From Cycas panzhihuaensis (taxonomy: Eukaryota > Plantae > Cycadophyta): a stretch of DNA of 64,000 nucleotides. This document shows, piece by piece, positions 1 through 64,000 of this stretch; within the stretch, counting starts at the first letter, position 1, and each line of letters begins with the position of its first letter. Made by a program: the position numbers and the translations under genes. The notes under the pieces were generated by a model. The model was not told the DNA's origin, made no database searches, and was given only the letters and a program-made list of their open reading frames with translations. The stretch covers positions 120,907,741 to 120,971,740 of the forward strand of contig CM041465.1 of the NCBI GenBank assembly GCA_023213395.1, read 5' to 3'.

Positions 1-1189
1 CCTAACCTACTTTCATTGTGCTTATTTTTATATTTTCAAGTTTATTAAAAATAGTTTCCATCATAATACAATTTAGCAAATAGAAATGTTATTAAATTTC
101 TCCTAGAAGTTTTATACATCAAAATCTTAGTTATTTGAGCACACTCAAGCATGTCATTTTCATATCAAAGGAAGGATAAAGCTTAAAGAGTCATGCTACA
201 ACAAGTCTAGGTACCTCTTCTCTATTTATCTGTTTCTTTTAAGCAAAAAGAAAATAAACAACAAAGAAAAGGAGGAAAATACATTAGATTCACTCTTACC
301 CTATTTTCCCTTCTTTTCATTCTAACAGAAAAAGGAAAAGAAAAAGGTTATTTTACTCTTGTTTTATTTTTCTTTTCCTTTTTTTCTTTAAACGAAAAAA
401 AGGAAAAGAAAAGTAATTTATCTCTTTCTTTTATATTTATCTTACTTTCCCTACTTGTAAGAGGATAAAAGACAAAAAGAAGAAAAAAGAAAAAACCAAA
501 ATCTTGAAAAGAGAAAGAAACATTTATTCATTTTCCTTGCACATTACAATGCATCATTTTCACCTCATCAAGAATTAGGAACATACAATGAAAACCTAAG
601 TGAAGGAGAGGATCGCATAGTTACAACTCCTCAAATTTATGGGGCTATATTATGCCTGCTAGTTAGGGTGGTTTATTATTTGTATTAAATAAAAAAACTA
701 TATAAATACATTAGGTGTATGATCCCCATTAGCTTTACATAGGTTAGTTTCCACCCTTATACCCATACTAGACATATACCCCTTAAATATATTGCCCTTG
801 TTAAGCCATCCTCTAGCTATGTGAAGGCATAATCAAGCCTTACACTTGTGCTAAAGCAATGTATGAGCACCTTGAGTGGGGCATCAGTTCATGCCACACC
901 CCTCTCAAGTACCTTCCCATACTTGAGGTCCTTTGTTATTAGGTTTTTTTTTGTGTTTTATCCCATTCCTGTATATTTAGATGTCACACCTTGAGTTGAC
1001 TTATATTAGGATATAGAGATTCTGCATTGCTAAATTATTCTCCTTACTAACTAATTCTCACACTCTCACATTTATTAGATTATTACTTTCTAATACAAGT
1101 TTTAATTATTGATCTATTTTTATGGCACTCTTCACTTGTACATATGAGAAATTGAATAAATCTTAGTCTTTATTTATATCTGCTTAAAT

Positions 1190-1730
1190 GACTTGAGATC
1201 ACATTGATAGTGTTATATTAGTATAGGATTGTTTATACATTTATCACTCTTACATAATCTCTAAAAGATTAGTCTTAGACACTCATCTCTCTCTTTCTTA
1301 AGTTTTAAATTTTTTGAACAAGGTTTGAGAGTAGTTTACTAGAAGGAATTTCTTGTTGAGCTTCTTTACCATCTTACTCCAAGTTTGAATATTATCTTAT
1401 TTGCTTTTCACCCTCTTCTTATGCAAGGAATCCCACCATATCATTGCACAAAATTTTAATTTGGCACATATAAGTTTCATTTTATTCTCTTTTATTATTT
1501 TCTTCTATTCAAACAACTTCTTTATATTGTTTAACCAGTCAACCAACTCTTCAAAATTTAAACTACCTCCATACTCTAGGGCATTAAGCTTCACTCTACT
1601 ATTCTTTTCTTTTAAGCTCTCAACATTCTCTCCTTATAAAATGGTGGTTCTCATGGTCCCTCTTCCTCATGCTCCACACTAGCTTCAGGTTCTATTTTAA
1701 CATCACTATCATATCTTCTTAATGCTTTAT
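1190..1730 (-). mobile_element. Degenerate Ty3/Gypsy gag fragment (second copy, paralogous to ~3940-4490)
   Basis: Clear DNA similarity to 4030-4490 (tagtcttagacac...aggtttgagagtagt...cttctttaccatctt). The antisense ORFs 1401-1682 and 4226-4453 are visibly homologous. Confidence 0.75.
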
Positions 1731-1769
1731 CTGTAAATAAGATAATCTCCTTAGGTATAAGAAAGTGCT

Positions 1770-4700
1770 ACTAGTGGCTTAATGTCTACACAATAACATA
1801 GAACTCTATACCATAGGTGCAATACTTCTTTCTCACCTCATTTAACTTTGAATTGTAATATATTACTGGCCTTCCTTCTTGACTTAACATGACCCTAATA
1901 ACTACATTTAAAGCATTGCAATTGACCTCAAATATCTTTCTAAAATCTAGTAGTGCCAACATAGGCACCTCTATAATCTTTTACTTCATCAACTTAAAGC
2001 TATGCTAAGTTGCCTTATTCTAAATAAACTCCTTTCCTTTAGTACAATCAATTAAGGGAGTAATGATGGCATTGAAATTTCTAATAAACTTCCTATAAAA
2101 TATGGCTAAACCATAGAAGTTCATTACCTTTATTATATTCTAAGGTGTACACCATTTAATAATGGCTCTAGTTTTCTCGTCGTCTATTTGTAGTCCATTT
2201 TGAGATATTACAAATCCCAAAAATACTAAACTACTTTTCATGAACTTGTATTTTTTTAAGTTCACATATAACTTCTCTACTCTTAACATATTTAACACCA
2301 TCCTTAGGTGTATTAAATACTCCTCTTTTATTTTATTATATGTCAAAATATCATCAAAATAAGTAACTATAAACTTACCAATATGTGGTTACAGAATGGT
2401 ATTCATTAATCTTATAAATGTACTTGGGGCATTTGATATCTTAAATAACATGGATAGCCATTCATGTAGCCCATCCCTCATTTTAAAGGTCGTCCTCTAC
2501 TCATTCCCTTCCTAAATCTAAATATGATAATATTCACTTCTTAAATAAATTTTAGTGAAATAGGATGTACTTATCAACATATCTAACATGTCATCCATTT
2601 GAAGAATTGGGAACCTATACTTGATTATGATTTTGTTGATTATCCTATAATCAACGCATATCCTCTAGGAACCATTTTTCTTTAGAGTTAAGAGTGAAAG
2701 AGTTATATATGAGCTCATGCTTTCTTTCACCATCTCTTTCTTTATTAATTTATTAAGTTGTTATTTAATTCTTTATTCTCCATAGGGCTTAGTATATATA
2801 GAGCTTGATTTAGTAGTGCAGATCCTAGAATCATGTCAATCTGATATTGGATGTTTCTCTTCAGTGGTAAACCCTCTAATGATTCATTGTACATGATGTT
2901 ATTATTTTATTATAATAGTTTGATGACTTCTTGTGTTATTAATACTTAGTCCTCAATGTTTTCCACTTGATTTATCATTAAGGCATAATTAGTCCTTGTC
3001 TCTCTTACTTCTCTTAGAAATTTCTTTGGAGTCAACATAATTTCTATTTATCTTTCTTCCTTCACAACTAATAACACCATCTTTATACCACCCTTCCAAA
3101 AGGTATAAGTATTCTTTCTTCCATCATGATAAGCATTCCTATCATATTATTATAGCCTCCCTAATAATACATGGTAAGCAGTTATTAAGAGAACATCACA
3201 TCATACATCATCGTGATATGTACGCATAATGGTAAATTTCACTAAATATCTTTTATCTACCACCACCTTACTTCCTTTCCTCACCTAAGAAATTTTGTAA
3301 GGGGTAGCATGCCTTTCACAATACAATTCTAATTTTGCTATCATCTTAGTAAAAACTATATTTTCATAGCTTTCACTATAAATAACAATCTTATAAGTCT
3401 TGCCTTCAAAGGTACATCTCATCCATAGGATATTATTGCATAGTTATGATTCATTAGTTTCTTTTTATTTACCTTCTTCTTGCACTAGATTTTATTTCAA
3501 AATAATCAAAGTTCTTCTTTATATTAGGTTCTCCCCAACATCTTCTACAACTTTTATAGGTTGTTCCTCAACTTAGACCAAGTTCACTTTTAGCTTCTCT
3601 CCTTGGTTTCTTGGTTAGACCAAGTTTTCTCTTAGCTTCTCTTATTGGTTTCTTGGTTGATTATAATAATATGGATGTTTATAGGCCTTATTACCCTTTG
3701 GTTTTAGAAACCCCTATACTCTTATCTATGTTGTATCACACTCTACCTTTCCACCTAATTAGGCAATTCCCCATGAGAGTAGTTAAAACTTTCTATACCT
3801 CTAAATGGGGTTGATGGTACCTTCCTTACCTTAAGTGATTTTTTAATAGGGTTTCTATTCTATTTCTCTTTTGCTTTTAAAGCAAATTAGTAAGCAGCTT
3901 CATCATTATTAATTTTAAACATTCTAAGGTCATCTCGAATGGAAAACTTCATGTCATTTATATACCTAGTAGTTATATGTTTTTTTGTTTCTTCATGCTC
4001 TACCCTAATGGATAACTTATAGAATTTATCAGTGTAGTCTTAGACACCCATCTCTCTTTATCTTAAGTTTAAAATTTTTTTGATAAGGTTTGAGAGTAGT
4101 CCACTTAAAGGGATTTCTCTTTAAGCTTCTTTACCATCTTGCTTTAAGTTTAAATCTTATCCATTTTATTTCCTACCCTTTCCCTTTGTAAGTGATCATA
4201 TTATATCATTGCATGACATTTTAAATTGGCACATACAAGTTTCACTTTCTTCTCTTTTGTCATTTCTTTCTATTCAAAGATTTTTTTTATATTGTTTAAT
4301 CAGTCAACTAACTCTTTAAGCTTTAAGTTGCCTATATACTCTAGGATATCAAACTTCACTCCACTATTCGTTTTTTTTAAGCTCACAACATTCTCTCCTC
4401 ATAGGATGGTGGTTCTCATGGTTCTTTTATTTAGGCTCCACCTTAGCTTCTAGTTCTATTTTGACATCACTATTATGTCTTCTTAGATCTTGTTCATTCC
4501 TTAAGAGGATCTCTTATTGCATTAACACCACCTTTACGAGCTCTTTAATGCTTCTATAAACCTCTTACACACTCATGTTCAATTATGCATCCCCCCTCTT
4601 TGGCCATCTTGTCTCTCAAGTTATTTACCACCTTCTTTCAAACACTTTTAATTTGCTTCTAATAATTCTCAAACATATTCCAAAAGAAAACATAAAATTT

Positions 4701-5373
4701 ATCAATAATTTATTGTAAACTTCTTTTTCCTCTCCTCCCATAATTAAACCACACTCTGATACCATATGATGGGGTGGCGATTCCTTCAGTAACATATGGA
4801 TGTAATAAGAATAAAGTATCTTAAGTGAAACAGACCAAAAATAGCCTAAAATTACCTTTTTTTTATAAATTGTTATTTTTTATTCCAAAACCAATAAAAA
4901 GTTAAAACCTGAGCCTTTTATAGTGCATAAGTATACAAATTCGAGGCCTTTGACTATGTAAAAATTTTAACTACCATCCTCTAAAATTAAAAAACTAACT
5001 TAGAGTGAAAAAACCCCAAATCTAAAACTTTTTATTTTTAATAAGTTCTTAAAAGTTCTCCAAATCACACAAAAACTTACCTATGGTTAGTAAAACATTT
5101 CACAAAAACATAAGCAATGTAAAACTAGCCTCCTAACTAAGAACAATAATACTTATAAAGTATTTAAAAAGTAAGAAATAAATGTAAAATTTAGTTTTCA
5201 ACTACCAGGTGACCTTGGATGGACTTAAAATTTTAAAAACAATGTGCACCTTTCAAAGAAATTTGATTTTAAAATAAAATACGAAAGAGAGAAAAAATAG
5301 ATACTCATATCAAAATTTATGACCCTAGTAAGTTGACCCTTCAAATTTAGAATTTGTAATTACCCTCGTATCA
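1770..5373 (-). mobile_element. 3'-truncated, heavily decayed Ty3/Gypsy element (CRM-like): 5' LTR, PBS, gag, PR, RT, RNase H
   Basis: RNase H 'FEVNCNALNVVIRVMLSQEGRPV' (1786-1968). RT 'HLRMVLNMLRVEKLYVNLKK...FLGFVIS' (2140-2346). tRNA-iMet PBS (revcomp TGGTATCAGAG) at 4754-4764. Candidate LTR 4767-5373 with TGAT...ATCA ends; outer boundary tentative. Confidence 0.8.
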
Positions 5374-6553
5374 ATTATAGGTAGGCAACACCTGTACAAG
5401 CTTAAACATGTCTTTATAATGTAGTCTTCAAATGAGGGTATGAGCTTCAACTCTTTATAAACGATGCACCAATAATAGATAGAACAATATATACTTATAA
5501 TAAAGTAACAACATCAACATCAATGGCAAGTTGAAGGTGCAACAACACTTCATAGTTATGACAAGCATGTTATGCACCTATAACTATTAAGCTCAAATAC
5601 ACAACACCAAAGCTCTAATAGTAATATGGTAAACCTAATAGTAATAGTAGATAAATTATTTAATAAATAACTAAATTAAATTGTCAAATAGTAAAAAAAT
5701 CATACTATAGAAGTTGGCATGAAGGTTGGATGCCGAAGTGCCAACAGAATTACTCCATGGTCAATAAAATTAATAATGATGATAATGAATGAACGTTACC
5801 CACTTATTTATAACCATAGGATGGACATGTTTTATCTCTCTCTTTAAGATATTGACTTCCTATTCTCTCTATAAAAATTGGCTTCTATTTAATAATTTAT
5901 TTTGCAATGTCTTTAGTAGCAACCTTATTTATGTTAATAATAGTAAAAGAGCTTCTTATTTTGCACTATAAGCAAACACACAAGATTGCTTTTTAAAACA
6001 TATATCAATATAAGTATGTATACTATTGAAATTATATCCTTAGGAAATATATTTTCAATTGTGTAGTGGTAAAGCTAATGTAATTGCATGGTAATACTCT
6101 CAATTTGGGGATTTGTTAAGGAGTAAGATGTTCTAAAAAGAGTAGTTGCTTTAGTGAGAAAATTTTAATTATTTTCCCTTATCCAAGAATAATTAATACT
6201 AAAGTATAAGACAACGATCAATATAGTCACCATTAGATAAATATTAAAGTGCTTCCTAAAAAGACTTCATCCAAGTACACCTAGGTGATCATTAGAAAGT
6301 AGGCCAAATTAATATATACAATAACTATCATTAATATTAAAGTGGCCAATATAAAGTTCTTGATCTAAATATAAATGAACACTAAGAGAAACATGACCTA
6401 AGTGTACACTAGGAAGTCACTATATAATAGGTTTGCCTTTAAGGTTTTCTTTTTAAACAAGTTTCATAAAACAGAGTATAAACGAATATGGCTAGTAAAA
6501 GGTCTAAGCCATCACCATGAAGTCAATATCTACAAGAAGACACCTTAGACTAG

Positions 6554-6727
6554 AAAAATATTATATGTCTACATATCTATCCAAAGTATTTAGCTTGATA
6601 AACCTTAATAGTGGTGTTGTGACATGTAGATATGCTAAACAAAAATATTATATGTCTACATATCTATCCAAAGTATTTAGCTTGATAAACCTTAACAATG
6701 GTGTTCTGACATGTAGATATGCTAAAC
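6554..6727. repeat. 87-bp tandem duplication (2 copies)
   Basis: aaaaatattatatgtctacatatc...gacatgtagatatgctaaac at 6554 and 6641, with few mismatches. Confidence 0.92.
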
Positions 6728-7049
6728 ACAACCTTGCTTCTTTCATCTGGAGATTATAACCCATTGTTTGCATGTGATTAGACTGTGGGGAATAAAGTCA
6801 ACACTCCAACCAAGCATTCTTAAAAAACATGTTGGGGTTTTTAGAAGGAATAGAGCCATGCATAATGCATGTTTTGTGAATTATTTGATTGTGATTCTTT
6901 GCATTTAAGTATTTCATTATAGTTAGGATTTAACATGCACAAGTTAGTTTGTTAGTAGACACCAATGGATATAATGACATCCAAGGGCAAATGTTATCAA
7001 TTTTTGACAATTATAGTAAATCCAATTGGTCTATGCATTTGATGCATAT

Positions 7050-9350
7050 TCATTTAGCATTCTTGGAACTCTAGAATTATGCCTCTTTACCATTGACGTG
7101 GCATTTGTAATGGACACATTGAGTCCAAGAATTTTAGTATTCCTTCCAAAGTGGTTGAGATGTGTTGCAACGCTTCGAGTATAGCGGTGAATGCAAATGC
7201 GCAAGGAAACGCCACGTAATTAGTATCATCCAACTTAAGGCGTTGTTGCTATCAAAAATATTGACGGGTAGGGAACGGCATGTACGGTCATAAGTGATGA
7301 CTCATTTTTCATAATAATTAATGAAAATGGCTTACACGCTACGATCGGTGATAAACTTTTCGAACTTTGAGCAATAGAGAACTACTCGTTTAGGGTGCGG
7401 TGTCTTTATCACTATGCACCGGCCTTTGCCCCAATAGGTAGTCACGCATCGACAATTTTTAAAGTGTGGTGTATTTATATCTAACAGTCATTCAGAAAAA
7501 TTTCGAATTCAATCTCTTGCAATTTTGAATTGGAAAAATTCTATTAAAGTGATTGCGTTTCTTGATTTTGTTAACGATTCTCCTTCGTCCGTTCGTACAT
7601 TCAGACGTTTAGCGTTCGTTGTTCAAATACAATCCTCAGTAATTGCATTACAGCGGTACAAGAAGGCGGAGCTGCCAACTCGATCTTGGCCTGTCGTGTA
7701 TCAATCTTCAATTCCCAGGTGTTTTTTCCCATTCTCTTTTAATAACTTCAATGCTTCCAACTTTAATGAAACGTTGTGCCCGGTGGCATGTATGAACCGC
7801 TTTAAAAATATTTGTATTTAATTTACTTCGATATGTATAGAATGATGTCAGTATCGGTGGCTCGTCAGCCACTTTAGGTACCAATAATTTTGAATAAATG
7901 ATTAGCCAGTCCTTGCAAGCCGTTGCTGTCGTGGACAGTACAGTCGTTACGCAATCACAAATTCTCACTCTGTCGGAGGTTGCGTGGACAATTTTTTAAG
8001 CTTTTATATTTAATTAATATATTCCAATTTTGTATAGAGATAGCATAGCCCGCCATTTTTATAGTACTGTGCACGGTGCCCCCTCAAACCACTCCTGGGC
8101 CCGACTCCATACATCATTCCAATATCTGTTTTGAGCCATCGCCGTTGTCCTATGCGCTGGTCTCTACCCACTATCCAGCCATGGAAAGTCCCTACGAATG
8201 AAACGTCAATGAATTTATGTGCTTCAAAGGACACCTAGACAAATCATCATCATAAGAGAGCTTCATCGAACCGCTTTGCTTATGCGTTGTCGTTCGTCTC
8301 AAATGCCTGGACTACATCATAGAGCTACTAAACGATAAAACGTTTACTAAAATATTATTAATTACAGATATTGCATATCCAAGTGCCAGCAAATTCTTGG
8401 GTTACACTCGCACTAGTATTTTTTTGCCGCCTCCTGTTATTTTTTAAAATTACGGATTGGTGGATGATGATCAGTCACTTGTTTAAAGCAATCACAGGTA
8501 AAATGCTTTTGAAGCCTTGTAGATCTTCCTCCTCCTATTTAATAGCGAATGGGCAAGAAGGAAAGAAATTTCGCTTAATCACGATGCCACCGGGAACCTT
8601 TTTCTCACTTAGGGGGATCCCGTTTGCATTTATGACCACTTTTAGGACCGCTTGAGAAAACCCTCTTCCTGTCGTTATGTGAACTTCGGCACCTGTAATC
8701 GTCGTGTTTGTACGGCGCCATCGAACCGAATTCTTTAACGAAAACTGTCCAAGCAACCTGGATGTAAAATATACTGATATGCGCCCCATTGTAGCAATTT
8801 GAAGAAAAAGGGCTGCGTTTTTCTGATATAGAAATGCAGGAGTAACCCACGTTATCATGGTTATCTCCCTTAGTGCGTTGAGATTGGTTGCGTTCAAAAC
8901 ATTAATTCAAAAGCAAGCACCCTGGACATGGGCAAAGCCGATGCGAATTAGAACCACACCACATATTTTTCTCCGTTATGCATCATTTTAATAAGGTCAT
9001 AAAGAAAAACCAAAAATTTGGGTACCGCTTGTTCGGGAATCTTCTGGTATAAACAATTCTGTTCATTGCGAAGTATTCCTTGAATTTACTGGTTGGCTTG
9101 AATGCAAAGCAGACGGTGCCATCCGACTTGCCGTACATACTTCAGCTATGGTTTAATGCTAGAAGTCCAAAGCTGGATGCTTTTGTCAAAATTTTGTTGG
9201 ATTTGGAGATTGAATAAGCAACCGTGTGAAGATTTATTGGGTCCAGAAATTCCAAAAAGCATGTGTTGTGAATTGTTTAACGAAGGCTGATCAAATTTTC
9301 CTCAAGTAGTTTGTGTTAAAATAATTAGAATTTGTTCAATTTAGCATTGG
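7050..9350. promoter_or_regulatory. CpG-retaining non-repetitive island with bZIP-type motifs; candidate distal regulatory region
   Basis: CG dinucleotides are much more frequent than in the TE flanks. TGACGTGGC 7094-7102, GCCACGTA 7211-7218, ATGACTCAT 7297-7305. Confidence 0.4.
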
Positions 9351-10137
9351 AAAAGAGATGTTAGATATAGCTGTTCGTAAACATTTATCGAATTTAGAGT
9401 TGAATATTGATTTTCCACGGTTAGTTCATATTTACCCTACTTGTAACACTTTTGCTTGGCACCTTTTCAATTTTTTAAAGTGATGGTCCTATGCGAGGGG
9501 GGTGTTCCACCGAAAATTTTTAAAAGCTCCTGAGAATTTTCAGGAATCTAAAGAGGATGATGCGGTCCCATGTTAATTAGACATTTTTGACTCCTAAAGT
9601 TGAGTTTTATCAATTGTTGATTAAAAAAATTGCCACTAAAAAAGGTAGTCAATCATAAGTAACAATGTGGGTTGGATTTTTGCCTAAACAATAGACGCTT
9701 ATTCTAGCCTCTTATTTTTCCTATAGCTCAAAAAAATAATTGACAAGCAACTCATTCCACTATTCATAGAAAAGATTCTATTTTTTCTTGTGAGTTGATT
9801 AATAGATTCTATTTTTTCTTATGAGTTGATTTTTGTAGCGGTAGGCATGGGACCTTACAGTAATCCGTGTAAAGTTCTTCTTGAATTTTTTGTACCATTT
9901 AACTATTTTATAAATCAATCTTTTAAATAATTTTTTAGATATTTGTTTTAATATTGTGCAAAATTATTTTACACCCTTTTAATCACTCATAGTAATATTT
10001 TTGTTATATTTAAATACATTACTCTTCGGTGTTAACAAATATTTAGAAGGGTTGATTATTGATAAATTATATGATTAAAGGAACCATGCTTCTTTTGTGT
10101 TGCACATTATTAATTATTACTCGTTATTTCTACACCT

Positions 10138-10967
10138 TATTAATATTAATATTTTTTTTTAATATTTCATAATCTACTTCATAAGCCTTTACATCCACAT
10201 GATATGCAAATTTTCCTTTAACTTCTCTTTTTACATAAGTTAGTGGGGTGTACATTGAAGAGAAAGATTTATCAAGGTCTTTTAATTTTCTTCTACCTCG
10301 TTATCAGTTACATTATAAATTAAGTTTAAAATACTTTATTTTGGTACTTTTAAAACAATGATTCCTTAGGAATGACAATTTTCTACACCCTATTCACCAC
10401 TAATAGTGATATTTTTGGGCTATTTTAATATATTAATATTAACTTTTTTTTCCCAATCTTTCATAATATACTTCATAGCCTTTTGCATCCACATGGTATC
10501 TAAAAGTTCCTCTAACTTCTCTTTCTACATAAGTTACCTAGGTATACATTGAAGAGAGATTTATTAGGGTCTTATAATTTTCTTCTACCTCATTATAAGT
10601 TACATTATAAATTAAGTTTAAAATAATTTATTTTGGTATTTTAAAATATTTACTCCTTAAAAATGACAATTTTCTACACCCTACTAATCACTCATATTGA
10701 CATTTTTGGGTTATTTCACTATATTAATATTAATATTTTTTTTTTCAATTTTTCATAATGTACTTCATAGGCTTTTGCATCCACATGATACGTAAAATTT
10801 CCCCCAACTTCTCTTTTTACACAAGTTAGTCAATAGTAGATTGGAGAGAGAGATTTATTAGGGTCTTCTAATTTTCTTCTACCTCATTATGAATTACATT
10901 ATAAATTAAGTTAATCAATTTATTTTGGTACTTTTGAAATATTGACTCCTTAGGAATGATAATTTTT
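10138..10967. repeat. ~293-bp degenerate tandem repeat, 3 copies (partial 4th near 9965-10010)
   Basis: Anchor catccacat at about 10192, 10486 and 10778. ttttcttctacctc and ttacattataaattaagtt recur with the same period. Confidence 0.88.
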
Positions 10968-13900
10968 TTTCCTTAATGGCTTTCATTAATTCATACCATT
11001 GAGCCTCCCTTAGTTTTTCCTTAATTAGCAATCACTTAGTTATTTGCATTCCCAATGTGGTAGCCAATTGATGGCTCCATTCTTTGTGTGGAATAATTTC
11101 TCCTTTCCACATTTTTTGTACACTTCTTTAACTATTGCTTTAGATTATCCCTTATTTTCTATTTAATATTTTGTAATTACCTTTTATTGTGAATTTAATA
11201 TAAAGAACCTAGTATGGTTTTGGTAATTAGGATTCCTATTTACTAGACCATTATAGTTGTTTCCCATATTATAGTATATAGGCCTTTGCATTCTTAGGTT
11301 CTTATCTTCTCATTTAGTGGTTTGTAGGTAATGGAACTAATGTTTAAACTATGGGGAGACATATTACAAACTCTCCATAGTTTAGGTGTAGATGACTAGG
11401 CATATGCAATCTTTATTTTAATTAATCTCTTAAACAAGCTTATCATCTTTAGCTAGTTGATGTTAATATGCTCTATATTTAATAGGCTACTATGGTAAGC
11501 TCTAAATACAACATACTTGTGTTGATCATAATAAATAGGCATGCATATTTGACACATATACATGTTTGGTTATAACCATAATAATAATGCTTAATAATGT
11601 TGATACACATATGTTGTATATAGAAAACATTATGCAAGACTCAATAACATAGCTTTCTAATTGAATCCAATGTGATAATAGATGTACATCCATATAAGAG
11701 CGTTGCACACCATAATGGTGCATCCCCTGGGCTTACACACCCATAATTCTTGCTTACTAACTATTATTTTAGGTGTAGTTAATGAATGACACTTACAAAT
11801 ATGCTCCATTATGTGTGCTCCTATATACATCTATATGTCTCACTTACTTTGATATTATATATGATAATATGCCCTCCATATCTCAATCTATATGCTTTAG
11901 CATTTCTCCTTGGGTGTTAGTTAGCGTACTTTTGATCAATGAAGCTTGCCTCACATTTGGTATGTAATTCGATGTGTATAGAATGCATTGGGCCAAGAGT
12001 GATGGCTTCTTCCAAGGACTACAAACAAACCTTAAAGATATGTGCATTCTTATGTACATAAATTTCAAGGTCCATAGAATGGATTAGGTTTATCTTAGCA
12101 TAATGAAGGTTCAAAGGCATTATTGGAAGTAAGAGAAGCATAATCATAATACATGCTAAAGAGTAATAAGAGATGTTTTTCAATCTATGATAATATTAAA
12201 ATTTAATAATTGAATTGAAGTAGTATTAGTTTAAAGAGGAGTTAGTGGTTAAACCTTTCTTATTATAGAAGTGACATAGGGATAAAGACAATTAATAGGG
12301 ATAAAGACAATTAATTCTTAGTATTTTAAGGAGATTAATAATCATGTCTGCCATTGGAATTTCATAGGTTATGGGAATATAAGAGCTCTAATCATCACAT
12401 GTACAAGAAGTGTGATATGATTAATACTTACAAAATCCAAAATTGTGGATGGAAATGATGATTTTATTTAAAATAACCCTTATTAACCTACATATAATAA
12501 TAGGGCCTTCAAGTGGTTATGGTCTTTATGATAAGTAATAATGATCCAAAGGCATTGTTCAAAATTAATGTGTAATTAATAAGGTAATAACTTCACTAAA
12601 AGTTAAGTATGTAGTGTGAGTGCATGTATTTAGTATAAGAATTATGCCCTATAAGCATTATTGTTTTTGCATTAAGTATTTCTTTTATGATTTAAAACTT
12701 TGGTGAGAGTAAGGAACTTATCTATTTATTGCCTTTGAAATTGAAAGAAATAAACAAGGGGAGAATGCATCTTTGTTTCATAAAAGCTTATTGTCAAGTC
12801 CAAATTAGATTTTTTTATTAACTTTAATGGATGAGTTTAAGGTTAAAAAATCTTTTGTGCTAATTTATAATCTATTTGGTCCATATTTAGACATCTTAAA
12901 TAAATGATCTCTCTTAGTCTATTTATTCATTGAACATGGGTTTAATTTGTGCTTTATTACTATTTATGTTTCAGCTTGGTGACCTTTTCTTACATATTAG
13001 ACTTATATGCATCAATGCAATAATAAAGATCAATGCTTGAACTGTTATGTACATTATTTTATTTCTTTTTTTGAATTTTGACTGATTGTATTTTCTTAAC
13101 AATCTAAATTTAAATAATAATAGTCAAATAAGGTTATTTTGATTATTACAAGTAGTTTCTATTACTCTTTCTATAAAATGATAGAGTTATATTATTGGGC
13201 AAAGGTTGTTTCAAACCAAAAGTTAAGCAAGCTTGAATTTGGTTAAGCAAAAAGAGAGTATGAAATAATAAAGATAATGCCGACAATAAACCTATTAATA
13301 TTTATATTTAGTGATCTTTATATGGTTGATATGTGGTTATAATTACACATAATATTACATGGAGATATATGTCATAAGATTAATTATACCATGCCATGAA
13401 GTGCAATGAACTAGATTTGGGAGAAATGAATATGTTCTGTATTACCCATTAGTACAACTATGGATTAAGGTTTATATTATTAGGTATGTGATATAATATG
13501 CTTGTAAAGGCTTCTATTATGATGTTTGAGTGGCTGGGTGCTAATCATCTTATATAGAATGGTAATCAATGGTGCCTAGGGTTTTGTGTAAAGCTTGTAG
13601 AAGTAACTCCCATTAGGTTAATATTATGATATTGATCCATCATGTGCACATTCATTTCCATTGGTTAAGGGTGGTATAATAAGATCTTGCATGATAACCT
13701 TGCACATTATAAATATAAACAAAGGTTTATATTTACAATTGGAATAACTATAGAGAAGACCATGGTTTTGTTCATTGTTGAAATTAACTTATATAATTCT
13801 CTTTTCTAGATATCATTAAGGAAATTTGGTATTTTAATTTTATGATGTGTTTATATATTGATGCTTCACCTCTATTGTTAAGTTATTATTATTAATTATC

Positions 13901-14599
13901 TTCGTTAAAGTACATTGAATGGCCTTGCCAAATAATAAGGGAGAGAAAGGCTAACATAATTAGGTTGCTTAATATAGTGTAACAGTCATTAGAACATTTT
14001 AAATGGTATTATTAAAATATTTTTTCTACTTTTATCGAAATATACTTCTTGTATGGTATTTTATAAGGCAAGCCACATGTGGTATTGCTTTAGAAAATTA
14101 TGCCATGAATGTTAATTTTCTTGTTGTGTTTATTCATGTAGGGTGATAATTATGATTAATTCTTTTAGACATGAATGTGCCCTCTATTTTTGAGTGCGTA
14201 ATAATCATGTTCACATGTTGTATTAGGTATTAAGAGCCTTCATCCATAATGGTGCAATTTCATAAGGTTTTGAGATTGAAATTCACAATAACATGTGTTG
14301 GCTTCTATCCCTCATCAAGGACTTGCATGATTTAGTATGAGGTTACTAAATCTATGATTGTTTACTACACTAACATAATTTAATTCCATATTTTTCCCTT
14401 GAACATTTGACATCACATTGAGGTGTAACAAGTATAAGATATGTACATGTGAATGTCCATTATAAATACTATAAAATTGATAAATACTTTTACAAGCTAT
14501 ATAGCTAGCACATAAGCTTATTAGTAATGGACATAAATAAACAATCATTGATAAGCCCATGATGTATATCACTTAGTTTGACCCTATTGATATCTTACC

Positions 14600-16300
14600 A
14601 TTTCCTCCTCAGTGAGACAACAATGCCCCCCATTTTGCATATTAAAAATGAAAGCATCACCAATAGAATAATCGGTTGAAATTGGCCGTATCAAATGAGA
14701 AAAAGTTTCATTGGTTGGTGATTGCGGTAAAACCAATCCCTTTGAAAATTGATAAGCCAATTGATTGATATTTTGCCTTTTTTGACTCAGCGGGGTCATT
14801 AATACTGTCTTTGCTTTTCCTTCTCTCCTTTCGTATTAATTACGTTGTTATGACCTCACTCGGTTAATATATGAGAAATATTATTTAACAAAACATGTAT
14901 TTAATTTTTTACCCTTTTTCGATAATTTACCTTTAAGAAGCTTTACAATTAACTATTCCACAGCCGCAAGATTGGCCACGTTGAAGTATAGTCGGCATCT
15001 CCGGATAAAGTAGCGTGGGATACTGTTTTAGCACAGGTGGTTGGGTCCATCCTTTGATTGGTCGCATTTTACATCACATCACAGTGGTGGCATTTTACAT
15101 CAGTTTGCAGACCCACGGGGAGATCCTAAGGTGCATAGGCTCGAAAATTAAAGAGTTCAATTCGCATCGTGCTTCCAAATTTCACACAAACTTTTATACA
15201 ATTGGACATTTATGAAAGGCGGGATAAAAAATATCAAACGAAAATATAATTGTCAAATACACATTTCATATTTGTTCAAGCAAAATTGCCGTTCATCTTC
15301 AGTGCGGCCGTCCATGAAATTCGTTTCATTGGCAGAGCTTTGGAGAACCTCACCGCAAATTCTCTCAGATTTGGGAAAATTTTAATTGCATATTGGTCAT
15401 CCTCCACGGATCTTCATGGGCAATGTTGCTTAGATATTTCGGCCATTTTTCTAATGTAGTTCAATGGCCAACGGAAGACCGAAGGCTGATGCTTTTATTG
15501 CAGCCGCTGGTTCAGGACGGGCAATCTGTTACACATATTAATTTTATCTCTAGATGGAGGGATTTGTGACAACCCACCCGAAAGTGTTTTCCGTTTAGTA
15601 TTCATAAATGCTCATAGCCTTAAACGAAGGAAACGAGGAAATAACGCCACGGCATCCGTAAGGATTTAATGCGTGCAAGAAACGGAAAGGAGGTATTCTT
15701 GATAGGAACAAATAGCAATAAACATATAGGAATTGCATCTAATTTCTTTTGCCTGTATGCTGCCCCTTTATTTTAATTAATGAATTAATATTACCACATA
15801 CGATGCAGGGAAAAGGGCAAGAAAGGTTATTCTTTAGTTGAATTGCGATCGAGACAACTGTCGGGGAGATAGCTAATTGTTCTCTTAGAATTCCTGGTAA
15901 AAAAAGACAAACTTCAGCAATTTTCTACAGTTTCAGTCCCGGTCTGCATATATGTTTTGAGAAATAAAATTAATAAGAAATAACGAACGCTAGTAATCTG
16001 CATACATGCTTTGAGAAACCAAATTTAGTTTGTAAGTAAACGAAAACTATTTATGAGAAATCAAATTTTGTGGGAAATTAAGTGAAAACTATTTATTTGC
16101 ATGCGCACTTTAAGAAGTCATATTTCCTAGGAAATTAAAGAAACGGTATTTATCTGCGTACATCCGTAACGGATGGTGTGATTTGACATGTACCGTTTGC
16201 AAATACGATTTTAGGGAGAACCACCCGCAAAGAGTCGTTTTAATGAAACGATATAGCAACAGTTTTGCCACCGCCCGAACTACTTATCTTAGTTATAATG
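14600..16300 (+). promoter_or_regulatory. Probable proximal promoter region of LKR/SDH (CpG-retaining)
   Basis: CpG-rich relative to its flanks and directly upstream of the gene. TGACTCA 14783-14789, GCCACGT 14975-14981. Confidence 0.55.
15943..16165. repeat. Degenerate ~55-bp tandem repeat (~4 units) in the promoter region
   Basis: Recurrent tctgcata...tgagaaa...aaatt...gaaaactattt units. Confidence 0.6.
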
Positions 16301-16958
16301 GATTATCTAATAACAGATGAAATTTCTGGTAAGTTTCTAGTGGGTGTTTTCCTTTACTATTATTACTTTTAAGGAGCTTGGTTTGGTCCGGTTTGTACAG
16401 TAAGTGTCTTTAAGAGGACAGTAGGAGCCGTTCGTCTGGGAGTCCATAAATAAGGTCTGCGTATTAGGATTGGATGTCAGTGCCCCAAGTATGGTACACT
16501 ACTCTCAAATTAATTGATAAACAGAAATTGGAATCTGTTCCTGCTAGCATTCTGACTATGAAACCTTAGATTTAAGGTAAAGGTTTTGCTCTACTAATAC
16601 TGTCTTCTAAAAGTTGAATCTAGCATAAAGAGGTAGTTCCACAAATAATTTACCATATGGATGAATTACTTTCGAATCCAAAATAGATGTTTTTTTCGTT
16701 CGAGCTCTTCTAGTATAGTTTTTATTTGGTTGAATTTGAATCTAAGTTTGCTTGGATTGGAAATGCTTTAGACATGCTGTTTGGATATACTCTGTTTTTC
16801 CCTTTCTTGTTTTTTTTGAATTTCTGATCCTTCCAGTCTGTCACATAAGAAATAGGATGCATTTATAGAGAGTATCCAACTTTTCAATCACTTTATATAA
16901 GATTTCATCAGTTCTCCTTTAAATGCTTCGTTTCCGGTTATCATGCAGGATTTGAACT

Positions 16959-17207
16959 ATGTTGGGGAATAGAGTTGTTGGCATACTTCGTGAATCTGGC
17001 AACAAGTGGGAGAGGAGAGCTCCTTTGACCCCCTCACACTGTGCACGCCTTTTACATGGTGTGGGTAGGGAAAGTGGAGTTGATCGTATTATTATTCAGC
17101 CCTGCACCAAGCGTATCCATCCGGATACTCTGTATGAGGATGTTGGCTGTGAAATCTCTGAGGATTTGTCAGAATGCGGGCTTATCTTGGGAATCAAGCA
17201 ACCTGAG
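16959..17207 (+). CDS. LKR/SDH: LKR/SDH coding exon 1
   Basis: MLGNRVVGILRESGNKWERRAPLTPSHCARLL...DLSECGLILGIKQPE matches the plant LKR N-terminus. GT donor at 17208; upstream acceptor tgcag ends at 16948. Confidence 0.97.
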
Positions 17208-17322
17208 GTGCTGATAGAAAAGATAGCTTGATTGCATGCTTATGTCCTAACTTCTGAGTACAAGTGTTGTAAGCTATCGTACTGTTTCGAGTTGCTTATA
17301 CCATTGTTTGTTTGTGTTACAG

Positions 17323-17409
17323 CTTGAAAACATTTGGCCAGACAGGGCTTATGCATTTTTCTCACACACCCACAAAGCCCAACCAGAAAACATGCCATTA
17401 CTTGATAAG
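17323..17409 (+). CDS. LKR/SDH: LKR/SDH coding exon 2
   Basis: ttacag|LENIWPDRAYAFFSHTHKAQPENMPLLDK|gtag. Conserved FSHTHKAQ motif; phase 0/0. Too short for the ORF track. Confidence 0.96.
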
Positions 17410-17543
17410 GTAGATGCTTAATAATTGTAGCAGGCAACCTATTTCTGTAGTAGGAAAGCAACAATTGATATGCAATGTCCTCCGAACTTGCAATTTATTC
17501 ATTTTTAATTGTTGATCTAAATCCTATCTTTTGCATTTTTCAG

Positions 17544-17673
17544 GTTCTCACTGAAAGGGTGTCATTATATGATTATGAACTTATTGTTGGGGAAAACGGA
17601 AAACGATTGTTGGCATTTGGCAAATATGCTGGGAATGCAGGAATGGTAGACTTCTTACGTGGCTTAGGAGAAA
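17544..17673 (+). CDS. LKR/SDH: LKR/SDH coding exon 3
   Basis: ttcag|VLTERVSLYDYELIVGENGKRLLAFGKYAGNAGMVDFLRGLGE+A|gtatgg. Confidence 0.96.
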
Positions 17674-18769
17674 GTATGGCCTTCATATCTGACACAGATT
17701 ATTTTGTTTTGGTTTATTTGATACTTTGCTTATCTTTTCTTTCCTTTTCATTTAATTGTAACGTAAGAAAGACAGATGGACCACATAGAAATTGCACATC
17801 TGTTTGTCAGAATTACAGGGTTACTCCATGTGTACCAAAAGTAATGTCAGTTGTATAGTGCTCAATAAATGTATAGGTCTTTCTATTGGAGTGTAATTTT
17901 TGAGAATAGCATACACCAAAGATCAATAGCCTCTAGAGGGTTTAATTTGTCTTCTTTCTTAGTTGTAGGCTACACTATTAACATTCAGGACATATTGATT
18001 TCTTCTTTGTTCCCTCTTGTTGACAATAATGATTTGATTAATTGGAAGAATTACTCTCTTAAACCAAGGGGGAAAAAATAGTGAAAAGTCATGAGTAACC
18101 ATTCCACTTAGACTAGGGATTTATAGAGGCTAGAAGACCATATCCAAACATCCTCATAGAGGAGGTCACCATAGAGGATGTTGTTTTTCAATCCCCACTT
18201 ACTTTGGGCTTCTCACATTCCCATAACCACAATACGCCAGTTAGGTCACCACAAAGGTTGTCAATAGCAATGCTCCATACACTTGTTTACATGAAACATT
18301 AGAACAATAAGAAAAATAAAACTTTACCTTGGGTGGCCTTGCTAGGCAAGTTGTGGCCACTCGGATCATCATGCATAGGCATTGCATCTATGTTGACCTT
18401 TTGTGCAACCTAGTGATGGTGGAGTCATTCATACATCATCGGAAGTGGGAGCTATGGAATCTATAATAAACGGGTAATGCAAAGGAATACAATAGTATGG
18501 CAGTATAGGAAAAAGGAAAAAAAAGGAAAGAATTACAAATAAAATACCCATAGGAAGCTTCTAGGTGAATTGTTTATGCATCTATTCCTTCTTGCTACAA
18601 GCCTTCCCATTGCATCCCTAGTGCATTATGAAATTAGCTAAGATTCCTTGGGCAGTACATTCTTCTTTTGAGTGTTGGGTAAGTTGCATGAAGTGAAAAG
18701 GGAATTCATCACGGGTTAGATTATGCCTTTGTAACCACCATGCAAACTACTAATTTCAGTCATTTTAAT

Positions 18770-18985
18770 AACATAAGTGAACTCAACCTTGAAATAAAAA
18801 ACTAACTCAAGTCACTTTTCTAACTTAAGTGAACTCAACATCAAAATAGGAATCTAACTTAACTATACACTACCTTGAATCACCTTTATAACTTCAGTGA
18901 ACTCACCATCAAAATTGAACTTAACTATACACTAACTTGAGTCACTCACTTTCATAAATTCAATCAACTCAATATCAAAATAGAT
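18770..18985. repeat. Degenerate 50-70 bp tandem repeats (~4 units) in intron 3
   Basis: Recurrent agtgaactca...tcaaaat...aacttaactatacacta...gtcact. Confidence 0.7.
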
Positions 18986-19959
18986 TAGGACTGCATATCT
19001 AGATTTATATTGTATGGATGAGTGAATAAGGGGTCATATGATCTTGTTGGTTGTCATTTCAACACAAATTTATACAACCCCCTATTTCACTTCACTCCAT
19101 ATACAAACAATGCCTTGTGTCGCCACATGTTTAACATCACAAAGCCATATAATTGATTGTTTATCCTCGTTTCATATACAACAATAGGAAAAATAAAACT
19201 TGAGCCATAGTTGCATTGCTAGGTTAGTTGTGAGTGTTCTTATTGTCATACGTAGGCATTGCATCTGTGCACAAGTCATGTCCATAGTTTGAATTGCCTT
19301 CTTATGCTACATTCATCCATTTTCAATGATGGTAGAGACAATCTTTCACAACACATAGCTATACAAATTGTTGTTCCACTTCACTTCATATACAAACAAT
19401 GCCTTGCATTTTGCACACTTGACATTATAGAGCCACATAACTTCTTGTTTTTCTTCACCTCATATACAGATGTCCTATGTCATCACACACTCCTAGTCTA
19501 CACTAAATTGCATGCTATTGTGAGGGTGTGGATTCATCCACCAAAAGACAACAACATAACCAACCATATGGGCATCCTCCTGTTAAGTAGAATGGCCTGC
19601 TTTCTAGATGGTCCATAAATGCGTTGAACAAGATCGAAACCTCCTAGAGCACCTCAATTGGCACAAAAACTCTTGCAATAAAACTTTAGTTGTTGCTACA
19701 GATGGACACAAAGAAAACCCTTTGAAGACGTAGAGAATGGATGCTACTTATGCTATCTTCCACTCCTTTTGCTTGTCTCCCCTTACTCTTTGAGGATATC
19801 CACCTTTTTGCCCGCAATCATTACATGGATATGACACGGGCTAGGAGGGAATACCAATAGGGAAGGAGAAAGAACCCAATAGCTCCCTTTCCTCATTCTC
19901 TTTGCCTCCAAGTTAATTTTCTTTATTGCTTAATATAAGTTACAAATTCTAATATACAG

Positions 19960-21560
19960 GAAAGTAGAAGATATGAAGACCAAGATTGAAGATTTAAAGA
20001 CATTAAATATTAAGGGGGAGTGTTGGAATATACGATACTTTGACATATCTCATTTTTAATGTGATATAGTGGACCCATACAAACTTTCATTCACTAAAAG
20101 TATTAATAGATGTGACATATATAGTTATTCATGTACACATCCTATTAGATAGTTATTTATAAGGTTCTTGATAGATCCATTTTTACATTTTTCACAATCA
20201 AATTGAAATATGTTCTAATAACTTGGACAATATAATTTTATTCTATTATGTTGTCCCTTTTAACTCGTGCTCTTGGATAATATGCCAAATGCAAAATGTT
20301 TATTGATAGCTCTATGGTACCTTACCAAAATATTTATGACAAGTGGAATGTGCTTTAACATCAAATAGGGATAGTATTATTTATTTTGATTATTGCTATA
20401 TTTTTATCAAAATATATTTTATTAGGATTGTAGATTTAGCATATATTAGTGACTGTAACATTTTCTCTTCATTTATCTTTCTCATTGTGTTCTTAAAATG
20501 CTTGGTATAGTGCTAGGGCTTTCTTGGCTTTCTTCCTTATCCTTATGAATAAAGAAAGGAGTGGGGGAACACTTGCTCGCTTGTTCAAATGGACCCTATA
20601 TTCACCTCTCCTTATACATACCTTTTGGGCAACTCGCTCTCTATTAATTCTTTATTTTCCTAAGGGCTTTCTTGGCTCTTTTGAGCTTTAGCAACGAAGA
20701 GAGTTATGGTCCTAGGTCACAATAGGACACCATCTTTTTCTCATTGAATATCTCAACCTTGGTGTTAATTTGATTTCATCACCAAAGATCTTTTTTTGGA
20801 GCACTACAATATGCCTCTTCTTTTTTGTTTTTTTTTTTTTTGAGACATTTTTTAAGTGAACATATTCCACTTATTGTTTTTGTCTTTTGTCGATTACATA
20901 CTCTTATGGCCAATGCATATCAATTATGTTGTCTTTAATTGACAATTTTCATAGAGGAAAGTTAACAAATATTTATGATGCTCAAGCTCATTCAATTCTT
21001 CTCCTTGGGCACTCCAATATGCATTGCCTATGGCTTATGTGAGCTCATGTGACTATTTAGATGTGTGATATTTCCAACCTTTTCAATGGCCATCCCCATG
21101 GTTATGCTCCCACATATGAAATATAGGAATGGTGCCCAGGCCTTACTTTCAAGCACAGGATCATCTATCCACTAGGTAGGGTCCTATGGTGCATTATATT
21201 TACCACAAATGGTAGACATACCTTCAAACAAGGAGGGGGCATCCAAGTTCCTTGGCTTATCCTAGTGCAGTGGCTATCTGTTAGCTAGGAACTAGTGATT
21301 AGTGAGATTAGGGAATTTATTTGCTCTCATCTTGTCAATATCCAATTGTAGCAATATTCACCACTACAAAGCACCAAAAATGACAATTGTCAAAACAACT
21401 TGGTTTAGGATTGGGGTGGCATCCCCTCAAATAAGGATGATGTGTGTGTTGTTGGCTTGGCTGACATTGCGTGTGCTTGGATTGCCATTTGCCCTTCCCT
21501 CTTAAGAAGCTCTATTATAAATTGCTTAGGAAGCATGTATGTAATTTGTATAGGTTGGGC
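19960..21560 (+). mobile_element. Decayed retrotransposon relics in intron 3
   Basis: Copia-type PPT/LTR junction taagggggag|TGTTGG at 20011-20026. Weak chromodomain-like 'LVQW' trace near 21260. Boundaries unclear. Confidence 0.45.
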
Positions 21561-21808
21561 ATCATTAATTTAGTGGACATAATCAAATCAGATATAATGC
21601 AGAAAGAATTAATCATATCACTTGAAAATGGTCTATCTTAGTTGATTAGATCCTCTTTGATCAGAGAGAAGCCAAGTAAATGAAACTGTTAGAAAACCGA
21701 TGCAACTTCGTGATGAATCAATGTGGTTGTACTTCTATCTGTGTGATTCTGAGGCAAACCAACACAATTCAGCCTACTTTGACAAAAAATATGATGTTGA
21801 ATTTGGCT

Positions 21809-22473
21809 TGTTAGAAAGATGTATAATCTAATGGTAAATAGTATGGAGCTACAAAGATGTTGTACAGACTTTTATGATCTTGATATTCTCTTTCAATTTA
21901 GAAAATAAAAGAGAAAGGAAACATTCACAAAGATATTGTGAAATTGGAGAAAAGGATGAAATAATTATTATTAGCTTGACTGTCTTCTCCTCTCTTAAGA
22001 AATTCTTTTGGAATTCTCTCTTTAGGTGATGCTTGAGAGGAATGGGAATTCCATCAACAATCTTTTTTATAGACATTTGTCTTCTTTCCCTTTGGTAGAA
22101 AAAGCAATGAACTTTTTCTCATATTTATTTTTTTATTGGTTGAAAAGGTGGCTATTTCCTATTGATAGAAAATATAATTGATTCCTATTGACAGAAAAAA
22201 CTGCTACTAACTAATAAATACAACTAATTGCATTATTGATGAGCTTTAATAACTAATTGCTATATGCAATTAACTAATTAATGCTTATCAAGTGTGGTAC
22301 CCTTGGCTGACTTTTGACTGACTTTTTTTTTTCAATTTTCACCAGAAATGAGACCTTTCTCTAGGGATTAGATTGTGATTGATAGAGACTCCCGGGGTTG
22401 CGCCATTCTTTTGCTCGCCCTTTTTCACTTTTTCTCTAGATTTTGAGATCAGATGTTTTGGGCACTTCTAACA
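21809..22473. mobile_element. Candidate solo LTR
   Basis: Perfect 8-bp inverted termini TGTTAGAA...TTCTAACA; no convincing TSD. Confidence 0.4.
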
Positions 22474-22746
22474 TGTACTTTATTGTATGATATATTTCAT
22501 GATATAATTTATAATTTTTATTTAATACTCCCAAACATGTGTGATCAATATGCCTGATTTTGGAATATGCAAATATTTGCACACTTCTACCAGATACAAG
22601 TATATATTATCAGGTTAGTGTCATAGTAATGTAATTGACATTTCAGTTTTTCGGTTTGATTGAAAGGATTGAGAGTTTCTTACATGCTCTTCATTTTTAA
22701 TATAAGTTTGGGCTTTCAACTGTTTAAAACTTGTCACTTGTTTCAG

Positions 22747-22920
22747 GACTTTTAAACCTTGGATATTCCACACCGTTCCTCTCTCTAGGGTCTTCTTATA
22801 TGTATTCCTCTCTCAGTGCTGCAAAGGCTGCAGTGATTGCTGTGGGTGAAGAGTTAGCTGTTTCGGGTCTTCCATCTGCAATCTGTCCCTTGATTTTTGT
22901 TTTTACTGGTTCAGGAAATG
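22747..22920 (+). CDS. LKR/SDH: LKR/SDH coding exon 4
   Basis: ttcag|(R)LLNLGYSTPFLSLGSSYMYSSLSAAKAAV...ICPLIFVFTGSGN+G|gtaagg. Phase is compatible with exon 3. Confidence 0.96.
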
Positions 22921-23138
22921 GTAAGGAGTAATATTTCCCTTGCCTTTTCTTCAAATTATTTTAAGATATTTCATTTTTCATTGAGGTGGCTCTCTCCTTT
23001 ATGGTATGAGGATTACTACTTCTTAGATTTACTTGTGGCTCTTCCATTTTCTTCTTGAGAAATCTCCTTTTGAGCTCTTTTCTCCACTTTTCTCTGTTTT
23101 CTTCCAGCTTTTTAATAGTTTGTGTTTTGTCCTTGCAG

Positions 23139-23218
23139 TATCACAGGGTGCACAAGAGATTTTTCGGCTTTTACCTCATACTTTTGTGGATCCATCTAGA
23201 CTTCGTGAACTGACAGAG
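23139..23218 (+). CDS. LKR/SDH: LKR/SDH coding exon 5
   Basis: ttgcag|(V)SQGAQEIFRLLPHTFVDPSRLRELTE|gtgac. Confidence 0.93.
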
Positions 23219-24335
23219 GTGACAAACTCTGAATCTTTTAACCTCGCATTAGTTGCTTTTCTTTTTTCAAGAAAGATGCTAGAAACTGACTTTGCTGTAA
23301 TAATGAACTTTCAATTACATGATGTGTTCTCTTCAGCTTGACCATCAAACATTATGAATGTTATCATTATCTAGATTTACCATTAATCATTAGGATGTAC
23401 AAGAGATCGGTGTTGCTAGGACAGAGGTACAAAATTCAGTACCATGCAGAACTGGGTACATTGTAACCTAGGAAGATGGTTCAACTCTAATGACACAAAA
23501 GCAAAATTTTAAGCTTCATAAAATTCTGTTTTTCTGTGGACTTCTTGATGGTTATCAGTTGTGGATGACTCTTTTGAATGAGAAATTAACCTGCCAAATG
23601 TGAATTCTTTTATTTTAGCTTATTTTATTTTGAACACAGATGCGCAAAGTTGCCCAAAACTGGTGATTCCTTTCTATCATCCTCTGTTGATGACAAAATG
23701 TAGTGATCTCTAAGTTTTCGTCTTTTTCGTTCTTCCTATTAATCTTATAAGAATTAGTCTGTTCTGTACTGGAATCTCTCTTTGCAGTCCCTCTACAGAC
23801 TTTGAATTTCCTACATCTTTACCATTTTGGGTTAACCTTTTTCAATTTTTTCTTCCCTAACATGGGAAACAATTGACATTTTCCTAGAATGTTTCTCAGT
23901 TCCAACTTGTCAGTATCATCAATCATCTCTGCTGTTTATAAGCCATACAGACATGGGAAATTGGATTCTCCTCAGAATTTGGTGTCTTGACATTCTACTT
24001 GAAGCTACAAGCAAGTGATGTCTAGGGAAGCCAAACATGATTTGGACTCGCACATTTAAGAATTCTTTTCCATGCATATTTTGATGAAGGGTTTGTTTCG
24101 GAAATTGATGACAAGATTACTTTTCAGAGCAAACTTTTACTGAATAAGATCTTTCAATAAGCAATGCCAAGAGTTTTTTGGAAGGGCCCATGCTATTGCA
24201 ACCCTTGAGCAATGAAAAAGATGTGGGTGATGAAAGTTCCAACAGCTGCAGTGCACTTCAAATTTTTTTCCAAACTTGAAGCATTCACTCTTCTGATCCA
24301 GTGCAGTGATTGAAAGTGTTTGACTTCCATTGCAG

Positions 24336-24449
24336 GCTCAGAACTCTTCCAAGGGATTGAAAAAGAGGCAAAACTTCCAAGTATATGGCTGTATTGTGAC
24401 ATCCAAGGATATGGTTGCACCGAAGGATTCTTCAAAGTCTTTTGATAAA
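24336..24449 (+). CDS. LKR/SDH: LKR/SDH coding exon 6
   Basis: ttgcag|AQNSSKGLKKRQNFQVYGCIVTSKDMVAPKDSSKSFDK|gtaagt. Confidence 0.94.
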
Positions 24450-24931
24450 GTAAGTATCTGCAGGTGCTTTGCTTATCCCAAATGTCAATTTTCAGTAGCA
24501 CACATATCAATAGTGGAAGATTTAAATTAAGATTTTAACTGAACACAACCATGGATTTCAAACTGCAAATAAAAAAAAAAAAGAAAAAAAGAGGAAAAAT
24601 ATTGTATGCAGGATTAGTGGGGTTACAGAGAAACAAACAAATATTATGGTGCTATTTTCCTGAAATGGAAGAAAAAATTTGTATCTTTTAACTAGCAGGA
24701 CATACAAACCATACAAACAGGACTATTTGATGCAGCAGATTAAATTAGAGTTTTGTTAAGGTCTATAGGCGACCAAAAGCAATCTATGGTACAGGTTAAA
24801 AAACAATAAGTGGGTAGTATAAGGATGAAAGCCGAAAGCATTTCTGGAATTTTCAATTGGGGTAGCTGGGCTAAAAGAAACACTCCATGCTACTAGCAAC
24901 AAGATGGCCAAATAAATAAAGACCACAGAAG

Positions 24932-25148
24932 GATGGCCTGCATTGAACCCTGGACCTCAATTCTGTACAGGTTCAAACTCTAGGATTCTACTCTGTAATG
25001 CTTTAGATTTCTAAAACCTTCTCTCTTGGGCCACTAGTTGGTGATCCAAAAAAATTTCACATAGATGGCCTCATGCAGGGCCCACATTGAACCCTGAACC
25101 TCATTTCTCTACAGTTTAAAAGCCTAGGGTTCTACCCTGTAATGCTTT
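24932..25148 (-). repeat. Two ~75-bp direct repeats, possibly tRNA-derived SINE relics
   Basis: cattgaaccctg(g/a)acctca...ttctacYctgtaatgcttt occurs twice. The revcomp contains a B-box-like gaggtYcagggttcaat. Confidence 0.45.
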
Positions 25149-26853
25149 TTCCACAACCTTTTATTTTCCCTCTTGTTACACTAGTTTGTGATAAGCAGTT
25201 TCCATTTTCCAGTTAAATCTTAAGTTTATTTTTCAATCACACTCGAACCGATCTTTGGCATAATATGCAGATGATTTGAGTCCAGTTGACTGTTGAGATG
25301 TTTGCATCTTGCGATCAGCGTCTTTGGACTTAGCACTTATCAGAAGTTGTTTATTTTTGGGATGTTCTTACTGTTGATTATAGATTCCTGGATGAAATCT
25401 GGGTAAAGGAATTGCTCAATGAATGGCTAATTCGTTCATTGTCATCAGCATATGCATGTGCAGCTAAACCAATAGGTTTCTTTTCAATTATTAGGTCATA
25501 CTCTCTATTCACTTTGGAGGCCTCTTCAAAATGTTGAGCGAGGCTACCTTAGATTTCTGCATATATATTACATGCTAGGTTTTCTGTGATGCCCAATTTC
25601 ACTCAGTATCCCTATTTCCAATCTAAATCTGCATGCAAGTCTACTAATGCCCTAGATTTCCCCTCTGTTATGAAGTAGTACAAAAATGTTAATTCTTCCA
25701 CACTTGAACCGATTTCCCAATTAAGGGAATTTTCCAGTAGAGGATCCTACTCCATATGATTTATGTGGAGCATGCCTGCATTATAAAAATTTCTTGTGCT
25801 GGAAAGGAATTTGATGACTGCCTTTTTTTCCAATATTATTTTTAATATCTGGCTCATACTGCAGGTTTTTTTCAGTGTTCCTCTTTGATGAAAATTAGGA
25901 ATGCAGTGTCAAACTTTGATGCATATCCTTTTTAATAGCTAGTGCCTTGGCAGGCCCATTCATTCAGATATCCTAACAAGCAATTCTATATCTTGAGGTG
26001 GAAACCCTTTACCAAGATTATCACATATTCATTCTTTCGATCCTCTACAAAAATATCTTCTCCTTGTTGTTTCTGACCTCTTGCATGCTGAGGAAATTTA
26101 ATATGTAAATTTTTTTTTCCAATCTGATGTAATTTTTATCCCAACTTTGAGCATTCACAAGAAGCACATAGAACTGGAGGCAAATTTCTGTACACTATTT
26201 ATATTGCATTTGTGGTAACAAGAAGTAAACCTGATGTATTTCACTCTCCCTGCAGCCATAATCATATTTCCCTTTGTAAAAGTGATCGGTGATGTGACCC
26301 ATCCTGAACATTCAGCTCTAAATCATATCTGTTGTGCATAACAATGTTATGTAGCATACCAAAAATAGATGATTCTTACTTTTCAATTAAGCATATTGAG
26401 GCTACTCTAGTTACTTGTATGCTTTCTCAATACATCTGTTTGGAGAGTGTTTGGTTGCTCCTTAAGTCACTGATTGTGTTGCTTGTCATGAATTTATTGG
26501 ATCTAAACATACAACAAAGCTGAGCAATCACATAGTTAGTGACAATAGGGAGAATACCATTGGGAATGCACCTCTTGAGACATAACAAGTATTCTCACAC
26601 TGATATACACATTCTCTCATGTATGTCAGTCTCTTTATGTTGCCTTGGCCAGTTTTGTAAATGATGGGCATTTAGATGTGTTTGGGAAGAGAGAATGGAT
26701 AACCTTTTCAATGATGATAAGGCCATTTTTGGTTGATTTATACTACATCAAAATGAAATTTTACTATAATAGAGCTATAACAATTTTCACTTATGATGCA
26801 CAGAATTTTCCACATTGTTGCTTACGCCTTGGTTTCTTGCACCATATTTGCAG

Positions 26854-26929
26854 GTTGATTACTATGCACACCCAGAACTTTATTACCCCATGTTCCATGA
26901 AAGAATAGCTCCATATGCCTCCGTCATAG
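26854..26929 (+). CDS. LKR/SDH: LKR/SDH coding exon 7 (last exon found in window)
   Basis: ttgcag|VDYYAHPELYYPMFHERIAPYASVI+G|gtattc. Matches the conserved DYYAHPE...FHE.IAPYASV motif. Confidence 0.95.
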
Positions 26930-27883
26930 GTATTCCAGCATGCTATAATGATAATGACGATGTGTGTAAATGTGTCATTTTTTGATTAATACATGAGAAA
27001 AGGAGCACAACATTTGGTTGGGTTGATTTATTTGTGTGCATAATTTTCAGTTATGCTATTGCATTCTCTTCTTTGCATTATCAAAACTAGTTAGAAAGGC
27101 TATTGTCAATGGTAGAATTATGCTCTTCTTGTTTATGCTAGTAGGTGGTTGTTTATTTTAGTTATGCTTATGTTGTTGTTTTCACATATTTAATCACATG
27201 TTAGAGAGTTGGACTTAACCTTTCTCCTTGAAGCATGGCTCTAGCTAGTGTGTGTGCATTAATGCATTGATTAAGACATGGCAACTTCACACACTCTTAT
27301 CTGTGAGTTTGTTGTAACTTGTTTATTAATATTGAAAGTATAGGTATAGAAGTGTCTACGACATAATATGGCATGTTGTAGGATAATGGTTGTCACAAAA
27401 CCCTCCTTGTCGAGCTTGTTAACACAACATAATGGGGATGATATTAGGGATTTTGCCTATTATTTGTTAATTGTATTAATTCACACAGGTATTTCACACA
27501 ACACATATACACACAATAGATAGTAAGAGTCTTCCATGTGGAAGCTATGGGTATGAGAAGATATGGTCATGGTTATTAGAACTCATTGTTGGGCATTTTC
27601 ATGAGCATGACCCTTAGTTGTCCATTGTTAGAATGAATGGCCACCCGCTTATAGTACCATTAACCTCCCTCTATAATGCCCCAGTCTATCACATAGCACG
27701 ACCCACTATGTTGACACAAAAACGATATCCAGGCTTCATTTTAGGGCACAAGATTAACCTCACACAATGGTTATCATCCTTTGATTTGCCTTGTAGAATT
27801 TTTTTTGAGCTTCACAACTCATCTTAGAAGCACTAGACATGTGCATCTCTAGGTGGTGGTAATTAAGGATAGTAGGACACAAT

Positions 27884-30800
27884 TGATGAGGATGGCCTAC
27901 AAGGAAAAGGTTCAATCTCACATGCACAAACTTAAAACAAAGAAAAACCAAAGAATAGGAAGTGTCGTTTCATTTCCATTTCCATTACATTCTATTCAAT
28001 CTACTAAAAGACAATCTAAAATTATATTTATACAAGTGAAAAGGGGTAAGTCTAAAAGCTTCCAACCCAAACCCTAAAAATTCCTTTAAAAAACTTCTGA
28101 TTACCTAAAATATTAAATAAAAATACATTTTAAGTCCTAAAAAACTAGTCCACTAATGATCATTACATAAAAGTGAAAACTAGTTTAAATTTAACTATTA
28201 TTTTTAGACATGTTCGGGACATTTTTTGGCTAAAAAATTATAGGCTTACAAAGGGGCCTTTGGCCTAGTGATAAGCCATTTTGGCTTGTTCTACTCTGAT
28301 AGATCTTCGAGTCAATGCAAGAATGATTGAATTTTGATCACTAAGTAAAAAGTTATGCCCCGATTAGTAGACCCCAAAATTTAGGGAAAAAGGACTAAAA
28401 AGTGAAAAGTGAATTAAGTTATGATGAAGATCAAGGTGCTCCCGCATGATCCTTCCTAGGTTGAAAAAAGCTTTGTCCCTATGATTTGTTGTGATGAAGT
28501 TCCTACCATTTGTTAAGATTTAATCGCTTTAGCTCTTCTTCAGTGATCTGAGTGTTGTCTGCTTGTGGTAGTCCCTTCCACTGCACTAGGCACCTGTTGT
28601 ATTTTCCTTGTTGTGTACTCACATTGTCACTTTCTTCATATCTAACACCTGTTCAATTTCTTTTCATTTTTTCTTTGGTGCTTGGGGCCCCCAACTCGCC
28701 ACTTCACCTTCATAATCTACCTCTTCATCTCCTTTATGATATGCATATAGATTTGAAACATTTAAAATGGGAGAGATATCAAAGTGTTCATGTAGATTCA
28801 CCTTGTACGCGTTGTTATTGATCCTTTTAATAACTCGACATTGTCCAATCTTTTTGTATTTGAGTTTGTTGTAGGTCCATTGGGGAAATCTGTCTTTCTT
28901 CAAGTAAACCATAACTAGGTCACCTTCTTCAAATACTTTATGCCTGTGGGTCTTGTTTGTTGCTTCTTTGTACCTTTTGTTATTGTCTTATAACTTTTGC
29001 CTCACCTCCTTATAAACTTATTGTATATGCTTTGCAAAACCTTCTACATTATCACTCACTTTCTCCCCAATGGGTAGGTCTACTAAATCCAACACACCCT
29101 TGGGGTTTTTGCCATAGACAACCTGAAAAGGTGATTTACTTGTTGACCTGTTTACAGAGTTATTATATGTAAGTTCTGCTTGGACCAATGTCAAATCCCA
29201 TTGTTTTGGTTTTTCTTCGATAATGCACCTTAGTAGGTTTCCCAAACTTCTGTTGACCACTTCAGTTTGTCCATAAGTCTGTGGATGGTAGGCACTGCTA
29301 AACTGGAGTTTCATTCCCAGCTTCTTCCATAAATGATTCAAGAACTTTGTGTCCCGATTTGAAGTGATAGTCTTCAAAATGCCATGCAGCCTTGCAACCT
29401 CTTTAAAAAATAAATCAACTATCCTAACTACATCATTTGTCTTCTTGCATGTAGTAAAATGAACCATTTTTGAAAAACGATCAATAATGACAAAAATTGA
29501 ATCATTACCTCTTTGTGTATATGGTAATCCCAACACGAAGTCCATGCTCAAGTCTGTCCATGGTCTTTTAGGTACTGGTAAGGGCATATATAAGCCAGTA
29601 TTCTATGCATGCCCCTTGCCTATTTGGCATATCCTATAATATGTCACTAATTTTATCACATCACTTTTCATTTGAGGCCAAAAATACTTTTTCTCTATTA
29701 AAGCTATGGTCTTGTTTTGATCAAAATGCCCTCAAAGACCTCCACTATGCAATTCTCATATGATGTTCTTCCTCATGGAGCCCACTGGGATGCACAACTA
29801 TCTTTCCTCAAATAGGTAGCCATCTTACATAAAGTAATCATCACATAAAGAACCACATCTCTCAATTAGAGGATTCTTACAATGTTTAACAATTGTTCTA
29901 AAATCAAGGTTTGAATCATGCAAATCCTTAATGGCTTCAAATCTGACCACTTCATTTGCCATGGTGGTCAATAATGTCACTCACTTGCTTAATGCATCAT
30001 CAACACGATGTTGTTTGCCTAATTTGTGCTTCAAAATAAATGTAAAGCTTTGTAGATAGGATACCCGCTTAGCATGCCTAGCATTTAATTTCCTTTGGGT
30101 ATTTATATACATCAAGGCTTGGTGATCAGTAAATAGGACAAATTCCTTAGGTATGAGATAGTGCCTCCAATGCTTCAAAGCTTGGACAATTGCATAAAAT
30201 TCCAAGTCATAGGTTGAATACCTTCTTCTTACCTCATTAAGCTTTTCATTGTAAAACGCTATAGGTCTTCCTTCTTGATTGAGCATTGCTCCAAATGCAA
30301 CATGCAAAGCATCACAATCGACCTCAAACACTTTTCCAAAATCTGACACTGCGAGCACAGGTGCCTCTATTATCTTTTGCTTTGAGAGTTGGAAGTTGTT
30401 CTATGCTTCCCTAGTCCATGTCAACTCCTTACCCTTTATGCAATCTGTTAAGGGTGTAATACTTCCATTAAAGTTCCTAATGAACTTTCTATAAATTGAA
30501 TTAGGTTGTGAAAATTTCTTATCTCTGTCACAGTCCTAGGTGTTGGCCACTCAATAATTGCCTTAATCTTCTCCTCATCCATTTGCAATCCCTCTTGCAA
30601 AATCACAAAGCCTAAAAATACTAGGCTTCTTTGCATAAACTTGAACTTCTTCATACTTGCATAGAACTTCTCTTTCCTTAAGACTTCAAGCACCATCCTT
30701 AAGTGTATTAAGTGTTCCTTCTTAGTCCTACTAAAAATAAGAATGTCATCAAAATACACAACTACAAACTTACCAATGAACAGTCATAGCACAATGTTCA

Positions 30801-33674
30801 TCAATCTCATGAATGTTCTTGGGGCATTTGATATCTCGAATGGCATGACTAGCCATTCCTACAATTTGTCCCTTGTCTTGAAGGCTATTTTCCACTTGCC
30901 CCCTTTACAAATTCGGATCCAACGATATCTGCTTTTTATGTCGATCTTTGTAAAGTAGGAAGCACCTACCAATGCATTCAACATATCATCCATACAAGGT
31001 ATGGGGAACTAGTATTTAATTGTTATCTTGTTGATGGCTCTGGAATCAACACACATTTGCCACGGGCCATCTTCTTTAGAGTCACCAATGCTAGAACTAC
31101 ACAGGGACTCAAGCTTTCTCTTATCATTCCTTTTTTCACCAAGTTGCTAACTTGTTAATTTAATTCCTCATTCTCCATTGGATTTAACTGATAAGCTGCC
31201 TAGTTTGATAAACTTAACCTTGGGATTAGGATGATTTGGTGTTAAATGTCCCTCATGGGTGGTAAGCCATTAGATAACTCATATGGCATGACATCATTGT
31301 CCTCCTACAATGACCCTACTACCTCACTTTATATCTTTGTGCTATCCTCCTCTATTTGTCTTGCCATCAAGGCATAACAAGTGCCAGCCTCTTATACAAG
31401 TTTTATAAATTCTTTAGCGATCAGCATGCTCTTCACATGCCCTTCTTCCTTAAGTGGTAATAACTTCACTTCTACACCATTCTTCGAAAATATGTAGGTA
31501 ATATTCTTTCCATAATGAAAGGTGTTCCTACCATACTACCATGGTCTCCCCAACAACACATGGCATGCATCCATTGGGATCACATCATACCATATCTCAT
31601 TCTGATATAATTTCTCGATGCTAAATTTAACCAAACATCTCTTGCCAATAGTGATCTCATTTTCCTTTTTATACCAAGAAATGCGGTATGGAGGTGGATG
31701 TCTTTCATAACACAATCCTAACTTTTCTACCATTTCATTGGAGACCATATTCTCACAACTACCACCATCAATTATAACTTTACATACCTTTCCTCCTATG
31801 GTACATCTTGTTATGAAAATGTTGGTTCGCAACTATAAATCATCGTCTATCTTCGCCTTTCCTTTATCGTGTATGGGTTGTCATCTTGGTGCTATCATGG
31901 TTCTTCGAAGCATTAAGCTCTCACCTTCATCTACGACAACTCCTTCATTGCCATTTTCTTTTTGGTCCAAGTTCATCCTTGGATGCTTTTCTTGCCTGTG
32001 GGATTGCTCCTCATGGTGACAAGGGCATTCAAATGCCCTGTGTCCTTCCCCACATTTGAAACAAACAAAAGGTTTTGTCCATTCTCTTCCACCTCCACAA
32101 CCTCTGCCTCATTGGGCTTTTAGAAATCCTCTTCCTCTAGATTGGTTCTGAGTTCTTCTTTCTCTTTGCATTTTGCCCTGCTTCTCTCCTTCTTGTCTTT
32201 CCATCCTATTGGATGATTCTCCCCTCATATAGGGGATTCCTCCTCAACCTCTATATGAAGGTGATGAAACTCTTCTCATCATAGAGGGCCTTTGAGTAGC
32301 ATGCTTGTTTTGCTTATGTTTTGCCTTTAATGCTAACTGATATGCATCTTCCATACTTTTAGCTCTATGCATGTAAAGTTCATCGTAAATTGAAAACTTT
32401 AAACCATTTACATACCTTGTAGCAACATGTTCATCTACCTCCTCATTTTTCACACGAATGGAAAGCTTATGAACTCATCTGTGTAGTCTTGTACTGTCAT
32501 TTCTTTCTACTTTAAGTTATGGAACTTTCTGGAGAGGGTTTGAGAATAATTAACTAGTAAAAATTTCTCTTTCAACTTCTTAACCATTTTGGTCCATGTT
32601 CTGATCTTTTCTTTGCCTTTCTTCACCCTTTTCTTGTGTGGGTGATCCCATCAAATAGTTGCATGCCCGTTTAACTTCATGTATACAAACTTTACCTTCT
32701 TTTCTTTGGTCATGTTCTTCCATTCAAAGAACTTCTCCATTGCATTTAACAAATCTACTAGCTTCTCTAGTTTTAAACTTCCCTGGTAGTCTAGAATGTC
32801 GATCCTAATTCTATTGCTCTTATCTTCGAGTGCTTTTAAGAATTTTTCTTCCATTGTTTGTGGTTTTCATGGCTCACCGTTTTCTAGTCTTGTGCCATCT
32901 TCACTTAATGCCTCTTCTTCATTAGTATTTCCTTCATGCCTTTGCCTTAACACTGCAGTAGCAAGTTGTTCCATTCTCCTTTGCAACTCCTGCAAGTTTC
33001 AGTTCATTTCATCATAGTTCACCCTTCCTCCTATTCTCGCCCTTTTTTATTGCTCTTCTCTTTACCCAACCACTTTGGGTTTTAAAGCTTCTCTCGTAAT
33101 CTTTTTGTAAGGCTCTTAAGCCCCAATGAGCACTTTCTCACCATTTCAATAGGAATACTTCACCACCTCCATTGTTTCTTTAACAAATATCTGTTGCAAC
33201 GGCTCTAACTTTTATGGTTTTTCTTCAACCCTAGAGTTGAACCATGTTCTGATACCAGATGATGAGGATGACCTGCAAGGAAGACATTCAATTTCACATG
33301 CACAAACTTTTCATTTCCATTCCATTCCATTCAATTTGCCAAAAGATAGTTTGAAATTACATTTACACAAGTGAAAGTAGGAAGTCCAAACGCTTTCAAC
33401 TCTAACCCTAAAAACTCCTTTAAAATTTGTAATTGCCTAAAATATTAAATAAAACCACATTTTAAAGTTAAAGTCCTACTAAAAAACTAGACCACTAAGG
33501 GTAATTATATAAAAGTGAACTACTATAAAATTAATTGCTATTTTTAGACATACAAACTAAATTTCAATTTTTAGGCATGCTTAGGGCATAATAAACCCAA
33601 CAAAAGAGGAGAAAAGACTAAAGAAAGTGAAGTGAAAATGAATTGTTACATAAGGCCTAGATGTTCCCACATTA
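27884..33674 (-). mobile_element. Full-length but decayed Ty3/Gypsy chromovirus (CRM-like) with chromodomain
   Basis: LTRs 27884-28449 and 33260-33674, both starting tgatgaggatg. PBS tRNA-iMet 33246-33257. gag 32244-32854, PR 'KVIIDGGSCEN', RT 'YFDDILIFS', RH 'FEVDCDA', INT 29018-29587, GPY/F 28664-28912, chromodomain 'CLVQWKGLPQADNT' ~28530-28640. Decayed TSD acaat/ataac. Confidence 0.93.
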
Positions 33675-34346
33675 ATAACTCGACATTATTAATAATTGTG
33701 GATTTATTGTAGGTAACACACCCTAATTAGAGCTATAGCAGTATATGTAGGCTATACGATCTTATGTTGGGCCATGCAATTTGCATCTGGGGCTCATAGA
33801 TTATATGGTTTGATATAGAAATGGTTCGGCTGGTGACAGATTCATATAGCTTGCAATAGGTCCATATGGTTTGTTGGCAACTATAGAAGTGCTATTCACA
33901 ATCGAGTTTCTAGGCATTGGCCATACTATTGTATACATAGGGTGGAGCTACACCAAACCACATAAATAAGGAAATTAGCCATTGGAAACTAGAAAATGCC
34001 TTAAGGAGTTTGTAAGGATCTTTTGGTCTTATACACGAAGATCTGTTAGAACCATGACTCACCCGATCAAGCTGGGATCTAGTTTGTATCTCCCTAATCA
34101 TTGGCCTGGTGGGCTGCTAATTAGTTTGATACCCCTATAGATGGAGTAGTGGCCTCTTCGGGGGGTAGGGGGACCCCAACTTCAATCCCAGACCTGACAA
34201 AGGGGTGACTGAGACCTAGTCCCGGGGGCTTATTGGAAAAAAAAAAATCAAATAATAAGCCAAAATAAAATAAAGGAGGATGGCTAACATTTCAAGCGAA
34301 TAAACTTTGATAAGGGTCTTTGCTTGTATACCTTTCTCAACATGTT

Positions 34347-34797
34347 TGTTGTGGATGACTATGGCTAAGTTATGGATGTAATGGCTTCGTAATGGACAAA
34401 ATTGTGCTTTCCACTCTCTTCTTCTTCCTTGGGATGTTCACCCATGATAACAAATGATGATCTATGTTGCATTTTTGATTATGTGAAGTTGGTTTTTTAG
34501 GAGAACAAGGAGGAGTTGTTAATGTAAAGTTAGGTTTTAGGAGAGAGAATAAGAAGTCAATTTTTTAGAGAGAGATTAAATTGGCCCCTAACCTATGGCT
34601 ATAAATAGGAGAGCATTATTCATTTGTAAACCAAATCTAATATTACTCTATTGAAAGCCATTATTTGATATTGTTATGAGTTACTACTAGAAATCTAATT
34701 GACATGTGCTACTATGTTGAGGTATTTATCATGTGGACTATTGTATTTTCTGTTTAATTTGTGGGCATGCCGTAATCAAACTCCTCCTCCCCCAACA
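34347..34797 (+). mobile_element. Candidate solo LTR inside the split LTR
   Basis: TGTTG...CAACA ends and an LTR-type promoter 'ggctataaataggagagc...tcatttgtaa' near 34600; TSD not convincing. Confidence 0.4.
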
Positions 34798-35610
34798 TGT
34801 GTATATATAGAAGAAAACTTCTAAGGAGTTTTCTTTGTGGGGTTTCTAGAATGGAGTTAGTAGAGAGAGTCCTCTTTGATAACTACGCACCCCACTATGC
34901 ACTTAACCAATAAGGTTCTTTTGTCTTTTTCAACAATTTGTTTACCATATTTGAGCTTAATTTTTTTTCCTGTGACATTTGTCCTCTCCTCTTGGAGGTC
35001 ATAGTTCCTAACAAGTCTTGATTTCACAAAAAGCGTTGATTCCCAAGGCCCCCCCTCAATAGCTCTATGAGACTATTCAATCAAGTATTCATGTATTTCC
35101 ATGTTTCTTAGCTTCACTCTTCCCTCATCTAGTGTTTTTTATTGGATCATCTATGTCCTGCTCTAGTTATTGAACATTAACATACATATTTTTTTATCGA
35201 ATTTGGACTGTTCTTTCTTTAGGAACTTTAGATGAAATATAGGAGGTGTTTTGATATGTGTTCGAAGTGGTATGCAACAAAGAGGGGGAGAGAGTTCTAT
35301 AACATTTAAAAGAGGTCTAGGAAAATTAACCAAAGTACATAATAGAAAAATGCTCAAATAATTATGGAGAGGATCAAAGAATTAAGTACCTAGGAAGTAT
35401 CACTATGTATGCAACTTTGAGTGGCATTACCCTCTATACTACTACTCCAAGAAGGCATTCTTTATTGTGTTCCTTGAAAATGCCATTCCACTAGTATTTT
35501 GGGTGGCATACCCCCATCGGTGGGTCACATTACAATCATCATTCCTTGAATGGGCAACATCTTGTGAATGTTCTTTGAGTTATAGTGTGGGTTTCCAATG
35601 CATAGAAATT

Positions 35611-38285
35611 TGATCTGCGAACTAGAATGGAGGTCCTAGAGTTCTTTGAGAGTTGGATCCCTTCTCCTAAATGCTAAGGGGACTATGCAAAAGCTAGTAG
35701 TAGTTTGAGAGAGGCTTAGACTTTCCATAACATATATGAGCATGCAACTAATGCAAAGGAAGAAACGTAGAAGAGAAGGTATGAGGAAAAGCATTGTTCT
35801 TCTATTCAACTCCAAAAGAATGTAATGTACAAATAGAGAGTCCCCTCTCTTTTTAAGATGCTAAGTGCATCATTAAGTGAGGGGCAATTACATGGAACTA
35901 AAAGAATATCTACTCGATTACAAAAATTGGAAGCCAATTACAAGATAACTAACATGCACCTGCTCAATCTTAACTATTCTTAAACTAAATTTTCTTTTGG
36001 GATTGAACACAAACTCTAAAAAGAAATAGAATACATAGGTTACATTTAATGGTACATGGACGAGTGGTAATCACACTCATCAATTCATCCCTATTTAGGA
36101 GGAAATTGTTCCCAATTTCATTGTTAGCTATAGATGTGGAAATTCTTGCTCAAACATGGCTTGTCAAATCCACTTGGCTTGCATAGGCAAACTAACCTTC
36201 TTACTCACCAGGTATAAGGTAGTATGATGATTTCGTGTGGTGCACTTTTTGATGTCTAGAAGAGTGCCTGTTGGAAGTGGAGGCTAATAGATTGGCATCA
36301 TGTCCTTTTTATGCACCACTTCAACTTCTTCGCCTAACAATGGTAGTTCATACATTTGAAATTGTTGATGTTGAGGCATCATGCATCCCAAGATGAGCGA
36401 GAGGGCTAAGGTGAAGGGGATTGGCTTCTACTACCTCAGTGATCTAGTATGGCTCGAACCGAATGGGTTTGAGCTTATAGTGACCTTGATTCTTGTAAAA
36501 GTGGAACCATACTTTGTATTCCATATGGGAGTCATGTGAAACTTGATGTTGGTCTTGTTGGACCTTATACATGGTCTAGGACCTTATGAGGATCTCCTAT
36601 ATTTTGGCATGCATATGCTAGAGATACTTTTCAAAGACAACCACCTTTTGTTGGTTGACCTACTCATGACTTGTTGATGGCAAAGGAAGTGCAATTGGAA
36701 GCCCATAAGGGGCTACAAACATGAAGTCAAACCATGCTTTAAATGAAGAGTGCCTTGTTGAGACATGAATTGTATGGTCATACCCATGTTAAATCAAGGC
36801 AAGGGATCTATCTCATTGGGTTGTAACATGCTAACAAATGTTAAGGGAGTGAACCATGTCCTATTCACTACCTTTGACCATTCGTTTTTTTGGAGGCATA
36901 AAGTAGTGGAGGAATGGAATCTTAATCTTAAATGTTTCCATAGCATTCACCAAAACTGGTTGCAAAAACATGTGCCCTTGTCTGAAGTGATGGTAAGGGG
37001 CAATCCATAATGCAACTAAACATGATTGAAGAAAACTCGGGTAGTGTTTCTGCATCAACAACCTTGTTACATGAGATGAGCATTGCCATCTTTAAGAATT
37101 AACAAACTACAACCAATATGAAGCTCATGTTTGTTTTGAGTCATAGTTAGCCTATTAATAAAGTCCATAGAAGTGGACTTCCAAGGAGGAGATGGTACTG
37201 GTTGAGGCTAGTGTAGGCCTTCCTTTCGACTGGAGGGTTGAGATTGGCTGCATAGGGTGCATTGCCCAATAAATTGCTCCATGTCTGTGCATAGAGGGCT
37301 TGTAGAAGTACCTTTGCAAATGTTGCAAATTCTTTCAAACCTTGACGTGTCCCCCATAATTGGAAGTGTGAGCTTCATTCAACAATTGGTCTTTGCTACA
37401 GCTAGGTGGCACAAAAAGTTGATGTAGTCAAAACAACATGCTATTCTATGAGTGGTAGTCAAGGAATGATTGTTGATTCACTTGATAGGACTACTGGCTT
37501 AGGTGTAGATCATGTTGAAGCTTTGATTTGAGCTATAGGAATTCTTCCACTTAGAATAGATAGCACACTTAGTGTTGAGTACACCAAGCAGAGTACAAAT
37601 AAGAGGCCATCTTAAGGAAATCTACAACCTTGTTGTGGCCCCCTTCTTGTAATTTATAACCAAGTGGAATTGCTTCTAGCATGAAGGCCATGTTATATGG
37701 TGATGCTCTTGGATTTGACTTTGGGGGTATAGAGATTGGAATGGCTTGTGGCCCATATGGACGATGGTCTCTTTGTTTAAGAGAGAGTGAAGGAAACACT
37801 CAACTGGTTAAACAAGGCCATAGAACTCCTTGTCATAAGTGTTATAGTTTTGCTTTGCCTATGAGAAAAGTGGTAGGTAATAAGGTGGCCTTCTTACTTA
37901 AGTACTGCTCCTATGGCCACTTAAGAGGCTTTGGTCTCAACCTCAAAGTGGTGGTGTAGATTTGGCAATGCTAAGATTGGGAATGTGCATAGGACGTCCT
38001 TTAATCTCTAGAAGGCAGTCTCCTATGTTGGTGCCTAATTCAAGGATACCTTGCTCTTTGTAAGAGCATGAAGAGCATGGCTCACAATGTCTATGTATTT
38101 GTGGGAAAACTTAAGTTGGTGGGCCCCAAGAAATTACATAAATTTATCAATGTTTTGGGTGGAGTCCAATTGTGAATAACCAATACCTTTTCAGGGTCTA
38201 CATGAATGCCTTGGGAATCAACATTGAACCCCAAACAAGTAACTAAATCCTGTTGGAAGTAACAATTTTATATGAAGTAATTATC
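35611..38285 (-). mobile_element. 5'-truncated decayed Gypsy (RT end, RH, INT, chromodomain-like tail, 3' LTR ~35611-36082)
   Basis: 'LGFNVDSQGIHVDPEKV...W' ~38150-38270. 'KLKPIRFEPY' ~36450-36480. 'LYLVSKKVSLPMQAKW' ~36170-36230. PPT-like tract next to catca (36082). Confidence 0.8.
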
Positions 38286-38299
38286 ACGTGTTATGGATG

Positions 38300-38463
38300 T
38301 CCATTGGAAATTGATAGGCAACTGTCTATGGAATATAGATAGTTGAATAAGGTGACAAAGAAGGATCCATTCCCACTACCCTTTATAGAGGACGCATTGA
38401 AGATGGTTGGTGGAAACAAAATCTATTTGTTTATGGATGGTTTCAGTGGCCACTGACAGATCA
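38300..38463 (+). mobile_element. Short non-chromovirus Gypsy RT fragment
   Basis: Translates to YR*LNKVTKKDPFPLPFIEDALKMVGGNKIYLFMDGFSGH*QI. Confidence 0.85.
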
Positions 38464-41400
38464 ATAGATTTTTCATGTATTACTTGTAATGAATACATAC
38501 ATATATATAGAGTATGATCATTGCACATCTAACCAATCATATAAAGTGACCGGCATGACTACCACTAAGAACACTTATTAATGCCTTGTTGTAATTTTCC
38601 TAAAGGGGAGAAGACTGACTCCTTAACACTAACATACGTAACACTATTTTATCCTAATAACAATAGACCATATGAACATTACTAACTGTTGGGACCCATT
38701 TTGTTAATAAGGGGTAAATGTCGGAGGATGTGTTAACAAAGGGGATTAGTCAGGAAGTTAGAAGTAGTTATTGAGCAATGAATGACGGTTCCAAGAATAT
38801 ATATATATGTAACGAGAATAGATGAAAGGTATGCAATGTTGCACATCCTGATCTTAGTGGATGGTGCCAGACTTATATGGGATGATTACATCCTGCCTTG
38901 TGTATACTCAATTTTAATATAATAATATACTGTGTGTTGTGTATATTTTGTATTGTATTCTTGAGTTGAGTATTGTTCATATATTGCCATAGTTGAGTAT
39001 TGTTCATATAATGTTATTATGAGGATGCAATTGATTGTGTTGCACCATCTAATCTCTTCCTAGTACAAACCCATGGTTAACAGTTAACATTTGACGTTGT
39101 TCCAACCTAGGAATGAGACAAAAATGGGTAGACTAAGGTACTAAGAACAAGTTAGATGCAGATGACAATTCGCAATCGTTACAGAAATCAAACAACGTTG
39201 GGCAAGTTAAACTTCGTCCAGTTTTTAGAAGAAGACATTAGGATCATTATTGAGTTGAAAACTTTTTTGTTACAAAAAGGCATCATCGAGCAGTATTTAG
39301 ACGATATCATCATCTAAGAACTAGTAATGCTTGCTAATATTGTGGAATATCTCCATTCTGATGCACAATTTTGAACAACCAACGTACATGTTTTAAGCAC
39401 AAGACTACAAGAAAGACTAGTCAGCAATCGCAAGTAAGGAGATCTAATCGGTTACGTGCACTAAAATAACAAGAGTCAAGAACATTAACATAAATTGATT
39501 GGTCAATAATTAAACAAGGACAACAAGTGTGGCAAGCCTGGAAGCAACAATGCAGGCCTAATTTAGACTTAAAAAGAAATTAAGGAAGCATTTTCACATC
39601 TAAGTTTACGAGAACAGGAGCAGTCATTAGTCAGTGTGCAAGAACAAGAACACACTAATCCTAGACACAAGGGCCTTGTTCGAAAAGTGCTACGAATGAA
39701 GGAGAAACAAGCGTACTGACGATTTTAGACAACGGAGGCTGCAACAATTAAAGTATTCAAGATCTTTGACTAAACCACCAGAATTATCAACATCCACAAT
39801 GGCAACATCATCCAAAGGAGGTGCAGAAACTACCAACATTTAATGCAAAAGCAAATGAAGATCTGACAAGACATTGTAATGTGTGTGAAACGATATGGAT
39901 AGAGAATAGTAAACCAGACAAAGGCCATTGGCTACAATTATTTTCGGCCACGTTACAAGATGTTGCGAATGATTGGTTTAAAGAATTCAAAGAAGGTCAT
40001 TTTAAGAATTGGGTCGGCTTACGTGAAGCTTTCGAAAAAGAATTCAGATTGTTATGAGATGATAGCGAGGTGGTGGACTAAATATACAATCTCAAACAAG
40101 AAACTAAAGAAACAATAAGAATTTATAATACAAAATTGAATAGTCTAATCAAGAAAATGGAAAGTGAAGTAACCGATGGATCAAGAAAGAGGTGGTTCCT
40201 AGAAGGGTTACTTCGAAGATATCGAAGAAAACTATGAGTGGTTCCTCCTTCATCGTACTAAGAAGCAGTAGATTGCGTGATGAGTCTTGAGATTGAAGAA
40301 AAGTAAAGGGCTGGCACCAAGAGAAAGTGATTGAAGTCAAAACGAAGGATGAATCTTCTATTGAGGCCCTGAGAGAAGACTTGATGTGGATGATGAAAGA
40401 TTTCATGCAAGATCAATATAAAGAAAGACGACACATATGGTGCATCGAATGCCGAACTGAAGGACATATGGAGTTAGAGTGTTTAGAGAATCAAGGATTC
40501 AAGTATTGCAACATTTATAAAATGAGTAATCACAATACCGAAGAATGTGGGTTCAACATCCATGCGCGTAGAAGACAAGAGTGAGACGTTTTCTTTACCT
40601 GCCAAGAAACCAATAGACCTCCTCTTGGAAGAGGATACGGGTCAGGTCGACCAATATAAAGAGATGCTCAAGGACAACTGATGATTCAATGCTTCCAGTG
40701 TAAATTGTTGGGACACTTTAGTTGAGACTGCCCCAACTTAAAAACCAACATTTCAACATTACACTAATGGTGCGGGCTTGGCAATCACGATGATGACCAT
40801 TGTTTTAAACAACAAAACAAAAACGTCAAACTCGTGGGTGTAATGTCAGAAAATGGGAAAGAGGATATAGTCCAGCCCTGTCAGCCCTGCCAACATATGC
40901 AGTATACACAAGGAGAGCCAAGAAACCTAAGTACCCAGACCCTTCGAGCGAGAAAGAATGCTTATGCCAAGCTAGAGACTTAATGCAATCAATATAGGAG
41001 CAAGAACACATTGTGGTGCCAACACCTTCACAACTGGGTGATTCACTAATGCAACAACCAACGGCAGTAACTCACGGTAATGGAGTCACTACCATGATTC
41101 TGGATCAAACCCTACAAAGTGAGATAACCGTAAAAATCTCAATATTGCTTGAACACGATTCACAACTATTACAAGCACTAGAGGATTACATACAACAACT
41201 GAAGTTGAAACAAAAAAGGGTTGTTCTAGAAACTCCAAAAGATTGCATCCAAAATGCTAACAACTCAGTGGTGTTGAGTCTAAAGTAGAATATCATGTAT
41301 GTTCTCTTAGGGTTGATCATGACACAATTGTTTCAATGGCTTTATTAGGACATGTGTTACATAATAATGTGGTAGATGGTGGGGCTACAGTAAATATCAT

Positions 41401-42619
41401 ACCAGTCATGACCTGGCAAAAAATCGGCAAACCTACATTATGACCTACGTTTCGACTACGATTGGATGATCAACATGGCGTACAACCACTAAGCATGATG
41501 CGGGCATAGAAAGTTTATACTAGAAACCAGGAATTCATGGCTGATTTTGTCGTTATTTCCATGATTAACGAAACACTTCCACCATATGAAGTACTTTTGG
41601 GATGACCTTGGTTATGAACTGCGCGTGTACTCCAAAATTGAGATTGCAACACATTAATGATTAAGCAAAAAGGAAAAAAATAATTAATAAATTTGAATCA
41701 TCATATTATAAGCAAAGAATTAGTAGATTTTAGCTCTTCGGATGAGGACAATAGTAATATTGATGAGGATGAATGTACTGAAAATGCGAAAGAGGATCAA
41801 CATCCTCCGAGTATAATATTTGATGACGATAATACATGTGAACCAATTTAAGGTGTTTTGTATTTAGATCCGTGTTCTAAGGATGAGATAGAATCAACTA
41901 GTGGGTTGTTTCATTGGTAGCAACAAGAATATGAACTATTTTCATGTTATTTAGTTGAAATAGAACCGCTAGACCACATAAATGCTTACTAAATCCAAGA
42001 TATATATGAGGATTATGAGCACAAATATCCTAACCATTTTTATGAAGTAATCAAAGGAAACCAAACATTACTTCAAAATTCGGCACATAATTTTAATAAG
42101 GATCAAATTTTCTATGAGGAAACATCGCAACAATCAATAAATCTAGGCATTGAACAAAACAAGCAAATAAAAAGCATGTGAAACATGTGGGATCTGATGT
42201 TGGTAGCAACAATGACAAAGATTTTCTTGCATTATAAGGATGTTTTTGCCTGGACATACAAAGATTTAAAGGGAATACCAAGAGAATTATGCGAGCATAA
42301 GATTGAACTAATATTAGGGTCAAAACCAGTAAAACATTGGCCATATTGAATGAATCCCAAATACACAAAACAAGTAGACATAGAAATCAGAAAAATGTTG
42401 GATGCGAGAATTGTATTTAAAGTTGATACAAGTGACTAGGTTTTGCTAATTGTAGTAGTGCCCAAGAAAAATAGAAAATTCTGCATTTGTGTTGATTTTT
42501 GAAAATTGAATGTAGTAACCTTTAAAGACCCGTTTTCCATTACGTTTATTGACACCATATTGGAAGAAGTTGTGAGACATGAAGTATACTCATTTTTGGA
42601 TGGATTTTCAGGCTACAAT

Positions 42620-45600
42620 TGTTAAACCTTATGTTTACATGTTAAGTATGTACTTTATTCTTTTATTCTTTCATTCGTTATTTTGTACTTTATGGGGTGA
42701 CTAATCACTTAAGTGATAAAGTGTACACCCACTTTCATCCTAGTGACATGACATTGTAACTAAAGGGTCAAATGGACCCTTATGTATTTTTGCTCACTTG
42801 AGAGCCTAATGGACACATGTCTCTCATGCATGACATGCAAGCCATGCATTGCATGTACCTTGGATGTTTGCCACTTGGCAAACATCTAACGGTGTTAGGT
42901 AACCTCAGTTACTCTATATATTGAGACCTTTCCTTATGTCTCATATGTAGAGTTGATGTGTAATGTTATGCTACGATTTTGCTAATCAATTGGTATTCTT
43001 TGGAGTAGGACTAATTCCTCCTCCTCACATCTTGGTATCATCTTGCTTCCTTGATCTTGTTTATCTTAGTTTTTGCTCTTATGTCATTTAGAACTAGAGG
43101 TGAACTATCTTCAAGATCTTGGCTTTGTAGGTCTTAGGCATTCTAATCCTTTGGCCTATTTTTACATTTGGTATCAGAGCAAGAGGAGACTAGTTCCCTC
43201 TGTTATGATTTCTTCTTCAAGGAAGACTTAAAGTGGGTTTTACAAGCCCTTGGTGATGACCTTCGCTCTCCGAAGGCAATCCAAGGATTGTTTAAGCTCA
43301 CCACTACAAGACCAAGACTTTGCTGGAGTATTTTTAAAGGCTGGAGTTCACTATACTCAGATCTGAATTTTTTTTTTCAGACCTTCTTCAAGGGTTTTGA
43401 GCAAGTTTACTCACGGTTTCTCATGTTTTTTTCATTAAAAATTGGTTTTTTCAGCTGGTTCTTCTTGCAGATCAGGGTGCTGGTGTATTATGAAGAATTT
43501 TGAAGCTCACTGACAGATATTATCACAAGCCTCTGACTCCCTGCAGGCTGTGAAGTGGTTCTGGGCATTTTCAGCCCTCAAACCCCAATTGGAGAGTACA
43601 AAATTGCTCATGCACACTTGCTGGACTGTTCTGCTCTCCTGAAAATGTTTGCGCACCTCTTACTAGGCCCCATGGACAGTTCACAAAGAAGAAACGAGCA
43701 CTAAACAGTGTTGTACGGCTGTTTCATCTTCTTTATACTATGCGCCCATTTTTTTTTTCACACGGTCTGTTCTCTTTCCACAAGCAACGTAATCTGCTCA
43801 AAATTGGACTGTACCTCCCTCTAGGGTATGCGACGCTACTCTCCAAATTTCGTCTCGATCCGCTGAGTATTCGCGGAGATACAAGCACTTGTGTGTTATG
43901 GAAATCCGCCCGAGCCGCCGTCACGTTGTTTTTTCGATTTTTTTGAAAAATTTCAAAGCACTTTAATCTTCTAAACTTTAGTTTATACTTTTAAGAATAT
44001 TCCTTTGAATATTCTTACTTTGATAAACTTATTTATTCTGAAGTTTTATTAAGTCACTTTTAAAACATTGAAAAAAATCACTTTTAAAGCCAAATTCAAG
44101 GTTTTTTTAGTGACTTTTCAGTTTTTTTGACTTCACTAATTTCACTTTTGTGTCAAAAGACTAAATCAAGTACTCTCAGTGATTTTTGACATTGAAAAGT
44201 GAAACTTTTTCCTTCATTAAGCTATTTTTTATTCAAGGCACCTTGCATGGTGACCATTAGCTTAAGTTTTTTAAGGAAAAAAAATCATCTTTTTTCACTT
44301 TTGAAGTCAAAAAAATCTTCTTTGATACATAGTGAGTTCATTAAATGGCTGATGCTAAGTCATTTTCTTATCATTGAAGATTAAAAATACTTGTTTTAAA
44401 GTGCTTATTAAAGCTCTCTGCGTGGTGTCCTTGTTGCTCAAAGTTTCAAAAAAAAAAAAAAAATTCAGCCTTTGTTTTTTGATATTCCAAGCACTTATTT
44501 GTTGTTGTACAAGTGATAAAAGGCCTTGTTATAGTGATTTTAAAGTGTTAATATTTTGTCGAAGTGACCAACCGACCGTACGGTCAATGCACGACAATTA
44601 AGATTGCTTGAGGGAAAGGAGGTTCAAAAAGGGTGTTATTGAGGCTGTGAATTCCAAGGAAAGCATGGTTTGTCTATGTTGATCAACCCTACCTGCCTTG
44701 TCCTAGATTTGGCTTAGTCAACTGTTGGATTTCCTTTATAGATCGGGGTTGGACCAACTCTTTTGCCTAGTCGTCCACCCCTCATCACTCCATTCAGTTG
44801 TTGGATCTTCTAGTAAGATCAAGATTGTTGGTTTTGTTAGAAGGTGGAACTTAAGCGACGAAAGCATTGAGTTTCCAAGTCATCTGCTAGCTTCAAGCCT
44901 TCTACAGCTTAAACATGGCTGCTCTAAATATGCTCAATGCATGCACAATTAAGTTGATAAGACAAGAGAATTATTAAGATTGGAAGAGGCAAAACACAAA
45001 ACCTCTTAAAGATGAATGAACTTTGGGGCTATGTCCTATGCCTGTACCTATGGAAGTTGATGGTGTGGTTGATGATCCTGATCCTGAATATGTTGCTTCT
45101 TGGGAAGCCAATGATGAAATAGCCTTGGCTTTTTTGCATATGGTTATTGATGTAAATGTTGATCAAAATATTGCAAATGCTGAAACTTCTAAGGAAGCTT
45201 GGGACACTTTGTCCTCCTTGTATGAAAGACGAGATGAAGCTCGTATTTTGTTTGTCAAAGCAAAATTTTATTCAATAAAGTATGTAAAGCCTATGTCGGC
45301 ATTTCTTGCTTCCATTAAAGAAATTTGTAATGAATTGAATACTTTAGTCAAACCTGCCTCAAGAGATGAACTTGTCACCACTACTCTTCGAGCCTTGCCT
45401 AAAGATTTCAATGGCTTCATTTCATCTATCACTTGAGATGGCTCACTTTCTACAATGACCTTCAATCAATTAGAGAGTTTGTTATTTCAAGAGGAGCAAA
45501 TCTATGACAAAGAAAATGATAATGGTGCATCAACTTCAGGAGCTTTCATAGCCAAATTGAAGGCCAAACAAACTCCCAAACCTTCACTTACAAAACAGTT

Positions 45601-48600
45601 TGGGAATATGAACATTGGCACTTCAAAAGCCAATGTTATTTGTCATTATTATGGCAAGGTTGGCCACATTGCTCCTGATTGTCAAAAGAAGAAAGTTGAT
45701 CTTGGTACGTACAACAACAAATGACCACATCGAGACAACAACAGCCTCGTCAGCAATTCCAATAGTAGTAGTAGTTTCAACAACAACAACAACAATATCC
45801 CCCTCGATCAAATCGAGGTGCATATCGAGGAGGTCAAAGAGGAAGGGGGGCTTTTAGAGGTGGTAATTAAACCACACAAATCCGTTCGCAGAAGAGAATA
45901 AGCTACTTTGTGCTTATCACACTTCAAACGTTGATCAAACTTGGATCATTAATTCGGGGGCATCATGACACATGACTGGAAGTGAAAAATTTCTTCAAGA
46001 CATCAAAGAAGGAAATGGTAAATCAGTAACTTTTGGCAACAATGAATCAGTGGAAATCTCTAGTATAGGCAAAGTTGCTTCATTTCATTCTTCTTCAAAT
46101 CCTTTTTTAACATTTCCCAATGGTGATGCCTACTACATTCCTTCCATGGAGAAGAACTTGCTATCTGTTAGCCAATTGGACAAGCAATAGATGATCATCT
46201 TGTTTAAAAATGGAAAATGTGTTATTAGTGACAAGCATGATCAGATTGTAGCCATTGGTCATGAAGATCATGGTCTTTATAAGTTGGATGCAAATAACAT
46301 AACTTCTGATTCTTCTTACTTTGTCACGTCATCATCAATAAAGATGCAACTTTGGCATCATCGTCTAGGCCACTTAAGTTTAGACAATGTCAAGTTGATG
46401 GTAAACAAGAACATGGTGCATGGACTTCCCAAGCTATATGGTTCTAAATGCCTTTGTGAAGCTTGTATAATGGGGACGCAACATAGATTGCCTTTTCCTA
46501 AAGGCAAAGCATGGCGTGCATCATATCCTTTGCAGCTGATACATTTCGATTTATGTGGATCTATGTCCACAACATCTTTTGGGGGTGCATTGTACTATAT
46601 CTCCTTCATTGATGATTTCTCTCACAAAGTTTGGGTTTACTTCCTCAAATAGAAATCTGAAGCATTCCAGAAGTTCAAGGAATTCAAACTTGAAGTAGAG
46701 AATGAATCTGGCTATACAATCAAAACACTAAGGTCAAATAATGGAGGTGAATTCGCTTCAAACGAATTCACTCAATTCTGCAAGGATAATGGCATTCGAA
46801 GACAACTCACTACTCCTTATACTCCTCAACAAAACATAGTCTCTGAACGTATGAATAGGACTTTGGCAAACAAAGCCAAAGCAATGATGCATGTAAAAGG
46901 ACTCACACGAGCATATTGGGCAGAAGCATTTCACACAGCTGCTTATGTGGCAAATCAGAGTCCTACTTCTGCAGTCGCCGACATCACACCAGAAGAAGCC
47001 TGGTCTGGTAAAAAGCCAACTGTCAGTCACTTAAGGACATTTGGGTGTACTACATACATGCACATCCCCGATCAACAAAGATCTAAGTTAGACAAACATA
47101 GTCTAAAATGCATCTTTGTAGGCTATGCCATTCATAGTAAAGCTTACAAGTTGTATGATCCCATTGGAAAGAAAATGCATCTCTCAAGAGATGTAATCTT
47201 TGTTGAAGAAGAGCCTAAGGAGTTAGAAATTGCATTCTTCCAACCTCCTCTTGATAAAGGTAAGAAGATTGTTGAGTACTTCATTTCCTCTCAATCTTCC
47301 ACATCATGTACACCATCTGCACCAGCTGAACCGTCTACATCAGTAGATACAACTCTACTTGATCCTAGCACATCGTCTTTTGATCCATCATTTAGACCAG
47401 AAGACATTGAGGTTCAAGTCACATCAGTTAAAAAATTGCCAAAATGGTTTACTTCAACTGTTCAAGACGGTCAAACTATTGAAGGAAAGCATCCATCAAA
47501 ATATAGGCAACAAACCAATTATGCACTCATGGCTAATGTACTTTGTGTTGATGAGCCCTCCACCTTTGAGGAGGCATCTCAAAAGGCTAATTGGAAAATT
47601 GCTATGGATGAAGAAATCCATTCTATTGAAAAGAATGGAACATGGGATTTGGTAGAATTGCCTAAGCATAAACAGGCAATCAGTTGCAAATGGGTCTACA
47701 AGACCAAATTCCATTATAATGGTACACTCAAGCACCATAAGGTGCGACTTGTTGCAAAAGGGTTCAAACAAAAAGAAGGCATTAACTATGAGGAGACTTT
47801 TGCGCCTGTTGCTAATATGAATACCATCAAACTCATCTTGGCTTTAGCTGCTCAATGTAAATGGTCTGCATATCAGATGAACGTGAAGAGCGTCTTTCTC
47901 AATGGCGATCTTCAAGAGGAGGTATATTTGGAACAACCTCCTGGTTACAAAGCACAAGGCAAGGAGCACTTGGTTTATTGTCTGAAAAAGGCTTTATATG
48001 ACTTGAAACAAGCTCCTCAGGCATGGTACTCCAAAATCGATGATTATTTTTTGAGACATGGTTTTCATCGATCCACATCAGACCCCAACTTGTACATCAA
48101 AGTTGAGAAAGACCATGCCATTTTTATTGTCTTGTATGTTGATGGCTTAGTGATAACTGGTAATGATACTAAGATGATACACATTCTCCAGGATGATTTG
48201 AATAGAACCTTCGAGATGACAGATCTTGGACTACTACATTATTTTCTAGGCTTTGAGGTGTGGCAACAGCCTGGATCTATCTTCATATCCCAAGCAAAAT
48301 ATTCTTGGGACATTTTGCAGTGGTTTAGGATGCATGATTGCAAACCAGCATTAACACCTATGGAGAATGGAACAAAGCTTACTCTTAATGAGGAAGCTGA
48401 ACCTGCAGATCCCACTCTTTACCGGCAGTTGATTGGTAGCCTCATTTATCTCACCAACACTCGATCGGATATTTCATTTGCAGTTGGGATTTGTTTTCGA
48501 TACATGTCTCAACCCAATCAGAAACATTAGAATGCAGCAAAATGCACACTCAAATACATCAAAGGAACATTGCAGCATGGTCTTCAATATGCACATAATG

Positions 48601-49644
48601 AGGACTTTGTCTTGGAAGGGTTCTCAGATTCTGATTGGGTTGGTTGTCAAGATAGCCGAAGATCCACCTCGGGTTACAGCTTTACTCTTGGTTCAGGAGC
48701 TGTTTCGTGGAGTTGCAAGAAGCAACCCAATGATACCTTGTCCTCCACTAAAGCAGAATACAAAGCTACTATCAGCGCAGCTTGTGAGGCTATCTGGCTA
48801 TGATGGATTCTTGGGGAGCTTGGACTTGAGCAAAATCACCCCATCAGGATATACTGTGACAATCAAAGTGTACTCAAGTTAGCCAAGAATCCAATTTTTC
48901 ATGCACGGACCAAACACATCGAGGTTCATCATCACTTCATCAGAGAGCATGGGCAGAATGGTGAGATCAACCTCCAGTACAGACTTATAGAGGAGCAGAT
49001 AGTAGATATCTTTACCAAGTCTCTTGGTAGAGAAAAGTTTGTAAAATTTAGACATGGTCTTGGCGTCCGACTTAACATTGTAAACAGTAAGGGGGGGTGT
49101 TAAACTTTATGTTGACATGTTAAGTATGTACTTTATTCTTTTATTCTTTCATTCATTATTTTGTACTTTATGGGGTGACTAATCACTTAAGTGATAAAGT
49201 GCACACCCACTTTCATCCTAGTGACACGACATTGTAACTAAAGGGTCAAATAGACCCTTATGCATTTTTGCTTACTTGAGAGCCTAATGGACACATGTCT
49301 CTCATGCATGACATGCAAGCCATGCATTGCATGTACCTTGGATGTTTGCCACTTGGCAAACATCTAACGGTGTTAGGTAACCTCAGTTACTCTATATATT
49401 GAGACCTCTCCTTATGTCTCATATGTAGAGTTGATGTGTAATGTTATGCTACGATTTTGCTAATCAATTGGTATTCTTTGGAGTAGGACTAATTCCTCCT
49501 CCTCACATCTTGGTATCATCTTGCTTCCTTGATTTTGTTTATCTTAGTTTTTGCTCTTATGTCATTTAGAACTAGAGGTCAACTATCTTCAAGATCTTGG
49601 CTTTGTAGGTCTTAGGCATTCTAATCCTTTGGCCTATTTTCACA
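42620..49644 (+). mobile_element. Full-length Ty1/Copia element (young, non-functional)
   Basis: 547-bp LTRs 42620-43166 and 49098-49644, about 12 mismatches by eye. Perfect TSD ACAAT. PBS TGGTATCAGAGC 43169-43180. PPT aaggggggg 49089-49097. Confidence 0.98.
44915..49090 (+). pseudogene. Copia gag-pol polyprotein with premature stops
   Basis: Domain order Gag, zinc knuckle (CHYYGKVGHIAPDC), PR (WIINSGAS), LWHHRLGH, INT, RT (YVDG instead of YVDD), RH (GFSDSDW). Fragmented into several ORFs. Confidence 0.95.
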
Positions 49645-51780
49645 ACAATCAGATAAGCATTCTAGAAAAGGATAAATTAAAAACCATATTTGTCACACAA
49701 ACTGGAATTTTTGCATACAATCGAATGCCTTTTGGACTTGCAATGCCCCTATTACATTTCAGCGAATCATTATGCATATATTTAATCAATTATCATCAAA
49801 ATCAGTAAAAGTATTCTTAAACGGCTGGTCCATTTATGGTAACATTAAAGATCACCTTCCACTATTGACAGAATGTTTGGAAGATTGTCGAAAGACAAAA
49901 TTATCACTAAATCCAGAAAAATACCAATTCTTAGTTCCATATGGCAAGCTATTGGGACATATTGTGTGTGCTCGTGGGTTGAAACTGATCCAGATAAATC
50001 AAAGTCATAATGAATCTAATGCCACCATCAAATAGTGTAGAAGTACTAGTCTTCCTTGGACACATACAATACTACCGTCGGTTTATAAAGGGATTTGCCC
50101 ACATTGCGCATCCCTTAGAAGAATTGTTACAAAAAGGGGTAAGTTTTACTTAGGGAAATGAACAACAAACAACCTTTGCAGATCTCAAAAATAGACTTAT
50201 TATAGCCCCAAATTTAGGTCACCCAGAATGGACAAAAGAATTCAATATTCACGTAGACACATCACATATAATAATTGGATGTACATTAGCCCAAGAATGT
50301 AGTCACAAGTTTGACTTACCATCTACTTTGTCAATAGACAATTGAATAGAGCAGAAAAGAACTACTCAACAACCGAAAGAGAAGCATTAGGAATGATTTA
50401 TGCTTTGCAGAAATTTTGACATTATCTCTTAGCAAATCGTTTTGTATTTTTTGTGGACCATCGAGCCCTTTTATACGTGATCAACGAACTTATCATCCAA
50501 GGAAGAATAAACCGATGGTTATTATTACTTCAAAAATTTAATTTTAAGGTAGTAGTTCGACGAGGTCGCACACATGTAGCTGTTGACCACTTATCCAGAA
50601 TTCAGACATGGGAAGAACCTCATGGAGTTAATGATGATTTTCCCGATGCTAAACTATTCCAAGTGATAGCAACTCCACCAAGTTATGATGATATAATGAG
50701 ATACTTAAGCTTAAGATTATTTCCTATAGATATGCCTTCACAACAACGTAGAGATCTTGTGAAAAAAGCAGCACCTTATCAACTAATAGGTGGATTTCTA
50801 TACAAGCTGGGAAAAGATCATGTGTTACGACGATGTGTAATGCTAGAAGAAGTGCCAACAATACTCAATGAAGCTCATAAGGGTACTACTAGTGGTCATG
50901 TCGGACCCAAATCTACAGCGAGGAAGATTTTATTATTAGGATTATGGTGGCCACAATTATTTAAGGATATAAAACAGTATGTCTTTAGATGTGATATTTG
51001 TTAAAGAATGGGTTGACCCTTGGAGCATGATTTTATGCCCTTACAACCATCTTTAGCTCAAGGAGTTTTTGAATGATGGGGATTAGATTTTGTGAGACCT
51101 TTTAAACATGTTACACAACTAACACAGGCTAAATATATTTTAGTTGTAATGGATTACCTCGTGAAGTGGGTTGAAGCAAAAGCACTTCGAGATAATTCCG
51201 CGCGAAGCACAACCATATTCCTATATGAGAATATTATTACCAGATTTGGGTGTCCATTAGAAATTGTTAGCAACAGAGGAACACATTTTATAAATGACAC
51301 AATCCATTGTTTAAAACATGAATTCATGATTTCACATCATAAGTCGACACCCTATTAATCCACGAGCTAATGGACAAGCGAAATCAAACAATAAAATAAT
51401 AGTAACAATGCTAACCAAATTGTATAATGCTAACAAAGATGATTGGGCAGAACAATTACACTCAACTCTATGGGCCTTCAGGATGACATACAAGACTACT
51501 ACCGATCACACTCCATTTCAGTTAGTCTATGGTGCAGAAGTAGTTCTTCCTATAGAGTTTATAGTCCCAAGCTTAAGAATTGTTGTGCAACAACGATGGC
51601 CGAATTCAACTAGTATTCAAGCTCGACCAACAAATATTTTAGCATTGGATGAAACTTGACAACATGCGCAATGGGTGATGAACACAATACAACAACGAAG
51701 AAAAAAATGGCATGATAAAACACTGCATCCAAAAGTATTTAAGGAAGGGGACCTAGTACTTAAGTATGATGGCAAGTATT

Positions 51781-52060
51781 TTATAAAATCATGTTAGCTT
51801 AAAATTTGATGGTCCAATCCATTCGTGGTAAAAAGAATTGTTTAAAATGGCACAATGAAGATAGCACATATTGATGATGACAAATAAATATTTACGACCA
51901 ATGGAAAACACTAACCTATTTTATAAAATCATGTCAGCTTAAAATTTGATGGCCTAGTCCATTCGTGGTAAAAAGAATTTTTTAAAATGGCACAATGAAG
52001 ATAGCACATATTGATGATGACAAATAAATATTTACGACCAATGGAAAACACTGACCTATT
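51781..52060. repeat. 140-bp tandem duplication at the Gypsy integrase C-terminus
   Basis: ttataaaatcatg...atggaaaacact(a/g)acctatt at 51781 and 51921. Confidence 0.93.
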
Positions 52061-52505
52061 TATCAACTGACCTATTGTGAATTTAGATATTCAAAAAAAT
52101 GAAAAACATAATTATACAAGTAAAGAAAAAAAAATAGAAGAATAGGATTGGTCGGTGGTTTCGCCAATCGGGGGCCGAAACCATGGGCGGCCTGTGGTTT
52201 TGCCAAACCATGGGCAAAAACCACAGGGCTCACACATGGTTTTCCTAAATCCATGAGTGGATGACCCACCTACCCCGGGTTGGCCAACCTTATATATCAC
52301 CCCTCCCCCCTCATGTTTTCCATCAAAGGAGGCATTATCTATGCTACGAAAAAGGTTTCTCACATGCGTGTGTTCATCAAACAAAGACGGTGTCATATTT
52401 TGAGGCAGTATATTCACTCGAGACGACGAAGAGGGTGATGTTAGGATCAAGATTCATAAAATTTGCACAAATGACCTTTTCGTTTTCAGATCTCTTCAAA
52501 AGCAT

Positions 52506-54167
52506 ATGGAGGATGACGCAGGAATTCCATTTGAAATAGGGGGTCATCAAATTAAATGGCAAGTATTGGACTCACCAGTCTTGCACAAATGGTTACATAT
52601 AGAAGATCAGAATGCTCCGTTAAGAGCACATCTAACAGGTGCAAGGGTCGTCCATGCTGCATTATTTCCAATTTTTTCAAAAAATTTGAAATGATTACAA
52701 GACATATTACAAGGATACAATCCCACAAATCGGGTGTTGATAGTTAACGGAAGAATCATAAGGATGGAGTAGGAAGATGTAGTAAGATTAATAGGATTCC
52801 CAATGTAAGGACAAGAAGTGAAGAAGTCTCGAAACCTAATGGCCACAATGAAGGACCAGATTATTCAAGCAATTTGTAGAAAAGAATTCCATACTAAGCA
52901 TGGAGGACATGGCATTCCAGTTACACATCTCAAGACCACAAATGTAATGGTTGTCAACGTGCTTATGTGTACAAGACTTTTGGGAGAGCAACGTTGTAAT
53001 GCGTTGCTCTGGTGGACGACTTTGTATCTTCAGGGACTAATGAGGGGGACAATTTACAATTGGTCTGCTTTCATCTTAGAAAAGATGAAGACATCTTTAC
53101 ATCAGCTGGTTATAGGGGGACAATCAAGCTTTAACTTCACTATGTATTTATTAGGATTTTGTTATGAAAATTTTCATCTACTGGGATTAGCAAAAAGTCC
53201 AACAATTTTGTTGCTCTCTGCATTCCATAAGGATTCCTTCACACCAAAGAAAATTTGTCTGAAAGCTCAGAAAGAGGGCAAAAACGAATAAACAAAGAAA
53301 CGTAAGGTTGTGATGGTACGTGAAACAGATGAATCTTTGACTGCTTCTTTTGATGATTTTGATGAGGACTATATAGTAGGCTACTCGGATCTTAGCACGT
53401 GCGAGGAGGATGAGGAAGCAGGTAGCAATTTTGCGCCACCTATTGATGAAGACACCCATGTTGTAGCACCAGATCTAAACATTTCGGCATCTCCCATTGT
53501 TGACAATAAAGCATCACGATGTGAATTGTTTGAGGTATTAGGAGTGGATGTTCTGCCCAGGCCAAAACCAAAACAAGCGAAGCAGCAGGAAGTAACAACT
53601 TCCTCCTCTGATTTACAAATCATTAAAACCCAATATACATGCATGGTGAGCTTAATGGACGAATATTGGGAAGCTCAAGGATCATTTGTGAAGAAGATTG
53701 AAGATAACTATCATAAAATAGATAGATATAATCAGTTACAAAAGGACTTATTGGAAACAAAAGGATTGTTGCAGAATAAGGAAGATCAACTACAGGAAAC
53801 AAAAGAATTGTTATGGAAAAAGGAAGAGTAATGCAATCAATTATTAAGAACAAATAAGAAAATGTATAATCGGGAGGTCTCTCATATCCAATGGATTAGT
53901 GCATTAGAAGAACATCTCCATCAAAATGAGTTATTACTCAAAAAATTTGAGCAACAAGTCAAGGATTTATCAACTTAGCTTGAGGAAGAAAAAGGATGAT
54001 GTGAGAGAATATTACAATGTGTTGAGGTGGTCAGCTGCGAAAATCGTAAATGGCTGCGCAAAGTAGGATTGGACCCCCTATATTCAACAACATCTTCAGT
54101 TCTAACATCCTCAGCTCTAACTCGAGCCGCATCTCCAGTTCTAGACCAAGCAACACCTTTTGAGTGA
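52506..54167 (+). pseudogene. Gypsy extra (env-position) ORF, ~553 codons, 7 in-frame stops, no frameshift
   Basis: ORFs at 52506, 52818 and 53310 share one frame that continues to TGA 54165-54167, just before the PPT. It has a 'YNWSAFILEKM' motif, an acidic linker and a coiled-coil-like C-terminus. Confidence 0.85.
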
Positions 54168-54301
54168 GATGCTTAGAACTAAAAAGGGAGGATAGATGTT
54201 GGGACCAATTTTGTTAATAAAGGGTAAATGTTAAAGATTGTGTTAACAAAGGGGATTAGTTAGGAAGTTAGAAGTAGTTACTACAATGGACAATAGTTTT
54301 G

Positions 54302-54857
<556 letters not shown>

Positions 54858-54996
54858 CAAGGATGTGATTGATTGTGTTGCACCATCTAATCTCTTCCTA
54901 GTACCAACCCATAGTTAACAATTAACACTAACATTAAACATTATTTCTAACACCCCCCTATAATGTTTAATGCTAAGACGCTTTTCTAACTACATA

Positions 54997-57300
54997 CTAT
55001 GAACAAACATGTGTATTACAAAGTTGTTCAACATCCCCCCTATAATGTATATCTTTAAATTTACAACATTTGATCTTTGGAAACCTTTTGATGATGATGT
55101 TTGCATTTTGGTCTTCAACTTGTCTTGAACAAAATGCTTCTGGAATGTAGCAACAACTTTTGATTCTCTTTACCAAATAGACTGAATACTCTTTAGTCTT
55201 GTTGCTTTGTAATAGGTTCAGTGTTTGCTGATTGTCTTTCCTAAACCATTCAACACACGTGATCACGAAATAACAATAATTCCAAAAACTAATAGCATCC
55301 CTGATCTTTACTAGATCCTTCTCCTTGAAGATACCTAGTTCATATCCTTCCAAAATCATAGATCTTGTTGCAAGAAACTTGGCTTTGAAGTGTCCAAGAA
55401 AATCATCAATATTTGATGTTACATCTATTGTGAAATCATCTTCAAAAAAATTAGCAAGGTAGGAGCATGGACATGAATTCAAAGATTTTTGCTTGTTTCA
55501 GCAAAATTGCTGATCATCATATATGCTTTCCTAAAACTAGTAGGTATAACGTTTTCAGCAGTAGATATTCTCACACAAAGAGAATATGCCACAACAACAT
55601 GATTCACCTTTATCCCAAGGAATTCTGTCCAAATCATAGAAAAATCTTTGTAAATATATACAACCTTTAGACAGTCATCAACCTTTAAGTTTGTTGTAAC
55701 ACATCCCATTGTTTCAAATGCAATCTTATTGTCTTTGAAGACGTTCTCTGCTGCTCTTGTAGAGTGCTAAGACAACATGAATCTCCTTAATAATGAAGAT
55801 GAATTCATTTATGCTAAACAAAAACATAAGGAATTCTATACAAACATATTCACTGTAAGGTCAGACAACAATTGTAGTCTAACAAAAAACCTCTCAATTG
55901 TAATTATGACTATAGCATCCAATCTTTCTATTAAGGTAGCCCTATGTTTATGTTGTATTTCTAATGGAAAGAATTGTTTGAAAATAAGAGATATGTCTGC
56001 TATAACACCTTTACATTCATTACGCACCTGCATCACAACATCTTTTTGTAATGCTAGGATTGAGTATAAATGAAGGCAATTTGGCATGATCCTTTGTAAT
56101 CTCTATTTTCCCATTTTCTTCCTCTATTTCAGATTCTGAACGATGAATCAAAACCAAATCACTAGAATCATTAGGAACAATTTCATCCATGATTGATGAG
56201 ATTTCTTTAGTCACTTCATCACAATGTTCATGAACCTTATTAATAATAGAGGACATAGTTTCATACACCTTTTCTCCTTCCTTTTTATCTATGTGAGATA
56301 GTACTTCATTTGTAGAAGTGCCCAATGAGCCTTTTTTGGATTACTTTACCAACATCAGTAAGAGAATTATTCTCATGAGCATATATTTCTTTTTCCTTTT
56401 TATCAAAAGATGCAACATTCTTTTCATATGAATCAATAGTGATAATGGATTCATTTTTACCATTGTCAGAATCTGAAATGGTTGGACTATTTGTCTTTCT
56501 AGCTCTTATTTTCATTGATTTTTAGTTAGGTGACTGTACGTAACCTGTTCCTTTTTTGTAGCAGCTATTTCAAGAACAACTTTTCCTTCTACATCTTCTG
56601 TATGTTGGTTGTTTTGTCTTGGTCCAAACTTCTTTTTAAAAAAGTCCATGCCTTATATGCCCTGTAAGTGGTATTGTGAGTAAAATATAAAAATCAGAAA
56701 ATATGCCTCTTTTACTGAGCATTTCACCTGACATGGATTAAGGGAAATGCAATATTATCCTTTTTGTCCAACCTAGGTGTTAAATTTGAATCTGCATAAG
56801 TTTCTAAGACGATTTCCCACAAGCCAAAAAGAATGAACTTGTCTTTTATAAATTCTTACTATTCTTCATAACTTCCTTTATCAAGTATTAACCAACCTAT
56901 CTTTGATCAGATTTTCCTTCAAATCAATAGAAGAAAAGTGCACACTTTCTTCACCCTTTATAGAAGAGAATGTCTCGCCTTTAAAAAAAAACATGGTGAA
57001 TTCTGCATTAAATTACCTCAACCTGTACACCATGTTGAAGAAATATGAATTAGGATTCTAATGCCTCAGATGTCTTGCAACTCAAACTCTCTTTGTTTGA
57101 AAAATCTCCAAGCAACTTTGCAGGCAATTGATCACTTTATAAACAGGGTTGATCTCCACAATAACTCATTACGGTTGCTTCACGGAAGATCAATGTCATA
57201 TGGGCAACCTACAAACTTCATAACAATGATAGAAAAATCACGAGTCGGGCTAAATATGGGATTCTTTCGAAAAAGAATAGTGTCTGATCGCCCACTGGAA
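54997..57300 (-). pseudogene. Degenerate extra ORF of the old host element (charged/coiled-coil-like)
   Basis: Overlapping consecutive - strand ORFs 56306-56515, 56020-56325, 55836-56087, 55479-55709 and 54997-55482, ending at the PPT. No gag/pol motifs. Confidence 0.55.
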
Positions 57301-57368
57301 TTTTGGTCTTGTCTGAAACCTTGCCCTTAACCTATGTCATTTTTGCTACAAGAGCTACAAGGTCCTCG

Positions 57369-60300
57369 TGTTGAAAGTGCCAAAGGCCTATGAAACCCAA
57401 GATCTAGAAGATAGATTCTCTCTAGTTCTAGAAAGCAAGAGATCTAGACTAATAATGAAAATAAGATTAACATGAGCAAGATCAAAGCACAAAGAGAGAG
57501 CAAATGATACCAAATGGGAGGAGATGGAATTGGTCCAATCTCCAAATGAATATCAGTTTGATTAGCAAACTGACAGCATAGCAATACAACTCCAACTCTA
57601 TATGAGAAACATGAGAAGAGGTCTCAATATATAGAGTGACAGAAGAGACCTAAGGCATTGGATGTTTGACAAGTGTCAAACATCCGAGGTACATGCCTTG
57701 CATGTAGGACATGTGTCCTTTTGGGCTCTCAAATGAGCAAAAGTGCATCAGGGTCCATTTGACCCTTAAGTGACAATATTGTGTCATTAGGAAAGAATGG
57801 GGGTGTGCACTTTATTACTTAAGTGATAAGTCACTCCATAAAGTACAAAAGTACAAATAATACATGCAAATAAAGTACATAAGATTAACATGTAAACATA
57901 AGGTTTTAACACCCCCCCTTACTGTTTACAATGTTAAGTCGAACCCCTAGACCATTTCTAAATTTTACAATTTTTTCTCTACCAAGTGGCTTGGTAAAGA
58001 TATTTGCTGTCTGCTGCTCTATAGGTCTATACTGAAGGTTGATCTCATTGTTCTGCACATGCTCTCTGATGAAGTGATGATGAACCTCAATATGTTTGGT
58101 CCTTGCATGAAAAATAGGATTCTTGGCCAACTTGAGCACACTTTGATTATCGCAATATATCCTGGTGGGGTGATCTTGCTCAAGTTCAAGCTCCCCAAGA
58201 ATCTGTCGTAGCCAGATAGCTTCACAAGTTGTGCTGACTGTAGCTTTGTATTTTGCTTTGGTGGAGGACAAGGTAACATTGGGTTGCTTCTTACAACTCC
58301 ATGAAACAACTCCTAAACCAAGGGTAAAACAGTAGAGGTTGATCTTCTGCTATCCTGGCAACCTGCCTAATCAGAATTTGAGAACCCTTCCAGAGTGAAG
58401 TTCTCATCATGTGCATACTGATGGCCATGCTGCAATGTGCCTTTGATGTATTTGAGTATGCATTTGGCTGCATTCCAATGCTTCTGATTGGGTTGAGACA
58501 TGTATCTGGAGCAAATCGCAACTGCAAATGAGATATCTGGGCGAGTGTTGGTGAGATAGATGAGGCTACCAATCAACTGTCGGTAAAGAGTGGAATTTGC
58601 TAGTTCAGCTTCTTCATTGAGAGTAGGCTTTGTTCCATTCTCCATGGGTGTAGGCGTTGGTTTGCAGTCATCCATCTTGAATCACTCCAAAATGTTCGAA
58701 GAATATTTGGCTTGGGAGATGAAGATATAGCCAGGTTGTTACAATATCTCAAAGCCTAAAAAATAATGCAGAAGTCCAAGATCTGTTATCTCGAAACTTC
58801 TCTTCAAATCATCTTAGAGAATCTGTACTATCTTAGTGTCATTACCAGTGATCACTAAGTCATCAACATACAAGACAATAAAGATAGCATGGTCTTTTCC
58901 GACTTTGATGTACAAGTTAGGATCTGAAGTAGATCGATGATACCCATGTCTCAAAAAATAATCATCAATCTCTGAGTACCATACTCTTGGAGCTTGCTTC
59001 AAATCATATAACGCCTTTTTTAAGCGACAAACCAAGTGCTCCTTGCTTTGTACTTTGTAACCAGGAGGTTGCTCCAAGTATACCTCCTCTTGAAGATCGC
59101 CATTGAGAAAGGCACTCTTCATGTCCATTTGATAAACCGGCAATTTGCATTGAGCTGTTAAGGCCAAGATGAGTCTGATGGTGTTCATATTGGCAATAGG
59201 TGTAAAAGTCTCCTCATAATCTATGCCTTCTTTTTGTTTGAAGTCTTTTGCAACAAGGCGGGCCTTCTGGTGCTTAAGTGTACCATCATAATGGAATTTG
59301 GTCTTGTAGACCCATTTTTAATTGATTGTCTGTTTGTGTTTAGGCAATTCAACCAAATCCCAAGTTCCATTCTTTTCAATAGAATGGATTTCTTTATCCA
59401 TGGCAACCTTCTAATTTTCATTTTTAGAAGCCTCCTCAAAAGTGGAAGGCTCATCAACACAAAGCACTTCAGCCATAAGTGCATAATTGGTTTGCTACCT
59501 ATATTTTGATAGACGTTTTCCTTCAATAATCTAGCAATCTTGGACAGGCTGAGTATACCATTTGGGCAGCTTTTTGACTGATGTAACTTGAACCTCAAGA
59601 TCTTCCGATCTAAGTGGTTGATCAATAGAAGATGTACTAGGATCAAGTGGAGCCAATTTTGATGATGTAGATGGACCAGTAGGTGTAGATGATGTGCATG
59701 GTGTTGAAGATTGAGAGGGAAGAAAAGCTTCAACAATCTTTTTGCCTTTATCAAGAGGAGGTTGGATGGATGTTGATTCCAACCCTTTATGTTCATTTTC
59801 AACAAAGATTACATCTCTTGAGAGATGCATTTTCTTCCCAATAGGATCATACGGCTTGTAAGCTTTGCTATGAATGGTGTAGCTTGCAAAAATACATTTT
59901 AGACTATGTTTGTCTAACTTAGATCTTTGCTGATCAGGGATGTGCATGTATGCAGTACATCCAAATGTCCTCAAATGGCTAACGGTTGGCTTTTTCCCAG
60001 ATCAAGTCTCATTTGTTGTGATGTTGGTGACTGCTGAAGTAGGACTCTGATTTGCCACATAGGCAGTTGTGTGGAATGCTTCTGCCCAGTAAGCTCAAGT
60101 GAGTCCCTTTGCATGCATCATTGCTTTGGCTTTATTTGTCAAAGTTTTGTTCATTTGTTTAGAGGCTCCGTTTTGTTGAGGAGTATGAGGAATGGTGAGT
60201 TGTCTCTGAATGCTGTTATCCTTGCAGAATTGGGTGAATTCCTTTGAAGTGAATTCACCTCCATTGTCTGACCTTAGAATTTTGATTGAATGGCCAGACT

Positions 60301-63300
60301 TGTTCTCCACTTCAAGCTTGAATTCTTTAAACTTTTGGAATGCTTCAGACTTGTATTTGATGAAGTAAACCCAGACTTTGTGGGAGACATCGTCAATGAA
60401 AGAGATGTAATACAAAGCTCCTCCAATGGATGCAGTGGACATAGGTCCACATAAATCTGAATGTATCAACTGCAAAGGATACGATGCATGCCAAGTTTTA
60501 CCTTTAGGGAAAGGCAATCGAGGTTATGTTCCCATTATACATGCTTCACAAAGACATTTTAAACCATACAACTTTGGAAGCCCATGCACCATATTCTTGT
60601 TTATCATCTGCTTGATATTGTCTAAGCTCAAGTGGCCTAGACATTGATGCCAAAGTTGCATCTTGGACAAAGATTGAGTGACAAGTATTATATTATTAGC
60701 ATCCAACTCGTAAAGGCCATGATCCTCATGTCCAATAGCCACCACCTGATCATCCTTGTCACTTATTACACATTTCCCATTTTTGAACAAAATGTTGGTC
60801 TCTTGCTTGTCCAATTGGCTAACAGATAGCAAACTCTTCTCCATGGAAGGTATAAGGTAGGCATCTCCATTGGGAAATGTGGATGAAGGATTGGAAGGAG
60901 AATGAAATGAGGCAAATGTGCTTGTGCTAGAAATCTTAATTGGCTTATTGTTGCTGAAGGTCACTGATTGACCCTTTCGTTCCTTGATGTCACAAAGGAG
61001 TTCTTCACTCCCAGTCATGTTTTGAGTTGCCCCTAAGTCAATGATCCAAGTTTGATCAATCTTGGAGGTATGATAAGCACAAAATAGCTTATCCTCATCT
61101 ACAAATTGATTAAAGTGGCGTTGATTGCCACCTCTAAACCCCCCCCTTCGACTTTGATTTTCTCGATATGCACCTCGATTTGGTCGAGGGGTTTGTTGTT
61201 GCTATTGTGGGAACTGTTGAGATGATTGCTGCTGTCTCTGATGCTATTGATGTGGCTGTTGTTGTTGTCGTGTGTGCTGGAGATCAGCCTGTTTCTTTCT
61301 ATAATAAGGAGTTATGTGGCCCACTTTGCCACAATAATGATAGATGACATTGGTCTTTGAGGAACCAATGTTTATGTTCCCAAACTGCTTTGAGAGTGAT
61401 GGTTTGGGATTTTTCTTAGCCTTCAATTTGGCCATGAATGCTCCTAAAGTGGATGGCTCATCAACATCTTCCTTGATATAAATCTATTCCTTTTGAAGTA
61501 ATAAACTTTCAAGTTGATTAAAAGACGTACTTCAAAGTGAACCATCTCTCGTAGTGGATGATATAAATCCATTATAGTCTTTAGCCAATGCTTTAACAAT
61601 TGTCGTTACAAGCTCGTCCCTGGAAGCAGGTTTACCTAATGTATTCAATTCATTACATATCTTCTTGATAGAGGAAAAGAAAATCGACGTAGCCTTGACA
61701 AATTTCAAAGAATACAGTTTGGTTTTTCCCATCAAAATGCGAGTTTCATTTCGCCTTTACAAAGAAGATAGAATATCCCATGCTTCCTTAGAAGTTTTTG
61801 CACATACAATATTTTGATCAACATGAACATCAATGATCATACGTAAAAATGCTAAAGCAATTTCATCTTTGGCTTCCCAAGCAGCAACACAAGCAGGATT
61901 AGGATGAACAATAACACCATTATTTTCAAAATGTGTAGGTTGCGGTATTTTGCTAGAAACATAACCCCAAAATTCATTTATTATTAAGAGGTTTTATGTT
62001 ATCCTCTTCCATTCTTGATACTTATTTTGTCCTATTAGTCTGATGGTACATGCATTAAGCATATTTATAGCAGCCATGTTGAAGTTGTAAGGCTTGAAGT
62101 TAGCAGATGACTTGAAAACTCAAAGCTTTCGTCGCTTAAGTTCCACCTTCTAACAAACCAACAGTCCTGATCTTACTAGAAGATCCAACAACTGAATGGA
62201 GTGATGAGGGGTGGAGGACTAGGCAAAGGAGTTGGTCCAACCCTGATCTATAGAAGAGATCCAACAGTTGGCCAAGTCAAATCTAGGACAAGGCAGGTAG
62301 GGTTGATCTGCATGGACGTACCATGGTTTCCACAGGATTCATTTCCCAATAACACCCTTTTTGAACCTCCTTTCCCTCAAGCAACCTTAATTGTCGTGCA
62401 CTGACGTACAGTCAGTTGGTCCCTTAAGGAATGCACCAAGCTTAAGGTTATTTTAGAGGCAAGATTTAAACCTTTTTCGGGCCTCTCCAACAAGATTTCA
62501 AAGTCACTTTTTAGAAGATTAAAGTGGACTTAGGATTTATTTTACTTGCATGATGTACTTATGAAAGATTCTTGATTAATCTTATAATGAAAGGCTTCTA
62601 AAGAAGCAATCTAGTACATCAAATGAGCACTTAGAAGTGTTGTTGCAAGAGCACTTAATGAAGTGAAATAGTGCTACACAAATCCAAGTAAAAATATGCT
62701 TGAGCACAATGATTTTTGAGAATGTAAGCACTTTCCATGAAATGTGAGGTTCAAACCTCTAAAGATTTGTAAAGAGGTAATCTTTCGACAAAAAGCGAGG
62801 AAGACCCAGCTTTCTGTTAAACGAGATTGATCGAACTTGTGATTCATTAGATCTTTCTAATAAGTGTCGGCTAAATAGATCAGGTAAATAAGTCTCGACT
62901 GTTTAGCGATTTGATAATCAAATTCATTCTTGAAGAAATTATGACTATGAGTCAAATTTGATCCAAATTGAGAGATGTTTTTTTTCTGTTATTAGAAATT
63001 GAACTAGTAATTTTCTCTCTTTTCCAGAGATATCCATTTTGAAGGACGATCTGTTCAACTCTCTTCTTATAGGTGAATAAAACTTTCTTTTCCTCATAAA
63101 ATAGATCAATTTGTGTAGAAAATAGATGGATGTCCCTTATATCCATAGAGAAAAGCAAACCAGGCAAAGGATGATCCATCAGTTTTTGCAACTCGATCGC
63201 ATATGACGGATCCATTAAGAAGAGCAAAGCAAAGCCTTGTGATGAAAGTACAAGTGGGTTCCTTTTAATGCTCAAGATGAAGAGAAGAAGACCACTTGCA

Positions 63301-64000
63301 AAATGAAGACACCGAGCACCAAGTGTTGGAACTTCAAAATAGTCTCAACGATCAACAAATAAAGTGATTTTATTAAGTAAAAGTGTTCTTGAGCCCCTTT
63401 TTGTGACTAAGGGCAATAGGTCACCATGCAAGATGCCTTAGAAAAAGTGTTGAGATAGTGATAAATATCACTTTGACAAGGTATCAACACTTTAAAATCA
63501 CTTTAACAAGGCCTTTTAAAACTTGTACAACATGAAGTAAGTGTTAAATAAAGCTTGGAATGCCAAAAACAAAGGTTGAAAAGTTTTTTTTTTTTTTGAA
63601 ACTTTGAGCAACAAGGACACCATGCAGGGAGCCTTAATAAGCACTTTAAAACAAGTATTTTTAATCTTCAATGATGAGAAAATGACTTAGCATCAGCCAT
63701 TTAATGAACTCACTAAGTATCAAAGAAGATTTTTGACTTCAAAAGTGAAAAAAAGATGATTTTTTCCTTAAATAATTTAAGCTAAAGGTCATAATGCAAG
63801 GTGCCTTGAATAAAAAAAGCTTGAAAAAGGAAAACATTTCACTTTTTTAATGTGAAAAATCACAACAAAATACTTGACTTAGTCTTTTGACACTAAAGTG
63901 AGATTAATGATGTCAAAAAATTAAAAAATCGCTGAAGAAACCTTGAATTTGACTTAGAAAAAGTGATTTTCAGCAATTTAAAGTGACTTAATATAAAACT
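57369..64000 (-). mobile_element. Ty1/Copia element of the same family as 42620-49644; 5' end outside the window
   Basis: 3' LTR 57369-57911, homologous to the other Copia's LTRs. PPT 57912-57920. gag-pol from ATG 62077 to ~57910 (YVDD intact, several stops and frameshifts). Leader homologous to 44030-44915. Confidence 0.96.
62731..63220 (-). pseudogene. ycf2: Nuclear plastid DNA (NUPT): internal ycf2 fragment
   Basis: LMDPSYAIELQKLMDHP...NLDQI/(frameshift)LTHSHNFFKNEFDYQIAKQSRLIYLIYLADTY*KDLMNHKFDQSRLTESWVFLAFCRKITSLQ...FHGK aligns by eye, collinearly, with the Ycf2 segment just before the AAA Walker A region (angiosperm LMIPSSMIELRKLLD...LTHSDHLSKNDSGYQM...YLRYLVDIHKKHLMNYEF...LAERRIFLA...SHGK, recalled from memory). 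Confidence 0.88.

What the first reader, a model, noticed from the sequence alone, without database searches (positions are those of the whole stretch)
62420..63467. Plastid ycf2 fragment carried inside the 5' leader of a Copia retrotransposon
Seen: a ~490-bp segment (62731-63220) translating to Ycf2-like sequence sits between the PBS side and gag, in the same orientation as the element's transcript. It has one stop and one frameshift and retains more CpG than its flanks. One junction shares AAAG with the leader's recurrent AAAGTGCTT motif. The sister Copia (42620-49644) lacks the whole ~1.05-kb block 62420-63467: its leader jumps at ~44567 between AAG.GA microhomologies. It therefore cannot show whether the capture is copy-specific. 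Inference: either a NUPT patched into this copy by break repair, or plastid DNA/RNA captured and then amplified by a Copia sublineage, making the element a vector for organellar sequence.
Basis: partly seen in the sequence, partly recalled or inferred. Interest (0 to 1): 0.85.

Follow-up and report, generated by a model that had tools for sequence, protein, structure and literature searches.

The report
Decayed chloroplast ycf2 piece inside Copia
A 487-base, mutated piece of the chloroplast gene ycf2 really does sit in the untranslated leader of an old, broken Copia retrotransposon in what is probably a Cycas genome; it looks like an ordinary stray chloroplast-DNA insertion, and spread by the retrotransposon is neither shown nor ruled out.

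Summary
Window 62732-63218 (minus strand) is a plastid ycf2 fragment covering Cycas Ycf2 codons ~1511-1674. It lies in the sense orientation inside the long leader of a degenerate minus-strand Ty1/copia element.

- **Divergence:** it differs from plastome-depth contigs of related runs by about 24 substitutions and 3 indels (~5%). Most changes are C>T-type at CG/CHG sites. It carries one stop and two frameshifts, not one. The decay alone rules out an assembly chimera.
- **The 1.04-kb "block" is not one unit:** the ~300 bp and ~250 bp around the ycf2 piece are ordinary, highly repeated leader sequence of this Copia subfamily. Other leader copies in three runs join these two flanks directly, with ~28 other bases where ycf2 sits. 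The sister element lost the whole stretch between AAGTGA/AAGGGA microhomologies.
- **Copy number:** contigs carrying the window's own derived letters, transversions included, occur at about single-copy depth in other runs. The insertion is therefore real, old and at most a handful of copies. A second, more decayed ycf2 haplotype shares only hot-spot C>T changes and may be an independent insertion.
- **Not testable here:** no junction count and no LTR dating.

Best reading: an ordinary end-joined NUPT in a Copia leader (~0.65). Carriage by a small Copia sublineage remains possible (~0.25). Retrotransposon-linked NUPT proliferation has already been proposed in the literature.

The parts
62732..63218 (-). 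Plastid ycf2-derived segment (NUPT). It corresponds to Cycas Ycf2 codons ~1511-1674, just upstream of the AAA domain.
   Evidence: Plastome-depth contigs fit only here at ~95% identity (records 28-29 and the loose end at 63218). tblastn to Cycas Ycf2. phmmer hit to Ginkgo Ycf2.
62857..62859 (-). Premature stop: plastome CAG (Q) has become TAG.
   Evidence: plastome letter, table 3 (62859).
62970..62978 (-). First frameshift: one extra T in a T-run relative to the plastome.
   Evidence: table 4 (62978, left out 1, in the plastome-depth contigs of all four runs). Frame change -2 to -3.
63129..63130 (-). Second frameshift: a 2-bp deletion (the plastome has AT behind 63129).
   Evidence: table 4. 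Frame change -1 to -2.
62426..62731 (-). Leader segment native to this Copia subfamily (left flank of the NUPT on the + strand). Absent from the sister.
   Evidence: Thousands of repeat contigs at summed depth 1e3-1e5 (table 2). Joined directly to the right flank in other copies (table 5). No match in the sister.
63219..63467 (-). Leader segment native to this Copia subfamily (right flank of the NUPT). Absent from the sister.
   Evidence: tables 2, 5 and 5c.
63468..64000 (-). Upstream leader shared with the sister (85% to sister 44044-44567). It runs off the window; the PBS and 5' LTR are not in the window.
61978..62425 (-). Downstream leader shared with the sister (about 87% to sister 44562-45009), directly before gag.
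57912..61977 (-). Degenerate gag-pol of the carrier Copia: gag, gag_pre-integrs, rve, RVT_2. There are 9 in-frame stops in the 1.68 kb at 58478-60154.
57378..57911 (-). 3' LTR of the carrier Copia (about 78% to the sister LTR; lower end approximate).
42620..49644 (+). Sister Copia, a related subfamily (~82-85% identical). LTRs 42620-43166 and 49098-49644 are 97.8% identical. It has a tRNA-iMet-type PBS at ~43169-43181 and the TSD ACAAT. The leader deletion joint is at 44562-44567.

Best explanation
A fragment of plastid DNA, 487 bp from the middle of ycf2, entered the nucleus and was ligated by non-homologous or microhomology-mediated end joining into a double-strand break. The break lay in the long non-coding leader of a Ty1/copia element, in a host that is a cycad with a Cycas-type plastome. 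About 22-28 nt of leader were lost at the site. Since then the piece has decayed as silent, methylated nuclear DNA, with C>T changes concentrated at CG/CHG sites, one stop and two frameshifts. It has no function. It shares the transcript's orientation by chance (1 in 2). It is present at one to a few copies, whereas the insert-free leader form is extremely abundant. The surrounding extra leader blocks are ordinary family sequence that the sister lineage lost by a microhomology-flanked deletion.

Shown: the identity, the boundaries, the decay spectrum, the existence of insert-free leaders, and the presence of the same decayed insert in independent runs. Inferred: DNA-level end joining, the low copy number, and the age (roughly 5-25 Myr, depending on the rate assumed).
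For: - **Identity and limits:**
- **Divergence:** about 24 substitutions and 3 indels over 487 bp against plastome-depth contigs.
- **Spectrum:** 15 of the 20 listed substitutions are C>T-type. Of these, 13 fall on the 61 CG/CHG cytosines and 2 on the 115 CHH cytosines (p = 2e-5).
- **Against an RNA-editing origin:** 10 of the 15 are G>A on the sense strand, and one sense-strand C>T creates a stop.
- **Insert-free leaders:** joints 62733>63226 occur in X3, X4 and X7 with 28-29 other letters between. Joints 62695>63234 and 62712>63244 have 31-34 nt on each side (tables 5 and 5c).
- **Relative abundance:** flank depth sums are 1e3-1e5. Contigs carrying window letters inside the piece reach only 3.8-22 (59 at one place, 62947 in X3); none appears in the low-coverage run X7.
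- **Same insertion in independent data:** a 3.9-depth X1 contig carries all four window letters at 63013-63045, including two transversions.
- **Carrier age:** the carrier copy is equally decayed, with 9 stops in 1.68 kb of pol.
- **Other searches:** no protein with the junction ORF is in the 5.8-billion-cluster collection. No other ycf2 piece is in the window.
Against: - Junction-bearing copies could not be counted.
- A second nuclear ycf2 haplotype exists (X1 record 3, depth 3.8, and an X4 contig, depth 5.3). It shares 6 of 7 of the window's hot-site C>T changes in the parts it covers. This would also fit duplication after insertion.
- Some window-like depths in X3 and X4 (11-59) exceed my guess for single-copy depth.
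- NUPT divergence is about equal to the carrier's decay, so the piece could predate this copy.
Confidence: 0.65

Rival explanations
1. Transduction. The ycf2 piece was inserted into the leader of a still-active progenitor Copia. It was then copied with the element's RNA, so a small sublineage (a few copies) carries it with identical junctions. The window copy is one daughter.
For: - The piece lies inside the transcribed leader in the sense orientation.
- Its decay is no younger than that of the carrier copy.
- A second nuclear haplotype shares 6 of 7 hot-site changes with the window.
- Window-like depths reach 11-59 in X3 and X4.
- The leader of this family tolerates large indels (many 'skips').
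- First-stage notes report other plastid fragments near the PBS of LTR elements on the same chromosome (unchecked).
Against: - No junction-spanning second copy was seen.
- The second haplotype shares none of the window's three non-hot changes in the parts it covers (62907, 63115, the 63129 deletion). That pattern points to parallel CG/CHG decay of an independent NUPT.
- Single window-like letters can come from error bubbles of the 10,000-20,000x plastome.
- No window-like contig is found in the low-coverage run X7.
- The junction ORF has no relatives in the protein collection.
Confidence: 0.25
2. RNA-level capture. Reverse transcriptase switched template from Copia RNA to a ycf2 transcript and back during cDNA synthesis, so the piece entered through an RNA intermediate.
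For: The sense orientation and short microhomology at a junction are compatible. One sense-strand C>T is of the editing type: TCA>TTA, S>L, at 62771.
Against: - Plastid RNA is not in the compartment where virus-like particles assemble (established knowledge).
- Experimental plastid-to-nucleus transfers were DNA-mediated (review PMC12863932).
- The change at 62771 is absent from the only other low-depth (16.7) contig covering it, in X4, which may itself be a plastome-error contig.
- 10 of the 15 C>T-type changes are on the wrong strand for editing, and one makes a stop.
- No list of Cycas ycf2 editing sites was available.
Confidence: 0.04
3. Assembly chimera or plastome contamination joined to a repeat.
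For: None beyond the general risk in repeat-rich assemblies. No single listed contig spans the whole stretch.
Against: The piece is 5% diverged from the plastome with a nuclear decay spectrum and frame-breaking indels. Low-depth contigs in independent runs carry the same derived letters, including transversions.
Confidence: 0.01

Closest known systems
NUPTs (nuclear integrants of plastid DNA) co-localised with transposable elements
   Same: It is a plastid fragment inserted in nuclear repeat DNA with sharp ends and short microhomology. It shows C>T decay at methylated cytosines and has no coding capacity. Reviews report preferential NUPT overlap with retrotransposons (PMC7037861, PMC12863932).
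   Different: The host is a cycad, where I found no NUPT survey in the library. The position is inside the leader between PBS and gag, in the sense orientation. In this one piece, decay is stronger at CHG than at CG.
Proposed retrotransposon-mediated NUPT proliferation (papaya Y-region rps15 NUPT amplified 23 times next to Ty3/gypsy; Copaifera plastid rDNA NUPTs with Ty3/gypsy)
   Same: Plastid DNA is physically linked to an LTR retrotransposon, so copy-and-paste could multiply it (as cited in PMC7037861 and PMC12863932).
   Different: In those cases the NUPT lies beside the elements and is demonstrably multi-copy. Here it lies within the element's transcribed unit, but multi-copy status with shared junctions is not shown.
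Host gene-fragment capture by LTR retrotransposons (for example maize Bs1; from my own knowledge, not tested here)
   Same: Foreign sequence sits between the LTR/PBS side and gag, co-oriented with the element.
   Different: Those captures are of nuclear mRNAs through template switching and are found in several element copies. Here the source is organellar, the spectrum argues for DNA insertion, and only one locus is documented.

Membership tests
NUPT | Sequence derived from the plastid genome | tested here: met
   Plastome-depth contigs align to 62732-63218 at ~95%. tblastn to Cycas Ycf2 gives E ~1e-64. The only all-protein hit is Ginkgo Ycf2.
NUPT | Embedded in nuclear sequence on both sides | tested here: met
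   Both flanks are Copia leader, homologous to highly repeated nuclear contigs and partly to the sister element.
NUPT | Nuclear-type decay (C>T at methylated contexts, loss of reading frame) | tested here: met
   13 of 61 CG/CHG cytosines changed against 2 of 115 CHH (p = 2e-5). One stop and two frameshifts.
NUPT | End-joining junctions (microhomology, small target deletion, no target-site duplication) | tested here: inconclusive
   Insert-free paralogous leaders imply about 22-28 nt lost and a 2-nt overlap. The best-matching bridging contigs have only 20-22 nt on one side (tables 5 and 5c).
Ycf2 (Pfam PF05695) | The fragment itself scores on the Pfam Ycf2 model | tested here: not met
   No Pfam family at E <= 1 for the three ORF pieces. 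This part of Ycf2 is poorly conserved, and homology is shown by direct comparison with cycad and Ginkgo Ycf2 instead.
Ty1/copia LTR retrotransposon (carrier) | gag - integrase - RVT_2 order on one strand | tested here: met
   Retrotran_gag_2, gag_pre-integrs, rve and RVT_2 lie on the minus strand in that order.
Ty1/copia LTR retrotransposon (carrier) | Two LTRs, PBS and target-site duplication for this copy | not testable with these tools
   The 3' LTR is at ~57378-57911. The 5' LTR and PBS lie beyond base 64000. The sister has all of these features.
Retrotransposon-transduced (co-amplified) NUPT | Identical NUPT/leader junctions in two or more element copies at different loci | not testable with these tools
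   No access to the rest of the genome and only one read-laying run.
Retrotransposon-transduced (co-amplified) NUPT | Copies share post-insertion mutations of all classes | tested here: inconclusive
   The second haplotype shares 6 of 7 hot-site C>T changes but 0 of 3 non-hot changes (contexts).

The most novel reading that the evidence does not exclude
The ycf2 piece was acquired by an active Copia progenitor and has been copied by retrotransposition as part of the leader in a small sublineage shared by several Cycas species. That would be a base-resolved case of an LTR retrotransposon carrying organellar DNA inside its own transcription unit, in a gymnosperm.
Probability: 0.25. Interest if true: 0.5.

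Novelty: new member of a known kind. Interest (0 to 1): 0.25.

Why it matters
As it stands, this is one more decayed NUPT in repeat DNA. It is useful mainly as a clean, datable marker. The plastome gives the exact ancestral state, so the piece reads out the nuclear mutation spectrum of a cycad: here CHG decay is at least as strong as CG, and both far exceed CHH.

If the junctions turn out to be shared by several Copia copies, it would give direct sequence proof for something reviews so far only infer from proximity, namely that retrotransposons multiply NUPTs.

Tried and rejected
- **Pfam and PDB:** Pfam on the three ORF pieces and a PDB sequence search of the 107-aa ORF gave no Ycf2 hit. The adiponectin hit in PDB is weak, each matched stretch has a poor E-value (43), and I take it for chance.
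- **Junction ORF search:** The search for homologous proteins with the junction-spanning 107-aa ORF gave nothing. This is weak evidence, because repeat contigs are short.
- **Metagenome scan:** a search for the 24-nt left junction gave nothing, as expected for plant nuclear DNA.
- **Plastome DNA:** The plastome letters therefore come from read laying tables only, and 20 of the ~24 substitutions are individually listed.
- **Earlier findings:** The search of earlier findings by sequence was blank.
- **Leader structure:** Tandem Repeats Finder found no array in the leader.
- **Copy-number reading that I withdrew:** I first read the ~6,000 'million letters' of X1-X6 as raw data (0.5x), which made depth-4 contigs look multi-copy. 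The read share shows that this figure is the contig total. The runs are therefore deep, and depth 4-7 is about single copy.
- **Single shared letters:** I also rejected single shared letters as evidence of paralogs. A plastome at 10,000-20,000x yields error contigs at about this depth.
- **tblastn extensions:** extensions beyond 62732 and 63218 (to 62683 and 63323) are low-similarity gapped extensions, not plastid sequence.
- **Dating against the element:** LTR-LTR dating failed because the 5' LTR is outside the window.
- **RNA-editing test:** no Cycas ycf2 site list was found.
- **Handling of sequences:** Plastome letters were put into the ycf2 piece only in memory, to classify cytosine contexts and the codon changes; no restored sequence was printed, only 7-base contexts and single codons at the changed sites.
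Full report
**What is there.** The element holding the finding runs on the minus strand. ORFs with copia-type gag, gag_pre-integrs, integrase core and RVT_2 lie at 61735..58814 in that order. Its 3' LTR lies at about 57378-57911. Its leader extends from gag (~61977) past the window end, so the PBS and 5' LTR are not available.

The "sister" at 42620-49644 is a complete plus-strand Copia. Its 547-bp LTRs are 97.8% identical, it has a TGGTATCAGAGC-type PBS directly after the 5' LTR, and its TSD is ACAAT. The two elements are only 82-85% identical internally and ~78% in the LTR. They are related subfamilies, not close sisters.

**The ycf2 identification.** Pfam and PDB searches of the longest stop-free piece found nothing. 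An exhaustive phmmer search of 1.8 billion representatives returned a single hit (E 3e-5). That hit is Ginkgo biloba Ycf2, with Pfam Ycf2 at E 7.7e-294 plus an AAA domain.

Cycad Ycf2 proteins from the same cluster align by tblastn to 63218..62732. The alignment runs through three successive frames, to Cycas residues ~1511-1674, at ~80% identity and combined E ~1e-64. Cycas matches best, ahead of Dioon, Zamia and Ginkgo. The host is therefore most likely a cycad with a Cycas-type plastome; this is an inference.

**Comparison with real plastomes.** I laid Logan contigs of four public runs on 61900-64000. Contigs of organelle depth (515-20,000x) match only 62732-63218. In run X7, a 2735-nt contig covers 62732-63071 with 17 differences and 1 gap. 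A 1169-nt contig covers 63073-63218 with 7 differences and 2 gaps. Beyond 63218 these contigs continue for more than 170 nt in sequence unlike the window. Read on the minus strand, that sequence translates as the residues just upstream in Cycas Ycf2.

Divergence is thus about 24 substitutions plus 3 indels in 487 bp (4.9%). Substituting the listed plastome letters restores exactly the Cycas amino acids at every changed codon.

**Lesions and spectrum.**
- One stop: CAG>TAG at 62857-62859.
- One extra T at 62978.
- A 2-bp deletion at 63129.

Of the 20 individually listed substitutions, 15 are C>T-type. Thirteen of these fall on the 61 CG/CHG cytosines and 2 on the 115 CHH cytosines (p = 2e-5). 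By context, CHG lost 10 of 35 and CG lost 3 of 26. CpG observed/expected is still 0.82, against 0.09-0.27 in the flanks and 0.27 in the element's coding part.

This is the signature of methylated nuclear DNA. It excludes a chimeric assembly or plastome contamination.

**The 1.04-kb block is not the inserted unit.** The sister lacks 62426-63467. Its joint (44562-44567) lies between AAGTGA and AAGGGA, the two border sequences in the carrier copy.

The parts of the block outside the ycf2 core are ordinary repeat. They are covered by thousands of nuclear contigs, with summed depths of 1e3-1e5 (table 2).

Several contigs join the two flanks without ycf2:
- 62733>63226 in X3, X4 and X7, with 28-29 other letters between;
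- 62695>63234 (depth 46.6, 31 nt on the shorter side);
- 62712>63244 (34 nt on the shorter side) (tables 5, 5c).

The family's normal leader therefore contains both flanks next to each other. The plastid piece replaced roughly 22-28 nt, with about 2 nt (CT) of overlap at the 62732 end. The sister lineage separately deleted the whole region. Insert-free leaders read ...AAGCACT|GAAAAG there, and the motif is only modestly enriched.

**Copy-specific or amplified?** This could not be settled.

The runs X1-X6 are deep. Their ~6 Gb is the contig total, so unique sequence sits at a depth of roughly 4-7; this is an inference. Within the ycf2 core, contigs carrying the window's derived letters have depth 3.8-22 (59 at one place, 62947 in X3). 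None appears in the low-coverage run X7.

One X1 contig (depth 3.9) has all four window letters at 63013-63045, including two transversions. The same insertion therefore exists in independent data, at about single-copy depth.

A second haplotype is genuinely different, with 11 differences in 114 nt. It appears as X1 record 3 and as an X4 contig of depth 5.3. It shares 6 of 7 of the window's CG/CHG C>T changes in the parts it covers. It shares none of the three other changes (62907, 63115, the 63129 deletion). That pattern fits parallel hot-spot decay of an independent, older ycf2 NUPT at least as well as it fits duplication after insertion.

Single shared letters are not counted. A plastome at 10,000-20,000x produces error contigs at just this depth.

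The carrier's pol has 9 in-frame stops in 1.68 kb. That is comparable to 3 lesions in 0.49 kb of the NUPT, so the two are of similar age and relative dating is uninformative.

**RNA or DNA intermediate.** Ten of the 15 C>T-type changes are G>A on the sense strand, which editing cannot produce. One sense-strand C>T makes a stop. The one editing-like change (S>L at 62771) is absent from the only other low-depth contig that covers it, in X4. No Cycas ycf2 editing-site list was found. A recent review reports that experimental plastid-to-nucleus transfers carried unspliced, unedited DNA (PMC12863932).

**Comparison with what is known.** NUPTs are known to overlap preferentially with retrotransposons. 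Retrotransposon-mediated proliferation has been proposed for the papaya rps15 NUPT and for Copaifera (PMC7037861 and PMC12863932). This case is a new instance in a cycad. Its neat feature is a position inside the transcribed leader in the sense orientation. Without evidence of spread it is an ordinary NUPT.

**Age.** The JC distance is 0.051. All change is assigned to the nuclear copy. The distance is inflated by hot sites. It gives about 7 Myr at 7e-9 and about 23 Myr at 2.2e-9 substitutions per site per year. The rates are from my own knowledge, so the age is a rough inference.

**Verdict.** My odds are: ordinary end-joined NUPT ~0.65, small-scale carriage by Copia ~0.25, RNA capture ~0.04, artefact ~0.01, and the remainder for something not considered here.

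Noticed in passing
window 43167-45022 and 61978-64000: This Copia family has an unusually long non-coding leader: ~1.85 kb in the sister and more than 2.9 kb in the carrier copy. It has no ORF over ~110 aa. Its structure is highly variable, with many different 'skip' joints among copies in four Cycas-type runs.
   Followed up: partly
window 62113-62467: The leader stretch just upstream of gag reaches summed contig depths of 3-8 x 1e5 in all four runs. That is far above the rest of the element, so this segment is shared by an enormous number of repeats in these genomes.
   Followed up: no
window 62732-63218: With the plastome as the known ancestor, CHG cytosines decayed more (10 of 35) than CG (3 of 26), and both far more than CHH (2 of 115). 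The CG-versus-CHG difference is not significant (p = 0.13), but it hints at strong CHG-methylation-driven mutation in this cycad.
   Followed up: partly
runs X1 and X4, laid on window 62810-62923 and 63112-63129: A second, more decayed nuclear ycf2 haplotype of the same region exists at low depth in two species labels (11 differences in 114 nt from the window). It is either an independent NUPT or an old duplicate.
   Followed up: partly
window 42615-42619 and 49645-49649: The sister Copia is a complete insertion with the 5-bp target-site duplication ACAAT and 97.8% identical LTRs. It still holds a 559-aa open frame covering the SH3-like domain and RVT_2.
   Followed up: partly
window 51777-52056 and 54317-54857: Two short direct-repeat pairs (140-nt units adjacent; 239-nt units 302 nt apart) lie in the neighbouring Gypsy-like region.
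   Followed up: no
same chromosome, other windows (first-stage notes s1-819479, s1-824992, s1-822722): Other unchecked notes describe plastid fragments inside LTR elements, two of them close to the PBS. If these are real, plastid DNA in LTR-element leaders may recur in this genome.
   Followed up: no
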